Shown here in pieces: positions 1-64,000 of a DNA stretch of 64,000 bases (its first letter is position 1; each line of letters starts with the position of its first letter). The notes under the pieces are model-generated. The model saw nothing but the letters and a program-made list of their open reading frames with translations, was not told the origin of the DNA and made no database searches. Position numbers and translations under genes: made by a program. The stretch is from a bacterium (GTDB lineage Bacteria; Zhuqueibacterota; Zhuqueibacteria; Residuimicrobiales; Krinioviventaceae). The stretch lies in contig CAXXFV010000027.1 in assembly GCA_963674595.2 (NCBI GenBank), positions 362,887-426,886 on the forward strand, read 5' to 3'.

Positions 1-427
1 CCCATCCGTCCGGTTTAACAAGCGGCGCCTCATAACCGGGTACTCCAACGGGAGCAAAATGCCAGCCGACACCACCTGCCTGGGTCCAGAGTGGAAACGG
101 CCAGCCTTCGCTGTGAGCAAGGCCATCGTGCTGTTGAGTATGTACATACCCGTCAGAACCAATAATTCGCTCAGCAAAGGCATCAGACCACATTTGGTCC
201 ATATTTTTACCGGTGGCCGGCCATAGTGTGGACATGGGCATCCACTCATCCCATAAGGCAATCAACGGTTTGGCCGGTTCGTAATATAGCCAATACATTG
301 CGCGTAAAGATTTCATTTCATGCTCATAACCAGGAACAATAAAAGAAGGAAAATCTTTGGGAATCGGTGATGAAAATGCTACAGCCCCCATACACAAAAA
401 CATAAAAAATGTTCTAACTATGGACAT
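1..427 (-). CDS. Secreted hypothetical protein, N-terminal part only (runs off the window edge; not in the ORF track)
   Basis: Manual translation from ATG at 427: MSIVRTFFMFLCMGAVAFSSPIPKDFPSFIVPGYEHEMKSLRAMYWLYY...GYVHTQQHDGLAHSEGWPFPLWTQAGGVGWHF, open to position 1. GGAGG RBS just upstream; signal-peptide-like N-terminus. Confidence 0.8.
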   Translation of the reverse strand, partial: MSIVRTFFMFLCMGAVAFSSPIPKDFPSFIVPGYEHEMKSLRAMYWLYYEPAKPLIALWDEWMPMSTLWPATGKNMDQMWSDAFAERIIGSDGYVHTQQHDGLAHSEGWPFPLWTQAGGVGWHFAPVGVPGYEAPLVKPDGW

Positions 428-549
428 TTTATCCTCCGGTTACTTTTTACACAATAATTTATATAAAAATTAAAAAAACGTCTTTTTGCCACAAAAATTT
501 TCCTTAAAATTCATCTTTACATAAAGATATGTTCTTGCCTATTGACCTG

Positions 550-2676
550 TCAATCTTGTTTCTTATATTTGATCAAAGCCGAGCCTGGTTGTTTGGTAAT
601 GCTGACCAACAGCCCTGTTTCGACAAGCTCTTTTCCTAAAATCTTATCCTGTTTACCGGTATCAACATCCGTTACAACATACTGTGCATCCGGCTGCAAA
701 CCGGTTAATTGCAAACGGGATGATTCATAAACACTGTTTTCCCTGCGAAAAGCCTGAATCATTCCTTCTCCTTTTTCAGGCAGATCAAACTGCCAGGCAA
801 GCCAGGCCGTGTTTTCCTGACTATAGGGCGTCAGCGGATAATAATCACCGTAATAATATTTCTGAACATCAGCATATTGTTTTAAAACATCTTTGGTTTC
901 CTGGGATTTATCGCCTTGATTGGGGTCCCATAATTGAACACTCAGTCCCGCTGTCATAATACTGCGAATTTCATATTCATTGCCCTTTGCCAGCATGGCA
1001 CTTCGTCCGGCAGTATGTAAAGGCACCCAATGGAACAGACCAAAGCTATGGCATTGCGCATGAATAGCGCTTCGTCCCCAGTCAGTACGGTGCAGGGGAA
1101 CACTTCGTCCGATTGTTTCCAGATCAATCCGCCTGCCGCCGCTGGCGCAATTGTCTATTTGTAAATGCGGAAAACGTGCCAACAAGTCATCCCAAAATTT
1201 ATAGAGACCTTCAATATAACGAATTTCCGTCATACCCTGCCGATCAATCTCATCCGCTTCATGCCAGTATTCTATCGGAGCGATGTTGGCATCTTCACGA
1301 TACCAGTCCAGGCCCCATTCGTTAATTTTTTGAGAAAGAAAATCGGTTAAAAACTTCCGTGCATCGTCATTTCCCAGGTTTAACAGCAGTTCATGTTCGG
1401 TCATTTGACTGCGACGACTTTCGCAATGAATCCATTGCGGATCATCATGAGGGACCGGCCAGTCCGTACCTGTTCGCCACTGCTGATAACGTTCCATTGC
1501 GTTATTCAGTTCCAAAGTCCATCCCTCTTTATTCTTGAACTGATACCAGGGTGTTCCTTTACATATTCTGAATAGTTCAAACCAGAGTAAAAAATCCCGA
1601 TCTGACTTGTGCAGCTTTTGTGTGAAAGGTTGAAATTCCTGTGGATATAAATTATGTTTTACCTGCCAATCTCCGGCTTGTGATCTCCATTCACTTTTTC
1701 CGAACCATTCAGCATCAATCCAGTAAAGCTGAACAGGGATGTCGTAATCAATAATTTTATTAATGTGTTTAAAGTGCTCTTCAGCGGTCCAGCCTCCCCA
1801 TGTTGCCAAAATAACCGGCAATGTCATGGGCTTGCCATTAACCTGCGGGCGGTGATGCGTTAAAATAAACCGACGTAACAGATTATTTCCGCGCAGCCAT
1901 TGTCGCTCCGGTGCAACTGTAGAGTTCCCCTGCCAAAACATAAGTAAAATTCTGGGCGTGCGTATTTCCTCACCAGGGTGCAGTTTTAAATGCGTTAATG
2001 CCATACCCGATTGCATAAATACGTTGTCTTTGACACTACGCTTAAAGTTTGCCGCCCACTCGCCTGTCCAGCCGACTCCTAAAATCGTACCTTTTGAACC
2101 CATATCAATGTTAAAAAACGGTAAAATTTCACTTGAAGAACGACCGCCACCGGGTTGAAGATGAATATTGGTATTTGTCTCCAGTTTTTTCTCAACCGGT
2201 TCATAATCCTGGATACAGCACAAAGCCCCCTTTGAATAATGCAAAACCGGGGTTGTTTCAGCTACAATCAGACTGTCACTCAACGGCATAATGTTATCAA
2301 TAATCGGCGTATCTTTTTTACCGGTATTTTTCAAATGCAAAACCCATTCAATAGCCGGAAAATCACGGTAGATAGTCGCTTCGACAGTCACCTTGAGTCC
2401 CGATTGCGAATCTGTAAATGAAATTGTTTTTAACGTCCGATTTTCATCCAGCTTACGGGAGTCAGCTCTCTTTTTCCAATTACCAATAATGTCAGAAGAG
2501 TATTGACCGTTCAAGATAAAAGAAAACGGCATTTCAGAAACATCGGTTCCCAAATTTTCTTCAACCCAGTTCTCAAGTTGGATCATCTCTTCAGGAGAAG
2601 CCGTAACCGCCCACACAGCTTTAGATGTAACACAAAGCATTGATAAAACAAACAATAAAACTAATTTTTTTTTCAT
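550..2676 (-). CDS. Glycoside hydrolase family 36 (alpha-galactosidase-like), secreted
   Basis: 708 aa with signal peptide; GH36-type motifs YWIDAEWF, LWFE, YRED and IDNCASGGRRIDLE; C-terminal beta-sandwich (LTGLQPDAQYVV). Confidence 0.85.
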   Translation of the reverse strand: MKKKLVLLFVLSMLCVTSKAVWAVTASPEEMIQLENWVEENLGTDVSEMPFSFILNGQYSSDIIGNWKKRADSRKLDENRTLKTISFTDSQSGLKVTVEATIYRDFPAIEWVLHLKNTGKKDTPIIDNIMPLSDSLIVAETTPVLHYSKGALCCIQDYEPVEKKLETNTNIHLQPGGGRSSSEILPFFNIDMGSKGTILGVGWTGEWAANFKRSVKDNVFMQSGMALTHLKLHPGEEIRTPRILLMFWQGNSTVAPERQWLRGNNLLRRFILTHHRPQVNGKPMTLPVILATWGGWTAEEHFKHINKIIDYDIPVQLYWIDAEWFGKSEWRSQAGDWQVKHNLYPQEFQPFTQKLHKSDRDFLLWFELFRICKGTPWYQFKNKEGWTLELNNAMERYQQWRTGTDWPVPHDDPQWIHCESRRSQMTEHELLLNLGNDDARKFLTDFLSQKINEWGLDWYREDANIAPIEYWHEADEIDRQGMTEIRYIEGLYKFWDDLLARFPHLQIDNCASGGRRIDLETIGRSVPLHRTDWGRSAIHAQCHSFGLFHWVPLHTAGRSAMLAKGNEYEIRSIMTAGLSVQLWDPNQGDKSQETKDVLKQYADVQKYYYGDYYPLTPYSQENTAWLAWQFDLPEKGEGMIQAFRRENSVYESSRLQLTGLQPDAQYVVTDVDTGKQDKILGKELVETGLLVSITKQPGSALIKYKKQD

Positions 2677-2789
2677 TGTTCCGTATCTCCTTTGTATATC
2701 GATTTACAAAATTTTAATTTTTAAAAATATGCAATAGTCTAAACGTTATATAATATAATATATTACACAATTTCACTTGAAACAGGATA

Positions 2790-4799
2790 CTATTTCACCA
2801 AAACCATTTTCCTCATTTGAACATCTGATCCGGCTTTAATACGGTAAAAGTAAACACCGCTGGGAAATTGGGCCGCGTTCCAGTTAATTTGATACTCACC
2901 GGCATTTTGAGCTTTATCCAATAAAACAGCAACCTGACGACCCAAGAGATCATATATTGTCAGGTTTACCGGACCGGAAGCGGCAAGACTGTATTGGATT
3001 GTTGTATTTGGATTAAAAGGATTCGGATAATTTTGTTGTAATGCAAACCCATGAATCAGGCTATTTTCCTTAGTAACTGACGTCAGTGTTGAAAAATCAA
3101 TCTCTTCAACATATTGGGGAATATATCCGCTGACACCATCCTGATCCTCAGCCTGAATCATAATATCATAAACAGAGGAATAATCCTGTAATGGTAATGA
3201 CAGCGAAAAAGAGCCCTGATTTCTTTTCATTGAAAATTTACTATACTCAGAATTATTGGTTTCTTTAATGAAAAAATCAACAATTCCGTTCTTATTAATG
3301 TCACCGGACAGCGGCAATTGAAAACGGACAGAGTCGGTTTCCTTAATTGTATTGAGTTTGTGCAGCGTTAACTCATTGGAATAAAGATTTTGAAAAGCAT
3401 AGGTTAAAACATTGGTCGAATTTTCAATTGACTGATCTACCGGGAAATTTGGTTTGTGACTTATATAATTAACATCCTCATCAAAAAAATAAATTTTTGC
3501 CAAATCAACATTAATTATAGTTCCATCATTTCCGTTAGAAGTTATTTTCAGTGAATCGATCGTGCCCAGATCAATAAAATCCGGCATAACAACGGATTGC
3601 CAATGTTCACCATTTCCGGCAGTTACCTGCCTGCCATACCATTTTTCATCGTCTTTTAATTTAACATAAAAGCCTAAATTTCGTCCCGTATTATTTGAAA
3701 CAGAATAATTAAAAAACAAATGATATACCGGATCAGTAAATTCAAAACTATCAGGATCATGATGATAGCCGCTATCAAAAACACGGGGTGAATTCTCATG
3801 TCGTCCGGCATAACAGTACATTCCATAATCCCTGCGAATTTCTTTAATCCATATTTCCATTATTTCCGGATGAGAGTCATAAAAAGAATGATATTCAGAA
3901 CTTATAAATGGTAGAATAAACTGCGGATACCTGTTTTTCTCCTCACCTATACCAAATCCATAGGAAAAATTATTATTTGAACTCCCTACTTTGATTGTTG
4001 GATGATAATTTCTCAATGCACGACTATAATTACGTTTATGATGCCCGGTACCCTGATAATACTTTTCAATAAATTTCAAACTATCATCAGAAACATCAAT
4101 CGTAACATCCCAATACCATTCCACATCCAATGAACTGGCGCGGTCACTCCAAAATTGCTCATAGTCCTGATTTGCTACCGGTTGCCCCATATGTCCGGTA
4201 TCGTGGGAAAAAATAATATTGTTGTAATAGCGCCGAACAGGAGTATTCTCAGGCTGTTGATAATAAACAACAAGAGGGATATCATCTTTGGAATATATCT
4301 TGTACGTGTTTAAATAGGGCATCAATAAACACGGATAAAAATACGGATTATCCGGTTTTACCAATGCTATTTTTATAGAATCTATTCTAACGAATTCAGC
4401 GTCTGGTGAAGATTTTTCTTTATTAAAAATAATGTCTATATAGTGCTCGCCGGCGCCAAGTTCCCATAAATAACGCGGATATTCATACTTTTTTCTTCCC
4501 ATAAATGTGATTACGACCTGTCGTGTAAACTCAATATCATCTACACAAAAATCACACACAGCGCTTTCGTTATTATATTCCTGCCAGTCCGTATCAGATG
4601 ACATAACAAATCCAGCCAATACAGCGCCACTATCCGGGATTGAAAAATAAAATCTCATGGAATCGTCTTCTGCTGTCAATTTTTCACCGACATAATAAGA
4701 AACAAACTCCTGATTATAATAATCTGCATAGGTATATCCGGCAGCAAAAAATAAAATCAGAGTCATAATACCATAAACTCGATATGTAATATGTTTCAT
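2790..4799 (-). CDS. Secreted protein of unknown function with T9SS type-A-like C-terminal sorting tail
   Basis: 669 aa; signal peptide; ends FALQQNYPNPFNP...GVYFYRIKAG...RKMVLVK. Confidence 0.8.
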   Translation of the reverse strand: MKHITYRVYGIMTLILFFAAGYTYADYYNQEFVSYYVGEKLTAEDDSMRFYFSIPDSGAVLAGFVMSSDTDWQEYNNESAVCDFCVDDIEFTRQVVITFMGRKKYEYPRYLWELGAGEHYIDIIFNKEKSSPDAEFVRIDSIKIALVKPDNPYFYPCLLMPYLNTYKIYSKDDIPLVVYYQQPENTPVRRYYNNIIFSHDTGHMGQPVANQDYEQFWSDRASSLDVEWYWDVTIDVSDDSLKFIEKYYQGTGHHKRNYSRALRNYHPTIKVGSSNNNFSYGFGIGEEKNRYPQFILPFISSEYHSFYDSHPEIMEIWIKEIRRDYGMYCYAGRHENSPRVFDSGYHHDPDSFEFTDPVYHLFFNYSVSNNTGRNLGFYVKLKDDEKWYGRQVTAGNGEHWQSVVMPDFIDLGTIDSLKITSNGNDGTIINVDLAKIYFFDEDVNYISHKPNFPVDQSIENSTNVLTYAFQNLYSNELTLHKLNTIKETDSVRFQLPLSGDINKNGIVDFFIKETNNSEYSKFSMKRNQGSFSLSLPLQDYSSVYDIMIQAEDQDGVSGYIPQYVEEIDFSTLTSVTKENSLIHGFALQQNYPNPFNPNTTIQYSLAASGPVNLTIYDLLGRQVAVLLDKAQNAGEYQINWNAAQFPSGVYFYRIKAGSDVQMRKMVLVK

Positions 4800-4813
4800 T
4801 TTTTTCTTCCTTG

Positions 4814-5059
4814 TTATTTTACCAATACCATTTTCCGTGTCTGAACTTTTGAACCGGCTTTAAGTCTATAAATATATACACCGCTTGGGAACCGAGCAGC
4901 GTTCCAGTCAAGCTGAAATTCGCCGGCCTTTTGATTTTTATCGACGAGAACAGCCACCTGACGGCCTAATAAATCATAAACTGTCAGGTTTACATGCCCT
5001 GCACGGGACAAGCTGTAATTGATTTTCGTTACCGGATTGAATGGATTGGGATAGTTTTG
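4814..5059 (-). repeat. Near-identical C-terminal sorting-domain sequence, copy A (partner 7113..7358)
   Basis: Ungapped 246-bp match at offset 2299; 75 of the 81 terminal residues identical. Confidence 0.85.
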
Positions 5060-7105
5060 CTCTAAATCAAAAGCAAGGGGGATACTTGTCTTGGTGGAAT
5101 TTTTAACATCGGTCGTCTGACCAACTTTGAACAAAGTTCCTCCACCTGGCAAAAAATCAAAAACAAATGTTGATCCTTCGACAGAATTTTCAATTTGAAT
5201 ATCCTGCCACTGTCCTGTTACAACATTAAAATATGCAGCACTTTCTACGTTTCGGTTCAATATAACCTGAAGTGATTTGTCTTCATCATAATTTCTGTTC
5301 ATTAGCATAAAATATTCTTGCTCTTCTTTATCCTTAAAAAATCCAACCATAAACGGACTTTCGGGTGTGATTGATTTAAGCAAACATTGGTCTGGTAAAA
5401 TTTTACAGCCAAGCGGCACCTGACTCAGATGATACGTTCCTGTAGATGTTAAATTCATTAAAACAGGTCCCAAAGCTCTGATCTCAGAATTTAGACTTTG
5501 GATAGCGGCATAGGCTTCTTCCTTTTCAGGTGATGTCATAATACCATAAGAACCCGCCCATGCAAAATAGGTAATCCCCCTGGTTCCATAAGCCAAAGAA
5601 GAATAAACCAGCCATCGATATTCATTTTTATTCAGTTTTCGCCATACATCGGGTCTAACCTGGCTATTAATTGCCTGAATGATAATACAAAAGGGAACAT
5701 CGTATAAAAGTGCATATTTTCTTATAATTTCAAGGTTCATAAAATAATCAATTCCATCCGGCGGAGTGACAAAGAAATTATAATGATCATAAGACAAAAC
5801 TTCAGGTTTTACAATTTCCATAAACTGTTTCACATGTTCATCATAACCCGATGTACCTAATTGTTCGTTGCTGGCATACGTGGGAAAAAGATTAATAAAG
5901 GAGACCCGTTCAGGATCACGTTTTCGGATATAGGAAACAACCTTGCCGAGATTTTCAAAAGCTTTGGCATTTGGTTCATCAACAACGTGATGACCTATAA
6001 TGTGATCAATATCTTTAAATTCATTTAAAACAGGATCCAAAACACTTAAATCTTCGTCCATTATTGGTTCAGGAACTAAATTATCTCTGGCGGCAAAATC
6101 TCCGGGTATTTTTGAATAAATATTTAAAAAACAATCCATTCCATAATTTTTTACAAAGTCTACCTGAGACAGATCAGTATTCACACGGTTAATAGTATTA
6201 AAATTTGCAGCATAATACTCATCATAATCTTCGGTTGTTTGTGCAGGAGCACTCCACGCAGAGATAATAAAAGAATCCTGTTTCCAATACAAATCAGTAA
6301 AATCAGCTTTAATAATAGCGTCTGTTGTGTCTGAGGTGTCGGAAAAAATATTTAGATTAATTTCAAGTTCTCCAGTGACCGGACAAGCAATCGTCCACAT
6401 TAAAGAATCTACGTTGTTAATTTCAAGATTATTTTTTGTTGTTATAGATGTACCGGACGTTAAATCTATTTCATCAGGTAATGATAATACAGCTTTATAA
6501 TTTTCAATTAACTTATCGCCGCTATTTGTAATAACCGCTAAAAGAGGAACAGTATCATCCGTTTTAAAAACAGTCCGCAAAGGTTTAAATTCTACATTAA
6601 ATCGTTCTCCCATGGAGACAATCCGGATATAGTCTATATGAAATGTGATACCGGGTGCGCTCGTAAAACTTAGTTTGGTGAAACAAGTAATTTGACTCGT
6701 CCATTTTTCATTATTGACAACCGGAATTTTATACTCATGAAACAAGCTGTCTCCAGCCATTACAAACTGCATGGAACCGGAGGTTCCGGCATCATTGTCC
6801 CAATAAATTTTACCTGTCTTGACACCATTTGCCTTAATCCGAATAAAGACATAGCCATAATCAACGGCGCTAATAGAAAAATCAGGCCCTTTTAGAGCCG
6901 GATTATAACCATTGACGGTTGCATCGAGTGTACTGTCGGAAACAGATACATCAGCAAGTGAACGATTTATCTGCCACCCTTCAGTGTCCCCAGCCGTATT
7001 AAAATCCCAACCCATACCAATTTCCTGAGCAAAACCATTTAATCCAGCAAAAAATAAAAGATAAACCATTACAAACATTTTCAGATAATTCATCATACTC
7101 TCCAT
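4814..7105 (-). CDS. Secreted putative glycoside hydrolase (N-terminal CBM-like domain, TIM-barrel-like core, T9SS-like tail)
   Basis: 763 aa; WDFN..GW N-domain; core motifs VVDEPN, INLFP and LSYDHY; YPNPFNP tail. Family not assignable by eye. Confidence 0.65.
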   Translation of the reverse strand: MESMMNYLKMFVMVYLLFFAGLNGFAQEIGMGWDFNTAGDTEGWQINRSLADVSVSDSTLDATVNGYNPALKGPDFSISAVDYGYVFIRIKANGVKTGKIYWDNDAGTSGSMQFVMAGDSLFHEYKIPVVNNEKWTSQITCFTKLSFTSAPGITFHIDYIRIVSMGERFNVEFKPLRTVFKTDDTVPLLAVITNSGDKLIENYKAVLSLPDEIDLTSGTSITTKNNLEINNVDSLMWTIACPVTGELEINLNIFSDTSDTTDAIIKADFTDLYWKQDSFIISAWSAPAQTTEDYDEYYAANFNTINRVNTDLSQVDFVKNYGMDCFLNIYSKIPGDFAARDNLVPEPIMDEDLSVLDPVLNEFKDIDHIIGHHVVDEPNAKAFENLGKVVSYIRKRDPERVSFINLFPTYASNEQLGTSGYDEHVKQFMEIVKPEVLSYDHYNFFVTPPDGIDYFMNLEIIRKYALLYDVPFCIIIQAINSQVRPDVWRKLNKNEYRWLVYSSLAYGTRGITYFAWAGSYGIMTSPEKEEAYAAIQSLNSEIRALGPVLMNLTSTGTYHLSQVPLGCKILPDQCLLKSITPESPFMVGFFKDKEEQEYFMLMNRNYDEDKSLQVILNRNVESAAYFNVVTGQWQDIQIENSVEGSTFVFDFLPGGGTLFKVGQTTDVKNSTKTSIPLAFDLEQNYPNPFNPVTKINYSLSRAGHVNLTVYDLLGRQVAVLVDKNQKAGEFQLDWNAARFPSGVYIYRLKAGSKVQTRKMVLVK

Positions 7106-7112
7106 TAAATAA

Positions 7113-7358
7113 TTATTTCACCAATACCATTTTCCGTGTCTGAACTTTTGAACCTGTTTTAAGACGATAAATATAAACACCGCTTGGGAATTGAACAGCG
7201 CTCCAGTCAAGCTGAAATTCGCCGGCTTTTTGATTTTTATCCACAAGAACTGCGACCTGACGACCCAATAAATCATAAACGGTCAATTTTACATGTCCTG
7301 CATGGGACAAGCTGTAATTAATTTTCGTAACCGGATTAAATGGATTGGGATAGTTTTG
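7113..7358 (-). repeat. Near-identical C-terminal sorting-domain sequence, copy B (partner 4814..5059)
   Basis: See copy A. Confidence 0.85.
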
Positions 7359-9410
7359 GTAGAGCCGAAAGGTTGTAGACAGGGTTTTTGAGTTTTCATC
7401 TACAAACGTATTTTCGTTACCAATTTTAAATAAAGCGCCGCCACCAGCTAAAAAACTGAAATTAAATGATGAACCACTGATAGTATTAGTTAGAGGGATA
7501 CTTGCCCATTCACCTGCATCTATATTATAATAATAAAGGTCATCGATGGTTTTGTTCAAAGTAATTGTTGTTGAAACACTATCCTGATAATCCTTATTAG
7601 TTAATATCATATAATCTGCATGTTTATCATCTTGGAACATACCAACAACCAGATCCGCATTGTTGGAAGCGGTTTGTACAAAAGCATCAGACGGCATTTC
7701 ACTACAACTATAAGGAGTATTTAAAATATGATATATTGATGTTGAAGTTAATGGAAGAATATAGGGGCCCAACGCATTTATTTCTTGATTAAGCTTGCGA
7801 AAACCAGGTAAAAGCTCAGTACAATTAGGCTGTTCCATAAATCCCCAGTTATTCCAGTACAAAATAAAATGATGAAAACCTTTAACGCCATAAGCTAAAG
7901 ATGTATAAATTTGAAATCTGATTTCATCTATAGTCGGCATCCTTAAATTATACTCAGCACTTCCATAGATTTGAATACAATTAAAATGTGGAATATCGTA
8001 TAACAAAGCATATTTACGATAAACTTGCATATTCTTATAAAAACTGTTATCGAATGGATGATTTGCGTAATCCGTAAAAGGATAGAGATTATAACTTAAA
8101 ATGTCAGGTTGGACTTGATCAATAAATTTTTCTACATATCCATCTTCACCTCCCCACACATTACTGAAAAAATCTCCACTTGTTGCCAAAATACTTATAA
8201 AACTCATTTTTTCAGGGGCAATTTTTCTAAGGTATTGTACAGCTTTATTTAGATTTTTATACCCATATCCTTCCCTGTTTGGTTCATCACACAAAAAATA
8301 ACCAATTATGGAAGGATTGTCCTTAAATTTATCAATAACAGGATTAAATTTAGCCAAAGCTTCATCACTAACATCGTCAATCGGTTCTCCGGTATTCGGA
8401 TATTGCCAGTGGTATCCAGCAAGATAGCCAATTCTGACCAAACTCCGCATATTATTTTCTGCAAAAAGATTGATAGATTCTTCATCATACGGTAAAACTT
8501 GTGAAAAATCATAAATACCAGTTTTCTGATAAGCTGTTACTAACGAGTCTCGTCCAATTGTGGACAAGGGTACACCCCAATTTGACACCCAAATTTTATC
8601 ATACACCCAATATTTTTCCTGAACATAAAAACTGATACTTTTTTCCACAGTATCTTTTAAACTGCATATCCTTAATGTAACAGTATAATCTCCCTCTATA
8701 TAAGCCTTAACATTCCATATTAAGGTGTCCTTCGCCCCCACTTCCATAGTTGTATATTCACTTTCACCTTCTATAGAGACCAGGTCCATCCCTTCCGGCA
8801 TTAAAAGTTCCAATCTGACGAATCCGCTGTCTTTATCACCTGTGCTTTTTAACCTGGTTAACAAAGGTATTTCATGGTCTTTTTTAAATACCGTTCTCAA
8901 AGGTTTAAAAGTAGTCGCTTCCAGCCACAAACCTTTGCTCATAATTTTAATAAAATCAATCTCTACACAAGCTGGACCATTCGTCCAAAATGAAACCTGC
9001 AAGCTCGTTATATTATCCAACCATTTACTTTTTTCATATACGGGTATTTCATAAACATTATACTGACTATCGGAATTCACAGTAAAATATGTGTAGCCAT
9101 ATTTATTTGTATCCGTATACCACGAGACCATACCCCGGGTTATATTTTTTGTTTTCATTCTTATTTTAACGTAACCGAAATCATCCGAATTTACACTAAA
9201 TTCTGAACTTGACAATTTTGCAAAGGACTCTGACGTTTCAGCATATAAATTGCTGTCATTACAGGTAATCTCGCTAAATCCCTGACCATTTTGCCAGCCT
9301 TCAGTATCTCCTGCCGTATTAAAATCCCAACCGACACCTATTTCCTGTGCAAAAACGTTGAATGATAAAACTAGAAAACAACAAACACAAAATTTCAAAA
9401 TATTTTTCAC
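7113..9410 (-). CDS. Paralog of 4814..7105: secreted putative glycoside hydrolase with T9SS-like tail (GTG start)
   Basis: 765 aa; same architecture (FAQEIGVGWDFNTAGDTEGWQ, FLCDEPN, LSYNLYPF, YTSLAYG, YPNPFNP tail); GGAGG RBS upstream. Confidence 0.65.
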   Translation of the reverse strand: MKNILKFCVCCFLVLSFNVFAQEIGVGWDFNTAGDTEGWQNGQGFSEITCNDSNLYAETSESFAKLSSSEFSVNSDDFGYVKIRMKTKNITRGMVSWYTDTNKYGYTYFTVNSDSQYNVYEIPVYEKSKWLDNITSLQVSFWTNGPACVEIDFIKIMSKGLWLEATTFKPLRTVFKKDHEIPLLTRLKSTGDKDSGFVRLELLMPEGMDLVSIEGESEYTTMEVGAKDTLIWNVKAYIEGDYTVTLRICSLKDTVEKSISFYVQEKYWVYDKIWVSNWGVPLSTIGRDSLVTAYQKTGIYDFSQVLPYDEESINLFAENNMRSLVRIGYLAGYHWQYPNTGEPIDDVSDEALAKFNPVIDKFKDNPSIIGYFLCDEPNREGYGYKNLNKAVQYLRKIAPEKMSFISILATSGDFFSNVWGGEDGYVEKFIDQVQPDILSYNLYPFTDYANHPFDNSFYKNMQVYRKYALLYDIPHFNCIQIYGSAEYNLRMPTIDEIRFQIYTSLAYGVKGFHHFILYWNNWGFMEQPNCTELLPGFRKLNQEINALGPYILPLTSTSIYHILNTPYSCSEMPSDAFVQTASNNADLVVGMFQDDKHADYMILTNKDYQDSVSTTITLNKTIDDLYYYNIDAGEWASIPLTNTISGSSFNFSFLAGGGALFKIGNENTFVDENSKTLSTTFRLYQNYPNPFNPVTKINYSLSHAGHVKLTVYDLLGRQVAVLVDKNQKAGEFQLDWSAVQFPSGVYIYRLKTGSKVQTRKMVLVK

Positions 9411-9685
9411 CTAGACCTCCACTAGTCTTTATTCTGTTTTATATAGCCAGTTTTTTAATCCAATAATATCATTCTAGTTGTTACCAATATTTGTTAACGG
9501 ATATGGATTAGCAAAACAGAAAGATCAATTGTCAAACTTGATTTGTTTAACATCATCTTTTCTGATATACTAAAATGATAAAATTTTTGAGTTAATATAT
9601 AGGGTATTATATCTTATTCTAATAATTCAGTAATTTATCAGACTTTAATAACTTGCAGTTGGGTATTATTAACGGGATTTCCGGG

Positions 9686-9750
9686 AAAAAAGTGCCGGTA
9701 AAATTATTATCAAAAGAGTTTGAATAGGTAAGGTGTATTTTACCGGCACT
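9686..9750 (-). terminator. Long-loop stem-loop/terminator downstream of GH92
   Basis: Perfect 14-bp inverted repeat AGTGCCGGTAAAAT (9691-9704) / ATTTTACCGGCACT (9737-9750), 32-nt loop, followed by a U-run on the minus strand. Confidence 0.7.
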
Positions 9751-9771
9751 GGAACTTTTTTTTTATAGAAA

Positions 9772-12030
9772 CTATTTATCCAAGCCCCATTCTTTATTAG
9801 GTTCGGGGCCCATGGTGAAAACAAGTTTTCCACCGTTGACGATTTCCTCGTGAGAAATAAATGCTTTATTATAAGGTGTTCCGTCAAGTGTTGCCGATTG
9901 GATATAGATATTTTCCGGTGACAGATTTTTTGCTTCTACAACAAACTCTTTGCCGGGATAAAATTTGGTATCGAGTTTCAGCACAACCTGATCAAAAATT
10001 GGTGCTGTTAAAGCATAAGTCGGATTTCCAGGACAAACCTGATAAAGTCCCATGGCACTCATTACATACCATGCCGCCATGCAGCCGTAATCATCATCCA
10101 TTTCCAGTAAATAACCATCAGGGGTGGCTTTGTAAATTCTGTCATGAATCGGTTCGGGAAAGAATTGATGTGTACCATAAAGTTGTGTCATGGGTTCAGT
10201 CAAAATTTTACGCACCCATTTTTGGGTAAACCAGGGCGCACCGGAATAGTTGAACAAAAACGGAGCCTGAAGATCGGGCTGGTTACCGGCGCTATATAAA
10301 TCATTTTCAAAAAAGTAGTTTAAATCGTTCGTAAACTTTTTCGGTCCGCCAACCAATTCAATTAAACCGTCAACATCATTCAAAACAAACCAACGCCAGT
10401 GCCATTTACTGCCTTCGTAATTATATTTTTCACGATTCAGTTTCGGATCAGAAGGAAAATCAAGCCATTTGCCATTTTTTGCTCTTGCTCTGAAAAAACC
10501 AACCTCGTCATTCCAGGTATTTCGGTAAATTTGTGATCTTTTCATGAAATAATCATAATCATCTTTTTTATCCAAACCTTTGGCAACTTGTGCAACACAC
10601 CAGTTATCATAGGAATATTCACAATTTTGGTCCGGTCTTTTTGGAATGAATCCTATTTTATCATATCTTTTCGGCATTTGTGCCATCATTTCCTGTTTCA
10701 TTCCTTTGTACATTGGGGCCATATCAAAATCGACCAAACCTTTTGTATACGAATCGGTCGGTATTGCCAGCATGTGTTCATGACGACAGGTATGAAATGG
10801 TATATATCCATTTTTTCCCTGGGCCACAAATCCGACTCCATGAGGCGGATGGTCCGTATCCGGGAACGGAAGATAATTGTCTACCTGGCTATAAAGGTCC
10901 AAAATAGATTTTGTTATGTCATACATTAACTGCGGCGCGGTAATGGAATAAAGAGGATACTTTGTCCGGAACGAATCCCAAAACGCAAAATTATCATAAT
11001 GAGTATGACCGGTTTCCTGATGGATTTTTTTGTCCAACCCGGGATATCGACCATCAACATCCTGGTTTTTTACCGGTAGAAAATAGGTCCTGAACAAAGC
11101 AGTATAAAAAATGGTTTTATATTCCAGAGAACCTTTAACCATAATATTTTGCAAAAGATCGTTCCACGTAGACTCGGCCTGAACAGCGATTTCATCAAAA
11201 TTCCAGCCCGGCATTTCTGTATTCAGGTTTTTAACAGCACCGTTAATATCAACAGCGGACAGGGCAAGTTTTGCCAAAACCTTATTATCCTTTTGTGCAG
11301 GAAAACTAAACAGGATGCAAGCACGAGGATTATTAACCTTATTGCCATCCATTACCTGGCCGTTTTCCATTAATACTGCTTTTTCAAATGGACGATTAAA
11401 TTGAAGAGCAAAATAAAAAATTCCACGTCTGTTTAACGTGCCGGTAATCATTGAATTTTCATGCAGCTCAACATTAAATCCACCATTGCTTAAATTTCCA
11501 GGATGTAATAAAACATATCCGGTAGAATCATTTGCAAACTCATACCTGTGCATACCGGCCCGTGTTGTTGCCGTTAATTCAACTTTTGTGTGTGTTTCCG
11601 GTGAATAAACAGAATACCAACCTGGTTTTGCCTTTTCGGTATTTTTATCGATAACCGGATAAAATTCCAACAGCTTTTCAGGCACATTACCTGTAAACGG
11701 CAGAAGCGCAACAGCACCGGCACGATCACCAATAGTGGTCCCACCCGAGCTGCCTTTATGAAAATGGCTGAATCCTCTGACCTGATTATCGGCATAGTTA
11801 TAACCGGAATGTGCCCAATCTCCATTTGCCGTTAAACTGCCGGGATAGGTATCGGGACCAAGTTTGACCAAACCACCCGGTAAAAGAGCTGACGGATGCC
11901 AATGTCCATGATCACCCTGTGAACATATAAATGGATCAACATATTGTGTTACATTCACTTTCTTTTGAGCACATTGACTAAAAACAATAACCAGTATAAA
12001 ACTTGATATAAAAAATATTTTTCTCATCAT
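9772..12030 (-). CDS. GH92 family alpha-mannosidase-like glycoside hydrolase
   Basis: 752 aa; YVDPFI, LGPDT, GFSHFH.G, FWDSFRT, YEGS.WHWRW, GNQPD and DDDYGCMAAWYVMSAMGLY motifs. Confidence 0.9.
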   Translation of the reverse strand: MMRKIFFISSFILVIVFSQCAQKKVNVTQYVDPFICSQGDHGHWHPSALLPGGLVKLGPDTYPGSLTANGDWAHSGYNYADNQVRGFSHFHKGSSGGTTIGDRAGAVALLPFTGNVPEKLLEFYPVIDKNTEKAKPGWYSVYSPETHTKVELTATTRAGMHRYEFANDSTGYVLLHPGNLSNGGFNVELHENSMITGTLNRRGIFYFALQFNRPFEKAVLMENGQVMDGNKVNNPRACILFSFPAQKDNKVLAKLALSAVDINGAVKNLNTEMPGWNFDEIAVQAESTWNDLLQNIMVKGSLEYKTIFYTALFRTYFLPVKNQDVDGRYPGLDKKIHQETGHTHYDNFAFWDSFRTKYPLYSITAPQLMYDITKSILDLYSQVDNYLPFPDTDHPPHGVGFVAQGKNGYIPFHTCRHEHMLAIPTDSYTKGLVDFDMAPMYKGMKQEMMAQMPKRYDKIGFIPKRPDQNCEYSYDNWCVAQVAKGLDKKDDYDYFMKRSQIYRNTWNDEVGFFRARAKNGKWLDFPSDPKLNREKYNYEGSKWHWRWFVLNDVDGLIELVGGPKKFTNDLNYFFENDLYSAGNQPDLQAPFLFNYSGAPWFTQKWVRKILTEPMTQLYGTHQFFPEPIHDRIYKATPDGYLLEMDDDYGCMAAWYVMSAMGLYQVCPGNPTYALTAPIFDQVVLKLDTKFYPGKEFVVEAKNLSPENIYIQSATLDGTPYNKAFISHEEIVNGGKLVFTMGPEPNKEWGLDK

Positions 12031-12038
12031 ATCTCCAT

Positions 12039-14558
12039 TTAAATTTGATCTTCAATTAAATTTAATTCCTGTATATCCAAATTATTTTCAAATGGAATGA
12101 ATATCGTTTTAATTTCACACGAACTCATCTTTAGGTTTACAGTACGATTTATATCAATAATTTTTATATATCCTTCAGAGTCCATTCCATATAATTCAAC
12201 ACAACGCAGTACAAACCCATATCGGTCTTCGGCCATTTTTACCACTGAAATGGATATATTTTGTAAATCCGTTTCTATAAAAGATTTTTTCGGTTCAAGA
12301 CGGGCTTTTTGATTGGACGCGTTTTGAATAACCGGCGGCTGTAAAAAAACCTCTGCTTTAACGGGAATTTGAGCCCTGCGCCAATCACCAATATGCGGAA
12401 CAATTTTATATGCAAATTCATGTATTCCCTGTTCCATAAAACGGCAACTATCAGCATCGGTAACTTGCAGCGGATTATGATGAGACCAGGCTGTGCTGTG
12501 CAAAATGGTTATCCGTATATCACCCTGTTTTACACTGTAACCGCATTTACTGTCATTGATAACAGCCACGCCGTACTGTTCCGCACCGGTTTTGGTGCTG
12601 ACATCCACCCAACTTTGACCGGGCTCTTCTTCTCCGGTCATGTTTCTCTCTTTAAATCCATAAGGCACCGAATAGGTGCAAGTTCCATCGGTTATGCCGG
12701 TTGGGAAACTTAATTTTAATACCTTGTATTTTTCATGCCAGTCCACCAGAAAATCACAATGTAATTCTGCTGAATTTTGATATAATGAAAAGACCTGGGT
12801 GATGAATGAATTTCCCCAGAAACTTTTCACTTCCAAACGACATAATTCGGGACCTTGTTCAAGAATCCGGAACTGTGCATTTGAAAAATTTCCAAGTTCC
12901 TGATCATAAGAAATTATCCGGTGTCCCCAGGTATCATCCCAGTCTTCTAAAACAACGGGCAATGAAGCGAGTTCGTTTAGGGCAGATTTATTATTCACTT
13001 TATCAATAAATGAAAGAATAGCACCTGTTTTTTCATCAAATTCAATTTTAACGAAATTATTTTCCAGGGATTTTTCTGTAACAAAAAGTCCATTGTTTTG
13101 TTCAGGTAAATCATTTTTCTGAAAATCCAAACGATATACATGGTAACCGAAACCAGGAATTTTAGCATTAAATAGTATCCGAATACGGGCTTTTCCATTT
13201 TCCTGCTTGGCTGCCGCCGTTGGTAATATTTGATAAGGGACAATATTCCCTTCAGCATCTCTCAGTGTTATAGAGTCCCTATCTATTACACAAGGTGCAT
13301 TTCGAAGAGACATAAATTCTATCCCGGTTTCCTGTGGAAATAAAATTTCAGATTCATACTCGATATAGGTTTCGAGTGAACACGCATGGGGATTAAAAAC
13401 CACAAAAGGCATGGATAAAGGATATTCTTTAGAATAGGTATTAATCTGTGAGATCATCAACCGGTAAGATTTGAACATTGTTTCCTGTGCCACGGTCTGC
13501 ACGAAACCATATTCGTTACCGGCCTGTACATAAGCTTCTTCGATGGACGACCCTGCCAAAATATCATGGAACTGATTGAACAAAACAAACTTCCAGGCCT
13601 TTTTAAAATCTTCAACCGGATATTGGTAAAGCGAACATAATGATGACAAGGAAGCCAATTTTTCTGCCGTTAGTAACTGGTTGGTTGTATGCCTGTCCCA
13701 TTTTTTAACGGCAGCACAAGCGGAATAACATCCGCGAGCATGATGCAACAAGTCATCTTTTAAAACAGGGATATTATCCTTCTGTGCAGTAACAAACTGT
13801 GTATATTCTAATAAAGATTTATGGATTAAATTAGGAAAAGTTGTTTCCCTTAATTTTTCAATCTTTTCAATTGTACGAATTGTCGGACCGCCGCCATGGT
13901 TCCCAACACCGTATAAAACCACAGCTTTATCCATGAGAGGTAATTTTTCCCCGAATACCTGTTCGTAATCATTCAATCGTTCTTCTATATCATTTTCATG
14001 GGCGTTATATGATTTTATAATAGAAATTGCGGGAATTTGTGTCCCGTCAATTCCCTCCCAGTTAAAAACAGGCGCGGGGATGGTACTTTTTTCATGGCTT
14101 TCCGGGCGCATATACATATAACATGTGAAACCTTGTTTAGTTAATATCTGCGGTAATGTCCAGGGGTGACCAAAAGTATCCGGACTGAAAGCGACCGTAA
14201 TAAATTGATCAAAATATTTTTTGAAAAAATGCTGGGCATACAAACCCTGTCTTACCAGGGCTTCTCCGTGCGGACAGTTTACATCTGCTTCCACCCACCA
14301 GCCGCCGACAATTATCCACCGGCCCTCTTTTACGCGCTGTTTAATTTCTGCAAACATGGCAGGGTCTGATTCAGCAACCCATTCATAAAACTGTGCAGAG
14401 CTTGCCAGAAAATAGACTTGAGGAAATTCCGTTAATCTGTCCAGTGCAGAACGAAATGTTGCAAAAACTTCCTGATACCCTTCTGCCTTGTTCCATTGCC
14501 AAACGGGATCCATATGTGCGTGACCAATAGCGAATAACTGTAGATTTTTCTTTGTCAT
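12039..14558 (-). CDS. GH38 alpha-mannosidase
   Basis: 839 aa; IGHAHMDPVWQW, PDTFGH, YGVGNHGGGP and NQFHDILAGS motifs; no signal peptide. Confidence 0.92.
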   Translation of the reverse strand: MTKKNLQLFAIGHAHMDPVWQWNKAEGYQEVFATFRSALDRLTEFPQVYFLASSAQFYEWVAESDPAMFAEIKQRVKEGRWIIVGGWWVEADVNCPHGEALVRQGLYAQHFFKKYFDQFITVAFSPDTFGHPWTLPQILTKQGFTCYMYMRPESHEKSTIPAPVFNWEGIDGTQIPAISIIKSYNAHENDIEERLNDYEQVFGEKLPLMDKAVVLYGVGNHGGGPTIRTIEKIEKLRETTFPNLIHKSLLEYTQFVTAQKDNIPVLKDDLLHHARGCYSACAAVKKWDRHTTNQLLTAEKLASLSSLCSLYQYPVEDFKKAWKFVLFNQFHDILAGSSIEEAYVQAGNEYGFVQTVAQETMFKSYRLMISQINTYSKEYPLSMPFVVFNPHACSLETYIEYESEILFPQETGIEFMSLRNAPCVIDRDSITLRDAEGNIVPYQILPTAAAKQENGKARIRILFNAKIPGFGYHVYRLDFQKNDLPEQNNGLFVTEKSLENNFVKIEFDEKTGAILSFIDKVNNKSALNELASLPVVLEDWDDTWGHRIISYDQELGNFSNAQFRILEQGPELCRLEVKSFWGNSFITQVFSLYQNSAELHCDFLVDWHEKYKVLKLSFPTGITDGTCTYSVPYGFKERNMTGEEEPGQSWVDVSTKTGAEQYGVAVINDSKCGYSVKQGDIRITILHSTAWSHHNPLQVTDADSCRFMEQGIHEFAYKIVPHIGDWRRAQIPVKAEVFLQPPVIQNASNQKARLEPKKSFIETDLQNISISVVKMAEDRYGFVLRCVELYGMDSEGYIKIIDINRTVNLKMSSCEIKTIFIPFENNLDIQELNLIEDQI

Positions 14559-14563
14559 AGGTA

Positions 14564-16546
14564 TTATCTCTCAAATTTTTTAGTTGCGTCCGAAAAAGCT
14601 TTACCTTTTGCAGGGAGATTCCGGTACCAGGTAAAATACATTACAATTAAACAAGTTAAAAATATTGAAAACGTGATAATAAAAGATCGATAAGCATGGA
14701 TAACAAGCTGCATCGGCCAGAGGAACAATGTGATTTGCCAACCTAATGAAAATGGAAGGGTAATTATATCGTTTCTATGCTCCTTTTTCATTGATTTTTG
14801 AATGTCAGCATCTACACGATTTCGAAAAGGTTTCCAAAAACCAAAAGGCCGGGTCGTTTTGTAAAAATTTAAAACCACCTCATCTTTTGACGGTTTTGTT
14901 AAAAAAGTACCGATAATGGTGGCCGCCAGCACAACAAGAGACAAAATCGTAAACTGCTGCCATTCTACAAGATTGGGCCAAAAAGCACGTTGAACAAATG
15001 CGCCTGTAATTCCAACGATGGTTCCGATTGCAAATCCGCCTCCATTAAAACGCCACCAATAAAATTTAAACATGGCGGGTATAGTAAGACCACACCCCAG
15101 ACTCATAATAATCCACCCCCAAATTTCATTGATGGTTTTTATTTTATAAGCCATCACATAACTTAACGTCACCAAAACCAGAATAAATGCATAAGACACA
15201 TAAATCAATTCTCTGTTTGATGATTTGGGTCGAAGATAACGCTGATAAATATCACGGGTGAAAAATGCCGAAGTACGGTTTACATGAGAGTCAAAAGACG
15301 ACATACAAGCGGCAATAAGCGCAACGAGCAACAGGCCCCTTAAACCCATAGGAATATCAAACAAAATAACAGCCGGTAGAATTCTCTCGGGATTGACGGT
15401 CCCTTCAAAGCTCAGCAAACGTAGTTTGTTTTGCCAGTCGTCTGCAAATAAATGTTTCAAACCGTCAATTAACTCTGCCGGATAATTTGCCGGTGTATTC
15501 ATAATTCCGGATAATACATCCGCCCATCGTTCCGGTTGGATATGGGGAATAAAATGTTTAATCATTTCTGCAGCCTGCATCATAACAACCTGATCAGGAA
15601 ATAAATCGTTAACCAGATAGAGCCCAAGCACTGCAAATCCAATCATCATGGGCCAACGCACCATCATTAAAGTGATCCACATAAAAGTCAATATATTACT
15701 TTCACGCTCATTCCGGGCGCCAAAATATTTTGGATCTGCACCTTCGGCAACGCCGCCGACAAAACTACGTAAAAAATAAAAAAACACAAAAAGAACAAGA
15801 TGCTGATATACTTCATAGCCCTTTGGCATTGTTGTATTCCATTGAACAGTGCTGCTCATCCAATGAGAATTTCCTGTTACTTTTTCTGCCAACATGGAAA
15901 GCGTTGGAGCATCTGATATTTTTGTAAAAGCCATTAATGAAATTATAAGGACAGCAGACAGAATTATTAACGACTGGAATATATCCGTAAAAACAACTCC
16001 ATAAAATCCCGACGCCATCGTATAAATCGTTGCAACAACGATAAGAATTAAAGAACACACAAGAGGTGAAAAAGGCAAAAACATGGATATAAACAGCCCC
16101 ACCCCTTTTATAAGATAAGCAAGTGCACCGATGGTGCCGATTATTCCTGCAAAAGCAAAGGCAAGACGGGCAAACTGTCCGCCCCATTCACTGCCGAACC
16201 GATATTCCATCCATTCGGCACCGGTCATACATTTAGACCGGTAATGGTACTTACCTGTCCATGCCAGGATAAATGATAACAATAATACTGCACCGCCACG
16301 AAATTCAATAAACAAACCACGTGGTCCAAGGATGAATAAAAATGAAACAATCAACATCGTACCGGCGATATCAAGATACGAAGCCATACCGGAAATACCC
16401 AATGCCCACCAGGGAAGTGTATTACCACCGAGAAAATAATCCTGTATGCTGCTTGATGCACGTTTTTGAAGATAAAGTCCCAGTCCTATTAATATTGCAA
16501 AGTAGACAAGAATGACTGAATAATCAAAAGAATTTAAAAATTTCAC
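14564..16546 (-). CDS. Sodium:solute symporter family transporter (GTG start)
   Basis: 660 aa, multi-TM; DYFLGGNTLPWW, GVVFTD and LIAACMSS motifs. Confidence 0.9.
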   Translation of the reverse strand: MKFLNSFDYSVILVYFAILIGLGLYLQKRASSSIQDYFLGGNTLPWWALGISGMASYLDIAGTMLIVSFLFILGPRGLFIEFRGGAVLLLSFILAWTGKYHYRSKCMTGAEWMEYRFGSEWGGQFARLAFAFAGIIGTIGALAYLIKGVGLFISMFLPFSPLVCSLILIVVATIYTMASGFYGVVFTDIFQSLIILSAVLIISLMAFTKISDAPTLSMLAEKVTGNSHWMSSTVQWNTTMPKGYEVYQHLVLFVFFYFLRSFVGGVAEGADPKYFGARNERESNILTFMWITLMMVRWPMMIGFAVLGLYLVNDLFPDQVVMMQAAEMIKHFIPHIQPERWADVLSGIMNTPANYPAELIDGLKHLFADDWQNKLRLLSFEGTVNPERILPAVILFDIPMGLRGLLLVALIAACMSSFDSHVNRTSAFFTRDIYQRYLRPKSSNRELIYVSYAFILVLVTLSYVMAYKIKTINEIWGWIIMSLGCGLTIPAMFKFYWWRFNGGGFAIGTIVGITGAFVQRAFWPNLVEWQQFTILSLVVLAATIIGTFLTKPSKDEVVLNFYKTTRPFGFWKPFRNRVDADIQKSMKKEHRNDIITLPFSLGWQITLFLWPMQLVIHAYRSFIITFSIFLTCLIVMYFTWYRNLPAKGKAFSDATKKFER

Positions 16547-16635
16547 GTACGATCCTTTATTTTAGTTAGTTGCATATAAAACCAAATTTCAATTTTAACT
16601 TTCAACCTGTTCTGTTTATATACTTTTATATATTA

Positions 16636-18765
16636 TCATTTAAAAACAAGATGGACAGATTGTTTTACGGGCATCTCGACCCCTTTATAATTTTTATAAT
16701 TGATATTTGTAAATTCATCCATATCGTTATTATCCGGTCCGTAAAAATTCTTACTTGATAATTCCGGCAACATAACGACAATTTTTCCATCCGGCAATGT
16801 TCCTTTAAATTTTATATCTATTAGTAATTTTTCAGATGATTTACAATCGATATTTAAAGAAAGACGTGTTTTTTCAAAAGGTAAAAATAAATTTTGTATT
16901 GAAATCTCATGCCCCATACATTCTTTGGGAATATGAGGAAAAATAATCAATCGTTTTTCAAACCGGTTATATCTAATTCCAAATATATTTTCAATAATAG
17001 CCTGAATATATTGTGAGGCTGTCCAGCCATAACGTGCAACACCCTCACCTGAACCGGTACCTGGCACAACGTATTCGCTAAAATTGTTGTTAAACATTTT
17101 TATCGTCGCCCATGCCAGTTCGGATGCCAAATTATGTTTGCCTGCATCTTCAAGTCCGTTGATAATAAGCATATTTCTCAAAGTCCAAACATCACCGAAC
17201 CACGCCGTACCATCATAAATCCCTGTGGCTTCAACAAACTCTGGTTCTGTTAAAGCGATACTTGTAACCGGATGTATTCCCCAGTTAAAAATTTCAGGAT
17301 TTACCAGTAAAGAAACGAGTTTATCAATTCGTTCTAAAGGTGCAATATTATACCGGAGGGGATCAAATGTTGTACAAATCAATCGGGGCTTTTTCACTTT
17401 ATTATGTGTATCATAATTATAATAGGCATTTGTTTTATCGCACCATAAATATTTATTAATAGCCTGGCAAAGTTGTTCGAACAATTGATTATAAAATTGA
17501 GAATCATCTTCATAGTCAAGATAGCGGGCCAATTTACACGTATTATAACAACCGATGGCAACAGCTACATTCAAATCAATTGGCGCCAATGTTCCGGGGA
17601 TTGCCTTTTTATCACCAAAACTTTTGTCACTAAAACTCTCTTCAAAAACAGCAGTAATCAGACCGGTCCCGGCATCTCTCTTTAATGGAGAAAACCAATA
17701 GCCGAGATATTTTTTCATCATATCAAAAATCAACTCTTGTAGTTGTTTATCATCCGTTCTAACTGCAACATCAAAAGCTGCTTCAAAAAACCGGGGAAGA
17801 CTGCTGACGTTAGCCGGCATCCCCCGAACGGCGGAACCGCCCCACAAGTCAATACGGCCATCAGGATTTTGAGACTGAACACCGGCAAATCCCCGCATCA
17901 TGTTCTCAACAAATTTTTGATTAACCCATTTTGCCCCTGCAATGTTTAAACTGGCATCGAGCTGCCACCAGGATTGCCCGTATCTGCCGCCCGGTGCTAA
18001 AAACGGATAATTAAAACCTTTCATAGGAACATCGGTGACAAGACACTCATCGAGAATTTTAAAAGCATCCTGAAAGTGCTCCTGACTAATACCCGGCAGT
18101 TTTATTTCAGGTACAACCTTGTCACTGCACAAATCAGGACGGGCAGGTGTTTTTGCCGGTTGACCATTAACAATTTTAATCCAGTCAATCCATATATCCC
18201 CCCTCATGCCCATTTGTACCGGTCGGATGCAAATTTGATCGATAATGCCCTGCCATGTACTGTCGATATAACAGACAACCTCCTGCCATTCCGGGCAGTC
18301 CGGCCTCATTGTAAATCGTGCTGAACCGGCATCTTTATCCTGGTTTTCTTTTGTTCGCCAGTAAATATAGCCATCTGTCTCAGGTGATAAATTCCTGATT
18401 TTCATACGGACTTGATTAAATTCAGGCACCGATATATCAAGTCCGGATGGAGATATGATATCGTACCTGGGTTTTACTCCCCAAATCTGGTAGGCCCATG
18501 AAGAAGGATCAAACTTGTTTGTATCCGGCGCAACAGAAATCCAGATGGAACCGCCAATAATCCCGCTTTTATTTCCAGTCGGCAATTGCCAGCCCTGACT
18601 GTCATTCCATTTATTAAAGTCCCAAAACAGGTCGGATGATTCTGTTTTTAATTTAGGCAGATTTTTCCTGACATCTTTATCTTGCCCGGGCGTTTGACCA
18701 TAAACAGAACATATAATTGAAACATTTGTAAAAAGTAAAAATATTATAAATCTAAAAAATAGCAT
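16636..18765 (-). CDS. (alpha/alpha)6-barrel glycoside hydrolase, GH63/MGH1/trehalase-like, with N-terminal CBM-like domain
   Basis: 709 aa; Y...WWQLDA, PIDLN, W.GDVW and YGWTAS motifs; N-terminal WDFN..GW domain. Confidence 0.7.
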   Translation of the reverse strand: MLFFRFIIFLLFTNVSIICSVYGQTPGQDKDVRKNLPKLKTESSDLFWDFNKWNDSQGWQLPTGNKSGIIGGSIWISVAPDTNKFDPSSWAYQIWGVKPRYDIISPSGLDISVPEFNQVRMKIRNLSPETDGYIYWRTKENQDKDAGSARFTMRPDCPEWQEVVCYIDSTWQGIIDQICIRPVQMGMRGDIWIDWIKIVNGQPAKTPARPDLCSDKVVPEIKLPGISQEHFQDAFKILDECLVTDVPMKGFNYPFLAPGGRYGQSWWQLDASLNIAGAKWVNQKFVENMMRGFAGVQSQNPDGRIDLWGGSAVRGMPANVSSLPRFFEAAFDVAVRTDDKQLQELIFDMMKKYLGYWFSPLKRDAGTGLITAVFEESFSDKSFGDKKAIPGTLAPIDLNVAVAIGCYNTCKLARYLDYEDDSQFYNQLFEQLCQAINKYLWCDKTNAYYNYDTHNKVKKPRLICTTFDPLRYNIAPLERIDKLVSLLVNPEIFNWGIHPVTSIALTEPEFVEATGIYDGTAWFGDVWTLRNMLIINGLEDAGKHNLASELAWATIKMFNNNFSEYVVPGTGSGEGVARYGWTASQYIQAIIENIFGIRYNRFEKRLIIFPHIPKECMGHEISIQNLFLPFEKTRLSLNIDCKSSEKLLIDIKFKGTLPDGKIVVMLPELSSKNFYGPDNNDMDEFTNINYKNYKGVEMPVKQSVHLVFK

Positions 18766-18799
18766 TATTAAAATCTTGAGTGGTAATAAATTAAAAATG

Positions 18800-20104
18800 T
18801 TATTCGCTAACGTTGCCTATTATTTGTACATCACCTTTTGTTTTATTTTCAACATGTAAACTTCCGCCTTCAACGCTGTTACCCATTATTACAGCCGAAC
18901 GAACATTTTCATCCAGATAAATATGGGCGTTTGGCGTGTTGCCGTTATCCTGAAACCGGCAATTCATCATTTGAAGGGTACCGTTTTTCATTTCAATAAA
19001 CGGTATTTCAGGTTTCCAATGACACTCTATCCAATTTTTTGCGTTAAAATTACATGCCGTCAGGTAAACAGTACCTTTGCCTTTATTGACAAGATGGGTC
19101 CCGCCAAGTGTTTCAGCCCATCCCCAAAAACCGCAATTGGTTAATTTTATGGGGCCCTGGTTTTCCTCTTCTATCAATATACCATCCATAAACTGACAAT
19201 TTGAAAAGGCAACACCGGCATGATATTGCGTTTTTTCAACCAGAACGGCTAAAGGCCCGACATCTGAACCACTTTGAGTGATTAAAATATTAGCCTGAGG
19301 ATCGTTTCCAACAGGGTCGCCCTGGGTTTCTATAAAACGAAATCCTACCTTGGCCCAGATAACGAAACAGTTGACCATATACTCCCAATCGCAACGACCA
19401 ATTATAAATCCTTCAAGATTTTCAACTGTATATTTGTTAATAATTTCTATTTCTTCTCGCATTTGTTTCGGATAGTGAATGCCCCACCAGTTTACACTGT
19501 GAATGTGAACATTCTCTATTCTGCCGATATCGGTGGTGCGGTCAACATAAATTCCTCTTCGCAGTGCACAAATATTGATATCACGTAAATTATGTGCTCC
19601 CTGATAAACAGAGCCACAGTCAATACCGTTATATGCATTTGCAATTGTAATATCAATAACGTTGCTTCGATAACCCAAAATTTGAATGCAATAAGGGTAA
19701 GGATGAATATCGCGGGGAGTTTGTTCGGGATAAACAATACCCAGACCTTTTAATGTGCTGCTTTCTTCAAGTTGAATAAAGGGTGCAGAATCTTCCTGAT
19801 CACGTCCGGCAAAGGGCATTAATACCGTCCCTTTATCATAATATAAATTACTCGGACCTACGGCCGTTCCCTGTAATGTTACGGTACGGGGAATTTTAAT
19901 AACACCATCGAACCGGAATTTACCGGCAGGCACATGAACAATACCTCCGGTTTCTCCGGCTTTGTTCAGGGCCTCTTGAAAAGCTTTTGTGTTATCTGTA
20001 ATACTATCACCAACCGCACCAAACTCCATTACATCAAAATCAGAAATTCCGGCAAAAACAAATCCGGTACAAAGCAAAAGACACAACAAAATATTTCGAA
20101 GCAC
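18800..20104 (-). CDS. Pectate-lyase-superfamily / GH28-related beta-helix protein
   Basis: 434 aa; DVMEFGAVGDSITDNTKAFQEAL...VHVPAGKF N-terminus; signal peptide; GGAGG RBS before GTG. Confidence 0.8.
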   Translation of the reverse strand: MLRNILLCLLLCTGFVFAGISDFDVMEFGAVGDSITDNTKAFQEALNKAGETGGIVHVPAGKFRFDGVIKIPRTVTLQGTAVGPSNLYYDKGTVLMPFAGRDQEDSAPFIQLEESSTLKGLGIVYPEQTPRDIHPYPYCIQILGYRSNVIDITIANAYNGIDCGSVYQGAHNLRDINICALRRGIYVDRTTDIGRIENVHIHSVNWWGIHYPKQMREEIEIINKYTVENLEGFIIGRCDWEYMVNCFVIWAKVGFRFIETQGDPVGNDPQANILITQSGSDVGPLAVLVEKTQYHAGVAFSNCQFMDGILIEEENQGPIKLTNCGFWGWAETLGGTHLVNKGKGTVYLTACNFNAKNWIECHWKPEIPFIEMKNGTLQMMNCRFQDNGNTPNAHIYLDENVRSAVIMGNSVEGGSLHVENKTKGDVQIIGNVSE

Positions 20105-20146
20105 AAAACCTCCACCATTACAAAAATATCAGCCTGAATTTAAAAG

Positions 20147-20205
20147 GTCATTGTAAAAATATCAATTTTTCATAGCAGAAAAATAATTACAATTTCTACA
20201 ATGAC
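20147..20205 (-). other. Intergenic long-loop stem-loop
   Basis: 14-bp stem 20147-20160 / 20192-20205 whose single mismatch becomes a G-U pair on the minus strand; followed by CUUUU. Confidence 0.55.
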
Positions 20206-20238
20206 TTGCCTTAAAATAATGAATAAATCAAAAATCAA

Positions 20239-21612
20239 CTAGACATGAAGCCAGGGTTGTGCTTTAGAATTAGGCATGGGTAATTCATGATCTGGTTGCG
20301 GCATAGGCGGGTAATCCGGTGCTTCCAGATTTGTGACCAAATCGGAAATTCGTACCGGCATCCCTGTGGCTATTGAATGATTGGCCGCAACACCACATAA
20401 TATGGAATAAGCGCCGCCACGATGATCTGCCGCCCGTAAATATTTATCCGGTTCAGTGTCCGGCTGAAAAATATCCTTCAACATTACAGGATCAGCACCG
20501 CCATGACCACCTTCTCCTCCCCATATATCCACCTCATAAGCCGGGGCAAAATGGGGAAATACCCGTGTCCAGGTCCCTTCTTTTTTTAATGATCCGGGTA
20601 CGGTCCCGTCACCACTAATGTATACCTGTTCTTCACATTTGTGTTCAATGCGGCCTTTGGTACCATTAAAGGTAACAACATACCCTTCCCAGGGCATAAA
20701 AGCATTTAGCGAATAGGTCAATTGTGCACCACTCTGATAATCGATTATCACTGACATGGTGTCTTCTATATCCATATCCGGACTGAATACACATTTGTCC
20801 CGGAGATAACCATCATACTTTTCATTTTTCAAATATAAACGGTTCAGGTTTTTTATGGATTCAATGTCCAGACAAAAGTTACATCGCTTCTTCTCAGGAC
20901 AGGTATAACACCTTGTATCCCGTTTCAACAATCCATATCGGTCTGCTGTTTTGGGCGTGTAAAACACTCTTTGACCGCGTGCAAAAACTGATTTGGGAAC
21001 CGTGGACAACCACCAGTTCACCAAATCAAAATGATGGGTTGACTTGTGAACCATCAGTCCACCTGAATTCTCTTTCTTTCGATGCCAGCGGCGAAAATAG
21101 TCAGCGCCGTGTTCCGTGTCCAGCATCCAGTGAAAATCAACAGATAATATATTTCCGATTACACCGCTCATCAACAAGTCTTTAACCTGGGCCCTGGGCG
21201 GTGCATAGCGATAATTAAACGTTACCTTACAATGCCGGCCGGTTTCTTTTTGCGTATCCAGAATAGCCTGACATTTCTTTTCATCGATGGTCATTGGTTT
21301 TTCTGTTATCACATCACAACCGGCTTTCATGGCTTTAATTATATATTCATCATGAGCACAGTCACGGGTCGTGACGATTACACAATCCGGTTTAGTCTCT
21401 GTTAACATTTTATCAAATTCATCCGCCCCATATCCGGGAACCTCTACGCCATAGCCATGTGCCCAGTCAATTCGGTCCTTTAAGCGTCCGGCATTGTTAT
21501 CACAAAATCCCACCAGTTCACTGCTTTCTGAATATGTTTCCAAAATTGCTTCACTATACATCTCTCCGCGGGACCCAAGCCCGACTTGAACATATCTTTT
21601 TTTCCGTACCAT
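20239..21612 (-). CDS. Gfo/Idh/MocA family oxidoreductase (YteT-like)
   Basis: 457 aa; VGLGSRG, ITEKPM, NYRYAP, HGADYFRRWH, HKSTHHFDL and GGHGGAD motifs. Confidence 0.9.
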   Translation of the reverse strand: MVRKKRYVQVGLGSRGEMYSEAILETYSESSELVGFCDNNAGRLKDRIDWAHGYGVEVPGYGADEFDKMLTETKPDCVIVTTRDCAHDEYIIKAMKAGCDVITEKPMTIDEKKCQAILDTQKETGRHCKVTFNYRYAPPRAQVKDLLMSGVIGNILSVDFHWMLDTEHGADYFRRWHRKKENSGGLMVHKSTHHFDLVNWWLSTVPKSVFARGQRVFYTPKTADRYGLLKRDTRCYTCPEKKRCNFCLDIESIKNLNRLYLKNEKYDGYLRDKCVFSPDMDIEDTMSVIIDYQSGAQLTYSLNAFMPWEGYVVTFNGTKGRIEHKCEEQVYISGDGTVPGSLKKEGTWTRVFPHFAPAYEVDIWGGEGGHGGADPVMLKDIFQPDTEPDKYLRAADHRGGAYSILCGVAANHSIATGMPVRISDLVTNLEAPDYPPMPQPDHELPMPNSKAQPWLHV

Positions 21613-21655
21613 TATTTCCTCATTTAACTGTAGATAATTTTATTATATAAAAATT

Positions 21656-21705
21656 CTTCCGCAGGGAATCTGATGCCTTTTCCTTAAATCATATCCCTGC
21701 GGAAG
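21656..21705 (-). other. Intergenic long-loop stem-loop
   Basis: Perfect 12-bp inverted repeat CTTCCGCAGGGA (21656-21667) / TCCCTGCGGAAG (21694-21705), 26-nt loop. Confidence 0.65.
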
Positions 21706-21725
21706 GTGCCAAGGAGAAGTATTAA

Positions 21726-23912
21726 TTAGCCCCCTAAACTTACCAAAAATTTCAACATAAAAATAATAAACAACAATACACCAACAGATGATATAAAACC
21801 CAGGGTATCCTCTTTGTCCCATTTTTCCAATTCCCAGTTTGAATTTGGAAAAAGTTTATGATGATCAAATCGCTGTGGATTGGCTAATGACAGGGCCATT
21901 TCTTTTTTATCTTTTTCAATATCCGGATTCACTTTGGTTTTCATTTTTACAAAAAATCTATCCAAAAGCTCCTTATTATCAGCACTGGTGACAAGAGAAA
22001 CCAGAATTAAAATTAAGAATGGTGTAAACGTTCTAATAATAACCCGAATCGTTTCATTAAGTGCATAGGGATTATGTTCCAAATTAAATCCCATTTTATC
22101 AATAAGGACAAGTTCCAAACTGATCATTCCTGCGCCATATTTTTGCCCATTTTTATCATATTTTATTCCTTGTGTCCAAAAAATAGATTTGTGCGGCAGG
22201 CGATCTATTTTAACAAATTTTTCTCCAAGCTTAATGGGGCTGGGTTCAGGACCGATTGCCAATCCTTTTTGATTCAATTCGTGCCATTTGGCAATTTCTT
22301 TTTCACGTACTTCCACATCCTGTTCATGTGCCGTAAAAGAACGCTCCAATGGTTTTGGTTCCGTCATTTTCAGCAGATAGGAATTTGTTCGTAATGACGG
22401 AAATACGACCGGCGTCAACAAAGAAGCAAGAGTAAAGATAACAAGTGTAGCTACAATGGATGTCCAGGCAGCTTTACGATTGGCACGACGCCATTTCATT
22501 CCTAACCAGAAACTGGCTGCAACAACAATGTTAAACTCCCAGGTAAACTTCATCATTTGTAAAATACTGTCAAACTGTGTTGCCACCAGTGCACCACCAA
22601 TTACAACAGCAGCGCCGGCAATTCGTCCCACCAGAATAAAATGTTTTTCACTTCTTTTTTTAGAAAAAGGACGGTATAAATTATGAATTATTAAACTGGA
22701 AGCGGTGATCATTAAACAATCAGCCGTAGACATAAGAGCGGCCATTAAACAGGCAATCATAAGTCCCAGTAAACCTACATTAAGAGATCCCAAAAGATCA
22801 CGTGCTGTGTAACCCCATACTAAATCAGGATTGTGGACCTGATCAGCATATAAAACGATGGCGGCCAAACCCAAAAGTCCCCACAGAATTGTGCAGAACC
22901 GCTTCATAAAATTACCGGATGTAAAGCCCAAACGCGCTGTAAATTCATCTTTGGCGGCGGCAATGGTAACAAGCATATTGGGCGTCATAACCACGTTTAT
23001 AGTAGACATGACCGATATGGCTACAATGTAATACCAGGTAAAATCGATACAGGCCGGAGAACCGAACAAATCAAAAAACGATTCCGGTAACCGCTGGTGA
23101 ATGGTTGTCAAGGCATCAATCATGCCTTCACCGCCATATATTGAATTTATTTTTGAATAAGCAAAGGGCAACAGCATAACCGACAGAATAATTATAAAAA
23201 ATCCCTGCAACGTATCCGAGAGAAAAGCGGCTTCAAGCCCCCCTGCTACGGCATATATCATAACAATTAAACAAACAATCCAGATAATTGCTGTTTCACT
23301 AATGTGAGGAAATAATTTTTGTGGTTTTTCAAGCTGAAGCTGGGCTAATCTTTCTTTTTCTTCACCGGAAAGTAATGAATAATCTGAATTTTTTAATGTT
23401 TCATATTCAAGAGCTTTGTTGTATTCAACCATTTCCTGTTGATTTAATTCATGTACTTCCTTTGGAATAATGGCAACGATGGTTTTTGTCATGGCGCTGA
23501 AACCGATGGCAATATTTGCCATCATGCAAAAACAACCGATTACGGCATAAGTTGCCGCCATATTTTTTGAGCCGTATCTTTCTTCAAAAAAATCACCCAT
23601 TGTTAAAACACGCATACGGCGAAACCAGGGAGAAGTCATCCAATACAGCGGAGTTGCAAACAGCATAAGCAACGAACTCCAAATTCCTCCGGCTCCATTT
23701 GTATAGGTAGTTGTTGTTACACCGACAGCATTTTCGGAACTTGTCGCCTGTCCGAAAGCAGCAAAGGTCTGAATAATTTTGCCGGCCCGCCTTCCTGCCA
23801 GAAAGTAATCTTCCTGATTCTCAATTCGTCGCATTGACCAAACTCCGATCAATACAACAACGATAAAATATGCAACAATAACAATTAAATCTATAATGGG
23901 AAGTCCAAACAT
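21726..23912 (-). CDS. Sodium:solute symporter family transporter
   Basis: 728 aa, multi-TM; EDYFLAGRR, GGLEAAFLSD and LMAALMST motifs. Confidence 0.9.
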   Translation of the reverse strand: MFGLPIIDLIVIVAYFIVVVLIGVWSMRRIENQEDYFLAGRRAGKIIQTFAAFGQATSSENAVGVTTTTYTNGAGGIWSSLLMLFATPLYWMTSPWFRRMRVLTMGDFFEERYGSKNMAATYAVIGCFCMMANIAIGFSAMTKTIVAIIPKEVHELNQQEMVEYNKALEYETLKNSDYSLLSGEEKERLAQLQLEKPQKLFPHISETAIIWIVCLIVMIYAVAGGLEAAFLSDTLQGFFIIILSVMLLPFAYSKINSIYGGEGMIDALTTIHQRLPESFFDLFGSPACIDFTWYYIVAISVMSTINVVMTPNMLVTIAAAKDEFTARLGFTSGNFMKRFCTILWGLLGLAAIVLYADQVHNPDLVWGYTARDLLGSLNVGLLGLMIACLMAALMSTADCLMITASSLIIHNLYRPFSKKRSEKHFILVGRIAGAAVVIGGALVATQFDSILQMMKFTWEFNIVVAASFWLGMKWRRANRKAAWTSIVATLVIFTLASLLTPVVFPSLRTNSYLLKMTEPKPLERSFTAHEQDVEVREKEIAKWHELNQKGLAIGPEPSPIKLGEKFVKIDRLPHKSIFWTQGIKYDKNGQKYGAGMISLELVLIDKMGFNLEHNPYALNETIRVIIRTFTPFLILILVSLVTSADNKELLDRFFVKMKTKVNPDIEKDKKEMALSLANPQRFDHHKLFPNSNWELEKWDKEDTLGFISSVGVLLFIIFMLKFLVSLGG

Positions 23913-23922
23913 TTAATCCTCG

Positions 23923-24786
23923 CTATCTTCTTTTTGTCATCAATGGTAATACTTGATTGTCGTAGCAGGAGTCAATCTGCAGTCCGTCAACTTCCCAAGC
24001 CAACATTTTTCGAACATCATTTTGTCCCTGTTGAAAGGCATCTCCTGTTTTATAATGGCTTAAATTTACGCTCGCAATGATTTTTAAACCCATTTTATGG
24101 AACTCTTTGAATTCATCTTTATTAAAATGCTTGGGTGAATTAAAAATAAAATAAAGTTGATTAAAATTCTTTGGTAACTGCGGCAGCATTTCTCTGGTTG
24201 TTTTAGCATCTTTTCGCCATGCAACCATAGCCTTGCCTAAAAATCTTTCCGTAACTTTATCCTGGTTGTTTTTTGGTCTACCGTCCAGGATAAACAAGGC
24301 ATTTTTTAAAAGTCCGTGGTTGCTTAATGATTTCTCCACTTCCATAATATATTGTTCAAGAAATTGGTCGGAAACACCCTTTGTGTCAACCATAACATCA
24401 ATTCTGCCTTCACACCGAACACAATATTCTTCAAAGGTTGGAATTTGTTCCTGGCTTTTTAACAGCTTTATTTGTTTCAGTTCTTCAAGAGTCAGATCAG
24501 AAATATTTTTATCAATACCTGTTTCTCGTTTTAAATTTTCATCATGAAAACATACAACATGACCATCTTTGGTCACTCTGGCATCAATTTCAATATGTGT
24601 ATACCCTCTTTGGATTGCTTCTTCCAAACCTTTAATACTATTTTCGGAGCGTTCTTCATCGACAACACCACCACGATGAGCAACCAGGATAAAGTCTTTT
24701 GGCAGCATCTGGTTTTTGGAACAAGAAAAAATAAAAAGGATAGTTAAAATTGTCATCAACATGTTAAAATTAATCTTTTTCATCAA
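23923..24786 (-). CDS. Glycerophosphodiester phosphodiesterase family lipoprotein
   Basis: VAHRGG, ENS, IEIDARVTKDGHVVCFHD and VDGLQID motifs; lipobox-like IFSC. Confidence 0.9.
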   Translation of the reverse strand: MMKKINFNMLMTILTILFIFSCSKNQMLPKDFILVAHRGGVVDEERSENSIKGLEEAIQRGYTHIEIDARVTKDGHVVCFHDENLKRETGIDKNISDLTLEELKQIKLLKSQEQIPTFEEYCVRCEGRIDVMVDTKGVSDQFLEQYIMEVEKSLSNHGLLKNALFILDGRPKNNQDKVTERFLGKAMVAWRKDAKTTREMLPQLPKNFNQLYFIFNSPKHFNKDEFKEFHKMGLKIIASVNLSHYKTGDAFQQGQNDVRKMLAWEVDGLQIDSCYDNQVLPLMTKRR

Positions 24787-24949
24787 ATTACCTTTGTTTA
24801 ATATTTTTCATTTCTCTTTTTACAATAAACAAGTCTGTTTGTTTTGCTTGCTCTGATATTAATATATTCAAATAAAAATTTGCATTGAAATATTTAGATA
24901 TTATTTATATAAGAAAATTATATTGCTTATTATTTTCTTAAAATAACAA

Positions 24950-26635
24950 TTAGTTAAAACAGTTTTTTAAAACAAAATCTTTAACAACAACCTGAGGATT
25001 GTTTGAGTATTTATCCAACACAAGGTTATAAAGATAATCTTTTTTCTGTTTTTCCAACTGTGTTATTACCTGATCCTGCACTTGATTAAAGGGAATATAT
25101 AATTCGTTAATATCAGCTAAAAATAAAATTGAAAAGCCATCCTTGTTTTTTACAGGCCCTGTCATTCCACCTTTTGAAAGTTTAAATGCAGCTTTTCCTA
25201 TTTCACCCATGTCAGATTTTTTTATGTCTCCAAGATCACCCTGTTTCTGCCGAAATCCCTTTCGTTGTGTATATTTTTCAGCCAAATTTCGAAATGTTTT
25301 TTCAGTTCTATCACCAGCTTTTAATTCTTTAATAACATCCCACGCTTGTTGTTCATTCTTTAACAAAATCTCTAAAACATGCAAATCAGGATTAAAATAA
25401 TATTTCCTTTTAATATTGGTATAAAAAGACTCATAATCCTTTTGAGATAAGGAATAAGAATCCACATAGTTGTTAAAAAACAGACTTGCAAGAATCTCTG
25501 TTCGTTTTTCTGCTAAAATATTTTGTACCTTTTCATCCTTTTGCACTTTTTTGTTTTTCGCTATATCTAATAAAAAATAATTACGTAGGCTCATTGCAAC
25601 GGCGCTGTACATTCCTTTACCCAATGCATTTGGAGATACTGTGTAAAGGTATTTGAAAAACTGTTCAACGGTCCATGCACCACCATCATAAACTGCAATA
25701 TTTTCATTATGATATTTATCAAAAATATTTTGAAATGAGGTTTTTTCCTTTTCCAGATAATCCGGGTTTAGCTTCTTATCCTTAATATTCCTTCTTTCCT
25801 TTTCGAACAGAACTATTAACGGCAAATTCATTTTAATATTTTTTTCGCTCATCATTTTTTTTATCCGCAGGTCAGCATTATGCTTTAACAAACGGTTGTA
25901 TAACTGCTGCTCTATACTTTTTTTCCTCGTATTAAATTCCATTTCACGAAGAATAGGATTCACGATTTTATTGTTTAATCGAATAATATGCCATCCGTAT
26001 TTAGACTCTACCGGTTTAGAAATTTCACCTATATTTAAAGAATAAGCTGCGTTTTCAAAATCCCATTCCAAATCACCCCATTGTACCATTCCTAAATCAC
26101 CGCCATTTTCTTTAAAAACCGGATTTTTAAAACATTCTTTTGCAAGATTTTCAAAGGATTCTCCTTTTTGCAGACGGTTATAAAGAGAATCAATACCGGC
26201 TTTTGTATGTGAAACAAGATGGCTCAAATCCAGTTTTGTATGTTGCCGTTTAAAAGCCTCTTCAATTTCTTCCGGTGTTATGGGTTCCATGGTTTGTTGT
26301 ATTTCTTTCTCATACAATCCGTGAATCATGGCAGAGGCAGATTCTGTTTTCATCAGATTTTTATAAATTAAAGTTGTATCAAAACCAGCATTGACAGCCT
26401 CTTTAGCTAAAAAGTAGGCTGTAATCATTTTGTCTATATGGTTTTTCCTTTGTTCAAAATTATCCTGAACATCTACCGGAGAAAACTGTAAATCTTTTAA
26501 ATAGCTACGTGCAAAGGATGCAACTGAAATTTTATAATCATCAACCTGAGCGACAGTTTTATTTTCATCATTTGGTTTGGAACAGGCCAACAGGAATAAA
26601 AAGGGTATAAAAATATGTTTGACATTTAATCTCAT
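24950..26635 (-). CDS. Parvulin (PpiC-type) peptidyl-prolyl isomerase lipoprotein, two rotamase domains
   Basis: FENLAK..GGDLG..W..FENAAYSL.IGEISKPVESKYGWHII plus a second domain (QGDLG). Start moved to ATG 26635 (MRLNVK...LLAC lipobox). Confidence 0.85.
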   Translation of the reverse strand: MRLNVKHIFIPFLFLLACSKPNDENKTVAQVDDYKISVASFARSYLKDLQFSPVDVQDNFEQRKNHIDKMITAYFLAKEAVNAGFDTTLIYKNLMKTESASAMIHGLYEKEIQQTMEPITPEEIEEAFKRQHTKLDLSHLVSHTKAGIDSLYNRLQKGESFENLAKECFKNPVFKENGGDLGMVQWGDLEWDFENAAYSLNIGEISKPVESKYGWHIIRLNNKIVNPILREMEFNTRKKSIEQQLYNRLLKHNADLRIKKMMSEKNIKMNLPLIVLFEKERRNIKDKKLNPDYLEKEKTSFQNIFDKYHNENIAVYDGGAWTVEQFFKYLYTVSPNALGKGMYSAVAMSLRNYFLLDIAKNKKVQKDEKVQNILAEKRTEILASLFFNNYVDSYSLSQKDYESFYTNIKRKYYFNPDLHVLEILLKNEQQAWDVIKELKAGDRTEKTFRNLAEKYTQRKGFRQKQGDLGDIKKSDMGEIGKAAFKLSKGGMTGPVKNKDGFSILFLADINELYIPFNQVQDQVITQLEKQKKDYLYNLVLDKYSNNPQVVVKDFVLKNCFN

Positions 26636-26667
26636 AATATCTTTCTGGAAAAAATTAATTAATAAGA

Positions 26668-26742
26668 AGGGCTGCATCTAAATGTTTAAAACGGAATGAT
26701 ATGGCGTACAAACATTAAAAACACTTGATTTGATACAGCCCT
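26668..26742 (-). other. Intergenic long stem-loop
   Basis: Minus-strand AGGGCUGUAUC / GAUGCAGCCCU 11-bp stem (one G-U pair) plus inner AAUGUUU/AAACAUU helix. Confidence 0.55.
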
Positions 26743-26764
26743 GCTTTCATTGGTTTGGAGGATC

Positions 26765-27808
26765 CTAAAAAATTAAACCAACAGAAAATCGCTGTGCACT
26801 ATCTAAAACATCCCAATCTGACCATGCATAGTCAATGCGTATACCTGTTTGACCACGCCGATACAGATCGATACCTCCTCCAAAGGTAACACCATTAATA
26901 TGGTCTTTTTCAAACATGTTTTCATAACCACCACGCAGATAAAACATGTTATTAAATCCCCATTCAGCACCGATATTGATACCTTCCTTGGCGTTGCTTG
27001 GATGGTAAGCATCCACACTTAGCAGCAAATTACCCAAAGTCCCCATATTACTTTCATATGACATTCCAATCCTAAATAGAACTGGTAAGTTTGATGCATC
27101 TGTATCATAATTAACCGGTACACGATCAAAATTTTCTACTCCTTCATCCGGATCAACAATGGTCATTAGATGACGGCCGCCATAGGATAATTTAGTACCA
27201 AAATTGGTCATTGCCGCCCCCACCCTCAATCCGCTAATCATCGTATTATAAAAAACACCAACATCAACGGCAGCGGCCGAACCGGACATCGTCCAAATTC
27301 GCTGACGAATATACTTGCCGGTAAAGCCAAATGAAAATCTATCTGTCAAGGCCGTAGCCCAGGTAAGCCCAAAAGCAAAATCACGCCCGTCAAACATTTC
27401 CCCGGTTCCTTCAGGCATTTCAACAGTTCTAACCTTTTCTTCACCATAACCTAAACTGATAAGGCTAAAACCAAAAGATGAATGTAACATCGGCAAAGGA
27501 ACAACAAGCCCAACAAAGTCATAATTTGTATCTACCAGCCACTCGTTGTGCATCACTTCAACCTGGACTTGATTTACCCAAGCGATACCAGCCGGATTCC
27601 AGTACAATGCTGACACATCATTTGCTACAGATGCGTAAGCGCCTCCCATTCCCATAGCTCGGGCACCGGCTCCAATTTCCAGAAATGAGGCTGCATTTGT
27701 TCCGGTTCCGGAAACATCCTTAACAAAGCTGACCGGATCACTGCTTTCTGCAAATAGCAATGAAACCGATAACAAAAAAATCAAAATTAAAACTAGTTTT
27801 GTATTCAT
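26765..27808 (-). CDS. PorV/PorQ-like (UPF0164) outer-membrane beta-barrel
   Basis: GTNAASFLEIGAGARAMGMGGAY...ALYWNPAG; terminal Phe. Confidence 0.88.
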   Translation of the reverse strand: MNTKLVLILIFLLSVSLLFAESSDPVSFVKDVSGTGTNAASFLEIGAGARAMGMGGAYASVANDVSALYWNPAGIAWVNQVQVEVMHNEWLVDTNYDFVGLVVPLPMLHSSFGFSLISLGYGEEKVRTVEMPEGTGEMFDGRDFAFGLTWATALTDRFSFGFTGKYIRQRIWTMSGSAAAVDVGVFYNTMISGLRVGAAMTNFGTKLSYGGRHLMTIVDPDEGVENFDRVPVNYDTDASNLPVLFRIGMSYESNMGTLGNLLLSVDAYHPSNAKEGINIGAEWGFNNMFYLRGGYENMFEKDHINGVTFGGGIDLYRRGQTGIRIDYAWSDWDVLDSAQRFSVGLIF

Positions 27809-27824
27809 AATAACCTCAATAGGT

Positions 27825-30800
27825 TTATTTAATTATTGCCAATTTACCCTTTACTCCACCAATTCCTGGGGCCTCAACATAATAAAAATAGTATCCGGCA
27901 GCGACTTCCAATCCGTCCTTGGACCGCAAGTCCCAACTCTCGCGCCCTTGAAGGATGGATTCATCATGATTAATTTCACGAACCAATCGTCCAGCAACTG
28001 TAAATATTTTAATCGTACATTTTGCCGGTAAATTTACGAAATCAATACGGCGATTTCCCCGGCCAAGCTCTGTTTCGATTAACTTTGTTTCAAGTGTACT
28101 TTGTGCAAGATAAGGATTGGGTACAACATAAATATCACTAAGATCATCTTTTAGAGTTTGTGACTCTACTATGTTACCTCTCATAGTAAATTCATAAACA
28201 TCATTACGATTAAATGGTTTTTTTGTTGTAACTTTTAAAACGTCACCATTCTCAGGTAAAACAATTTCTTCGTCAGCAGGACTGTTTACATTGAACCGCC
28301 ACGATTTTTGTGTGTTTTTATATGTATTATCAGACTGTAAAACCGGTTTGATATAAATAGTAATTTTATCTCCGGGATAAAAGCAACCTGCATATTCTTC
28401 AGGTTTCGCACGAGCCTCACTGTATTTAAAAGGCAATTTGAATTCATCGCCCACATCTGTAACATCCCAAATCTGAAAATTTGTGGGAATCTTTTTCGTC
28501 ATTGACGTGTCAGCGCCTACTTTAGATATTCTCACCTCATAATCACGTGGAACAGCTCTCGCAAGATATACATCAAGGTAGCAATCTAAATTAGTGTTAC
28601 TTTGAACCCATCCAACAGTATCTGCAGCAAGCCAAAGATATTCTTGTTTTAAAGCGTTTGTAGTTTTTGCATCATTTGTAATAATCAGTTGAAAACCATC
28701 ATATATTTTATCGTCTAAACTGGTTTCTTCATTAGTATTAAAATAAAGGTCTTTATCATCATCGGCCATCGGTATATAGCCCATATTTAATAGAGTATCA
28801 TCATCTGTAATATCTACTAAATAACATCCGTTTGTATAACCGGTATATAAACTGTCACCATCTCCGATCAAATCTTGAAAATAACCATCATCCTTAAAAC
28901 CAATTCGATAAGTATGATTGTTTAGTACTTCAGCAGGTGAAATAATATTAATAGATATTGAACCTGTTGCATCACCGTCAACATGTTCAATAGTATCTTT
29001 AACATGTGGTTGAATATATCCGGCAGACATTTCCTGAGGAATTGTAACCGCACAGTTTTGATCTGTAAATATAACCCTTCCCAAGGCATCTGTTTGAATA
29101 GTCATGGAACATTCGGTTGGTGATATCGGCTGTAAATTTTCCTTTTCAACCAATTCTCTGCTGTAAAAATCGACATCATATCCTTTATCATAGGACGTTA
29201 CAGCATAATAATAGGTCCGCCCATTTGTAAGGTTGGTGTCCACAAAAGAGTGCCTCAGACCTGTATCAGTTCCCATAGTCATGGCTAAACCATAATCACT
29301 GTCGGCGCCACCTTCCCGTCCTGTAGTAATTGGATGGGCACCGGTTAAACCATCAATCAAATCAAACTGGGCAATTGGTTCATAGTTGACCGGATTTCCA
29401 TAAGCATCGGTAATGGTTTTGACTTCTGTAAAAGTTGGATCTGTACTTCGATAGATTTTGTACCCTTCGAAATCTTTTCCATAAAGCGGATCCAATGATT
29501 CTTCAGCTAGTGTATCCCACTGTAAAACAACCTCACCATCTCCGGCAATGGCCTTTAACCACGGTTTTCTCGGCGGTTTGGCAAAATTATAATCATTATC
29601 ATAAATGATTTGCATGGTACGTTTGTTTCGTAAAATATCATCAAAATCATTTCCAAATAAACATGCAATTGCATATCGATGGAACGGATCACCACCATGA
29701 GACTCTGCATATTCTTGCACATTATATAAAGGCACATAACCAGATCCATAAGTAAAACTTATATCATTATCCCAGTTAGGTTCCCTTACTTCTTGACCAG
29801 GAACGAGTTCAACTCTCCAAAAACCATCATCATCAATCATTCTTGAGTTAACACTTCTTAAATAAAAAGAGGTCAATCCAATTTGATCAGACTCATCATT
29901 ATCCGTATTATCAAAATTTGGTTCATTTGGATCCGGTTTCCCATTACATTCAGTCCCGTCATCATCCGGTCCGGTATAGTCCTGCATTCCAGGACCAATA
30001 CCGTCTGTTCCAAGATCGTCACCAGGAGATTCAAAATCCAAAAAACCGTTCATATTTTCATCTTCACCACTATCAAGAATACCGTTATAATTCAGGTCTT
30101 CCGTGTCATAAACACCGTTCCCATTTTCATCATCAAAACTTTGCCAGTCACCGTCATTATCTTTACCGTCGTATTGAGTCTCATCTATCATACCATCTTC
30201 ATCATTGTCAATACCATCTTCCTTTCCAGGGCTCTCTAAAAAGGCAAAACCAAAATAACCGGTGGGAGCTTTGTGTTCAACACGCCAAAGTTCATTTTTA
30301 TCCCAAACATAAGTAATATCCTCTTCCGTATCCCAATCCCCAGTATCATTTCCATGTGCATGAGCAACATCAACATCACATACCATACCAATAACAGAAT
30401 AATCAACAGTTTTACCGTAATTGTAAATATCATAAATAGATATTAAAATATCTTCAGCCAACCGTGCAGCCCATTGATAATTTCTAACTTCAACAGTAAC
30501 ACCCAATCCCATTCTACAATTCGGCCAGGCTGTTGTATCCGGTATATTTGTTCCAGAAAAATTAAATGGATAATATTTAAATTTATCATTTTCATGATCA
30601 TCCATCACATAAAATGATTCCTGGTCAGCCCGAATATACTCTCCAAACTCTCCATTCCAAACACCGGCTCTATAGCCAACAACATCACCATTTCGATCAT
30701 CTTCAGGGTGATGTGCCGGCCAATACGTCGGCCAGGTTTCCCGTCGATGACTCATCGCACAATATTCAACAACATTCTGCATGGATAAATCTAAAATTTC

Positions 30801-31409
30801 ATTTCCGTTAAAATCCTCACTCGATTGCAGCATCCCGTCACCTTCACCATCATCATGTGTGTTGGGAAGCCCATCAACACCCATGTCCTCACTAATACCA
30901 TACATGGGAATGTCTGTTGCATCAGGGGAATTATGATTATAATATTTTGGAATAGGGGTAAACCAATATTGATGAGTACCATCAGATGAACCGTTAGGAT
31001 CTCGTTCAAAACGATCCGAAACAATATGTATAACATCACCGTTAATATTAAGCACCTGACCGGCAACAAAAAAATTAAACACATAACCGTAACTTCTTTC
31101 ATTCGCTCCTTTGGGCCAGTTCATATTGTAACCGCCTGTCGCATCAGAATATCCTTTGGCAAATTGCCCCTGATTGAAAAAACCGGTTTCTACTAAATTA
31201 CCATCGTGCACAGAATAACGGGCATATATGGCATCCCCAACATCGTCGCTGCTTTGTTTTGAAAGTTTATTTGGAACATAATTTCGACTACTCTGATAAA
31301 CATTTATATCACCGTTTTTCTTGGTATCTTTGTTTGTTTCTGCGTTCCCTTGAGTAAAAGGTATCATCAGCAAAAACAACACTAATAAATAATTATAAAT
31401 AAACCGCAC
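27825..31409 (-). CDS. Large secreted acidic protein with Ca-binding DxDxDG repeats, FN3-like domain and VVPNPY-type C-terminal domain (GTG start)
   Basis: 1194 aa; DGIDNDEDGMIDE repeats; AGDGEVVLQWD...FEGYKIYRS...NGRTYYYAV; tail IYVVPNPY...GKLAIIK. Confidence 0.8.
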   Translation of the reverse strand: MRFIYNYLLVLFLLMIPFTQGNAETNKDTKKNGDINVYQSSRNYVPNKLSKQSSDDVGDAIYARYSVHDGNLVETGFFNQGQFAKGYSDATGGYNMNWPKGANERSYGYVFNFFVAGQVLNINGDVIHIVSDRFERDPNGSSDGTHQYWFTPIPKYYNHNSPDATDIPMYGISEDMGVDGLPNTHDDGEGDGMLQSSEDFNGNEILDLSMQNVVEYCAMSHRRETWPTYWPAHHPEDDRNGDVVGYRAGVWNGEFGEYIRADQESFYVMDDHENDKFKYYPFNFSGTNIPDTTAWPNCRMGLGVTVEVRNYQWAARLAEDILISIYDIYNYGKTVDYSVIGMVCDVDVAHAHGNDTGDWDTEEDITYVWDKNELWRVEHKAPTGYFGFAFLESPGKEDGIDNDEDGMIDETQYDGKDNDGDWQSFDDENGNGVYDTEDLNYNGILDSGEDENMNGFLDFESPGDDLGTDGIGPGMQDYTGPDDDGTECNGKPDPNEPNFDNTDNDESDQIGLTSFYLRSVNSRMIDDDGFWRVELVPGQEVREPNWDNDISFTYGSGYVPLYNVQEYAESHGGDPFHRYAIACLFGNDFDDILRNKRTMQIIYDNDYNFAKPPRKPWLKAIAGDGEVVLQWDTLAEESLDPLYGKDFEGYKIYRSTDPTFTEVKTITDAYGNPVNYEPIAQFDLIDGLTGAHPITTGREGGADSDYGLAMTMGTDTGLRHSFVDTNLTNGRTYYYAVTSYDKGYDVDFYSRELVEKENLQPISPTECSMTIQTDALGRVIFTDQNCAVTIPQEMSAGYIQPHVKDTIEHVDGDATGSISINIISPAEVLNNHTYRIGFKDDGYFQDLIGDGDSLYTGYTNGCYLVDITDDDTLLNMGYIPMADDDKDLYFNTNEETSLDDKIYDGFQLIITNDAKTTNALKQEYLWLAADTVGWVQSNTNLDCYLDVYLARAVPRDYEVRISKVGADTSMTKKIPTNFQIWDVTDVGDEFKLPFKYSEARAKPEEYAGCFYPGDKITIYIKPVLQSDNTYKNTQKSWRFNVNSPADEEIVLPENGDVLKVTTKKPFNRNDVYEFTMRGNIVESQTLKDDLSDIYVVPNPYLAQSTLETKLIETELGRGNRRIDFVNLPAKCTIKIFTVAGRLVREINHDESILQGRESWDLRSKDGLEVAAGYYFYYVEAPGIGGVKGKLAIIK

Positions 31410-31469
31410 GTCGTGTTCTCCTTTATTCGTTTAAAAATTTTATATTTGAAAACGACAATTATTATAAAA

Positions 31470-34403
31470 CTAAAAATTAAATCCAACACCCAATTGTACT
31501 CGTCGTGGTTTACCATACCAGGTCGGACGATTAAATACTTCATCAGGCGTAAATATACCTACTTGATTAATTTGCCTTACTGTGTTCTCCCATAGAGACG
31601 GCAGTTCAGCGTACTTGTCGGTTTGCCCGGTTACATTCCAGATATAAAGTTCGTTCAAATGATCAAAAATATTTTCAATATTAAGAAATACTTGGTAATT
31701 AAGTGAACCAAGCTTTAATTGTTTTTTTAACTTTAGATCAACATTCCAACGCAGTGGTTTCTGTTCAGAATTGTTAAACTCATTGTCGGGAAAAGCATAC
31801 TGACCTAATGAAGAAGGAGTGTAAGGTTCACCACTGCCTAACCAGCCTAAAACACTGGCACTCCAGTCACCAGGTTTGTTATACAAAAGCGTGGCATTAA
31901 CCGTATGACGCTGATCCCAATCAAGTGGTATAACCTGACGCTCGACCATTTCCACAGGATCTCCACCAAGACGCGATGATACCTGTATGGCGGCTAATGC
32001 ACCCGTGCTGGATGAGCTTCCTTCAGTATATTGATATGTATAATCCAGCGATCCGGAAATGTTATCTTGACCCAATTTCTTTAAAGCAACAGTAAATCCT
32101 TTAACATTACCGTAATCACGATTCACATTGCGATAGTAACCGATTAAATCAAGTGTTGTAATTTCTCGTGAACCCAATAAATTTCTAAAATCTTTGTAAT
32201 ACATGGTAACATCAACAGCATAATCATCTGTTAATCCCTGCTGTAATCCAATTTCATAAGCAATCGTACGTTCCGGTTCCAGTTCAGCGTTCCCTAAATT
32301 TAAACCGCTAAGGTAATTTCTGGGTATAGTTTTTAAGGGATAAGCATACATCTTGGAAAAACTCGGCATCTGGAAAAAGTGACCATACGCAACATGAAAA
32401 GCGCCACGGTCTGATATTGGAAAAGAAAAACCCAGTCGGGGGCTTAGCTGGTATTGAGTTTTTGCTTCTCTCAAATTGTTCTCTTCGCCTAACAAGTGTG
32501 CTTCTTTACGCTCATTAATCAAAACGTTTTCATTCGAATCAAAATAGTCGAGTCTTAAGCCGGCATTGAGAACCATCTCTCCCATTTCAAGCTTGTCTTG
32601 AATAAAAACAGCCGCTTCAAAAGGCTTGATATCAAAATCCATGAAACGCGTGATCTCATCAGCAGTCGGATAACGGTAACGTTCAGCACCGTCATGGTAC
32701 TCTTCCCAATTTTTCCAATAATCAACCATGTGATCCCAATAGTCAGGCCAGGTAAACTCTGAACCTTTTACTGTCGTGTCCCACGCATATTTATCCCATT
32801 CATCGGTTACATAAGGTCCGTATGAATAAACATTATAAAAATGCTGTTTAACTTCAAAACCAGCTTTGATCAAATTATGACGGTCGATCTGCCAGTTAAA
32901 ATCACCACTGGCAAGAAAAATCTTTTCAAAATTTTTATCGTCACGGCCCGAATATCCGCCACCTGTAGCCCCAAGCGAAAATCCGTTGGCACTGCTGCTA
33001 AACGGTTGTATCCCTTCATCTCCCGGATAACGCGCATAATAGTTATCATCACGATAGTAACCTTTACCATGTTTGTATTGATAACTGAGATTCAGATTGT
33101 AAAAAAAGTTGGTCGATAAAACGTGACGAATATTAAAAAATTGGTTTCGATAGGTAAGCCACGATTCACCAAGATTGTCCGGTGCATACCGAGAAGAAGA
33201 GCTTCCTGTCTTTGCATTAATAGTCGTATAAAATAGAGAATATGTAAACTTTAATGACGAAGTGGGTTCATAAATCAGTTTTCCGTTTAAACTAAATTTC
33301 AAATACTCATTTAACGGGCCCTGATCACCATCACCTGTTCGCAAAGAATCAGGAATATAAATCTCTCCCGTATTCTCTCCCTGTTCTGTAAAATGTTCCG
33401 TGTACCATCTGCGGTATGTCGCAATTTTCCACCCGTCTATTGAATTAAATCGCCGGTCATACCAATGATAGGTTTCGTACTGATGATGATCAAATTCATC
33501 TTCATCAGGCTTTTCTGTTGAAACACGTGCAGACAGCAAAAATCCAAGCTTATTAGAAAAAATTGGTAACGGTCCGGTTACACTTCCCTGAAAATCATAT
33601 TCTGCGATAGGATTAATTTTATCAATACCAATAAATGTGTTGGTTTTATTACTAATATAATCGCCGGAATAAAGTTGAAAACTACCATGGTATTCTTTTT
33701 CAGGACGTTTTGTAATAACATTTATAACACCAGACTGAGCAGCACCGTATTCAGCATTAAAAGTACCGCTAATAACCTGCAGCTCATTAATCATAGAAGT
33801 TGCAATAGATGTATTGGAACCACCATTCTGAGAATAACTGTTGCTAACCGGAACACCATCAACCAGGTAGGCAACTTCACGGGCACGACCTCCACGAAAG
33901 TGCATTTTACCATCGGCACCTGTAACAACACCGGCCTGAAGTTGCACAATTTCATTCATACTGGTTACCGGAAGACTTTCAATTGTTTCAGAATTTACAT
34001 AACTAGCTGTATTGGTACGTCCCATTTCTACAATCGGTCGTTCTGCCATAATCGTTACAGTTTCACCTTTTAATGCCTCCGGTGAAAGCGAAATATTCTG
34101 TGTTGTAGTTCTATCTGAATTGACTTTAATATCCTGAACCTGCACTTCACCATAACCAATCATAGAAACAAACAGTGAGTATGTTCCAGGCGGTATGTTT
34201 AAAATTGTATAATAACCTTCAATGTCTGTTGCAGCACCCGTATTGGTTCCAACAACTGTTACGTTTACAGCAGGTAACCCTTCTCCTGTGTCGCTATCAA
34301 TTACCCGACCAGCAATTTTACCGGTTACAGCCGCAAATGTATTACTTGTAAAAACCAAAATAAGAGCAGCAAGTAATAAATAAACTGTCTTTTTTAATGC
34401 CAT
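31470..34403 (-). CDS. TonB-dependent receptor with N-terminal carboxypeptidase-regulatory-like domain
   Basis: TGKIAGRVID, HFRGGR..EVAYLVDG, SGTFNAEYG.AQSGVIN and SPRLG motifs; ends GFNF. Start placed at ATG 34403 (MALKK) after an AGGAG RBS. Confidence 0.92.
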   Translation of the reverse strand: MALKKTVYLLLAALILVFTSNTFAAVTGKIAGRVIDSDTGEGLPAVNVTVVGTNTGAATDIEGYYTILNIPPGTYSLFVSMIGYGEVQVQDIKVNSDRTTTQNISLSPEALKGETVTIMAERPIVEMGRTNTASYVNSETIESLPVTSMNEIVQLQAGVVTGADGKMHFRGGRAREVAYLVDGVPVSNSYSQNGGSNTSIATSMINELQVISGTFNAEYGAAQSGVINVITKRPEKEYHGSFQLYSGDYISNKTNTFIGIDKINPIAEYDFQGSVTGPLPIFSNKLGFLLSARVSTEKPDEDEFDHHQYETYHWYDRRFNSIDGWKIATYRRWYTEHFTEQGENTGEIYIPDSLRTGDGDQGPLNEYLKFSLNGKLIYEPTSSLKFTYSLFYTTINAKTGSSSSRYAPDNLGESWLTYRNQFFNIRHVLSTNFFYNLNLSYQYKHGKGYYRDDNYYARYPGDEGIQPFSSSANGFSLGATGGGYSGRDDKNFEKIFLASGDFNWQIDRHNLIKAGFEVKQHFYNVYSYGPYVTDEWDKYAWDTTVKGSEFTWPDYWDHMVDYWKNWEEYHDGAERYRYPTADEITRFMDFDIKPFEAAVFIQDKLEMGEMVLNAGLRLDYFDSNENVLINERKEAHLLGEENNLREAKTQYQLSPRLGFSFPISDRGAFHVAYGHFFQMPSFSKMYAYPLKTIPRNYLSGLNLGNAELEPERTIAYEIGLQQGLTDDYAVDVTMYYKDFRNLLGSREITTLDLIGYYRNVNRDYGNVKGFTVALKKLGQDNISGSLDYTYQYTEGSSSSTGALAAIQVSSRLGGDPVEMVERQVIPLDWDQRHTVNATLLYNKPGDWSASVLGWLGSGEPYTPSSLGQYAFPDNEFNNSEQKPLRWNVDLKLKKQLKLGSLNYQVFLNIENIFDHLNELYIWNVTGQTDKYAELPSLWENTVRQINQVGIFTPDEVFNRPTWYGKPRRVQLGVGFNF

Positions 34404-34621
34404 CTTGCATCTCCTGACTATATGTATAGACAACTAATTATTTAAGTTATATATTATAAATTATTTACTTAACCGTGTTAGTTTATACATTAATAGATTA
34501 ACTAAATACATCTTGAATTACTTAAATTAAATAAAAGCAAATGATATCTTTATTATTGACAAATAGTTAGAATCAACAATAGACATATCACTTTTAAAAT
34601 TGACTTGAGGATTATTAAAAT

Positions 34622-34665
34622 ATAAAATTCAGAGCCTTTTTATTAAAAAAAGGCTCTGAAAAAAA
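34622..34665 (-). terminator. Intrinsic terminator after the duplicated-propeller gene
   Basis: TTCAGAGCCTTTTT (34628-34641) / AAAAAGGCTCTGAA (34647-34660) hairpin 10 nt after the stop codon, followed by UUUUA. Confidence 0.75.
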
Positions 34666-34669
34666 CATA

Positions 34670-37600
34670 CTATTTCGTTAATACCATCTTTTTAACAACT
34701 TGTGTTTGGTTTGTTGAAACAGCGTAGAAATAAACACCGGAAGCAACACGGTATCCATTACTATCTGTACTATTCCAAACAACCTGATGTGAACCGGCAA
34801 CTTTAACGCCGCTGAATAATGTATTAACCAATCGTCCATTAATATCATAGATTTTGATTTCTACATTTTCTTTATTCTTCAATGTGTAAGCAATTGTTGT
34901 TGTCGGGTTAAATGGGTTCGGATAATTTTGAGCCAACTCGATAGCAACTGGCAATTGAGTTTTATTGGGCTCAAAAGACTCTACACTTTCCGCATAATAT
35001 TCCCAGACATACTCGGCAGGACGATCGACACCATCACGACGGTTGTTATGCCACAAATCTGGTCTACCATCCTTGTCTCCATCACCATATGCACCCATGG
35101 AACCATGAATGTCTAGTGTAGTGTCCAAATTAGCCGTCTTGGCACATTCAATAATTTTGTAATAATTCCAATGAGTTGGATTGGTGTAATCCGTACCAAC
35201 AAACTCGGCATCCATGATAACACCACCTAATTGCACCTGGTTTCCTAAATTAAAATATATATCAGGATAACCATCACCATCTGCATCGCCTGGCTGACAA
35301 ATATCAAGGCTCATGCTTACTACATCACTGCCTATCATGTCTGCTACCTTTTTAACTCGATGCCAACTGGCAGACGTCATCAAATTCGCAGGATCCTGTG
35401 CATTCAAGTCTGTTACCCACAACCATTTGGCACCGCCACCTGTAGCATTGCTTTCTGAACACAGGGTGATCAACTCTTTATCACCATCTTTATCCAAATC
35501 ACAGAAATTGTACTCATTTCCATATCTCACTGTATCAGTCGGTATGATCCAGGGATCATCATTACCCCAATGATAAACCTCCCATTGATCTTCACCAAGA
35601 CAATCCAGGTATACCAAATCCTGCGTGCCAACATCACGGTTCGGCAGGTACAGCTCGTCGTAGCCATCATTGTCCAAATCACATCCAATGATCTCGGCTA
35701 CACTGTACTCTATACCATAGGTGGCACGGTCAACCAGAACCTCAACATTAAACTGAACTTCGCCTGGTACCAAATTACCGGATACTTCAATAACGGCAAA
35801 ATAATACAACGGATCACCCTTGTAATTGATGCCAAATTCACCGTTACCATCTTTGTCCCAGTCGCCGGAACCATTGTAATACTCGGTATGTACCTCTCCA
35901 TCTTCTCGACCTGTCGGACATTCATCCCAGTCTACTGTCCAGTCTTCAGGTAAAAATTCATCAGAACCATCTTCATGAACAAATACCCGAATCGGTGGTA
36001 TATGATTGTCCTCTCCAGGGGCAGGAGTCGAACGGATTAACAGTAACTCATCTGTTCCATTACCGTCTAAATCTGTTGCGGTTACGCCTCGTTCACCTGT
36101 GTAAAGACTGGTCGTGCCGTCTGCAGCATAATAATCTGTAAACCAACGGAATTCGTAATTGTCATTACCTGCATTTTCAAAAACATAGGTGCGTTCGTAA
36201 TTGTTGTCATCATGAAAGAACTCTAAATTACCATCTCCATCCATGTCAAACCAGGCTCCACCACAATGTCCACGATAGGGCACTGGGATACCTGATCCTT
36301 CTACGATCTCATTCGTTCCAGCTTTGTCCGCTATTGGTCCCATCCAGGATAATTTCCAACCCATGTTAGTTGCATCATCCTGAGGTTCAGGAGCACCGCG
36401 ATATTCCCAGACATACTCAGCAGGACGATCGACACCATCACGACGGTTGTTATGCCAGAGGTCTGCCATGCCGTCTTTGTCTCCATCACCATATGCACCC
36501 ATGGAACCATGAATGTCTAGTGTAGTGTCCAAATTAGCCGTCTTGGCACATTCAATAATTTTGTAATAATTCCAATGAGTTGGATCGGTGTAATCCGTAC
36601 CAACAAACTCGGCATCCATGATAACACCACCTAATTGTACCTGGTTTCCTAAATTAAAATATATATCAGGATAACCATCACCATCTGCATCGCCTGGCTG
36701 ACAAATATCAAGGCTCATGCTTACTACATCACTGCCTATCATGTCTGCTACCTTTTTAACTCGATGCCAACTGGCAGACGTCATCAAATTCGCAGGATCC
36801 TGTGCATTCAAGTCTGTTACCCACAACCATTTGGCACCGCCACCTGTAGCATTGCTTTCTGAACACAGGGTGATCAACTCTTTATCACCATCTTTATCCA
36901 AATCACAGAAATTGTACTCATTTCCATATCTCACTGTATCAGTCGGTATGATCCAGGGATCATCATTACCCCAATGATAAACCTCCCATTGATCTTCACC
37001 AAGACAATCCAGGTATACCAAATCCTGCGTGCCAACATCACGGTTCGGCAGGTACAGCTCGTCGTAGCCATCATCGTCCAAATCACATCCGATGATCTCG
37101 GCTACACTGTACTCTATACCATAGGTGGCACGGTCAACCAGAACCTCAACATTAAACTGAACTTCGCCTGGTACCAAATTACCGGATACTTCAATAACGG
37201 CAAAATAATACAAACGGATCACCCTTGTAATTGATGCCAAATTCACCGTTACCATCTTTGTCCCAGTCGCCGGAACCATTGTAATACTCGGTATGTACCT
37301 CTCCATCTTCTCGACCTGTCGGACATTCATCCCAGTCTACTGTCCAGTCTTCAGGTAAAAATTCATCAGAACCATCTTCATGAACAAATACCCGAATCGG
37401 TGGTATATGATTGTCCTCTCCAGGGGCAGGAGTCGAACGGATTAACAGTAACTCATCTGTTCCATTATCGTCTAAATCTGTTGCGGTTACGCCTCGTTCA
37501 CCTGTGTAAAGACTGGTCGTGCCGTCTGCAGCATAATAATCTGTAAACCAACGGAATTCGTAATTGTCATTACCTGCATTTTCAAAAACATAGGTGCGTT

Positions 37601-37862
37601 CGTAATTGTTGTCATCATGAAAGAACTCTAAATTACCATCTCCATCCATGTCAAACCAGGCTCCACCACAATGTCCACGATAGGGCACTGGGATACCTGA
37701 TCCTTCTACGATCTCATTCGTTCCAGCTTTGTCCGCTATTGGTCCCATCCAGGATAATTCCCAACCCATGTTGTTATTATCTGTTTGGGCAAAAACCATA
37801 TTGGAAAAAGCAAGAACAAATACAAATAGTGTACATATAACGACTATTCGATTTAGTTTCAT
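34670..37862 (-). CDS. Secreted FG-GAP/VCBS-type repeat protein with internal duplication and T9SS-like/FlgD tail; split by a 1-bp frameshift (~37212-37214), probably a sequencing error
   Basis: ORFs 37191..37862 and 34670..37330 join into 1063 aa if the extra A (CAAAC, versus CAAC in the duplicate copy at ~35807) is removed. Many DxDxDG motifs; signal peptide; LAQNYPNPFNP tail. Confidence 0.85.
34997..36367. repeat. Intragenic direct repeat, copy 1 (~1371 bp)
   Basis: Matches 36401..37772 at offset 1404/1405 with about 16 substitutions and 1 indel by eye. Confidence 0.95.
36401..37772. repeat. Intragenic direct repeat, copy 2 (~1372 bp)
   Basis: See copy 1. Confidence 0.95.
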
Positions 37863-38021
37863 ATTGTATCACCTTTCTCTTAGTTAATGTTTAATAGTAT
37901 TCCATAACTAAAATTCTACTGAAAAAAAAACTCGACGGCTCTACCTCCTTTCTTTTGCTTTATATAATTACTTTATAATTTTAGCATCACCTCCTTAAAA
38001 ATTAAGTCCACAGTTACAAAA

Positions 38022-39674
38022 TTAAAGATAAATTTTTATTTTATATTCTTCTTTTGCTTTCTGGTACCATTTATCTATCAACATTTCACTATTTTTTGAC
38101 AAATAATCATTACGGACCTGTTCCTTAACTTCATCAAGACCTTGTAGACGTTCCGGGTCGATAGAAATTAATTTTATAATCGAATATCCGCCTCTATATT
38201 TAAAAGGATCACTTGTCTCACCAATTTTCATTTTATCAGCCGTTTTACCAAGGTTTCCGTTCTGATTGGAACTAAAGGGTCCAATACTTCCATCCTTGTT
38301 TCTGCCTTTATATTGGCAATATTCTTTGACTAAATTTGTAAAATTATGACCCTTAACAGCCAAACGATACACCTTATCAATATCCTCTTTTGTTTTACGG
38401 AAAATTTCTTGCACAACCATCATTTTTGGTTTTATATATTGACGTTGGTTTTGAGTGTAGGACTGTAGGTATTGCTCATCAGAAAGATTAACTTTATCAA
38501 ATATTTCACGTTGAATAATAACATCTTTTAAACGGCGATTTAACCAATTTTCCAGTTCTTTTTTTACCTGTGGTTCTTTTTGTAATCCCTCTTTTATAGC
38601 TTTGTCACGCATAATTCTATTATGGTTCATTTCTTCAAGAATCATATTTACAAATTTGGGGTTTGATAAAGACTTCCAATAATAAGGGAACGCTTCATTA
38701 AAAAAGAATCCTACAGAAATTTCTTCAATTTTTGATTTTGTTAACGGTAATTGTTTTTCTTCAATTGTAAATAATCCTGCAGAATCTTGTTTTGCTGTCA
38801 ACTTTTCACAACGTTTACAAAAGAATTCGATATTTTTAGAAATAAATTCCAGGTTATATTCTTTTTGAAGATTTTTAACAAGTTCTTGAAAAAGATCATG
38901 TCTTTGTTTTTTTGATATTCTCTCAATATTTTCTTTTAAATTTTCTTTTTCATCCTGAAAAGAACCTATGGGTTGAGGTATTCTTTTTTCCAATTTCACA
39001 ATAAAAAAGGCGTTATTTGCAAAAAAGATGTTACTGATTTGCCCTTCTGATAAATTATAAGCTTTTTCATATACGTAATCTTTTGTGTTAAAGCAGTCAC
39101 TTAAGCCCATGTATCCGCTATCTTGATTAGCATATTTATGTTCAGAATATTGAGCAGCCAGCTTTTTAAAATCTTCTCCGTTATCAAGCTTTGCCAGAAT
39201 ATTTTTAGCTTTATCCTCTTTTTCTTTTTTATTATCACCGTTAGAATCAACATAAAATTTCATTCGTAAAAGTATCAACTTGTCTTTAGACCACTCGTAA
39301 TACTTTTTATACAACGCGTCAGTAAAAATTTTATTGTCTATTTCACGTTTTTTAAATTCTTCTGATGCAAGCTGTTTTTCAATTTGTTCGGTCGATTTTT
39401 TTATCTCGTCTTCCTTGTCTAAACCGAGTCTCTTTGCTTCAATTAATAAAAGCTGATTTTTTAAAATTTCATTAAAAAGTTTTCTCTTTGAATCGATATC
39501 CACTTTTTCATAATCATAGCCAGGGTACAATTTATTATAGTATTTAATAAAATCATTTTCAGTAATTAAAAGTTTGTATTTACCTTCTGCTAAGACTTTT
39601 TGATCAGGTTTTTTTTGACAATGAAAGGAAATAATAATGGTAAAAAGCAGTATAAAGGGAAATAGTCTTTTCAT
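38022..39674 (-). CDS. Parvulin (PpiC-type) peptidyl-prolyl isomerase, probable lipoprotein
   Basis: 550 aa; GEDFKKLAAQYSE..SGYMG and second domain GETSDPFKYRGGYSIIKL; SFHC after a hydrophobic stretch. Confidence 0.85.
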   Translation of the reverse strand: MKRLFPFILLFTIIISFHCQKKPDQKVLAEGKYKLLITENDFIKYYNKLYPGYDYEKVDIDSKRKLFNEILKNQLLLIEAKRLGLDKEDEIKKSTEQIEKQLASEEFKKREIDNKIFTDALYKKYYEWSKDKLILLRMKFYVDSNGDNKKEKEDKAKNILAKLDNGEDFKKLAAQYSEHKYANQDSGYMGLSDCFNTKDYVYEKAYNLSEGQISNIFFANNAFFIVKLEKRIPQPIGSFQDEKENLKENIERISKKQRHDLFQELVKNLQKEYNLEFISKNIEFFCKRCEKLTAKQDSAGLFTIEEKQLPLTKSKIEEISVGFFFNEAFPYYWKSLSNPKFVNMILEEMNHNRIMRDKAIKEGLQKEPQVKKELENWLNRRLKDVIIQREIFDKVNLSDEQYLQSYTQNQRQYIKPKMMVVQEIFRKTKEDIDKVYRLAVKGHNFTNLVKEYCQYKGRNKDGSIGPFSSNQNGNLGKTADKMKIGETSDPFKYRGGYSIIKLISIDPERLQGLDEVKEQVRNDYLSKNSEMLIDKWYQKAKEEYKIKIYL

Positions 39675-39917
39675 AATAGTACACTCATTTTTGATAGATT
39701 AAAAAATTTTCACTTTTAAAAATATATTTCGTCAAGATAATGACTAGAAATTTTTAAGACATTCTTTAAATTTATAAAACGATAAATTAAAACTTTACTG
39801 CAAATTAAGAAAATATATCTTAAACCTGATAAAATATACACATTATTATATATCATTACTCATTACTTTCCGAAATATATGTGTTTCGTTAAAATAAAAA
39901 AATATTACACAACTAGT

Positions 39918-40973
39918 TCAAAATCCAACACATAGTGAAAATTTTTGTGTATTATCAAATAATCCAAAATCTTCATAACTATAATCAAGATAGATATTGA
40001 TTAGTGATCTTGGTACTCTCAATTTTAAGCCGCCACCTAAAGTTAAACCTTTTTCCGTATCATCTTCAAAAAGGCTTGAATACCCGCCTCTTAGAAAGAT
40101 TTTATCAAAATATGCCCATTCACAACCAACGTTTAGACTTCTTACGTTGTCTGACGGCTCAAAGAATTCTATTGCAAAAAGTAAAGGCATTTGACTGTCA
40201 CGATTGAGAACAGCAGACATACCGGCACGAAAAGTAATCGGAATGTTGTATGAACCTGTTTGTAAATCAGCGTCAATTTTTTCATTGTTACCGGCTTCGT
40301 TTTCAACAATATCGTGATAGACAAAAGTATCACGACCGAAATATCGCATTTTCCCACCCATATTGGACATTGCGGCACCGATTTTGAAAAAGTCAAACAA
40401 ATCCGTAAATGTCACGCCTAAATCGACGGCCATTGTGCTGGCTGTCATGTGCCATAGTTGACTTCGGATGTATTTTACAGTACCACCGATGGATAATCGA
40501 TCGTTCAAAGTTCTGGCATAAGTTGCCCCTAAAACCATATCATTTGAAGATGCCCACTCTCCATAACCTTCCGGATAATCAGGTGTTGTTACTTCAATGT
40601 CATCCATTGTTAAAGTATTCAATGAAAATCCTATAGTTCCCAGGTTACCAAGAGGTAAGGCAATACCAATAAAATCATGACCCAGGTCGGCAATCCAATC
40701 TGAATGAATAAGTGCAATTTGGCTTTGTTTCATTGTAGCGATTCCAGCAGGATTCCAAAAAAGAGCGGTAACATCATCAGCAATTGAGGTATATGCTCCC
40801 CCCATTGCATTAGCACGAGCACCAACTCCTATAGAGAGAAAAGCAGCCGCTGTGGTTCCAACTTTGGAGACATCACTGTTAAATCCGGATATTTGGAATT
40901 GAGCATAGCTTTTAAACGAGTTCCCAAGTATCAAATATACCGCAAGTGTAAATAAAACTATTAACTTTTTCAT
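39918..40973 (-). CDS. PorV/PorQ-like (UPF0164) outer-membrane beta-barrel
   Basis: SKVGTTAAAFLSIGVGARANAMGGAY...ALFWNPAG; terminal Phe; paralog of 26765..27808. Confidence 0.88.
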   Translation of the reverse strand: MKKLIVLFTLAVYLILGNSFKSYAQFQISGFNSDVSKVGTTAAAFLSIGVGARANAMGGAYTSIADDVTALFWNPAGIATMKQSQIALIHSDWIADLGHDFIGIALPLGNLGTIGFSLNTLTMDDIEVTTPDYPEGYGEWASSNDMVLGATYARTLNDRLSIGGTVKYIRSQLWHMTASTMAVDLGVTFTDLFDFFKIGAAMSNMGGKMRYFGRDTFVYHDIVENEAGNNEKIDADLQTGSYNIPITFRAGMSAVLNRDSQMPLLFAIEFFEPSDNVRSLNVGCEWAYFDKIFLRGGYSSLFEDDTEKGLTLGGGLKLRVPRSLINIYLDYSYEDFGLFDNTQKFSLCVGF

Positions 40974-40996
40974 ATTTCGCCTCTAAAATTTTACTC

Positions 40997-43900
40997 TTAT
41001 TTAATTACCATAAATCGACCAACTTTTTGCCCAATACCAGGAGCTTCAACATGATAAATGTAATTTCCAGGTGCTATATGCATATTGTCTTTCGACATGA
41101 CATCCCACACGGCTGTTCCTTCGATTATTGTTGAATGGTGCTCAATTGTGTCTACAAGATAGCCTTGTACCGTAAAAATACGTATTGTGCAATCTTTTGG
41201 CAAATGAGTAAAATGTATTTCCATTGGTCCACGACCAGCTAAATACGGACTAAAAGGTTCCCATCGTTCGGTAACTACATAGGGATTTGGGACAACCCGA
41301 ATATCAGCCATTTCATCTTTGGCATCTTTAGTATTAATATCTGTAGGTTTTACATTAAATTCATAAGTCTCACCGGGTTGAGGTGGAACATTGACACGTA
41401 TTTGATAAACATCACCCGGTTGCGGCCTTATCCGTCCTGTTGAATCACCAGAAATATCTTTTCCTTTTAAAAAATCAGAAAAATATATGTCACCTGCTGT
41501 ACGATTATTTCGATATTCAGGACGAACGCCTCGCTTGGGTCCTAAAACAATTTGAACTACATCTTCTACTCCCCAGGTATCACTATAATCCCAGTCGATT
41601 ACAGCACAGTGAACCGTATCTTGTATGGTTGGAGAATAAATATAAAAAGGAACTTTAATTGGCACAATGTTTCTATTTAGTTTTATAGTAGTGTATACCG
41701 GTTCTTCAGTGAATATAATATCCAAGTCCCAATTAGGAGCGTCACTGACTGAATAAATAACGTCCATATTACATTTACTGTCTTTAGTAAATTCACTGGT
41801 TAATAAATTTTTATCAGTCGAATAATCCATTTTGACAATTAGTCCGTCAAAATATGGAGATTCTTCATTATTTGAAGCGAATTCGGTAAAAGGACAAATT
41901 GTGTCTGCTTCAGCCCCATTATTCAAACCCAAAATTTGATAATATGGACTACTTGTCCAGCCGGAATCCGGGTAATCAAATTGTAATAAATATGTTTTTT
42001 CTTTGAGATCAAAAGGATTGAATATCTCATAATTAATAGCTGTTTTTGAAGTTGGGCCATACTGTAATTCAGTGCTTTTTATACCAGGAGGAGTATAACC
42101 GGCAGAAGCCACTGTAGGTGTTACAACAGCACAGTTCCTTGCTATGGATTCGACATTATTTAAAACGTCAATATCAATATTTACAAGACACTCGGAGGGC
42201 AGAATAGCCTGATTTTGAATTTCTTCAATTGACGTCAGGCCTTCTGGTACATAACCATAATCAAAGGATGCTAAAGCATAATAATATGTTTGACCGTTTA
42301 TAACATCCTCATCGACGTAACTGTGTTTCAGGCCGGTATCTTCCCCAAGATAAAACTGAACACCGTTATATGTACCGGGGAAAAAACCGGATATGCTATC
42401 TTTTTTATCACATCTAAATATCGGTTTTTTGTATGATATGGTACCAAACCCATCGGTTATCAACCGGGCGTCTGCAAAAGTAGGTTCTGTTGATTTATAG
42501 AGTGAATATCCTTCAAAATCATTTACTTTAAAAAATCTATCAAATGTTGATTCTGCCTCTCTATCCCAATATAAATAAACTTTGCCGTCGCCAGGATAAG
42601 CTGTTAATGTTGGAATTTTTGGAGGTTCTGCAAATCGATAGTTGGCATTATATATTTTTTGAACTGTTTTCTTTTTACGTGCGGCATCTTCAACCTGAGC
42701 GGTTGAAGATGGACCGGTAGCACAATAAAATGAAAAAGAGAATCTTTGAATTTGGTCAACTTCATGGACTATAGGGCCAGAGTGCCACCATGCGCCTAAA
42801 TTACTGGCAAAGTAAAATTCTCCGGCATAGGTGCTGACTGTTTCCTGACACCATTGCCAAACCAGGTCATCCTGATCCTGATTTCTTCGAATACTGTAAT
42901 TACCAGCCCAAAATCCGACCAGACCTAATTGATCTCCTTCATCAAGGTCGGTTTTATCAAAATCCGGTTCACCGGAGGTAGGAATCCCGTCGCCCTCTCC
43001 TTCATCGGGTTCAGTATAAGCTTCATCAAATGGTCCAATACCATCAGCACCAACATCATCATTTAAGAGTTCACCGGGGTCCCATTGTCCGTTGCCATTA
43101 TCATCGAAAAAAGATTCCCAGTCACCATCTTCATCTCCGGACCAGTGATCGCGCTCATAATAACTTCCATTTGTTTCCTGGAGATCATCATCAAATTCAC
43201 CTCTATCATTATAATAACCTGTTGATCCATAGGTCCAAACACCGGGTCCACTATTTCTACTTTCATCAAAAATTCCGTCTCGGTCATTGTCTAATCCGTC
43301 TTTCCCAATAGTAGGACTTTCCAGATAGGCATAACAAACAGCAGGAACCGGACTATAGGCACCTGGTTGTCCTATGTTATTCTCATCATAACAGTAGGCT
43401 AAATCTAAATAACTGTGCCATCCGGCATAATCTTCGTCTTCACCGCCGATATAAAAATCTGCAAACAAAGCGACGTACATGGAATCGTATTGTGTGGTGC
43501 CTTCATTCAAAATATCATACAGCCAGAAACAGTGAGATTCCACAAGGACGTTACTCCATTGTAAACCCCTTATATACATTTGTGTTCCCAGACCTCTGCG
43601 GCTGGGATCATTAGCATCCGGGAAAAATTGAAACTCTTCATCAGGATCATCGTCTATTACGTAATAAGCTTCCAGGTCGGCATTTTTAATTCCTTTTCCA
43701 AAGTAACCATTCCATACTCCGGGCCATCCTGGATCAAATGAATCATCCATTTTGTCGGGCCAAATATCCGGCCATGAAAATTCATCATCACTCATGGCAG
43801 CGAGATTCTGTATAGGATTGGCAAAACCGCCGATAGGTTCATACTGCCACAGTGTCAGTCCATCCTCAGACCTGTCATCTTGAGAACCATAGGCTGTTTC

Positions 43901-44188
43901 ACAAATTGCCTGAAGCTTATCATTAACATCTCGAACATGTGTCACAATAAGCGGTGCAATTCCCTGAACATGTTGATGTCCGCTGCCTTTCGGATATTCG
44001 ATGACGTAGCCAAGGGCTTCGCTTGCAATGCCCCTGTTATGAAAAGGAACACGTACTAAATTAGCATCCATTACACCGTATTTTCTAAAGGAAGCGTTTC
44101 CATCCTCTTCTCTCTGGGCAAATGCCTGATAAATGGGGCATAATAACAATAAAGATATGAATAACTGTATATATGTTTTAATTTTCAT
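40997..44188 (-). CDS. Large secreted acidic protein with DxDxDG repeats, FN3-like domain and VVPNPY-type C-terminal domain
   Basis: 1063 aa; paralog of 27825..31409 (DGLDNDRDGIFDE, PGDGKVYLYWD, NGQTYYYAL, IRVVPNPY...GRFMVIK). Confidence 0.8.
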   Translation of the reverse strand: MKIKTYIQLFISLLLLCPIYQAFAQREEDGNASFRKYGVMDANLVRVPFHNRGIASEALGYVIEYPKGSGHQHVQGIAPLIVTHVRDVNDKLQAICETAYGSQDDRSEDGLTLWQYEPIGGFANPIQNLAAMSDDEFSWPDIWPDKMDDSFDPGWPGVWNGYFGKGIKNADLEAYYVIDDDPDEEFQFFPDANDPSRRGLGTQMYIRGLQWSNVLVESHCFWLYDILNEGTTQYDSMYVALFADFYIGGEDEDYAGWHSYLDLAYCYDENNIGQPGAYSPVPAVCYAYLESPTIGKDGLDNDRDGIFDESRNSGPGVWTYGSTGYYNDRGEFDDDLQETNGSYYERDHWSGDEDGDWESFFDDNGNGQWDPGELLNDDVGADGIGPFDEAYTEPDEGEGDGIPTSGEPDFDKTDLDEGDQLGLVGFWAGNYSIRRNQDQDDLVWQWCQETVSTYAGEFYFASNLGAWWHSGPIVHEVDQIQRFSFSFYCATGPSSTAQVEDAARKKKTVQKIYNANYRFAEPPKIPTLTAYPGDGKVYLYWDREAESTFDRFFKVNDFEGYSLYKSTEPTFADARLITDGFGTISYKKPIFRCDKKDSISGFFPGTYNGVQFYLGEDTGLKHSYVDEDVINGQTYYYALASFDYGYVPEGLTSIEEIQNQAILPSECLVNIDIDVLNNVESIARNCAVVTPTVASAGYTPPGIKSTELQYGPTSKTAINYEIFNPFDLKEKTYLLQFDYPDSGWTSSPYYQILGLNNGAEADTICPFTEFASNNEESPYFDGLIVKMDYSTDKNLLTSEFTKDSKCNMDVIYSVSDAPNWDLDIIFTEEPVYTTIKLNRNIVPIKVPFYIYSPTIQDTVHCAVIDWDYSDTWGVEDVVQIVLGPKRGVRPEYRNNRTAGDIYFSDFLKGKDISGDSTGRIRPQPGDVYQIRVNVPPQPGETYEFNVKPTDINTKDAKDEMADIRVVPNPYVVTERWEPFSPYLAGRGPMEIHFTHLPKDCTIRIFTVQGYLVDTIEHHSTIIEGTAVWDVMSKDNMHIAPGNYIYHVEAPGIGQKVGRFMVIK

Positions 44189-44212
44189 AAAGCCTCCACA
44201 AGATCAAATAAA

Positions 44213-46888
44213 TTAAAATTCGAATTTAAATCCAACGTTTACTAAACGTGGAGCGCTATAATAATCTTGATGGTAATAATAATCATTAATTGTATTAACA
44301 CCGGTAACCAGATCATCTGTTAACCACTTTTGATCTATGGAATATCCGGCCTTTCCAGAATCCGTATAAATTGTAATTTGATTATCAAAATCAAAAAGGT
44401 TATAAATCTTTGAAAAGAAAATAGCTTTAAATTTTGAAAATTTAAAAGTCCATGTACAATTTAAATCAAAATTTATAAAAGGGGGTTTACGTTCCGTATT
44501 TTCACGACTGGGATAATAACCGGAAGTTTCAGGTGTGTATGGAAAACCTGATCCCATTTTACTTACTATACCAATACTCCACCTGTCTTTATCCTGTACT
44601 GTTGCTGTAAAATTCAGACTGTGTGTACGGTCCCATTCCAAAGGTATTAATTGTTTTGTAATTTCTGTGGGCGGATCTGTTTGACTTTTAAGGTAAACAT
44701 CCTTTGGGTCCGAAGCATTACCTTCTGCAACCATATAAGTATAATCAACAGTTGTTGATAAAAACTGACTGCGCTGTTCAAAAGCAATAGTAAATCCGAA
44801 CGTTTGGCCGTAATCACGATTTACATATCTTGCATATCGAGCCAAAGTGGGCAGTAAGGTATATACTTCCATACCTAAAAGATTACGAATATCTTTATAA
44901 TAAACTGTCATATCGACAGCCATACTTTTTGTCAGTTCATGTTGTATTCCGATTTCATAAGTTGAAGTTTTTTGAGGCTCAAGATTGGTATTTCCGATGG
45001 TGACATAAGAGTCCAATGGTATTCTGAAATCAGGATTATCATAAAGAAACTCAAATGATGGTATCTGAAAAAATAAACCATAAGACAGATGCAATACACT
45101 TTTTTCGGTAACCGGCAAAGCTATACCAAAGCGGGGACTCCATTGGCTTTTTGCAGAAGATTCAATACGTTCACTGGTTCCAGGCTTTTGCAAATTCGAT
45201 GGATATACGCCATCCGGATCAAAATAATCGTAACGTAAACCAAGATTCATTATAAAATAGGACCATTCAATCTTGTCCTGAATATAAGCACTTAGTTCAA
45301 GTGGTTTTTTTGTAAATTCTGTATAATTGGGGCTGGATTTATCGACTGGCTTTGGTTTCCAGTCTGTAAGTTGACTCAATTGGATTATATAATTTTCAAC
45401 ATCCAATTGATGCGAGCGGCCTTCAACACCACATTTTATTTGATTCAGATTATTTGCCTGCCATGTCAAGTCTGATTTTACAATATTAGTAGTGGTTTTA
45501 CGAAAATTATGACGTTGATCGTTGCCGCCCATATAAAAACCATAACCACTTGTTATTGATAATATTTCCCGAGAGGCATATCTTTCATCATAAGGACTTT
45601 CATAAACATAGGAACTATATTCTTTACTTAAACTTGCCGCTTTCATATTGATAAAAGCGCTGGCATTAATCACATAATCGTAATGCAGCATGTGTGAACT
45701 ACTATTGCTGAAATAGTTTAATCTTCCATCCGGATTATACTTGTATTTATGTTCGTATTTAGATGATTCTCCATCTTCCAAAATATATTCATAAGTAATT
45801 TTATGGCTGTTGAAAGGTTTGGCAATTAATTTTCCATGAGCAGAAAAACTTTTGGATGAATTTAAACCAATGTTTTCTCCATCACCAGTTGCAACAATGT
45901 TCCAGTTTTCGCGATAACGTGATAAAGCAGAAGAATCAGTAGGAGAAAAGACTCGACGTCCAAACATATAACCGTTGTTTGAGGCATAACGAAAAGAACT
46001 AAAGAAGGAAAGTTTATTCGAATAAACAGGACCAGACAATGTACCCTGAATATCACCAACATCACCAAAACTTGCTAAACTATTTAATGATACATATTCC
46101 TCAGTAAAATTTCCTCTTTTTCCTTCATTTCCATTTTTTACGACTAGTGGGATTGTTCGCCCGCTTAAATAGGCGCCCGTATATGTAGAAATCATACCGC
46201 TAAATTTCTGTTCCGGTTCTTTTGAAACAATGTTAACAATTCCCGACATAACCCGGCCATATTCGGCATTAAATGTACCACTTATAACTTCCACTTCTTC
46301 AACAGAATTAGATTCCAGATTAATCATCTGAGCGCCGGAATAGACATCATTAACAGCAAGGCCATCAACCAGATAAGCTACTTCACCGGAACGACCGCCA
46401 CGAAAGTGACCATCAACAACACCTGCCTGTAAATTTACAACCTGGCCAACACTTTCAAGGTGCAAAGCTTCCATTTGTTCACTGGAAACTCTTGCAGAAC
46501 TTGACGTCAAATCAGCCTGAACCAACGGACGTTCTGCGATAACGGTAACTTCCTGCCCCTCGATGATGGTTTGAGAAAGACCAATTGAAATTTTTCGTGT
46601 TACATCAACACTGATACGAACATTCTCAATTTTCTTTGTTGTGTACCCCATAGATCTAAACAGGATATTATACGTACCGGGAGGAATATTTATTATGTAA
46701 TATTCACCTTCCAACCCGGCCGAAGCGCCCAAATTAGTCCCTTCTACCAGTATGTTTGTTCCTGGTAAAGGTTCATTTGTTTCAGCATCATAAACCTTTC
46801 CCATAATTTTACCGGTAGTAGCTGCATGCAAAAAAGACGTATGAATAATCAAAAATAATACAAACAGCCCGATTCCAGCTTTTTTCAT
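44213..46888 (-). CDS. TonB-dependent receptor
   Basis: 891 aa; TTGKIMGKVYD, HFRGGRSGEVAYLVDG, SGTFNAEYG and SPRFG motifs; ends FEF; GGAGG RBS. Confidence 0.92.
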   Translation of the reverse strand: MKKAGIGLFVLFLIIHTSFLHAATTGKIMGKVYDAETNEPLPGTNILVEGTNLGASAGLEGEYYIINIPPGTYNILFRSMGYTTKKIENVRISVDVTRKISIGLSQTIIEGQEVTVIAERPLVQADLTSSSARVSSEQMEALHLESVGQVVNLQAGVVDGHFRGGRSGEVAYLVDGLAVNDVYSGAQMINLESNSVEEVEVISGTFNAEYGRVMSGIVNIVSKEPEQKFSGMISTYTGAYLSGRTIPLVVKNGNEGKRGNFTEEYVSLNSLASFGDVGDIQGTLSGPVYSNKLSFFSSFRYASNNGYMFGRRVFSPTDSSALSRYRENWNIVATGDGENIGLNSSKSFSAHGKLIAKPFNSHKITYEYILEDGESSKYEHKYKYNPDGRLNYFSNSSSHMLHYDYVINASAFINMKAASLSKEYSSYVYESPYDERYASREILSITSGYGFYMGGNDQRHNFRKTTTNIVKSDLTWQANNLNQIKCGVEGRSHQLDVENYIIQLSQLTDWKPKPVDKSSPNYTEFTKKPLELSAYIQDKIEWSYFIMNLGLRYDYFDPDGVYPSNLQKPGTSERIESSAKSQWSPRFGIALPVTEKSVLHLSYGLFFQIPSFEFLYDNPDFRIPLDSYVTIGNTNLEPQKTSTYEIGIQHELTKSMAVDMTVYYKDIRNLLGMEVYTLLPTLARYARYVNRDYGQTFGFTIAFEQRSQFLSTTVDYTYMVAEGNASDPKDVYLKSQTDPPTEITKQLIPLEWDRTHSLNFTATVQDKDRWSIGIVSKMGSGFPYTPETSGYYPSRENTERKPPFINFDLNCTWTFKFSKFKAIFFSKIYNLFDFDNQITIYTDSGKAGYSIDQKWLTDDLVTGVNTINDYYYHQDYYSAPRLVNVGFKFEF

Positions 46889-47036
46889 GTAACCTCCAAT
46901 ATCAAATCGTCAAAATCAAATTTTATATTAATATTGAATGACTCTTAATTTTTAATCAAAAATTTTTACAGTAAATAATTTTAAAAATTAATATTAGGCG
47001 TACTCTTGCATTTATAAAAACCATACAAAATATGAT

Positions 47037-48143
47037 TTAATACAGTTTGACTTTAACAACAACGACTGCATGATCTCCCAACATCTTTTCTAAAGTATCC
47101 GGGGGATAAGCAGCGGGTATGATACGAGGAGAGAACTTGTCTCTTTTCACTTCCATATCTTTAACCAGGAGATAATCAATTTGGTGTTTAGCTAATTTTA
47201 CTTTACCATTTTCAAAAATTTGCTGGGTTGGTTGGCCAATTTCGTTACATTCTTCAATCAAAAAGCCATTTTTTCGTAATTCAAAGAATAACCGTTCCTG
47301 AAGGATTGCATTTAAATCACCGCCCATTAAAACCGGATTTTTGGGTGAATAAATTGCCAGCTCGTTAATAATCCAATTCATTTGTTCATAACGAGTTTTA
47401 AATTGTCCTGCATCACTCTCCAGGTGGGTTGATACAAGTGTTATATTTTGATTATTGCAGGTAACAGTAGCCATTAAAGCCATTCTACCGCCTAATCTTT
47501 TTTGGTAACTATTATACCATTTATCAATACCAGGGAAACGAATCATTTTAACATTTTTTAAAGGATATTTGGAGAGTATAGCGTTACCGTGGAACCCCCT
47601 GTCATTAACTCCTGGGTATTTTATACGTTCTTCTTTTTCGCCATTGGTTAATTCAAGAAATTCGACACCGTATAAATAATTCATTTTTAGTGAATCAGCC
47701 ATTTGCTGAGTTGTGTGTTCGTTGGCAGAACGAGCCATCCCAAAATCCATTTCACCCAGAAAAATAAAATCCGGATTTACTAAAGCAGGATGTTCATTGA
47801 TAAGCTTGACACAGTCACGCCAATGACGGCCGCGTTCCATATTCCAGGCAATAATTTTAAGAGAATGACCTGTCTGGGCATTATTAAAATTATTATTCAA
47901 TTCCAGTTCATTTATTTCGGGGATGAGTGAGTTGAGTTCAGCAGGTGATAACTGATCAGTATTAAGTGAAAGTTGGGAACGTTTTTCATTAGAGATGAGT
48001 TTTAACTTAGAGACGACTTTGGTAAAAATTTGAGGAGTTTCAGAATATGCTTTATTATCTTTCATACAACCCTGGTTTAAACCAACAACCAGAAGGATGC
48101 AGATTGACATGAGAAAGTGTCGTCTATTCATATTTTCTCTCAA
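47037..48143 (-). CDS. Endonuclease/exonuclease/phosphatase (EEP) family protein, probable lipoprotein
   Basis: AWNMERG, GNAILSKYP, STHLES, GGDLN, IDYL and GDH motifs. Confidence 0.88.
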   Translation of the reverse strand: MRENMNRRHFLMSICILLVVGLNQGCMKDNKAYSETPQIFTKVVSKLKLISNEKRSQLSLNTDQLSPAELNSLIPEINELELNNNFNNAQTGHSLKIIAWNMERGRHWRDCVKLINEHPALVNPDFIFLGEMDFGMARSANEHTTQQMADSLKMNYLYGVEFLELTNGEKEERIKYPGVNDRGFHGNAILSKYPLKNVKMIRFPGIDKWYNSYQKRLGGRMALMATVTCNNQNITLVSTHLESDAGQFKTRYEQMNWIINELAIYSPKNPVLMGGDLNAILQERLFFELRKNGFLIEECNEIGQPTQQIFENGKVKLAKHQIDYLLVKDMEVKRDKFSPRIIPAAYPPDTLEKMLGDHAVVVVKVKLY

Positions 48144-48480
48144 TAATAATTATTTGCAAAAATTAAATTTTTAATATAAAAACATACAAAATGATGATTA
48201 TTCTTTTATGTTACAACTCCGGTAATGCAGGTAAACGAATCCAACCAGGCCATTTCAAGATCAGGTTATTACAAAACCTGAAAAATAAAAAAACCTTGAA
48301 ACGCAGCAATACTATTTTATTTAAATTGTGAATATTTTTCCTTGCTAAATAGACAGGAAAAATATATTTTATAAAGATGAACATATAAAAAAATAAACTT
48401 TTTTATAATTCAGCAGGCCAAAAAAAATATTTTCCATAAAAAGCACATTTAATAGTAAACATGATCACTCAAGATTTCAA

Positions 48481-48521
48481 GTTAATAACCGTTAACTGTA
48501 ACGGTTAACGGTTTGTTAACG
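48481..48521. promoter_or_regulatory. Candidate operator in the divergent promoter region
   Basis: Perfect inverted repeat AACCGTTAAC (48487-48496) - N7 - GTTAACGGTT (48504-48513), tandem TAACGGT x2 and three GTTAAC hexamers within 40 bp. Confidence 0.55.
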
Positions 48522-48647
48522 TTTTTGATTTAACTTTTCTTAAAACAAACTTGATTATATATTAACTTGTTCTTTAAATACTATTTCGATATTGTACATT
48601 AAATATTTTATCGATATATTCGATTCGAGATAAAATGGTAACTACAA

Positions 48648-49925
48648 ATGATTAGTAAAACACTCAAAAAGCAAATCGTCGAAAAAATTTTACAAAGTTC
48701 AGAATTCGCAAATTCAAAAACGAATAAAGATCTGTTAACGTATTTGATTAAAAATCATCTGGACGGTGAAATTCCAAATGAGACAGAAATTGCAATTGAA
48801 ATTTTAAATAGAGATAAAAGCTTTAATTCGAGTGAAGATCCGATAGTGCGTGTTCACATGCACAAGCTACGGAAGAAACTTGAAAATTATTATCAGACTG
48901 AAGGAAAAAATGAAAAAATTCATTTAGAAATACCTAAAGGAAGGTATGCTTTAAAATTTTCTACAGTCTGTCAGGATCCGGTTTCGGAGACTAAAAAAAA
49001 GCCTTACTTTTATATTGCCATGATTGTTGTTTTATGCATTATATGCGCGGCTTTGGGATACCAGACATGGTCTCTGAATGGAAAAATGAAACAGCATTCT
49101 ATAATTAGTAAAAAAGATAAAATTTGGAAAGAATTCCTGAACGGTTCTCACCAAATTCTTTTTGTTCTCGGCAACCATTTGTTTTTTTCCGAATATTCAA
49201 AAGACTTAAAAAAATGGAGATATGTACGGGATACTGCTATAAACAGTAAAGAAGAGTTGGAAAACTTTATCAAAACATATCCCAAATTTTATGTTGAAGA
49301 AACCAATGAAGCATACTTTCCGGATAGCGGTATCTTTGGTATGTCACCGTTACTTTACACACTGTATCCTGTTCGTAATAAAATAATCTTTCGCCGTGCA
49401 ATGGACGTTACACCGGCTTTTCTTCGCGAGTATGATATACTTTTTGTGGGCAGTATTAAAACACTTGGAATATTAAACCAAATTTTTTCCGCCTCAAACT
49501 TTAAATACCATGTTAGACCTAATGAATTATTTTTTACTCCTCCGGAAACCCCTCTGGCCCGCAGTGATTATTCAAAAAAGATTTTTTATACAAATCCGGA
49601 AACACTTAAAACCGACACGCTTGAAACAACATTTAACAACTATACCGGTTACAATCGTGATCTTGCTGTTGTATTAAAAGTTCCTGGTCCGATGAAAAAC
49701 ACAATCTTTATTATCTCTTCCTTCTTTTCATCCGGAGCACCGGAAGTTGCTAAATATCTGACAGATAAAAACACTCTTGAACAAATAGAACAGAGATTTA
49801 TCGAAAAATATACTTATGTTCCAGACTATTTTGAAATTCTATTCGAAGTTAGAGGAATTGAAAAAACGGGGCTTTCAACCAAGATCATCTACTTTAACGA
49901 ACTTGTGAATGCCAACATCTGGTAA
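48648..49925 (+). CDS. Membrane-anchored one-component regulator (N-terminal winged-helix-like domain, single TM, periplasmic domain)
   Basis: ILQSSEF..S...LL.YL...ETEIAIEIL.R...F...EDPIVRVHMHKLRKKLENYY...IPKGRY N-domain; TM FYIAMIVVLCIICAALGY. Confidence 0.75.
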   Translation: MISKTLKKQIVEKILQSSEFANSKTNKDLLTYLIKNHLDGEIPNETEIAIEILNRDKSFNSSEDPIVRVHMHKLRKKLENYYQTEGKNEKIHLEIPKGRYALKFSTVCQDPVSETKKKPYFYIAMIVVLCIICAALGYQTWSLNGKMKQHSIISKKDKIWKEFLNGSHQILFVLGNHLFFSEYSKDLKKWRYVRDTAINSKEELENFIKTYPKFYVEETNEAYFPDSGIFGMSPLLYTLYPVRNKIIFRRAMDVTPAFLREYDILFVGSIKTLGILNQIFSASNFKYHVRPNELFFTPPETPLARSDYSKKIFYTNPETLKTDTLETTFNNYTGYNRDLAVVLKVPGPMKNTIFIISSFFSSGAPEVAKYLTDKNTLEQIEQRFIEKYTYVPDYFEILFEVRGIEKTGLSTKIIYFNELVNANIW

Positions 49926-50029
49926 AAAGTTATACTAACAACTTGAACTCTTGATGAGAAAAAATCAAAATTAACAGATAAAACTGTTTTAACATCTGCA
50001 TTTTCAGACCAGAATTTAAGGAGCAGTAT

Positions 50030-50992
50030 ATGAAAAAAGTAGTTTATCTATTTTTACTTTTCACACCTATTTTCGCCCAGTCACAACAATCCGACTTTCT
50101 CCACTTAAACAAAATTATAGCCAGACTGGAAGCAAATCAAATTGCTTTGGGAACCTGGTGCAGCGCCCTCCATCCTTCAAATGCTGTCGGTATGATAGAC
50201 TGTAATGGCTACCCCACTTTTGAAGAATCTCAAAACAAAGCGATGCTTGATTTTATACTCATCGATATGGAACATCAACCATTTGATATCAGCATGTTGA
50301 GAAATTATTTGTTGGCATTAAATTCAAAGCGTGAGGTTGCCGCCAAAGGCAATTTGCAGCCTAATATTGCAACTCTTGTTAGGATTCCTGCAGACGGCAA
50401 CCAACCAGTTCATGCAATGATAAAACAAGTTTTGGATATAGGTGTTCATGGAGTTGTTGTTCCACATGTACAAAATGCTCAGGAAGCTAAAAAAGTTATC
50501 AGTGCTTGCCGTTATGTTCAAACAAAAAGTTCAAAATATTCTTATCCGCAGGGAACAAGAGGAGCATCTCCCTGGCTGGCCTCTTATCTGTGGGGACTTT
50601 CATTACCGGATTATGTTGCCAGGGCAGATGTTTGGCCTTTGAATCCTGATGGAGATATTATGGCAATTTTGATGATAGAAGATATTGCCGGTGTAGAAAA
50701 TATTAAAGAGATATTAAAGGTTCCCGGAATAGGAGCGATTATTTTCGGGCCCTATGATTTTAGTTTTTATGCAGGTTGCCCCGGAGAAACAACCAACAAG
50801 ACTGTGGTACAAAGTTGGCAAATTATTAAAAAAGCTTGCGACGAAGCAAACGTTCCGCTCATTGGCTTTGCAAATGAAAACAATATAGATGAAAAATTAA
50901 AAGAAAATTATAAAATGATATTGGCGGGTCACGATGTTCGGAATAACGGTACGTTCCCGCAAGTCCTAAAAGCAGTTCAAAAAACATATTAA
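50030..50992 (+). CDS. HpcH/HpaI aldolase family protein with apparent signal peptide
   Basis: IDMEH, LVRIP, VLDIG..GVVVPHV, GTRG, LMIED and IFGPYD motifs; AAGGAG RBS. Confidence 0.85.
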   Translation: MKKVVYLFLLFTPIFAQSQQSDFLHLNKIIARLEANQIALGTWCSALHPSNAVGMIDCNGYPTFEESQNKAMLDFILIDMEHQPFDISMLRNYLLALNSKREVAAKGNLQPNIATLVRIPADGNQPVHAMIKQVLDIGVHGVVVPHVQNAQEAKKVISACRYVQTKSSKYSYPQGTRGASPWLASYLWGLSLPDYVARADVWPLNPDGDIMAILMIEDIAGVENIKEILKVPGIGAIIFGPYDFSFYAGCPGETTNKTVVQSWQIIKKACDEANVPLIGFANENNIDEKLKENYKMILAGHDVRNNGTFPQVLKAVQKTY

Positions 50993-51031
50993 ATACATAA
51001 TAATTTTCTCAATTATACATACAATTCCTGA

Positions 51032-51060
51032 TTGAAATTATATATAAAGTGTGTTATATT
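51032..51060 (+). promoter_or_regulatory. sigma70-like promoter, repeat unit 1
   Basis: TTGAAA (51032-37) - 17 nt - TATATT (51055-60), with extended TGn. Confidence 0.65.
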
Positions 51061-51066
51061 TAATCA

Positions 51067-51135
51067 GATTTAAACGAGCATCACCCCCGGCGACGGCGAC
51101 CCCCCTAAGTCGTTGCTGAGATGCTCGTTTTTTTT
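51067..51135 (+). ncRNA. Putative small RNA, copy 1 (C-rich double-loop hairpin with U-tail)
   Basis: Outer stem AAACGAGCATC/GATGCTCGTTT, ACCCC/A internal loop, inner 10-bp stem with G-U pairs, apical loop GACCCCCCTAA, T8 tail. Confidence 0.7.
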
Positions 51136-51187
51136 ATGTCTTAAAGATTCAGAAATTTCCTGACGTATAAATACAAGGTTCTCCCTA

Positions 51188-51221
51188 TTGTTTTGATTGA
51201 TATAAAGTTTTACCTTATACT
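51188..51221 (+). promoter_or_regulatory. sigma70-like promoter, repeat unit 2
   Basis: TTGATT (51193-98) - 17 nt - TATACT (51216-21); alternative TTGTTT-17-TACCTT at the position homologous to unit 3. Confidence 0.6.
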
Positions 51222-51230
51222 AGTTAATTT

Positions 51231-51297
51231 GATTTAACGAGCATCACCCCCGGTGACGGTGACCCCCCTAAGCCGTTGCTGAGATGCTCGTTTTTTT
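51231..51297 (+). ncRNA. Putative small RNA, copy 2
   Basis: Same fold; the three inner-stem substitutions versus copy 1 all retain pairing (C-G to U-G twice, G-U to G-C); T7 tail. Confidence 0.7.
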
Positions 51298-51377
51298 ATG
51301 TTAATATGTCTATAAAAATAAAAATTTATATTTTTTAATTAAGAAAATTCCTTACGTAAAATTACACATTTTCCCTA

Positions 51378-51406
51378 TTGTTTTATTTAATAAAGAGTTG
51401 TATATT
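51378..51406 (+). promoter_or_regulatory. sigma70-like promoter, repeat unit 3
   Basis: TTGTTT (51378-83) - 17 nt - TATATT (51401-06). Confidence 0.6.
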
Positions 51407-51420
51407 TAATTAGTTAATTT

Positions 51421-51490
51421 GATTTGTCGAGCATCACCCCCGGTGACGGTGACCCCCCTAAGCCGTTGCTGAGATGCTCGACTTTTTTTT
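51421..51490 (+). ncRNA. Putative small RNA, copy 3
   Basis: Stem base changed compensatorily to GTCGAGCATC/GATGCTCGAC; T8 tail. Confidence 0.7.
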
Positions 51491-51622
51491 GCCCTTCTTA
51501 TATTTAACTTCTTTTTTTATTCTTTAGAATTTCGTACTTTTCAAAACAGGTCATACGGAAATGGAGACTCATTTTCTAAAATTAAGTATAGTCTCAAAAC
51601 TTAATTAAAAAAGGATATTCAC

Positions 51623-51811
51623 GTGTCCACAATTATCCCTAAAGGTGAAAAAACAAGACGTGCCGTAAAATGGATTTCGGAACAAAGTAAAAACTCTGAC
51701 AAAGATACGAAAACACTTGTAGCCTCGGCAATTTCGATGTTTGATCTGAATCCATTCGAATCGGAAACGCTTTACCATTTTTACAAAGATACTACAAATT
51801 CCAGCGAATAA
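51623..51811 (+). CDS. Small hypothetical protein (62 aa, GTG start)
   Basis: AAAGGA RBS; stop codon 1 nt before the next ATG; helical-looking sequence PKGEKTRRAVKWISE...FDLNPFE. Confidence 0.7.
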   Translation: MSTIIPKGEKTRRAVKWISEQSKNSDKDTKTLVASAISMFDLNPFESETLYHFYKDTTNSSE

Positions 51812-51812
51812 T

Positions 51813-53360
51813 ATGTTACTGATTTATCCACCTGTTGCCAAACCTGCTGAAGCTCCGGCGGGACTTGCACAATTATCCGGTGTTTTCAAGAGCACAAGCC
51901 ATAAACTTATCGATGCCAACATTGAAGGTCTCTGCTACCTGCTGAACAAACAATATCCACCGGAAAACGCACGCCACAAAATGGCACTTCACAATTTGCA
52001 TAAAAATCTGGAATCAATTCAAAATATTAAAACATACTTACCTATTCATCATTATAACCGAATCGTTAAAGATTTAAGTCGAATTTTACAGTATCATGGA
52101 TTAAAATATAATACAAGACTGGGATTATCTTCTTTTAAACATACACATCTGACCCCGGCTAAAAGCACCGACCTGCTTTATTCAGCAGAACATCCTGAAG
52201 AAAATGTTTTTTATCCTTATTTTCGGGAAAAGATCATCCTTGAAATTGAAAAGCAGCAGCCGGAAACGGTTTGCATTTCCATCATTTATCTTGACCAAGC
52301 TCTAACCGCCTTTGCGTTAATCGGAACAATAAAAAAAACGATGCCCTGGATCAAAATAATTATTGGCGGTGGTCTTGTCACTTCATGGATGAGCCAGCCA
52401 ACATGGAACAACCCATTTCACGGTTTGATCGATCATATCGTTTCCGGGCCGGGAGAACAATTTTTACGGGACTATTGTCATATATCAGAAAGCCCGACCC
52501 ATGTTACACCGGACTATTCACAGTTAAAAAATATAAATTACTTTTCACCGGGGTTTATTCTCCCCTATTCAACATCTACCGGCTGTTACTGGAAAAAGTG
52601 CACATTTTGTCCGGAAACAACAGAGCAAAATCCCTATAAACCAAAAGACAACAAAAAGATAATTCAGGACCTGATAAAATTTAAAGAACTAAAGCCGGTG
52701 CTGCTGCACTTTTTAGACAATGCCCTCAGTCCCAATTTTCTGGAATTCCTGATTAATGCAGACATAAAAATTCCCTGGTACGGATATGTAAGGTTTACGG
52801 AAAAATTACTTGAAAGGGATTTTTGTTTCAAACTTGCACAGTCCGGTTGTGTTATGCTGCAACTTGGACTGGAATCCGGCAGCCAGACTGTTCTGGACCG
52901 GTTACAAAAGGGAATAAACCTGGAACAGGTAACAATAATCCTGAAAAATTTAAAAAACGCAGGTATTGGTACATACGTGTATTTTTTATTTGGCACACCG
53001 TATGAAAGTTACGATGAGGCGCAGAAAACATTGCACTTTATTCAAAATCATTTTGAATATATAGATTTTATGAATCCTGCGCTGTTTAATTTACCAAAAT
53101 TCAGTAAAGATGTTGAATTTTTAAAAACACGGTCTTTTTATGATGGTGACTTGTCACTATACCTGGACTTTAAAAATCCATCAGGGTGGCACCGCAAAGA
53201 TACCAGACACTTTTTGGACAGAGAATTTAAGCGGGACAAATATGTTGCGGAAATTTTAAGGCGAACACCTGCAACATTTACATCCGACCATGCCCCGTTT
53301 TTTATAATGAACAATTTTAACAAAGAAAAACAAAGGACACATTTTGTACAATATGAATGA
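51813..53360 (+). CDS. B12-binding-domain-type radical SAM protein
   Basis: MLLIYPP N-terminus, IIIGGG, GCYWKKCTFC (CxxxCxxC), LGLESGSQ.VL and FLFGTPYE motifs. Confidence 0.88.
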   Translation: MLLIYPPVAKPAEAPAGLAQLSGVFKSTSHKLIDANIEGLCYLLNKQYPPENARHKMALHNLHKNLESIQNIKTYLPIHHYNRIVKDLSRILQYHGLKYNTRLGLSSFKHTHLTPAKSTDLLYSAEHPEENVFYPYFREKIILEIEKQQPETVCISIIYLDQALTAFALIGTIKKTMPWIKIIIGGGLVTSWMSQPTWNNPFHGLIDHIVSGPGEQFLRDYCHISESPTHVTPDYSQLKNINYFSPGFILPYSTSTGCYWKKCTFCPETTEQNPYKPKDNKKIIQDLIKFKELKPVLLHFLDNALSPNFLEFLINADIKIPWYGYVRFTEKLLERDFCFKLAQSGCVMLQLGLESGSQTVLDRLQKGINLEQVTIILKNLKNAGIGTYVYFLFGTPYESYDEAQKTLHFIQNHFEYIDFMNPALFNLPKFSKDVEFLKTRSFYDGDLSLYLDFKNPSGWHRKDTRHFLDREFKRDKYVAEILRRTPATFTSDHAPFFIMNNFNKEKQRTHFVQYE

Positions 53361-54603
53361 TATTGAACTTTTATCTCCTGCTGGTTCTTTTGAAAGTTTA
53401 AATGCAGCGATAAAAGCAGGGGCAAATGCCGTTTATTTTGGGGTTGAACAACTGAATATGCGGGCACGGGCCGCCAAACCTTTCACCATTGCAGATTTGC
53501 AACTCATTTCTGAAACATGTAAAAAAGCACATGTTAAAAGTTATATTGCTTTAAACACAATAGTGTATGACCATGAAATTCCGTTATTGAATGAAATATG
53601 TGTGGAAGCAAAAAAGGCAGATATTTCTGCTGTGATTGCCACGGATATGGCCGCCATTGAATGTGCTAAAAGGAACAACCTGAATATTCATATTTCTACG
53701 CAGGCAAATATTTCAAATTTGGAAGCAGTTAAATTTTATGCCCAATTTTCAGATGTTGTTGTATTAGCGCGCGAACTCTCTATAGACCAGATTGCCTTTA
53801 TCTGCTCTGAAATTAAAAAACAAAATATATGTGGTCCATCGGGATCACTGGTTAAAGTGGAAATTTTCATTCACGGCGCCTTGTGTGTTTCCATTTCAGG
53901 AAAATGTTATATGAGCCTGGCGCTTACAAACCACTCTGCTAATCGCGGAGAATGTTTGCAATCATGCAGGCGCAGTTATCGCATTATTGATGAAACGACA
54001 AACGATGAGTTGACCATTGACAATAAATTTGTCATGTCGCCTAAAGATTTGTGTACAATCGGAATATTAGATAAAATTATCCAGGCAGGTGTTTCCGTTC
54101 TTAAAATTGAAGGACGCGGCCGGCCGGTTGAATATGTTTATCGGGTGACAAACGCTTACCGGCAAGCGATTAATGCGATTTATGATGGCAGCTATTCAAA
54201 TGAACATATAGAAAAATGGACAAATGAACTTGAAAGCGTTTTCAACCGAGGATTCTGGCAAAACGGCTATTATCTTGGACATAAGCTTGGTGAATGGAGC
54301 GCTTCTTATGGATCACGGGCCAAAAAACAAAAATTTTATTTGGGTTATGTTAAAAACTATTTTTCTAAAACACAAATAGCCCAATTTATACTTGAAAGCG
54401 GTGAAGTCAATATAGGTGATACAATCGTTGTAACAGGACGAACGACCGGCTATGCAGAAACGGTTGTATCAAGCATATATCTGGACGAACAATCCGTTCA
54501 AAAAGCAGTAAAAGGGCAAGACATAACCATACCCTTTCCTGACAAAATCAGAAAACAAGATAAACTTTATTTGTTAAAAAATAGAGAAATCTGGCAATCT
54601 TAG
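53353..54603 (+). CDS. Peptidase U32 family Fe-S protein (TrhP/RlhA-like hydroxylation family)
   Basis: ELLSPAG, GANAVYFG, HISTQ, LAREL, HGALC..SGKC...NRGECLQSCR and LKIEGR motifs. ATG at 53353 preferred as start. Confidence 0.9.
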   Translation: MNDIELLSPAGSFESLNAAIKAGANAVYFGVEQLNMRARAAKPFTIADLQLISETCKKAHVKSYIALNTIVYDHEIPLLNEICVEAKKADISAVIATDMAAIECAKRNNLNIHISTQANISNLEAVKFYAQFSDVVVLARELSIDQIAFICSEIKKQNICGPSGSLVKVEIFIHGALCVSISGKCYMSLALTNHSANRGECLQSCRRSYRIIDETTNDELTIDNKFVMSPKDLCTIGILDKIIQAGVSVLKIEGRGRPVEYVYRVTNAYRQAINAIYDGSYSNEHIEKWTNELESVFNRGFWQNGYYLGHKLGEWSASYGSRAKKQKFYLGYVKNYFSKTQIAQFILESGEVNIGDTIVVTGRTTGYAETVVSSIYLDEQSVQKAVKGQDITIPFPDKIRKQDKLYLLKNREIWQS

Positions 54604-54766
54604 CTTATAATTTGCTCACATTTTCCAATTTGGTCTGTCTATTTTATTGTATAATGTGAAAATTTGGACCTTTTCTAAATTCTTTATTTTTTTTAAAACG
54701 AAACACAAAGACAGTAAAAACGTAATAGAATAGGTTCATAGATCAATTTATTCCAGGAGGTAAAAC

Positions 54767-55768
54767 ATGACAGATTTGAAGAAAGCGGCCGCAATATTAA
54801 TTCCCTGTATACTTTTACTTTTCACTTTTTCGACATGTTGGGCAGATTATGAAGAAATTGAAACAGAAAATTTTACAGTATCTGAAAAGGGTTTGTTAAC
54901 TCTTAAAACAGATATTGGTTCTATAGAAATTAATACATCGGCTGGTGAAAACGTTGATATAAAAATTGTAAAAAATGTAAATACCGGCAGTGAAAGAAGA
55001 GCTAAAAGAGAGCTGGATCGATTCAGGGTACACTATGAACATAACGGGACAGATGTAAATATTGATGCAGATTATGAAAGAAAATCTTTTAGCTTTTTTA
55101 GCTGGTTTCGTAAAAAATTAAAAGTAAAATATATCATTACTGTTCCCAAAAACTATAATTTAAATTTGGCAACTTCGGGTGGATCTATTAAAGTTAGTGA
55201 TCTGAAAGGTTCTGTAAATGTCAGAACATCCGGCGGTAGTCTTCGGTTTGGCAATATAGACGGACCGATCACAGGAAAAACATCAGGCGGGAGTATTTCG
55301 CTTTCAGAGAGTACTGGAGATGTCAAGATAAACACCTCAGGCGGCAGCATTAAAATCGGCAAGGTTGACGGTATAATTGATGCCCACACATCAGGTGGTT
55401 CAATAAAAATTGAAGAATGTTCGGCAGCCATATCCGCATATACATCTGGAGGAAGCATTAAAGTTAATGACATTCATGGTCCGCTTGATGCAAAAACATC
55501 CGGAGGGTCGGTGACCGCCAGGTTTACTCAACAACCTGAAAGTGATTGTCGGTTAAAGACTTCGGGAGGAAGTATCAATGTTTATTTAGCAGACCACCTT
55601 CGATTCAACATTGACGCCGGAACCAGCGGAGGCAGAGTAAAAACCGACTTGCCATTGACGATTGAAGGCTCCATTAAAAGTACGAAAATATTGGGTACTT
55701 TGAACGGAGGCGGTCCATTGTTGTATTTAAAAACCTCAGGCGGTAATGTTAACCTGAACAGATTGTAG
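54767..55768 (+). CDS. DUF4097 family beta-strand-repeat secreted protein
   Basis: About ten TSGG(S/R/N)(I/V/L) repeats; signal peptide; AGGAGG RBS. Confidence 0.85.
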   Translation: MTDLKKAAAILIPCILLLFTFSTCWADYEEIETENFTVSEKGLLTLKTDIGSIEINTSAGENVDIKIVKNVNTGSERRAKRELDRFRVHYEHNGTDVNIDADYERKSFSFFSWFRKKLKVKYIITVPKNYNLNLATSGGSIKVSDLKGSVNVRTSGGSLRFGNIDGPITGKTSGGSISLSESTGDVKINTSGGSIKIGKVDGIIDAHTSGGSIKIEECSAAISAYTSGGSIKVNDIHGPLDAKTSGGSVTARFTQQPESDCRLKTSGGSINVYLADHLRFNIDAGTSGGRVKTDLPLTIEGSIKSTKILGTLNGGGPLLYLKTSGGNVNLNRL

Positions 55769-55818
55769 AAACGAAAATTTTATTTCATTATTTCATATAA
55801 CAGTAATTAAGGTGAACA

Positions 55819-56976
55819 ATGACACCACGAGACAACCTTTTATCCCTTTTTAATGGCGAAAAAAATAAAGTACCTTTTGTTCTTATGGGCTTTTGGAACG
55901 AAAAAAGTATCCATGACCTGTTACCAAAAGATTGTTGGGACGAAAGCACCTATTACCTGCCATCGGATGATCCCCCCTGTGATAGTTTTCCAGAAAAGCG
56001 AACAGACCTTCATCGGCAGCACGCTGTCAATCTTGCGAAACACCTGGGAATTGCCTGTCTGGGTGTCGGTCACGGCGGACCGGTCCCCTTTGGGCATGGA
56101 GGTCCGGCAGAGTTACAGCCACAGGTTGTTCAACGAACAGATGAATATAAAATTCTCGATTATGAAGGTGGTCATCATAGAAAAATAAATTTTCACCCGC
56201 ATGCAATTCAGTATTATAATTTTCCCGTAAAAACTCGGGATGATCTGGACAAGCTTGTTTTACCTGACATGCAGGATAAAAAACGTTTTGCAGGAATTGC
56301 CGAAGACGCTGCTTTTTATAAAACGTCAGGCTTGATGCCGACGGCCTCCATTCAGGGATTTTTTGCAGGCTTGCATAATTCTTTTATGGATATGGAAAGC
56401 GTCCTTTTAAACTTGCTGACCGAACCTGACTTTATGCATCGTTTTACAAAAAAATTAGCGGAAATGAATTTACAGGCAGTTGAGATGATGCTCGACTGCG
56501 GGGTGGAACTTGTTGAAATTTGTGATGATGTCGGCAATAAAGACGGTTTGCTCATTTCACCACAACTTTTTGAAAATTACTTTTACCCATATTATTGTGA
56601 ACTTTGCCGGCTTGTCCATTCAAAAGGCGGATGGGTCCATTTTCATTCACACGGTAATATAGAAAAAATGCTTCCCCTTTTTATTAAAGCCGGAATTGAT
56701 ATGATTAATCCATTTGACCGGGCAGAGAACCCTCATTTGGATGAACTTTTGACCACGTACAGTAATGATATTGTATTCGTGGGTTGTCTTGATAATAACA
56801 GCCGCGATTGGCCGCCGGATGAACAAATAAAACATTATAAAGAGTCTGTTGACAAGGCGGTATCTTTGTGTAAAAAAGGTTATATATTTATGGACCCCGG
56901 GTTTGCACAAGATTTAACAAAACAGGATTTTGACAAAATTTTATCCGGTATTCATGACATCATAGCCGTTTCATAA
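55819..56976 (+). CDS. Uroporphyrinogen-decarboxylase/MtaA-CmuA superfamily protein
   Basis: MTPRDN N-terminus, ICDDVG...LISP.LF, HFHSHG and IDMINP motifs. Confidence 0.8.
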   Translation: MTPRDNLLSLFNGEKNKVPFVLMGFWNEKSIHDLLPKDCWDESTYYLPSDDPPCDSFPEKRTDLHRQHAVNLAKHLGIACLGVGHGGPVPFGHGGPAELQPQVVQRTDEYKILDYEGGHHRKINFHPHAIQYYNFPVKTRDDLDKLVLPDMQDKKRFAGIAEDAAFYKTSGLMPTASIQGFFAGLHNSFMDMESVLLNLLTEPDFMHRFTKKLAEMNLQAVEMMLDCGVELVEICDDVGNKDGLLISPQLFENYFYPYYCELCRLVHSKGGWVHFHSHGNIEKMLPLFIKAGIDMINPFDRAENPHLDELLTTYSNDIVFVGCLDNNSRDWPPDEQIKHYKESVDKAVSLCKKGYIFMDPGFAQDLTKQDFDKILSGIHDIIAVS

Positions 56977-57007
56977 TTCCATTTCGTTAAAAACACTTTG
57001 TATAAAT

Positions 57008-57041
57008 AAAAAAGCCTGGTTATTAAAACCAGGCTTTTTTT
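57008..57041. terminator. Bidirectional intrinsic terminator
   Basis: AAAAAAGCCTGGTT-atta-AAACCAGGCTTTTTTT between convergent genes. Confidence 0.9.
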
Positions 57042-57043
57042 AT

Positions 57044-58201
57044 TTATTTTGCACTTTCTCTAATAATATGCCTTGCCACGACATTACGTTGTATTTGATT
57101 GGTACCCTCATAAATTTGGGTAATTTTTGCGTCGCGCATATATTTTTCAACCGGATAATCTTTCATATATCCATAACCGCCAAAGATCTGAACAGCGTCG
57201 GTGGTCACTTTCATCGCCATATCACCGGCCATTAATTTGGTCATGGCAGATTCTTTACCATAGTCTTTAAGTCCGGCATCAATCATTTTTGCTGTCGCAT
57301 AGATTAAAGCACGACTGGCTTCAATTGATGTTGCCATATCAGCCAACATAAACTGGATACCCTGGAAAGAAGCAATACTCTGTCCAAACTGATGTCTCTC
57401 TTTAGCATAACGGACAGCGTGGTCAAAAGCGCCCTGCGCAATACCAAGTGCCTGAGCAGCAACTCCCGGTCGCGATTTGTCCAGTGTTTTCATTGCTGCC
57501 ATAAAACCCTGTCCGGGTCTACCGAGCATGTTTTCTTTGGGAATTTTACAATCCTGAAAAACAACTTCACACGTAGCTGAGGCACGAATTCCCATTTTGT
57601 CTTCTTTTTTACCAAAGGACAAACCTTCAGTACCTTCTTCCACGATAAATGCAGAAGCGCCGCGAGAACCTCTTGTTGGATCGGTTGATGCAATAACAGT
57701 ATAATATTTTGCAACACCGCCATTTGTAATAAAATGTTTGGTACCGTTTAATACATAATAATCGCCTTCCAAACGGGCCGTTGTTTGAATGGCTCCGGCG
57801 TCAGAACCGGCTTCAGGTTCTGTTAAACAAAAAGCTGCAAGTCCTTCACCGCTTGCCATCTTGGGTAAATACTTCTTTTTTTGTTCATCATTACCGGCAA
57901 TTAAAACCGGAAAACATCCCAAAGCGCTACCTGCAAGAGCCAGTGAAATACCGCCGCAGGCGCGTGAAAATTGTTCCGTTACCAGAGTAAGGTCCATTAC
58001 TCCGCCGCCCATTCCTTCATACTCTTCAGGAATCCATAACCGGAAAAAGTCCATACGACCCATTTCTTCTACGATTGGCCAGGGAAACTCTGCTTTTTGG
58101 TCATATTCAGCAGCAACAGGTGCAATCTTTCCCATTGCAAATTCGTATGCAAGTTCCTTTAAAGCTTCTTGTTCTTCTGTTAAAAAATAATTCATATCCA
58201 A
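57044..58201 (-). CDS. Acyl-CoA dehydrogenase (short-chain/butyryl-CoA type)
   Basis: FCLTEPEAGSD, NGTKHFITNG, KEDKMGIRAS, QIFGGYGY and RDAKITQIYEGTNQIQR motifs. Confidence 0.95.
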   Translation of the reverse strand: MDMNYFLTEEQEALKELAYEFAMGKIAPVAAEYDQKAEFPWPIVEEMGRMDFFRLWIPEEYEGMGGGVMDLTLVTEQFSRACGGISLALAGSALGCFPVLIAGNDEQKKKYLPKMASGEGLAAFCLTEPEAGSDAGAIQTTARLEGDYYVLNGTKHFITNGGVAKYYTVIASTDPTRGSRGASAFIVEEGTEGLSFGKKEDKMGIRASATCEVVFQDCKIPKENMLGRPGQGFMAAMKTLDKSRPGVAAQALGIAQGAFDHAVRYAKERHQFGQSIASFQGIQFMLADMATSIEASRALIYATAKMIDAGLKDYGKESAMTKLMAGDMAMKVTTDAVQIFGGYGYMKDYPVEKYMRDAKITQIYEGTNQIQRNVVARHIIRESAK

Positions 58202-58207
58202 TCCTCA

Positions 58208-58953
58208 TTAAATAATATTTAAACTTTTCAAGGCTTGATTTGCAGCCATCTGTTCTGCTACTTTTTTTGACGGACCGGTTCCGGTTCCAAAAATATCTCC
58301 ATTAATCATAACAGAAATTGTAAACGTTTTTTTATGGTCCGGTCCTGTTTCATTTTGCAAAACATAAGCAGGCCCCACTAAATTATGACTTTGACAATGT
58401 TCCTGTAAAAGACTTTTATTATTACGAAAAGGTCCATTTTCAACAATGTCACCGAGTTTGGTGGTTATATTTTGCAAAATGAAATTTTTTGCAGCTTCCA
58501 GTCCGCCATCCAAATAAATGGCGCCAATAATTGCTTCCATCGCATCGGAAAGAATTGACTTGCGGCGTCTTCCCCCGATCTTTCCTCTGATTTGTTTAAA
58601 AGTAAAAATTCTCCAATTCCAAATTCTTTTGCAACTTCGGAAAGAATGTTACGATTAACAAGTAAGGATTTGTAATTTGTTAATACACCCTCTTCTTCCT
58701 CAGTATAGGAAGCATATAAAAAATCTGTTACAACAAGACCTAATACGGCGTCACCAAGCAATTCCAAACGCTCATTTGACTCTATTCTTTTTTCTCCGGT
58801 CGTTGTTAAATAAGACCGGTGCTTTAGAGCTTGTATCAGGTATTTGTTGTCATGAAATGAATGTTTTAATCTTTTTTCAAGCGTAGTTGTATTCAGGTCT
58901 TTTTCTTCCTTTGAAAAGAATGAAGAAAAAAGACGATGAAGCTTGTTCCACAT
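58208..58953 (-). CDS. rnc: Ribonuclease III (1-bp deletion in the run at 58572-58576, probable sequencing error)
   Basis: ALKHRS, SNERLELLGDAVLGL; adding one G restores SGGRRRKSILSDAMEAIIGAIYLDGG plus the dsRBD (248 aa). Confidence 0.92.
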
Positions 58954-58990
58954 AGTTGAACCTATCTGATTATACTGCTCTGACGAATCA

Positions 58991-60236
58991 TTACCCGGTA
59001 TAATTTTTGAAGGCCAATGAGACATTATGACCGCCAAAACCAAAAGAGTTGGAAATGGCGTAATTTATTTCCTTGTCGATTGGTTTGTTAGGAACATAGT
59101 TCAGGTCACAATCCGGATCAGGTGTTTGGTAATTAATAGTTGGGTGAATCATCTTATTTTTGATCATAAGAAGAGTAGCAATAGCTTCGGCGGCCCCTGA
59201 AGCGCCAAGCATATGCCCGGTCATTGATTTAGTAGAACTTATAGCTAAATTATTAGCATGCTCACCAAAAGAATTTTTGATGGCCAATGTTTCCGTTTTA
59301 TCATTTAAAGGTGTTGATGTGCCATGGGCATTGATATAATCGACTTTATCCGGTGTAATCTGCGCTTCCTTTATGGCGATATTCATGGCGCGTGTTGCAC
59401 CATCGCCGGTAGGAATTGGGGCCGTAATATGATAGGCATCACCGGTAAATCCGGCACCAACAATTTCACCATATATCCTGGCATTTCTGTTTTTGGCATG
59501 TTCCAGTTCTTCCAGAAACAAAATTCCTCCGCCTTCGCCCATGACAAATCCATCGCGATTTAAATCAAAAGGACGACTTGCTGTTGCAGGATCATCATTT
59601 CGGGTTGATAAAGATTTTGAATTATTGAATCCAGCCAAACCCATTTGATTTATTGGTGCTTCGCTTCCGCCGGTAACCATTGCAACCGCTTTTCCATATC
59701 GTATATAATTAAAAGCTTCACCAATAGCATGGGAAGAAGATGCACATGCAGACGTAGTTGCATAATTTACACCTTTAAAACCATAAGCCATAGAAATATA
59801 ACCCGGTGATATATCGGCAATTAACATCGGAATAAAAAACGGACTAATACGTTTCGGTCCTCGATCAAAAAGTACTTTGGTTTCTCTTTCATACGTTGTC
59901 ATGCCGCCAATACCGGAAGCAACAATGACCCCAAAATCCTCTAGGTTTTCCTGTGACAGATCGATATTCGCATCGTCTACAGCCATTTTTGCAGCGGCCA
60001 GAGAAAAATGAGTAAACCTATCCATTCTTCGAGCTTCTTTTTTATCCAAATAATTTGTCGGATCAAAATCTGTAATTTCTCCGGCAAATTTTGTAAGATG
60101 TTCGGCTGTATCAAAAAGTGTAATTAATCCGATACCGTTTTTGCCTTTAATTAAATTTTGCCAATATTCGTCAAGCGTTTTACCAAGTGGGCATACAATG
60201 CCCATTACCGGTTACAACGACTCTTTTCAAGTCCAT
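58991..60236 (-). CDS. fabF: 3-oxoacyl-ACP synthase II (1-bp insertion at ~60206, probable sequencing error)
   Basis: MDLKRVVVTG from ATG 60236 is one base out of frame with MGIVCPLG; TTSACASS, INAHGTST and SNSFGFGGHN motifs. Confidence 0.95.
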
Positions 60237-60275
60237 ATTTTACCTCAAACCATGAAAGTGCTAAATGAAATTACA

Positions 60276-60298
60276 TTAGGGGCAGCTACGGCCCCTAA
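60276..60298 (-). other. Hairpin immediately after the acpP stop codon (mRNA stabiliser or partial terminator)
   Basis: TTAGGGGC-N7-GCCCCTAA. Confidence 0.6.
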
Positions 60299-60301
60299 CT
60301 T

Positions 60302-60544
60302 TTATTCATTGTTTTGTAATTTTTCTTCAAGATATTTTAAAGCATCGCCAACTGAGGTCAGTTTTTCAGCTTCGTCATCAGGAATTTCAAGTCCGAATTC
60401 TTCTTCGAAAGCCATGATGAGTTCTACTGTGTCCAAAGAATCAGCGCCTAAATCATCAATAAAAGATGCTTCAGGTGTTACTTCGTTTGCATCGACACCA
60501 AGTTGTTCGACAATAATATCTTTTACCTTATCCTGAACTGCCAT
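60302..60544 (-). CDS. acpP: Acyl carrier protein
   Basis: [22 protein letters not shown]. Confidence 0.98.
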
Positions 60545-60591
60545 GATTCTGTTCCTCCAGATAATTTAAAAATATGTTAGATTTAATTTAA

Positions 60592-61335
60592 TTACATTAC
60601 CAGGCCGCCATCGACATTTAGAACCTGTCCGGTTACATAATCAGAAGCGGAACTGCTTAAGAAAAGGACAACATTCGCAACATCTTGGGGAGTACCAGGT
60701 TTGTTTAAGGGTATTGATTTTAAAAATGCTTCTTTAGCTTCTTGTCTTAAATTTTCGGTCATTTCAGTTTCAATATAACCGGGAGCGACAGCATTCACTT
60801 GAATATTTCTGCTTCCAAGTTCTTTGGCAACTGATTTTGTTATACCAATAACACCTGCTTTGGAGGCGGAATAGTTTACCTGACTAATGTTACCGATAAT
60901 TCCAACCACAGATGAAATATTGATAATTTTACCGAATTTTTGTTTTAAAAAAGTTCTTGTGGCTGCTTTGATACAATTGAATGTACCTTTAAGATTAACT
61001 GCAATGACAGAATCCCAATCGGATTCTTTCATTTTTAATAAAATATTGTCACGAGTAATACCGGCATTGTTCACCAGGATATCAATTTGACCAAACTCTT
61101 TAACGGCCTCAGCAATCAGATTTTCAGCTTCAGTCAACAGAGCAACGTTTGTTTGGACGGCAATCGCTTTCGGACCCATTTTCTTAATTTCCTCAGCAAC
61201 GCCCTGAGCGCCTGTTAAATCGATATCCGAAACAACGATATTACATCCTTGTTCGGCCAGTTTTAGTGCAATAGCTTTGCCGATACCGCGCGCGGCGCCG
61301 GTTACTATAGCAGTTTTATTTGCAAGTTCTTTCAT
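60592..61335 (-). CDS. fabG: 3-oxoacyl-ACP reductase
   Basis: VTGAARGIG, NNAGITRD and NYSASKAG motifs; fab-cluster context. Confidence 0.96.
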   Translation of the reverse strand: MKELANKTAIVTGAARGIGKAIALKLAEQGCNIVVSDIDLTGAQGVAEEIKKMGPKAIAVQTNVALLTEAENLIAEAVKEFGQIDILVNNAGITRDNILLKMKESDWDSVIAVNLKGTFNCIKAATRTFLKQKFGKIINISSVVGIIGNISQVNYSASKAGVIGITKSVAKELGSRNIQVNAVAPGYIETEMTENLRQEAKEAFLKSIPLNKPGTPQDVANVVLFLSSSASDYVTGQVLNVDGGLVM

Positions 61336-61337
61336 AA

Positions 61338-62269
61338 TTATCCCACTAGATTTCTAATTGATTCTGCATTATTTATGCTAAAAGTAGAAACGGTTTTATC
61401 TATACGTTTTACCAATCGGGCAAGCACGTTACCATTTCCCACTTCAATAAACTCTTTAATACCATTTTCAACCATCGTTTGAACTGTTTTTAACCACAGC
61501 ACAGGATGTGTTAATTGTTTGGATAGATATTCTTTTAATTTGTCCGGGTCTTGTGAAAAATTTCCGGTAACATTGCTGTAAACCGGAACAAGAGGTTTTT
61601 GAAACTGAACAGAATCGAGCATCCCGGAAAACTCGACAACCGCAGATTCCATTAAAGGCGAATGGAAAGCGCCACTAACATTTAGTTCAACAACATTTTT
61701 AGCTTTATTTTCTTTTGCTAATTCCTGGGCCTTTTCAACACCTTTTTCGGTACCGGAAATAACAAGTTGAATTTGTGAGTTATAATTGGCCGGACCTACA
61801 AAATTTCCATCATTTGTAACGGACTGGCAAATATCTTTAACTATTTTGCTGTCCAGACCTATAATAGCCGCCATTTTGCCGGGATTTTTTTGTCCGGCTT
61901 GCTGCATTAATTCACCACGTAATTTTACGAGTTTTAGTCCTTGCTCAAAAGAGAAACATCCGGCAGCAGCAAGAGCGGAATATTCACCTAAACTGTGTCC
62001 GGCAACAGCGCTTGCATCGGAGCCGTTTTCAGATAAAAGTTGATATAATATATATAACTATGAACAAATAAAGCAGGTTGTGTAAACTGTGTTTGTGACA
62101 ACTTATCTTCAGGGCCATCAAAACATAATTCCGCAAGGTCAAACTGCATTATTTCATTGGCTTTTTTATAATATTGTTTTGCCAAATCAAATTGTTCATA
62201 AAGATCTTTCCCCATGCCTAAACTTTGTGATCCTTGTCCGGGGAAAATATATGCTTTATTACTCAACAT
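61338..62269 (-). CDS. fabD: Malonyl-CoA:ACP transacylase (frameshift in a TA repeat at ~62048-62056, probable sequencing error)
   Basis: FPGQGSQ and TQPAL in one frame; AGHSLGEYSAL and VSGAFHSPLM in another. Removing one TA gives HSYILYQLL and a 309-aa protein. Confidence 0.93.
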
Positions 62270-62287
62270 TAACCTTTCAATTCGTTA

Positions 62288-63280
62288 TTATAAACGAACA
62301 GCAGCAGAACCCCAGGTCAACCCTGCACCAAATGCAACAAGTATGGCTACCTGGTTATCTGTTACCATTTTTGTTTTTCTGGCTTCATCCAATGCTATTG
62401 GAATGGAAGCGGCTGAAGTGTTGCCGAATTTATGGATGTTTTTAAAAATTTTCTCTGCCGGCACTTTAACACGTTTAGCTGTTGCGTCAATGATACGCAT
62501 ATTAGCCTGATGCGAAATTAAAATATCAACATCCTCACTTTTCAGGCCTGTATCTTTAATAATTTTTACAGCAGCATCGCCCATTGCCGTAACAGCGTTT
62601 TTAAACACTTCACGACCGGTCATCTTAATATAATTAAGCCTTTGATCTATGCTTTGCTGAGGCGGTATAGCCGTACCCAGACCCGGCATGTATAATAACT
62701 TGTTCAAGCGTCCGTCACTTTTTATAAAAGTTCCCAAAATACCCCGATCATCAACAGAAGGCTGCACAACAGCAGCACCGGCGCCATCACCAAAAAGAAC
62801 ACATGTGGCACGATCTTCATAATCGGTAATTGTGGATAATCTTTCTCCACCGATGACAAGAATATTTTTACCCATACCGGAACTAATTAAAGAATCAGCC
62901 ATTCTCAAACCATAAATAAAACCGGAACAAGCGGCAGCAATATCAAAAGCGGCGGCGTTGACGGCACCGATTTTCTCCTGTATAAAACAGGCTGTTGATG
63001 GAAAACCATAATCACCGGTAATTGAGGCAACAATGATATGATCTATTTCTTCTACAGAAACACCGGCATCATCCAGCGCATTTATAGCAGCTTCAGCACA
63101 AAGATCGGATGTTAACTGATCTTCTGCGGCAATAAAGCGGCTTTCAATACCTGTACGTGTTCGAATCCATTCATCAGTTGTATCGACTATTTTTTCGAGA
63201 TCAAAATTTGTTAATTTCTTTTTAGGAATAGCAGATCCGGTTCCACTAATCATTGATTTTGGCTTGAGTATCAACATCAT
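62288..63280 (-). CDS. fabH: 3-oxoacyl-ACP synthase III
   Basis: AACSGF, LFGDGAGA, HQANMRI, GNTSAASIP and FGAGLTWG motifs. Confidence 0.97.
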   Translation of the reverse strand: MMLILKPKSMISGTGSAIPKKKLTNFDLEKIVDTTDEWIRTRTGIESRFIAAEDQLTSDLCAEAAINALDDAGVSVEEIDHIIVASITGDYGFPSTACFIQEKIGAVNAAAFDIAAACSGFIYGLRMADSLISSGMGKNILVIGGERLSTITDYEDRATCVLFGDGAGAAVVQPSVDDRGILGTFIKSDGRLNKLLYMPGLGTAIPPQQSIDQRLNYIKMTGREVFKNAVTAMGDAAVKIIKDTGLKSEDVDILISHQANMRIIDATAKRVKVPAEKIFKNIHKFGNTSAASIPIALDEARKTKMVTDNQVAILVAFGAGLTWGSAAVRL

Positions 63281-63293
63281 CTCCTGATTAGGG

Positions 63294-64000
63294 TTAATTT
63301 TGTCCTTCGGACAAGGCTAATTGTTCTTTGATATGATTATTAATATTCTCAGTAACGGATTTATAGGAAGCCAAAACGGCATTTTTAATAGCATGAGGTG
63401 ATGATTTTCCATGCGCTATAACACAGCATCCCTGAACACCAAGTAAAGGCGCTCCACCATATTCCTGATAATCAAAAGCCTTGCGAATACCATCGAATGT
63501 TGGTTTCATAAGCGCGGCGCCGATTTGTGAAAAAATATACCTTCTAACAAGTCGCCGCAGGTTACTTTTGAAAAGACCATGAAGACTTTCTGCAAACTTT
63601 AAGATAATGTTCCCAACATAACCATCGCAAATAACAACATCTGACCGGCCCTTTAAAACGTCTCCGCCTTCAACATTGCCGATAAAGTTCAAAGAACTTT
63701 TGCTCAGCATGGCATTCGTTTTGATGGTCGTTTCATTTCCTTTTGAGGCCTCGTGTCCAACACTTAACAAGCCGACAGTCGGATTTTCTTCACCGAAAAT
63801 ACGTGAAAAAAAGATACTGCCCATAACAGCAAACTGGTATAAATCTTCCGGTCTGCTATCTACATTTGCGCCTGCATCCAAAAGTAACACCTTGCCGGTT
63901 TCTGTCGGAGAATTGAACCAATCGCAGGGCGGCGAATCCCTTTTACTCTTCCTAAACCAAAAAGAGCAGAAGCCATTACCGCCCCGGTGTTTCCGGCACT
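63294..64000 (-). CDS. plsX: Phosphate acyltransferase PlsX, C-terminal part (1-bp deletion at ~63907)
   Basis: SAGNTGA...RRPAI at the window edge; LLDAGAN, GNVEG, CDGYVGN and YGGAPLLG motifs. Confidence 0.95.
   Translation of the reverse strand, partial: CRKHRGGNGFCSFWFRKSKRDSPPCDWFNSPTETGKVLLLDAGANVDSRPEDLYQFAVMGSIFFSRIFGEENPTVGLLSVGHEASKGNETTIKTNAMLSKSSLNFIGNVEGGDVLKGRSDVVICDGYVGNIILKFAESLHGLFKSNLRRLVRRYIFSQIGAALMKPTFDGIRKAFDYQEYGGAPLLGVQGCCVIAHGKSSPHAIKNAVLASYKSVTENINNHIKEQLALSEGQN

Follow-up and report, generated by a model that had tools for sequence, protein, structure and literature searches.

A tandem array in an intergenic spacer

The window, by which we mean the whole 64-kb stretch of DNA analysed here, carries an array of three near-identical units in a spacer of about 630 bp, bounded on the 5' side by an aldolase gene and on the 3' side by a short ORF and a radical SAM gene. 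The features of this region are the following.

50030..50992, + strand: upstream co-oriented gene, an HpcH/HpaI-type aldolase (Pfam PF03328, E 1.7e-21), outside the element
51032..51060, + strand: promoter-like site of unit 1, TTGAAA, 17 nt, TATATT, with TG before the -10 (10/12 in the consensus scan)
51067..51135, + strand: predicted sRNA 1, AU-rich 5' end (GAUUU...) and two-tier hairpin core 51072-51130, based on sequence, fold and a covariance model match of 104 bits; ACCCC loop 51083-51087, apical loop 51098-51108, T run 51128-51135
51193..51221, + strand: promoter-like site of unit 2, TTGATT, 17 nt, TATACT (9/12 in the consensus scan)
51228..51297, + strand: predicted sRNA 2, two-tier hairpin core 51236-51292, based on sequence, fold and a covariance model match of 101.4 bits; ACCCC loop 51246-51250, apical loop 51261-51271, T run 51291-51297
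51378..51406, + strand: possible promoter of unit 3, TTGTTT, 17 nt, TATATT, seen by eye and uncalled in the scan
51413..51490, + strand: predicted sRNA 3, two-tier hairpin core 51426-51482, based on sequence, fold and a covariance model match of 103 bits; ACCCC loop 51436-51440, apical loop 51451-51461, T run 51483-51490
51623..53360, + strand: start of the downstream operon, a 62-aa ORF (51623-51811) and then a B12-binding radical SAM enzyme (51813-53360)

The 5' ends of the predicted RNAs are estimates, that of sRNA 1 being taken from the position of its -10 element alone. A repeat search delimited the array as three direct copies in a 119-nt register with start-to-start distances of 163 and 190, each with a core of about 57 nt, and a 34-letter pattern of the core matched the 64-kb window three times, always within the array, and never in 100 shuffles. 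Both results agree with a preliminary description of this DNA, which had placed three tandem GC-rich cores here; its spacing of 190 stands, while that of 164 is corrected to 163, and unit 1 has an extra A in its outer stem. Downstream, the operon comprises the 62-aa ORF, for which no Pfam or NCBIfam match was found, the B12 radical SAM enzyme and a U32 peptidase. We found no link between the array and this operon, and the homologue of the element described below has no such neighbour. Units 2 and 3 are each preceded, at a distance of about 70 nt, by a TTACGTAA-like palindrome, which may be a regulator site or just a product of recent duplication.

Folding of the + strand gave the same structure for all three units, in minimum-energy and centroid predictions alike. 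An outer stem of 10 bp in units 2 and 3, and of 11 bp in unit 1, leads to an internal loop in which the 5 nt ACCCC lie opposite a single A, and this is followed by an inner stem of 10 bp and an 11-nt apical loop, GACCCCCCUAA, that contains CCCCCC. The energies of units 1, 2 and 3 are -27.4, -26.3 and -29.0 kcal/mol (z -5.96, -6.99 and -6.41), and a chance hairpin was rejected on the basis of these z values of -6 to -7 and of 200 shuffles, none of which folded as stably. The - strand produces different and weaker folds (z -1.17, -3.66 and -4.64 for units 1, 2 and 3), and since it folds both worse and differently, the three to five G-U pairs of each copy fix the strand as +. After the stem, unit 1 has 8 T, unit 2 has 7 and unit 3 has 8. 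The preliminary description had reported an identical + strand fold with C-rich loops and ends of seven to eight T, the strand being fixed by G-U pairs, and the folding with shuffles and on the opposite strand bore it out in each respect.

The combination of a GC-rich stem and a T run, which characterizes intrinsic terminators, is found in all three units and also in the homologue. A script scan of the window yielded 28 hairpins abutting at least six T, among which the three of the array are the most stable; the terminator scan permits loops of 3-8 nt only, and hence does not list them. For comparison, a clear ordinary intergenic terminator of the window, at 57012-57036, has a 5-nt loop on a simple stem of 10 bp.

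The units differ from one another in an informative manner. Core identity between units amounts to 55-59 of 62 positions, as against 43/69 to 61/79 on the 5' side of the core and 7/21 to 21/43 on its 3' side, and given this difference the core appears to be under selection within the array. At the stem base of unit 3, AA..UU is replaced by GU..AC, and unit 1 compared with units 2 and 3 shows a change from C-G to U-G at two pairs and from G-U to G-C at one. Pairing is kept at every stem difference among the units; the same had been read from the sequence in the preliminary description, including the double change at the stem base, and the alignment confirms it.

A homologous locus and its pattern of conservation

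We scanned 185,579 species genomes, a set outside which the window's own genome lies, with one pattern of 19 specified bases, in which both loops and three stem bases were fixed and the inner stem was left free in sequence and length. Four loci (L001-L004) were returned; the three copies of the window, although they match the pattern, were absent from the result. Two of the four loci are true, and these two represent the same locus. L002 belongs to a metagenome-assembled genome (MAG) labelled Calditrichota and L004 to one labelled Actinomycetota; upstream of the element they are 89-99% identical per 200-nt block, and 94-99% identical over the nearest 1.8 kb, while downstream they differ by a 16-nt indel that is the source of an apparent divergence, so that we treat them as one orthologous locus. 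The other two, L001 (labelled Chloroflexota) and L003 (labelled Bacteroidetes), were discarded as chance matches, with no flanking stems visible and no match to the covariance model. As judged from this exact-pattern scan, with its two true hits at one locus, the family of elements looks rare.

In L002 the element is present as a single copy with an outer stem of 13 bp and a run of 8 T. It is preceded by an M16 peptidase gene (+ strand, ending at 1874) and followed by a convergent M1 peptidase/HEAT gene (- strand, ending at 2154), and L004 likewise has a convergent M1-peptidase gene downstream. The neighbours in the window and in L002 are thus unrelated, which indicates that the element is independent of the genes beside it.

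The three units and the homologue were aligned as four distinct sequences, which in effect constitute one independent comparison. In this alignment one of the 80 stem cells is unpaired and the other 79 hold standard pairs; 5 of the 20 pairs have changed on both sides with pairing kept, and three further pairs have changed on one side through G-U. None of 500 shuffles reached the paired fraction or the covariation score, and three of 500 reached the number of double changes. When the partners were slid by 1-3 columns, pairing fell to 19.5-59.7%. Comparison of the window units with L002 shows differences at 11-14 of the 40 stem positions and at 8-9 of the 14 columns that precede the stem on its 5' side, but the 18 loop columns hold a single one, a C inserted beside the bulged A (Fisher p 0.02-0.08 for stems versus loops and 0.0006-0.004 for flank versus loops). 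All 16 nt of the two C-rich loops, as well as the bulged A itself, are unchanged in L002, and the upstream regions of the window units and L002 cannot be aligned. The geometry of a 5-nt loop, 10 bp and an 11-nt loop is kept in L002 despite the changes in the stems. With the caveat that it amounts to one independent comparison, this result is suggestive, and its pattern is the one expected of a structured RNA whose loops are sequence-specific.

The same alignment served to build a covariance model, and an unfiltered search of the window and all loci with this model matched only the three array copies in the window and one site each in L002 and L004, at 97-104 bits; the remaining matches, at 27 bits or below, were opposite strands or an AT-rich terminator. 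Such a model, together with a search of related genomes, had been proposed in the preliminary description; the homologue, with compensatory stem changes and invariant C-rich loops, came from the pattern scan. The description had also set dozens of dispersed copies against its own reading, and what we found was three co-oriented tandem copies in 64 kb and one locus per MAG.

The same searches bear on the idea that the hairpin is a feature of the DNA, i.e. that the units are a repeated element of REP, MITE or attC type copied by a recombinase or transposase. The core is indeed an imperfect palindrome in several copies, and the outer stem of units 1 and 2 starts with AAC and ends with GTT, recalling the ends of attC. 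Integron attC sites have RYYYAAC ... GTTRRRY ends, with cassette ORFs between the sites and an integrase nearby. In the array the 3' end reads GTTTTTT, AAC and GTT are absent from unit 3 and from L002, and the spacers have no ORF in common. None of the 37 window ORFs scanned had an integrase or transposase Pfam match, and blastn in distant mode gave no match among 72,556 plasmid or 50,697 phage records. The restriction to three tandem, co-oriented copies in the 64-kb window and to one locus in each of the two MAGs also speaks against copying of this kind, and the G-U pairs and the T run make sense only in a + strand RNA. We therefore consider a repeated DNA element most unlikely, and a dispersed repeat was rejected within the window and the two MAGs, where the covariance model finds only the known copies.

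A coding sequence was excluded as well. Three short + strand ORFs of 20-27 aa do occur in the units, but their frames or positions differ and none spans the core of unit 2; the units share no ORF, and no + strand ORF of at least 20 aa covers the element in L002. The earlier statement that no ORF lies in the units is thus to be narrowed to the absence of one that is common to them.

Promoters, termination and the flanking genes

Before each unit the preliminary description had placed a -35 and a -10 element separated by 17 nt. The consensus scan called such a site for units 1 and 2 and left that of unit 3 uncalled, and the 11 promoter-like sites of the array region are no excess over the 8.0 (sd 2.9) found in shuffles. 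In L002 the scan calls a single + strand promoter (1847-1875), and as about 115 nt separate its end from the element, none is called immediately before the element; by eye, a TTGACA is followed 17 nt later by a poor -10, TAACTT (3/6). No promoter or operator motif common to the window units and L002 was found. Independent transcription of the units from promoters of their own is plausible from the sequence. The gene preceding the element has, at either locus, the same orientation and stops 80-118 nt short of it, and for this reason the RNAs might instead come from a 3' UTR or simply terminate that gene's transcript. RNAs that are cut from, or terminate, the transcript of an upstream gene have a precedent in the CcsR RNAs (PMC8034643).

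This leads to an alternative in which the elements are intrinsic terminators or 3'-UTR structures of the upstream co-oriented gene, tripled by tandem duplication and devoid of any role in trans, which might protect the 3' end of the mRNA or insulate the downstream operon. Each element has the GC-rich stem and the 7-8 T that such a role demands, the promoter calls are incomplete and at chance level, and the element of L002 lies between convergent genes, where a terminator is expected. Moreover, the hairpin of unit 1 is the first terminator-like structure 3' of the aldolase gene, the intergenic fold containing no other strong hairpin before 51072, and at neither locus does a strong hairpin intervene between the gene end and the element. 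On the other hand, the terminators of unrelated genes, here an aldolase and in L002 an M16 peptidase, are normally not homologous, and three strong terminators placed 163-190 bp apart would be redundant for termination, in a window whose clear ordinary terminator is short and simple. The sequence of a loop is dispensable for termination, yet the loops are unchanged while 11-14 of the 40 stem positions have changed. We hold this alternative to be unlikely, though it deserves to be taken into account, and even if the elements were only terminators, their invariant loops would still need an explanation.

The position of the array directly upstream of an operon on the same strand, with three terminators in series, could also suggest cis-acting attenuators in a long 5' leader, at each of which a factor decides on read-through. 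When the whole 633-nt spacer was folded as one RNA, however, all three hairpins persisted and neither competing nor antiterminator pairing appeared, and Rfam 15 gave no riboswitch or leader family match. In L002 and L004 the downstream gene, an M1 peptidase, is convergent, which leaves nothing to attenuate. On account of this convergent neighbour and of the lack of alternative folds, we rejected a 5' leader or attenuator of the radical SAM operon, and attenuation in general strikes us as very improbable.

Possible function and comparison with known small RNAs

Taken together, the array looks like an undescribed family of sibling small regulatory RNAs with three gene copies, and very probably the locus gives rise to a functional structured RNA on the + strand. 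The preliminary description had spoken of a multicopy sRNA family or a protein-sponge RNA, which stands as far as a conserved, structured + strand RNA is concerned that has no Rfam family and is independent of its neighbours. We propose that the array comprises three sibling genes, each for a small RNA of 65-80 nt, which would consist of an AU-rich 5' end and one long two-tier intrinsic-terminator hairpin and would be released at the T run, having been transcribed from its own promoter or by read-through from the upstream gene. The C tracts ACCCC and CCCCCC would serve as seeds for base pairing in trans with G-rich mRNA segments, either G runs or G-rich ribosome-binding regions, and thereby change the translation or stability of these mRNAs, while the presence of three copies may raise the dose or permit separate control. 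The full mechanism of trans-pairing by the C tracts draws on analogy with known small RNAs, and we advance it tentatively, being slightly more doubtful than assured of it.

We looked for targets within the window. It contains 21 runs of at least five G outside the array, all of them inside or antisense to coding sequence, and none of the 37 start regions examined has a G run. Neither the G runs nor the duplex energies of the apical loop against these 37 start regions disclosed a convincing target of the C loops in the 64 kb. The two best duplex energies, overestimated like the others since the loop string included stem bases, were obtained at the starts of the two pieces of a split RNase III gene, and the next ones at GGAGG sites with a C-A mismatch. 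Ribosome-binding sites of the GGAGG type precede many genes in the window, and because of the C-A mismatch the C tracts pair poorly with them. A pure C tract does not tolerate the A in GGAGG, and consequently few targets with G runs would be expected, as for RepG of Helicobacter pylori, and not a general mimicry of ribosome-binding sites.

The outcome of this search is also compatible with RNAs that bind a protein and not an mRNA, the C tracts being the recognition sites of a KH-type or other C-preferring protein that is titrated by the products of three genes. A C-preferring RNA-binding protein is a possible bacterial partner, several copies suit titration, and neither loop varies in sequence or in its position on the helix, with a geometry that the homologue maintains. 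Against this, no candidate partner protein was seen in the window or in L002, two sites per RNA are few for a sponge, and invariant loops are predicted equally by seed regions; binding of a protein in place of mRNA therefore appears rather improbable. To a more daring reading we would likewise assign only a small chance: the RNA may be a minimal riboregulator that consists functionally of nothing but its terminator hairpin, and in which the rigidly spaced C tracts clamp a C-specific RNA-binding protein or a bipartite G-rich element, the latter consisting of two G runs and possibly of a stretch prone to form a G-quadruplex. If this were true, the array would represent the first characterized regulatory RNA of Calditrichota and an entry to riboregulation in the lineage.

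The lineage adds to the interest of these RNAs. The window encodes type IX secretion sorting domains, PorV-like proteins, TonB receptors with CarboxypepD_reg and several glycoside hydrolases, a gene content that fits the FCB group, which includes Calditrichota. Bacteria of this part of the tree have hardly been explored for regulation by small RNAs; Table 1 of a 2022 survey gives one annotated sRNA for Calditrichaeota, 16 for the FCB group and 345 for Proteobacteria (PMC9029176). With its small size, its two invariant C tracts and its three gene copies, the RNA should be readily testable.

In comparisons with known families, Rfam 15 produced no match at gathering thresholds across the entire 64-kb window. 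Applied to positions 50900-51700 with E values up to 10, it gave five matches, and the best of these, to S. aureus tsr25 (E 0.25), reached 17.9 bits against a gathering threshold of 63 and aligned the C-rich hairpin loop only, which is the extent of the resemblance; RsaE did not match the array in this search. The family had gone unrecognized in the preliminary description, and the Rfam search suggested there did not supply one. Nor did we find a prior description of the element in the open-access literature on sRNAs of Caldithrix/Calditrichota and on poly-C loops. Type III toxin-antitoxin RNAs consist of short tandem repeats, one terminator and then a toxin gene. Here the units are spaced at 163-190 bp and have a terminator each, the 62-aa ORF lacks a family match, and in L002 the element is a single copy with no co-oriented gene downstream. 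Set apart from the Rfam 15 families by score, the element is outside every family testable here.

Several characterized RNAs nevertheless share part of its design. Four of the five LhrC genes of Listeria monocytogenes, lhrC1-4, lie in tandem. LhrC1-5 resemble the array in their near-identical multiple copies and in having C-rich loop motifs, including one in the terminator loop. Redundant UCCC motifs, located in loop A, in the terminator loop and in a single-stranded stretch of LhrC, bind a G-rich site ahead of the lapB start codon, and the five copies act additively (PMC4132741). In contrast to LhrC, which measures about 110 nt, has two stem-loops and a single-stranded stretch and comes from an unrelated phylum, the array units are one two-tier hairpin with the motifs ACCCC and CCCCCC, and the UCCC motif is absent from the unpaired regions of every copy; LhrC, if present in Rfam 15, does not match the array. 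A similar relationship exists to CcsR1-4, four consecutive homologous RNAs whose loops carry C-rich motifs (PMC8034643), and to the alphaproteobacterial cuckoo RNAs in general (Rfam ar14), which like the array are tandem, homologous, short and equipped with a C-rich loop motif. The cuckoo RNAs have two separate hairpins and the defining anti-Shine-Dalgarno motif CCUCCUCCC (PMC8034643), unlike the array, from which this motif is absent and whose loops ACCCC and GACCCCCCUAA occupy a single two-tier hairpin. Unlike the CcsR CIN1 loci, moreover, the array has no DUF1127 gene next to it, its neighbours being the aldolase gene and the 62-aa ORF, and those in L002 the M16 and M1 peptidases.

With respect to the use of C-rich unpaired motifs against G-rich ribosome-binding regions, RsaE/RoxS and other sRNAs of Firmicutes offer a further parallel, as stated in the same LhrC study (PMC4132741). 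The closest match to the mechanism we propose is RepG, since a pure tract of C has to meet a run of G, and in architecture, too, the element comes closest to RepG. [quoted passage not shown] RepG differs in being single-copy, in its C/U-rich loop and its fold, and in its origin from an unrelated phylum. If trans-pairing by the array RNAs were true, the principle of a C-rich loop directed against a G-rich site would have arisen again in an unrelated phylum, this time built into the terminator.

Genes flanking the array and a repeated stretch within it

Two genes upstream of the array of three tandem predicted sRNA units lies a gene for a 425-aa protein (48648-49925, + strand), the N-terminus of which matches Trans_reg_C, the OmpR/ToxR-type winged-helix DNA-binding domain, only weakly and below the cut-off (E = 1.8e-4). 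We regard this protein as a candidate local regulator. Nearer the hairpins, a conserved stretch, TTCCTGACGTAT / TTCCTTACGTAA, occurs at 51156-51175 and 51346-51365 (+ strand) and precedes hairpins 2 and 3, respectively, by approximately 70 nt. The second copy, TTCCTTACGTAA, contains the perfect palindrome TTACGTAA, and unit 1 of the array has retained the stretch only in part. The repeated stretch may serve to bind a regulator, or it may simply be left over from recent duplication.

On the other side of the array, the operon at 51623-54603 (+ strand) begins with a 62-aa ORF adjoining the gene for a B12-binding radical SAM enzyme, and it also encodes a U32 peptidase-family protein. The radical SAM enzyme is most similar among NCBIfam models to PhpK-type P-methyltransferase and RiPP C-methyltransferase, in both cases far below the cut-off. 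No family match was obtained for the 62-aa ORF, and a search of 5.8 billion proteins returned a single relative of 59 aa with 66% identity; the ORF product is possibly a small protein that serves the radical SAM enzyme as substrate or partner.

Split genes, homopolymer lengths and contig assignment

The RNase III gene (rnc; 58208-59043, - strand) is broken into two overlapping ORFs, and a fabD-like acyltransferase gene (61338-62269, - strand) within the same plsX-fabH-fabD-fabG-acpP-fabF-rnc cluster appears to be likewise split.

Pieces of the split RNase III gene and of the apparently split fabD-like gene
58465-59043, - strand: RNase III ORF, catalytic domain
58208-58540, - strand: RNase III ORF, end of the catalytic domain and dsRNA-binding motif
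61988-62269, - strand: fabD-like piece, 93 aa
61338-61907, - strand: fabD-like piece, 189 aa, covering only Pfam profile positions 126-277 of 319

Reading by eye placed the RNase III frame change at a G5 run (58572-58576). The split looks like a homopolymer indel, arising either from assembly error or from a real pseudogene, so that homopolymer lengths read from the window may be wrong by one nucleotide. The length of the C6 run in the apical loop of the array units is confirmed by independent MAG loci.

One MAG locus, L004, lies on a 3.7-kb contig labelled Actinomycetota (JAACEJ010000499.1). Compared with L002, a locus from a MAG labelled Calditrichota carrying a single-copy homologue of the element, this contig shows 89-99% identity per 200-nt block on the upstream side of the element, across the M16 peptidase gene, and 94-99% in the 1.8 kb closest to it on that side. 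The two loci are identical in the element itself and in the first 137 nt counted from the match start. The L004 contig is probably mis-binned.

A putative polysaccharide-utilisation block

A long run of co-oriented genes occupies 550-46888 (- strand). It encodes glycoside hydrolases (GH36, GH92, GH38 and a trehalase-like protein), two Na+/solute symporters, two TonB-dependent receptors with CarboxypepD_reg domains, four proteins with type IX secretion sorting tails, two PorV-like proteins and two PPIase proteins. Part of the block has apparently been duplicated: it contains two copies of a module that comprises one large unannotated protein, one PorV-like protein and one PPIase. Taken as a whole, the block looks like a polysaccharide-utilisation region of the FCB group.
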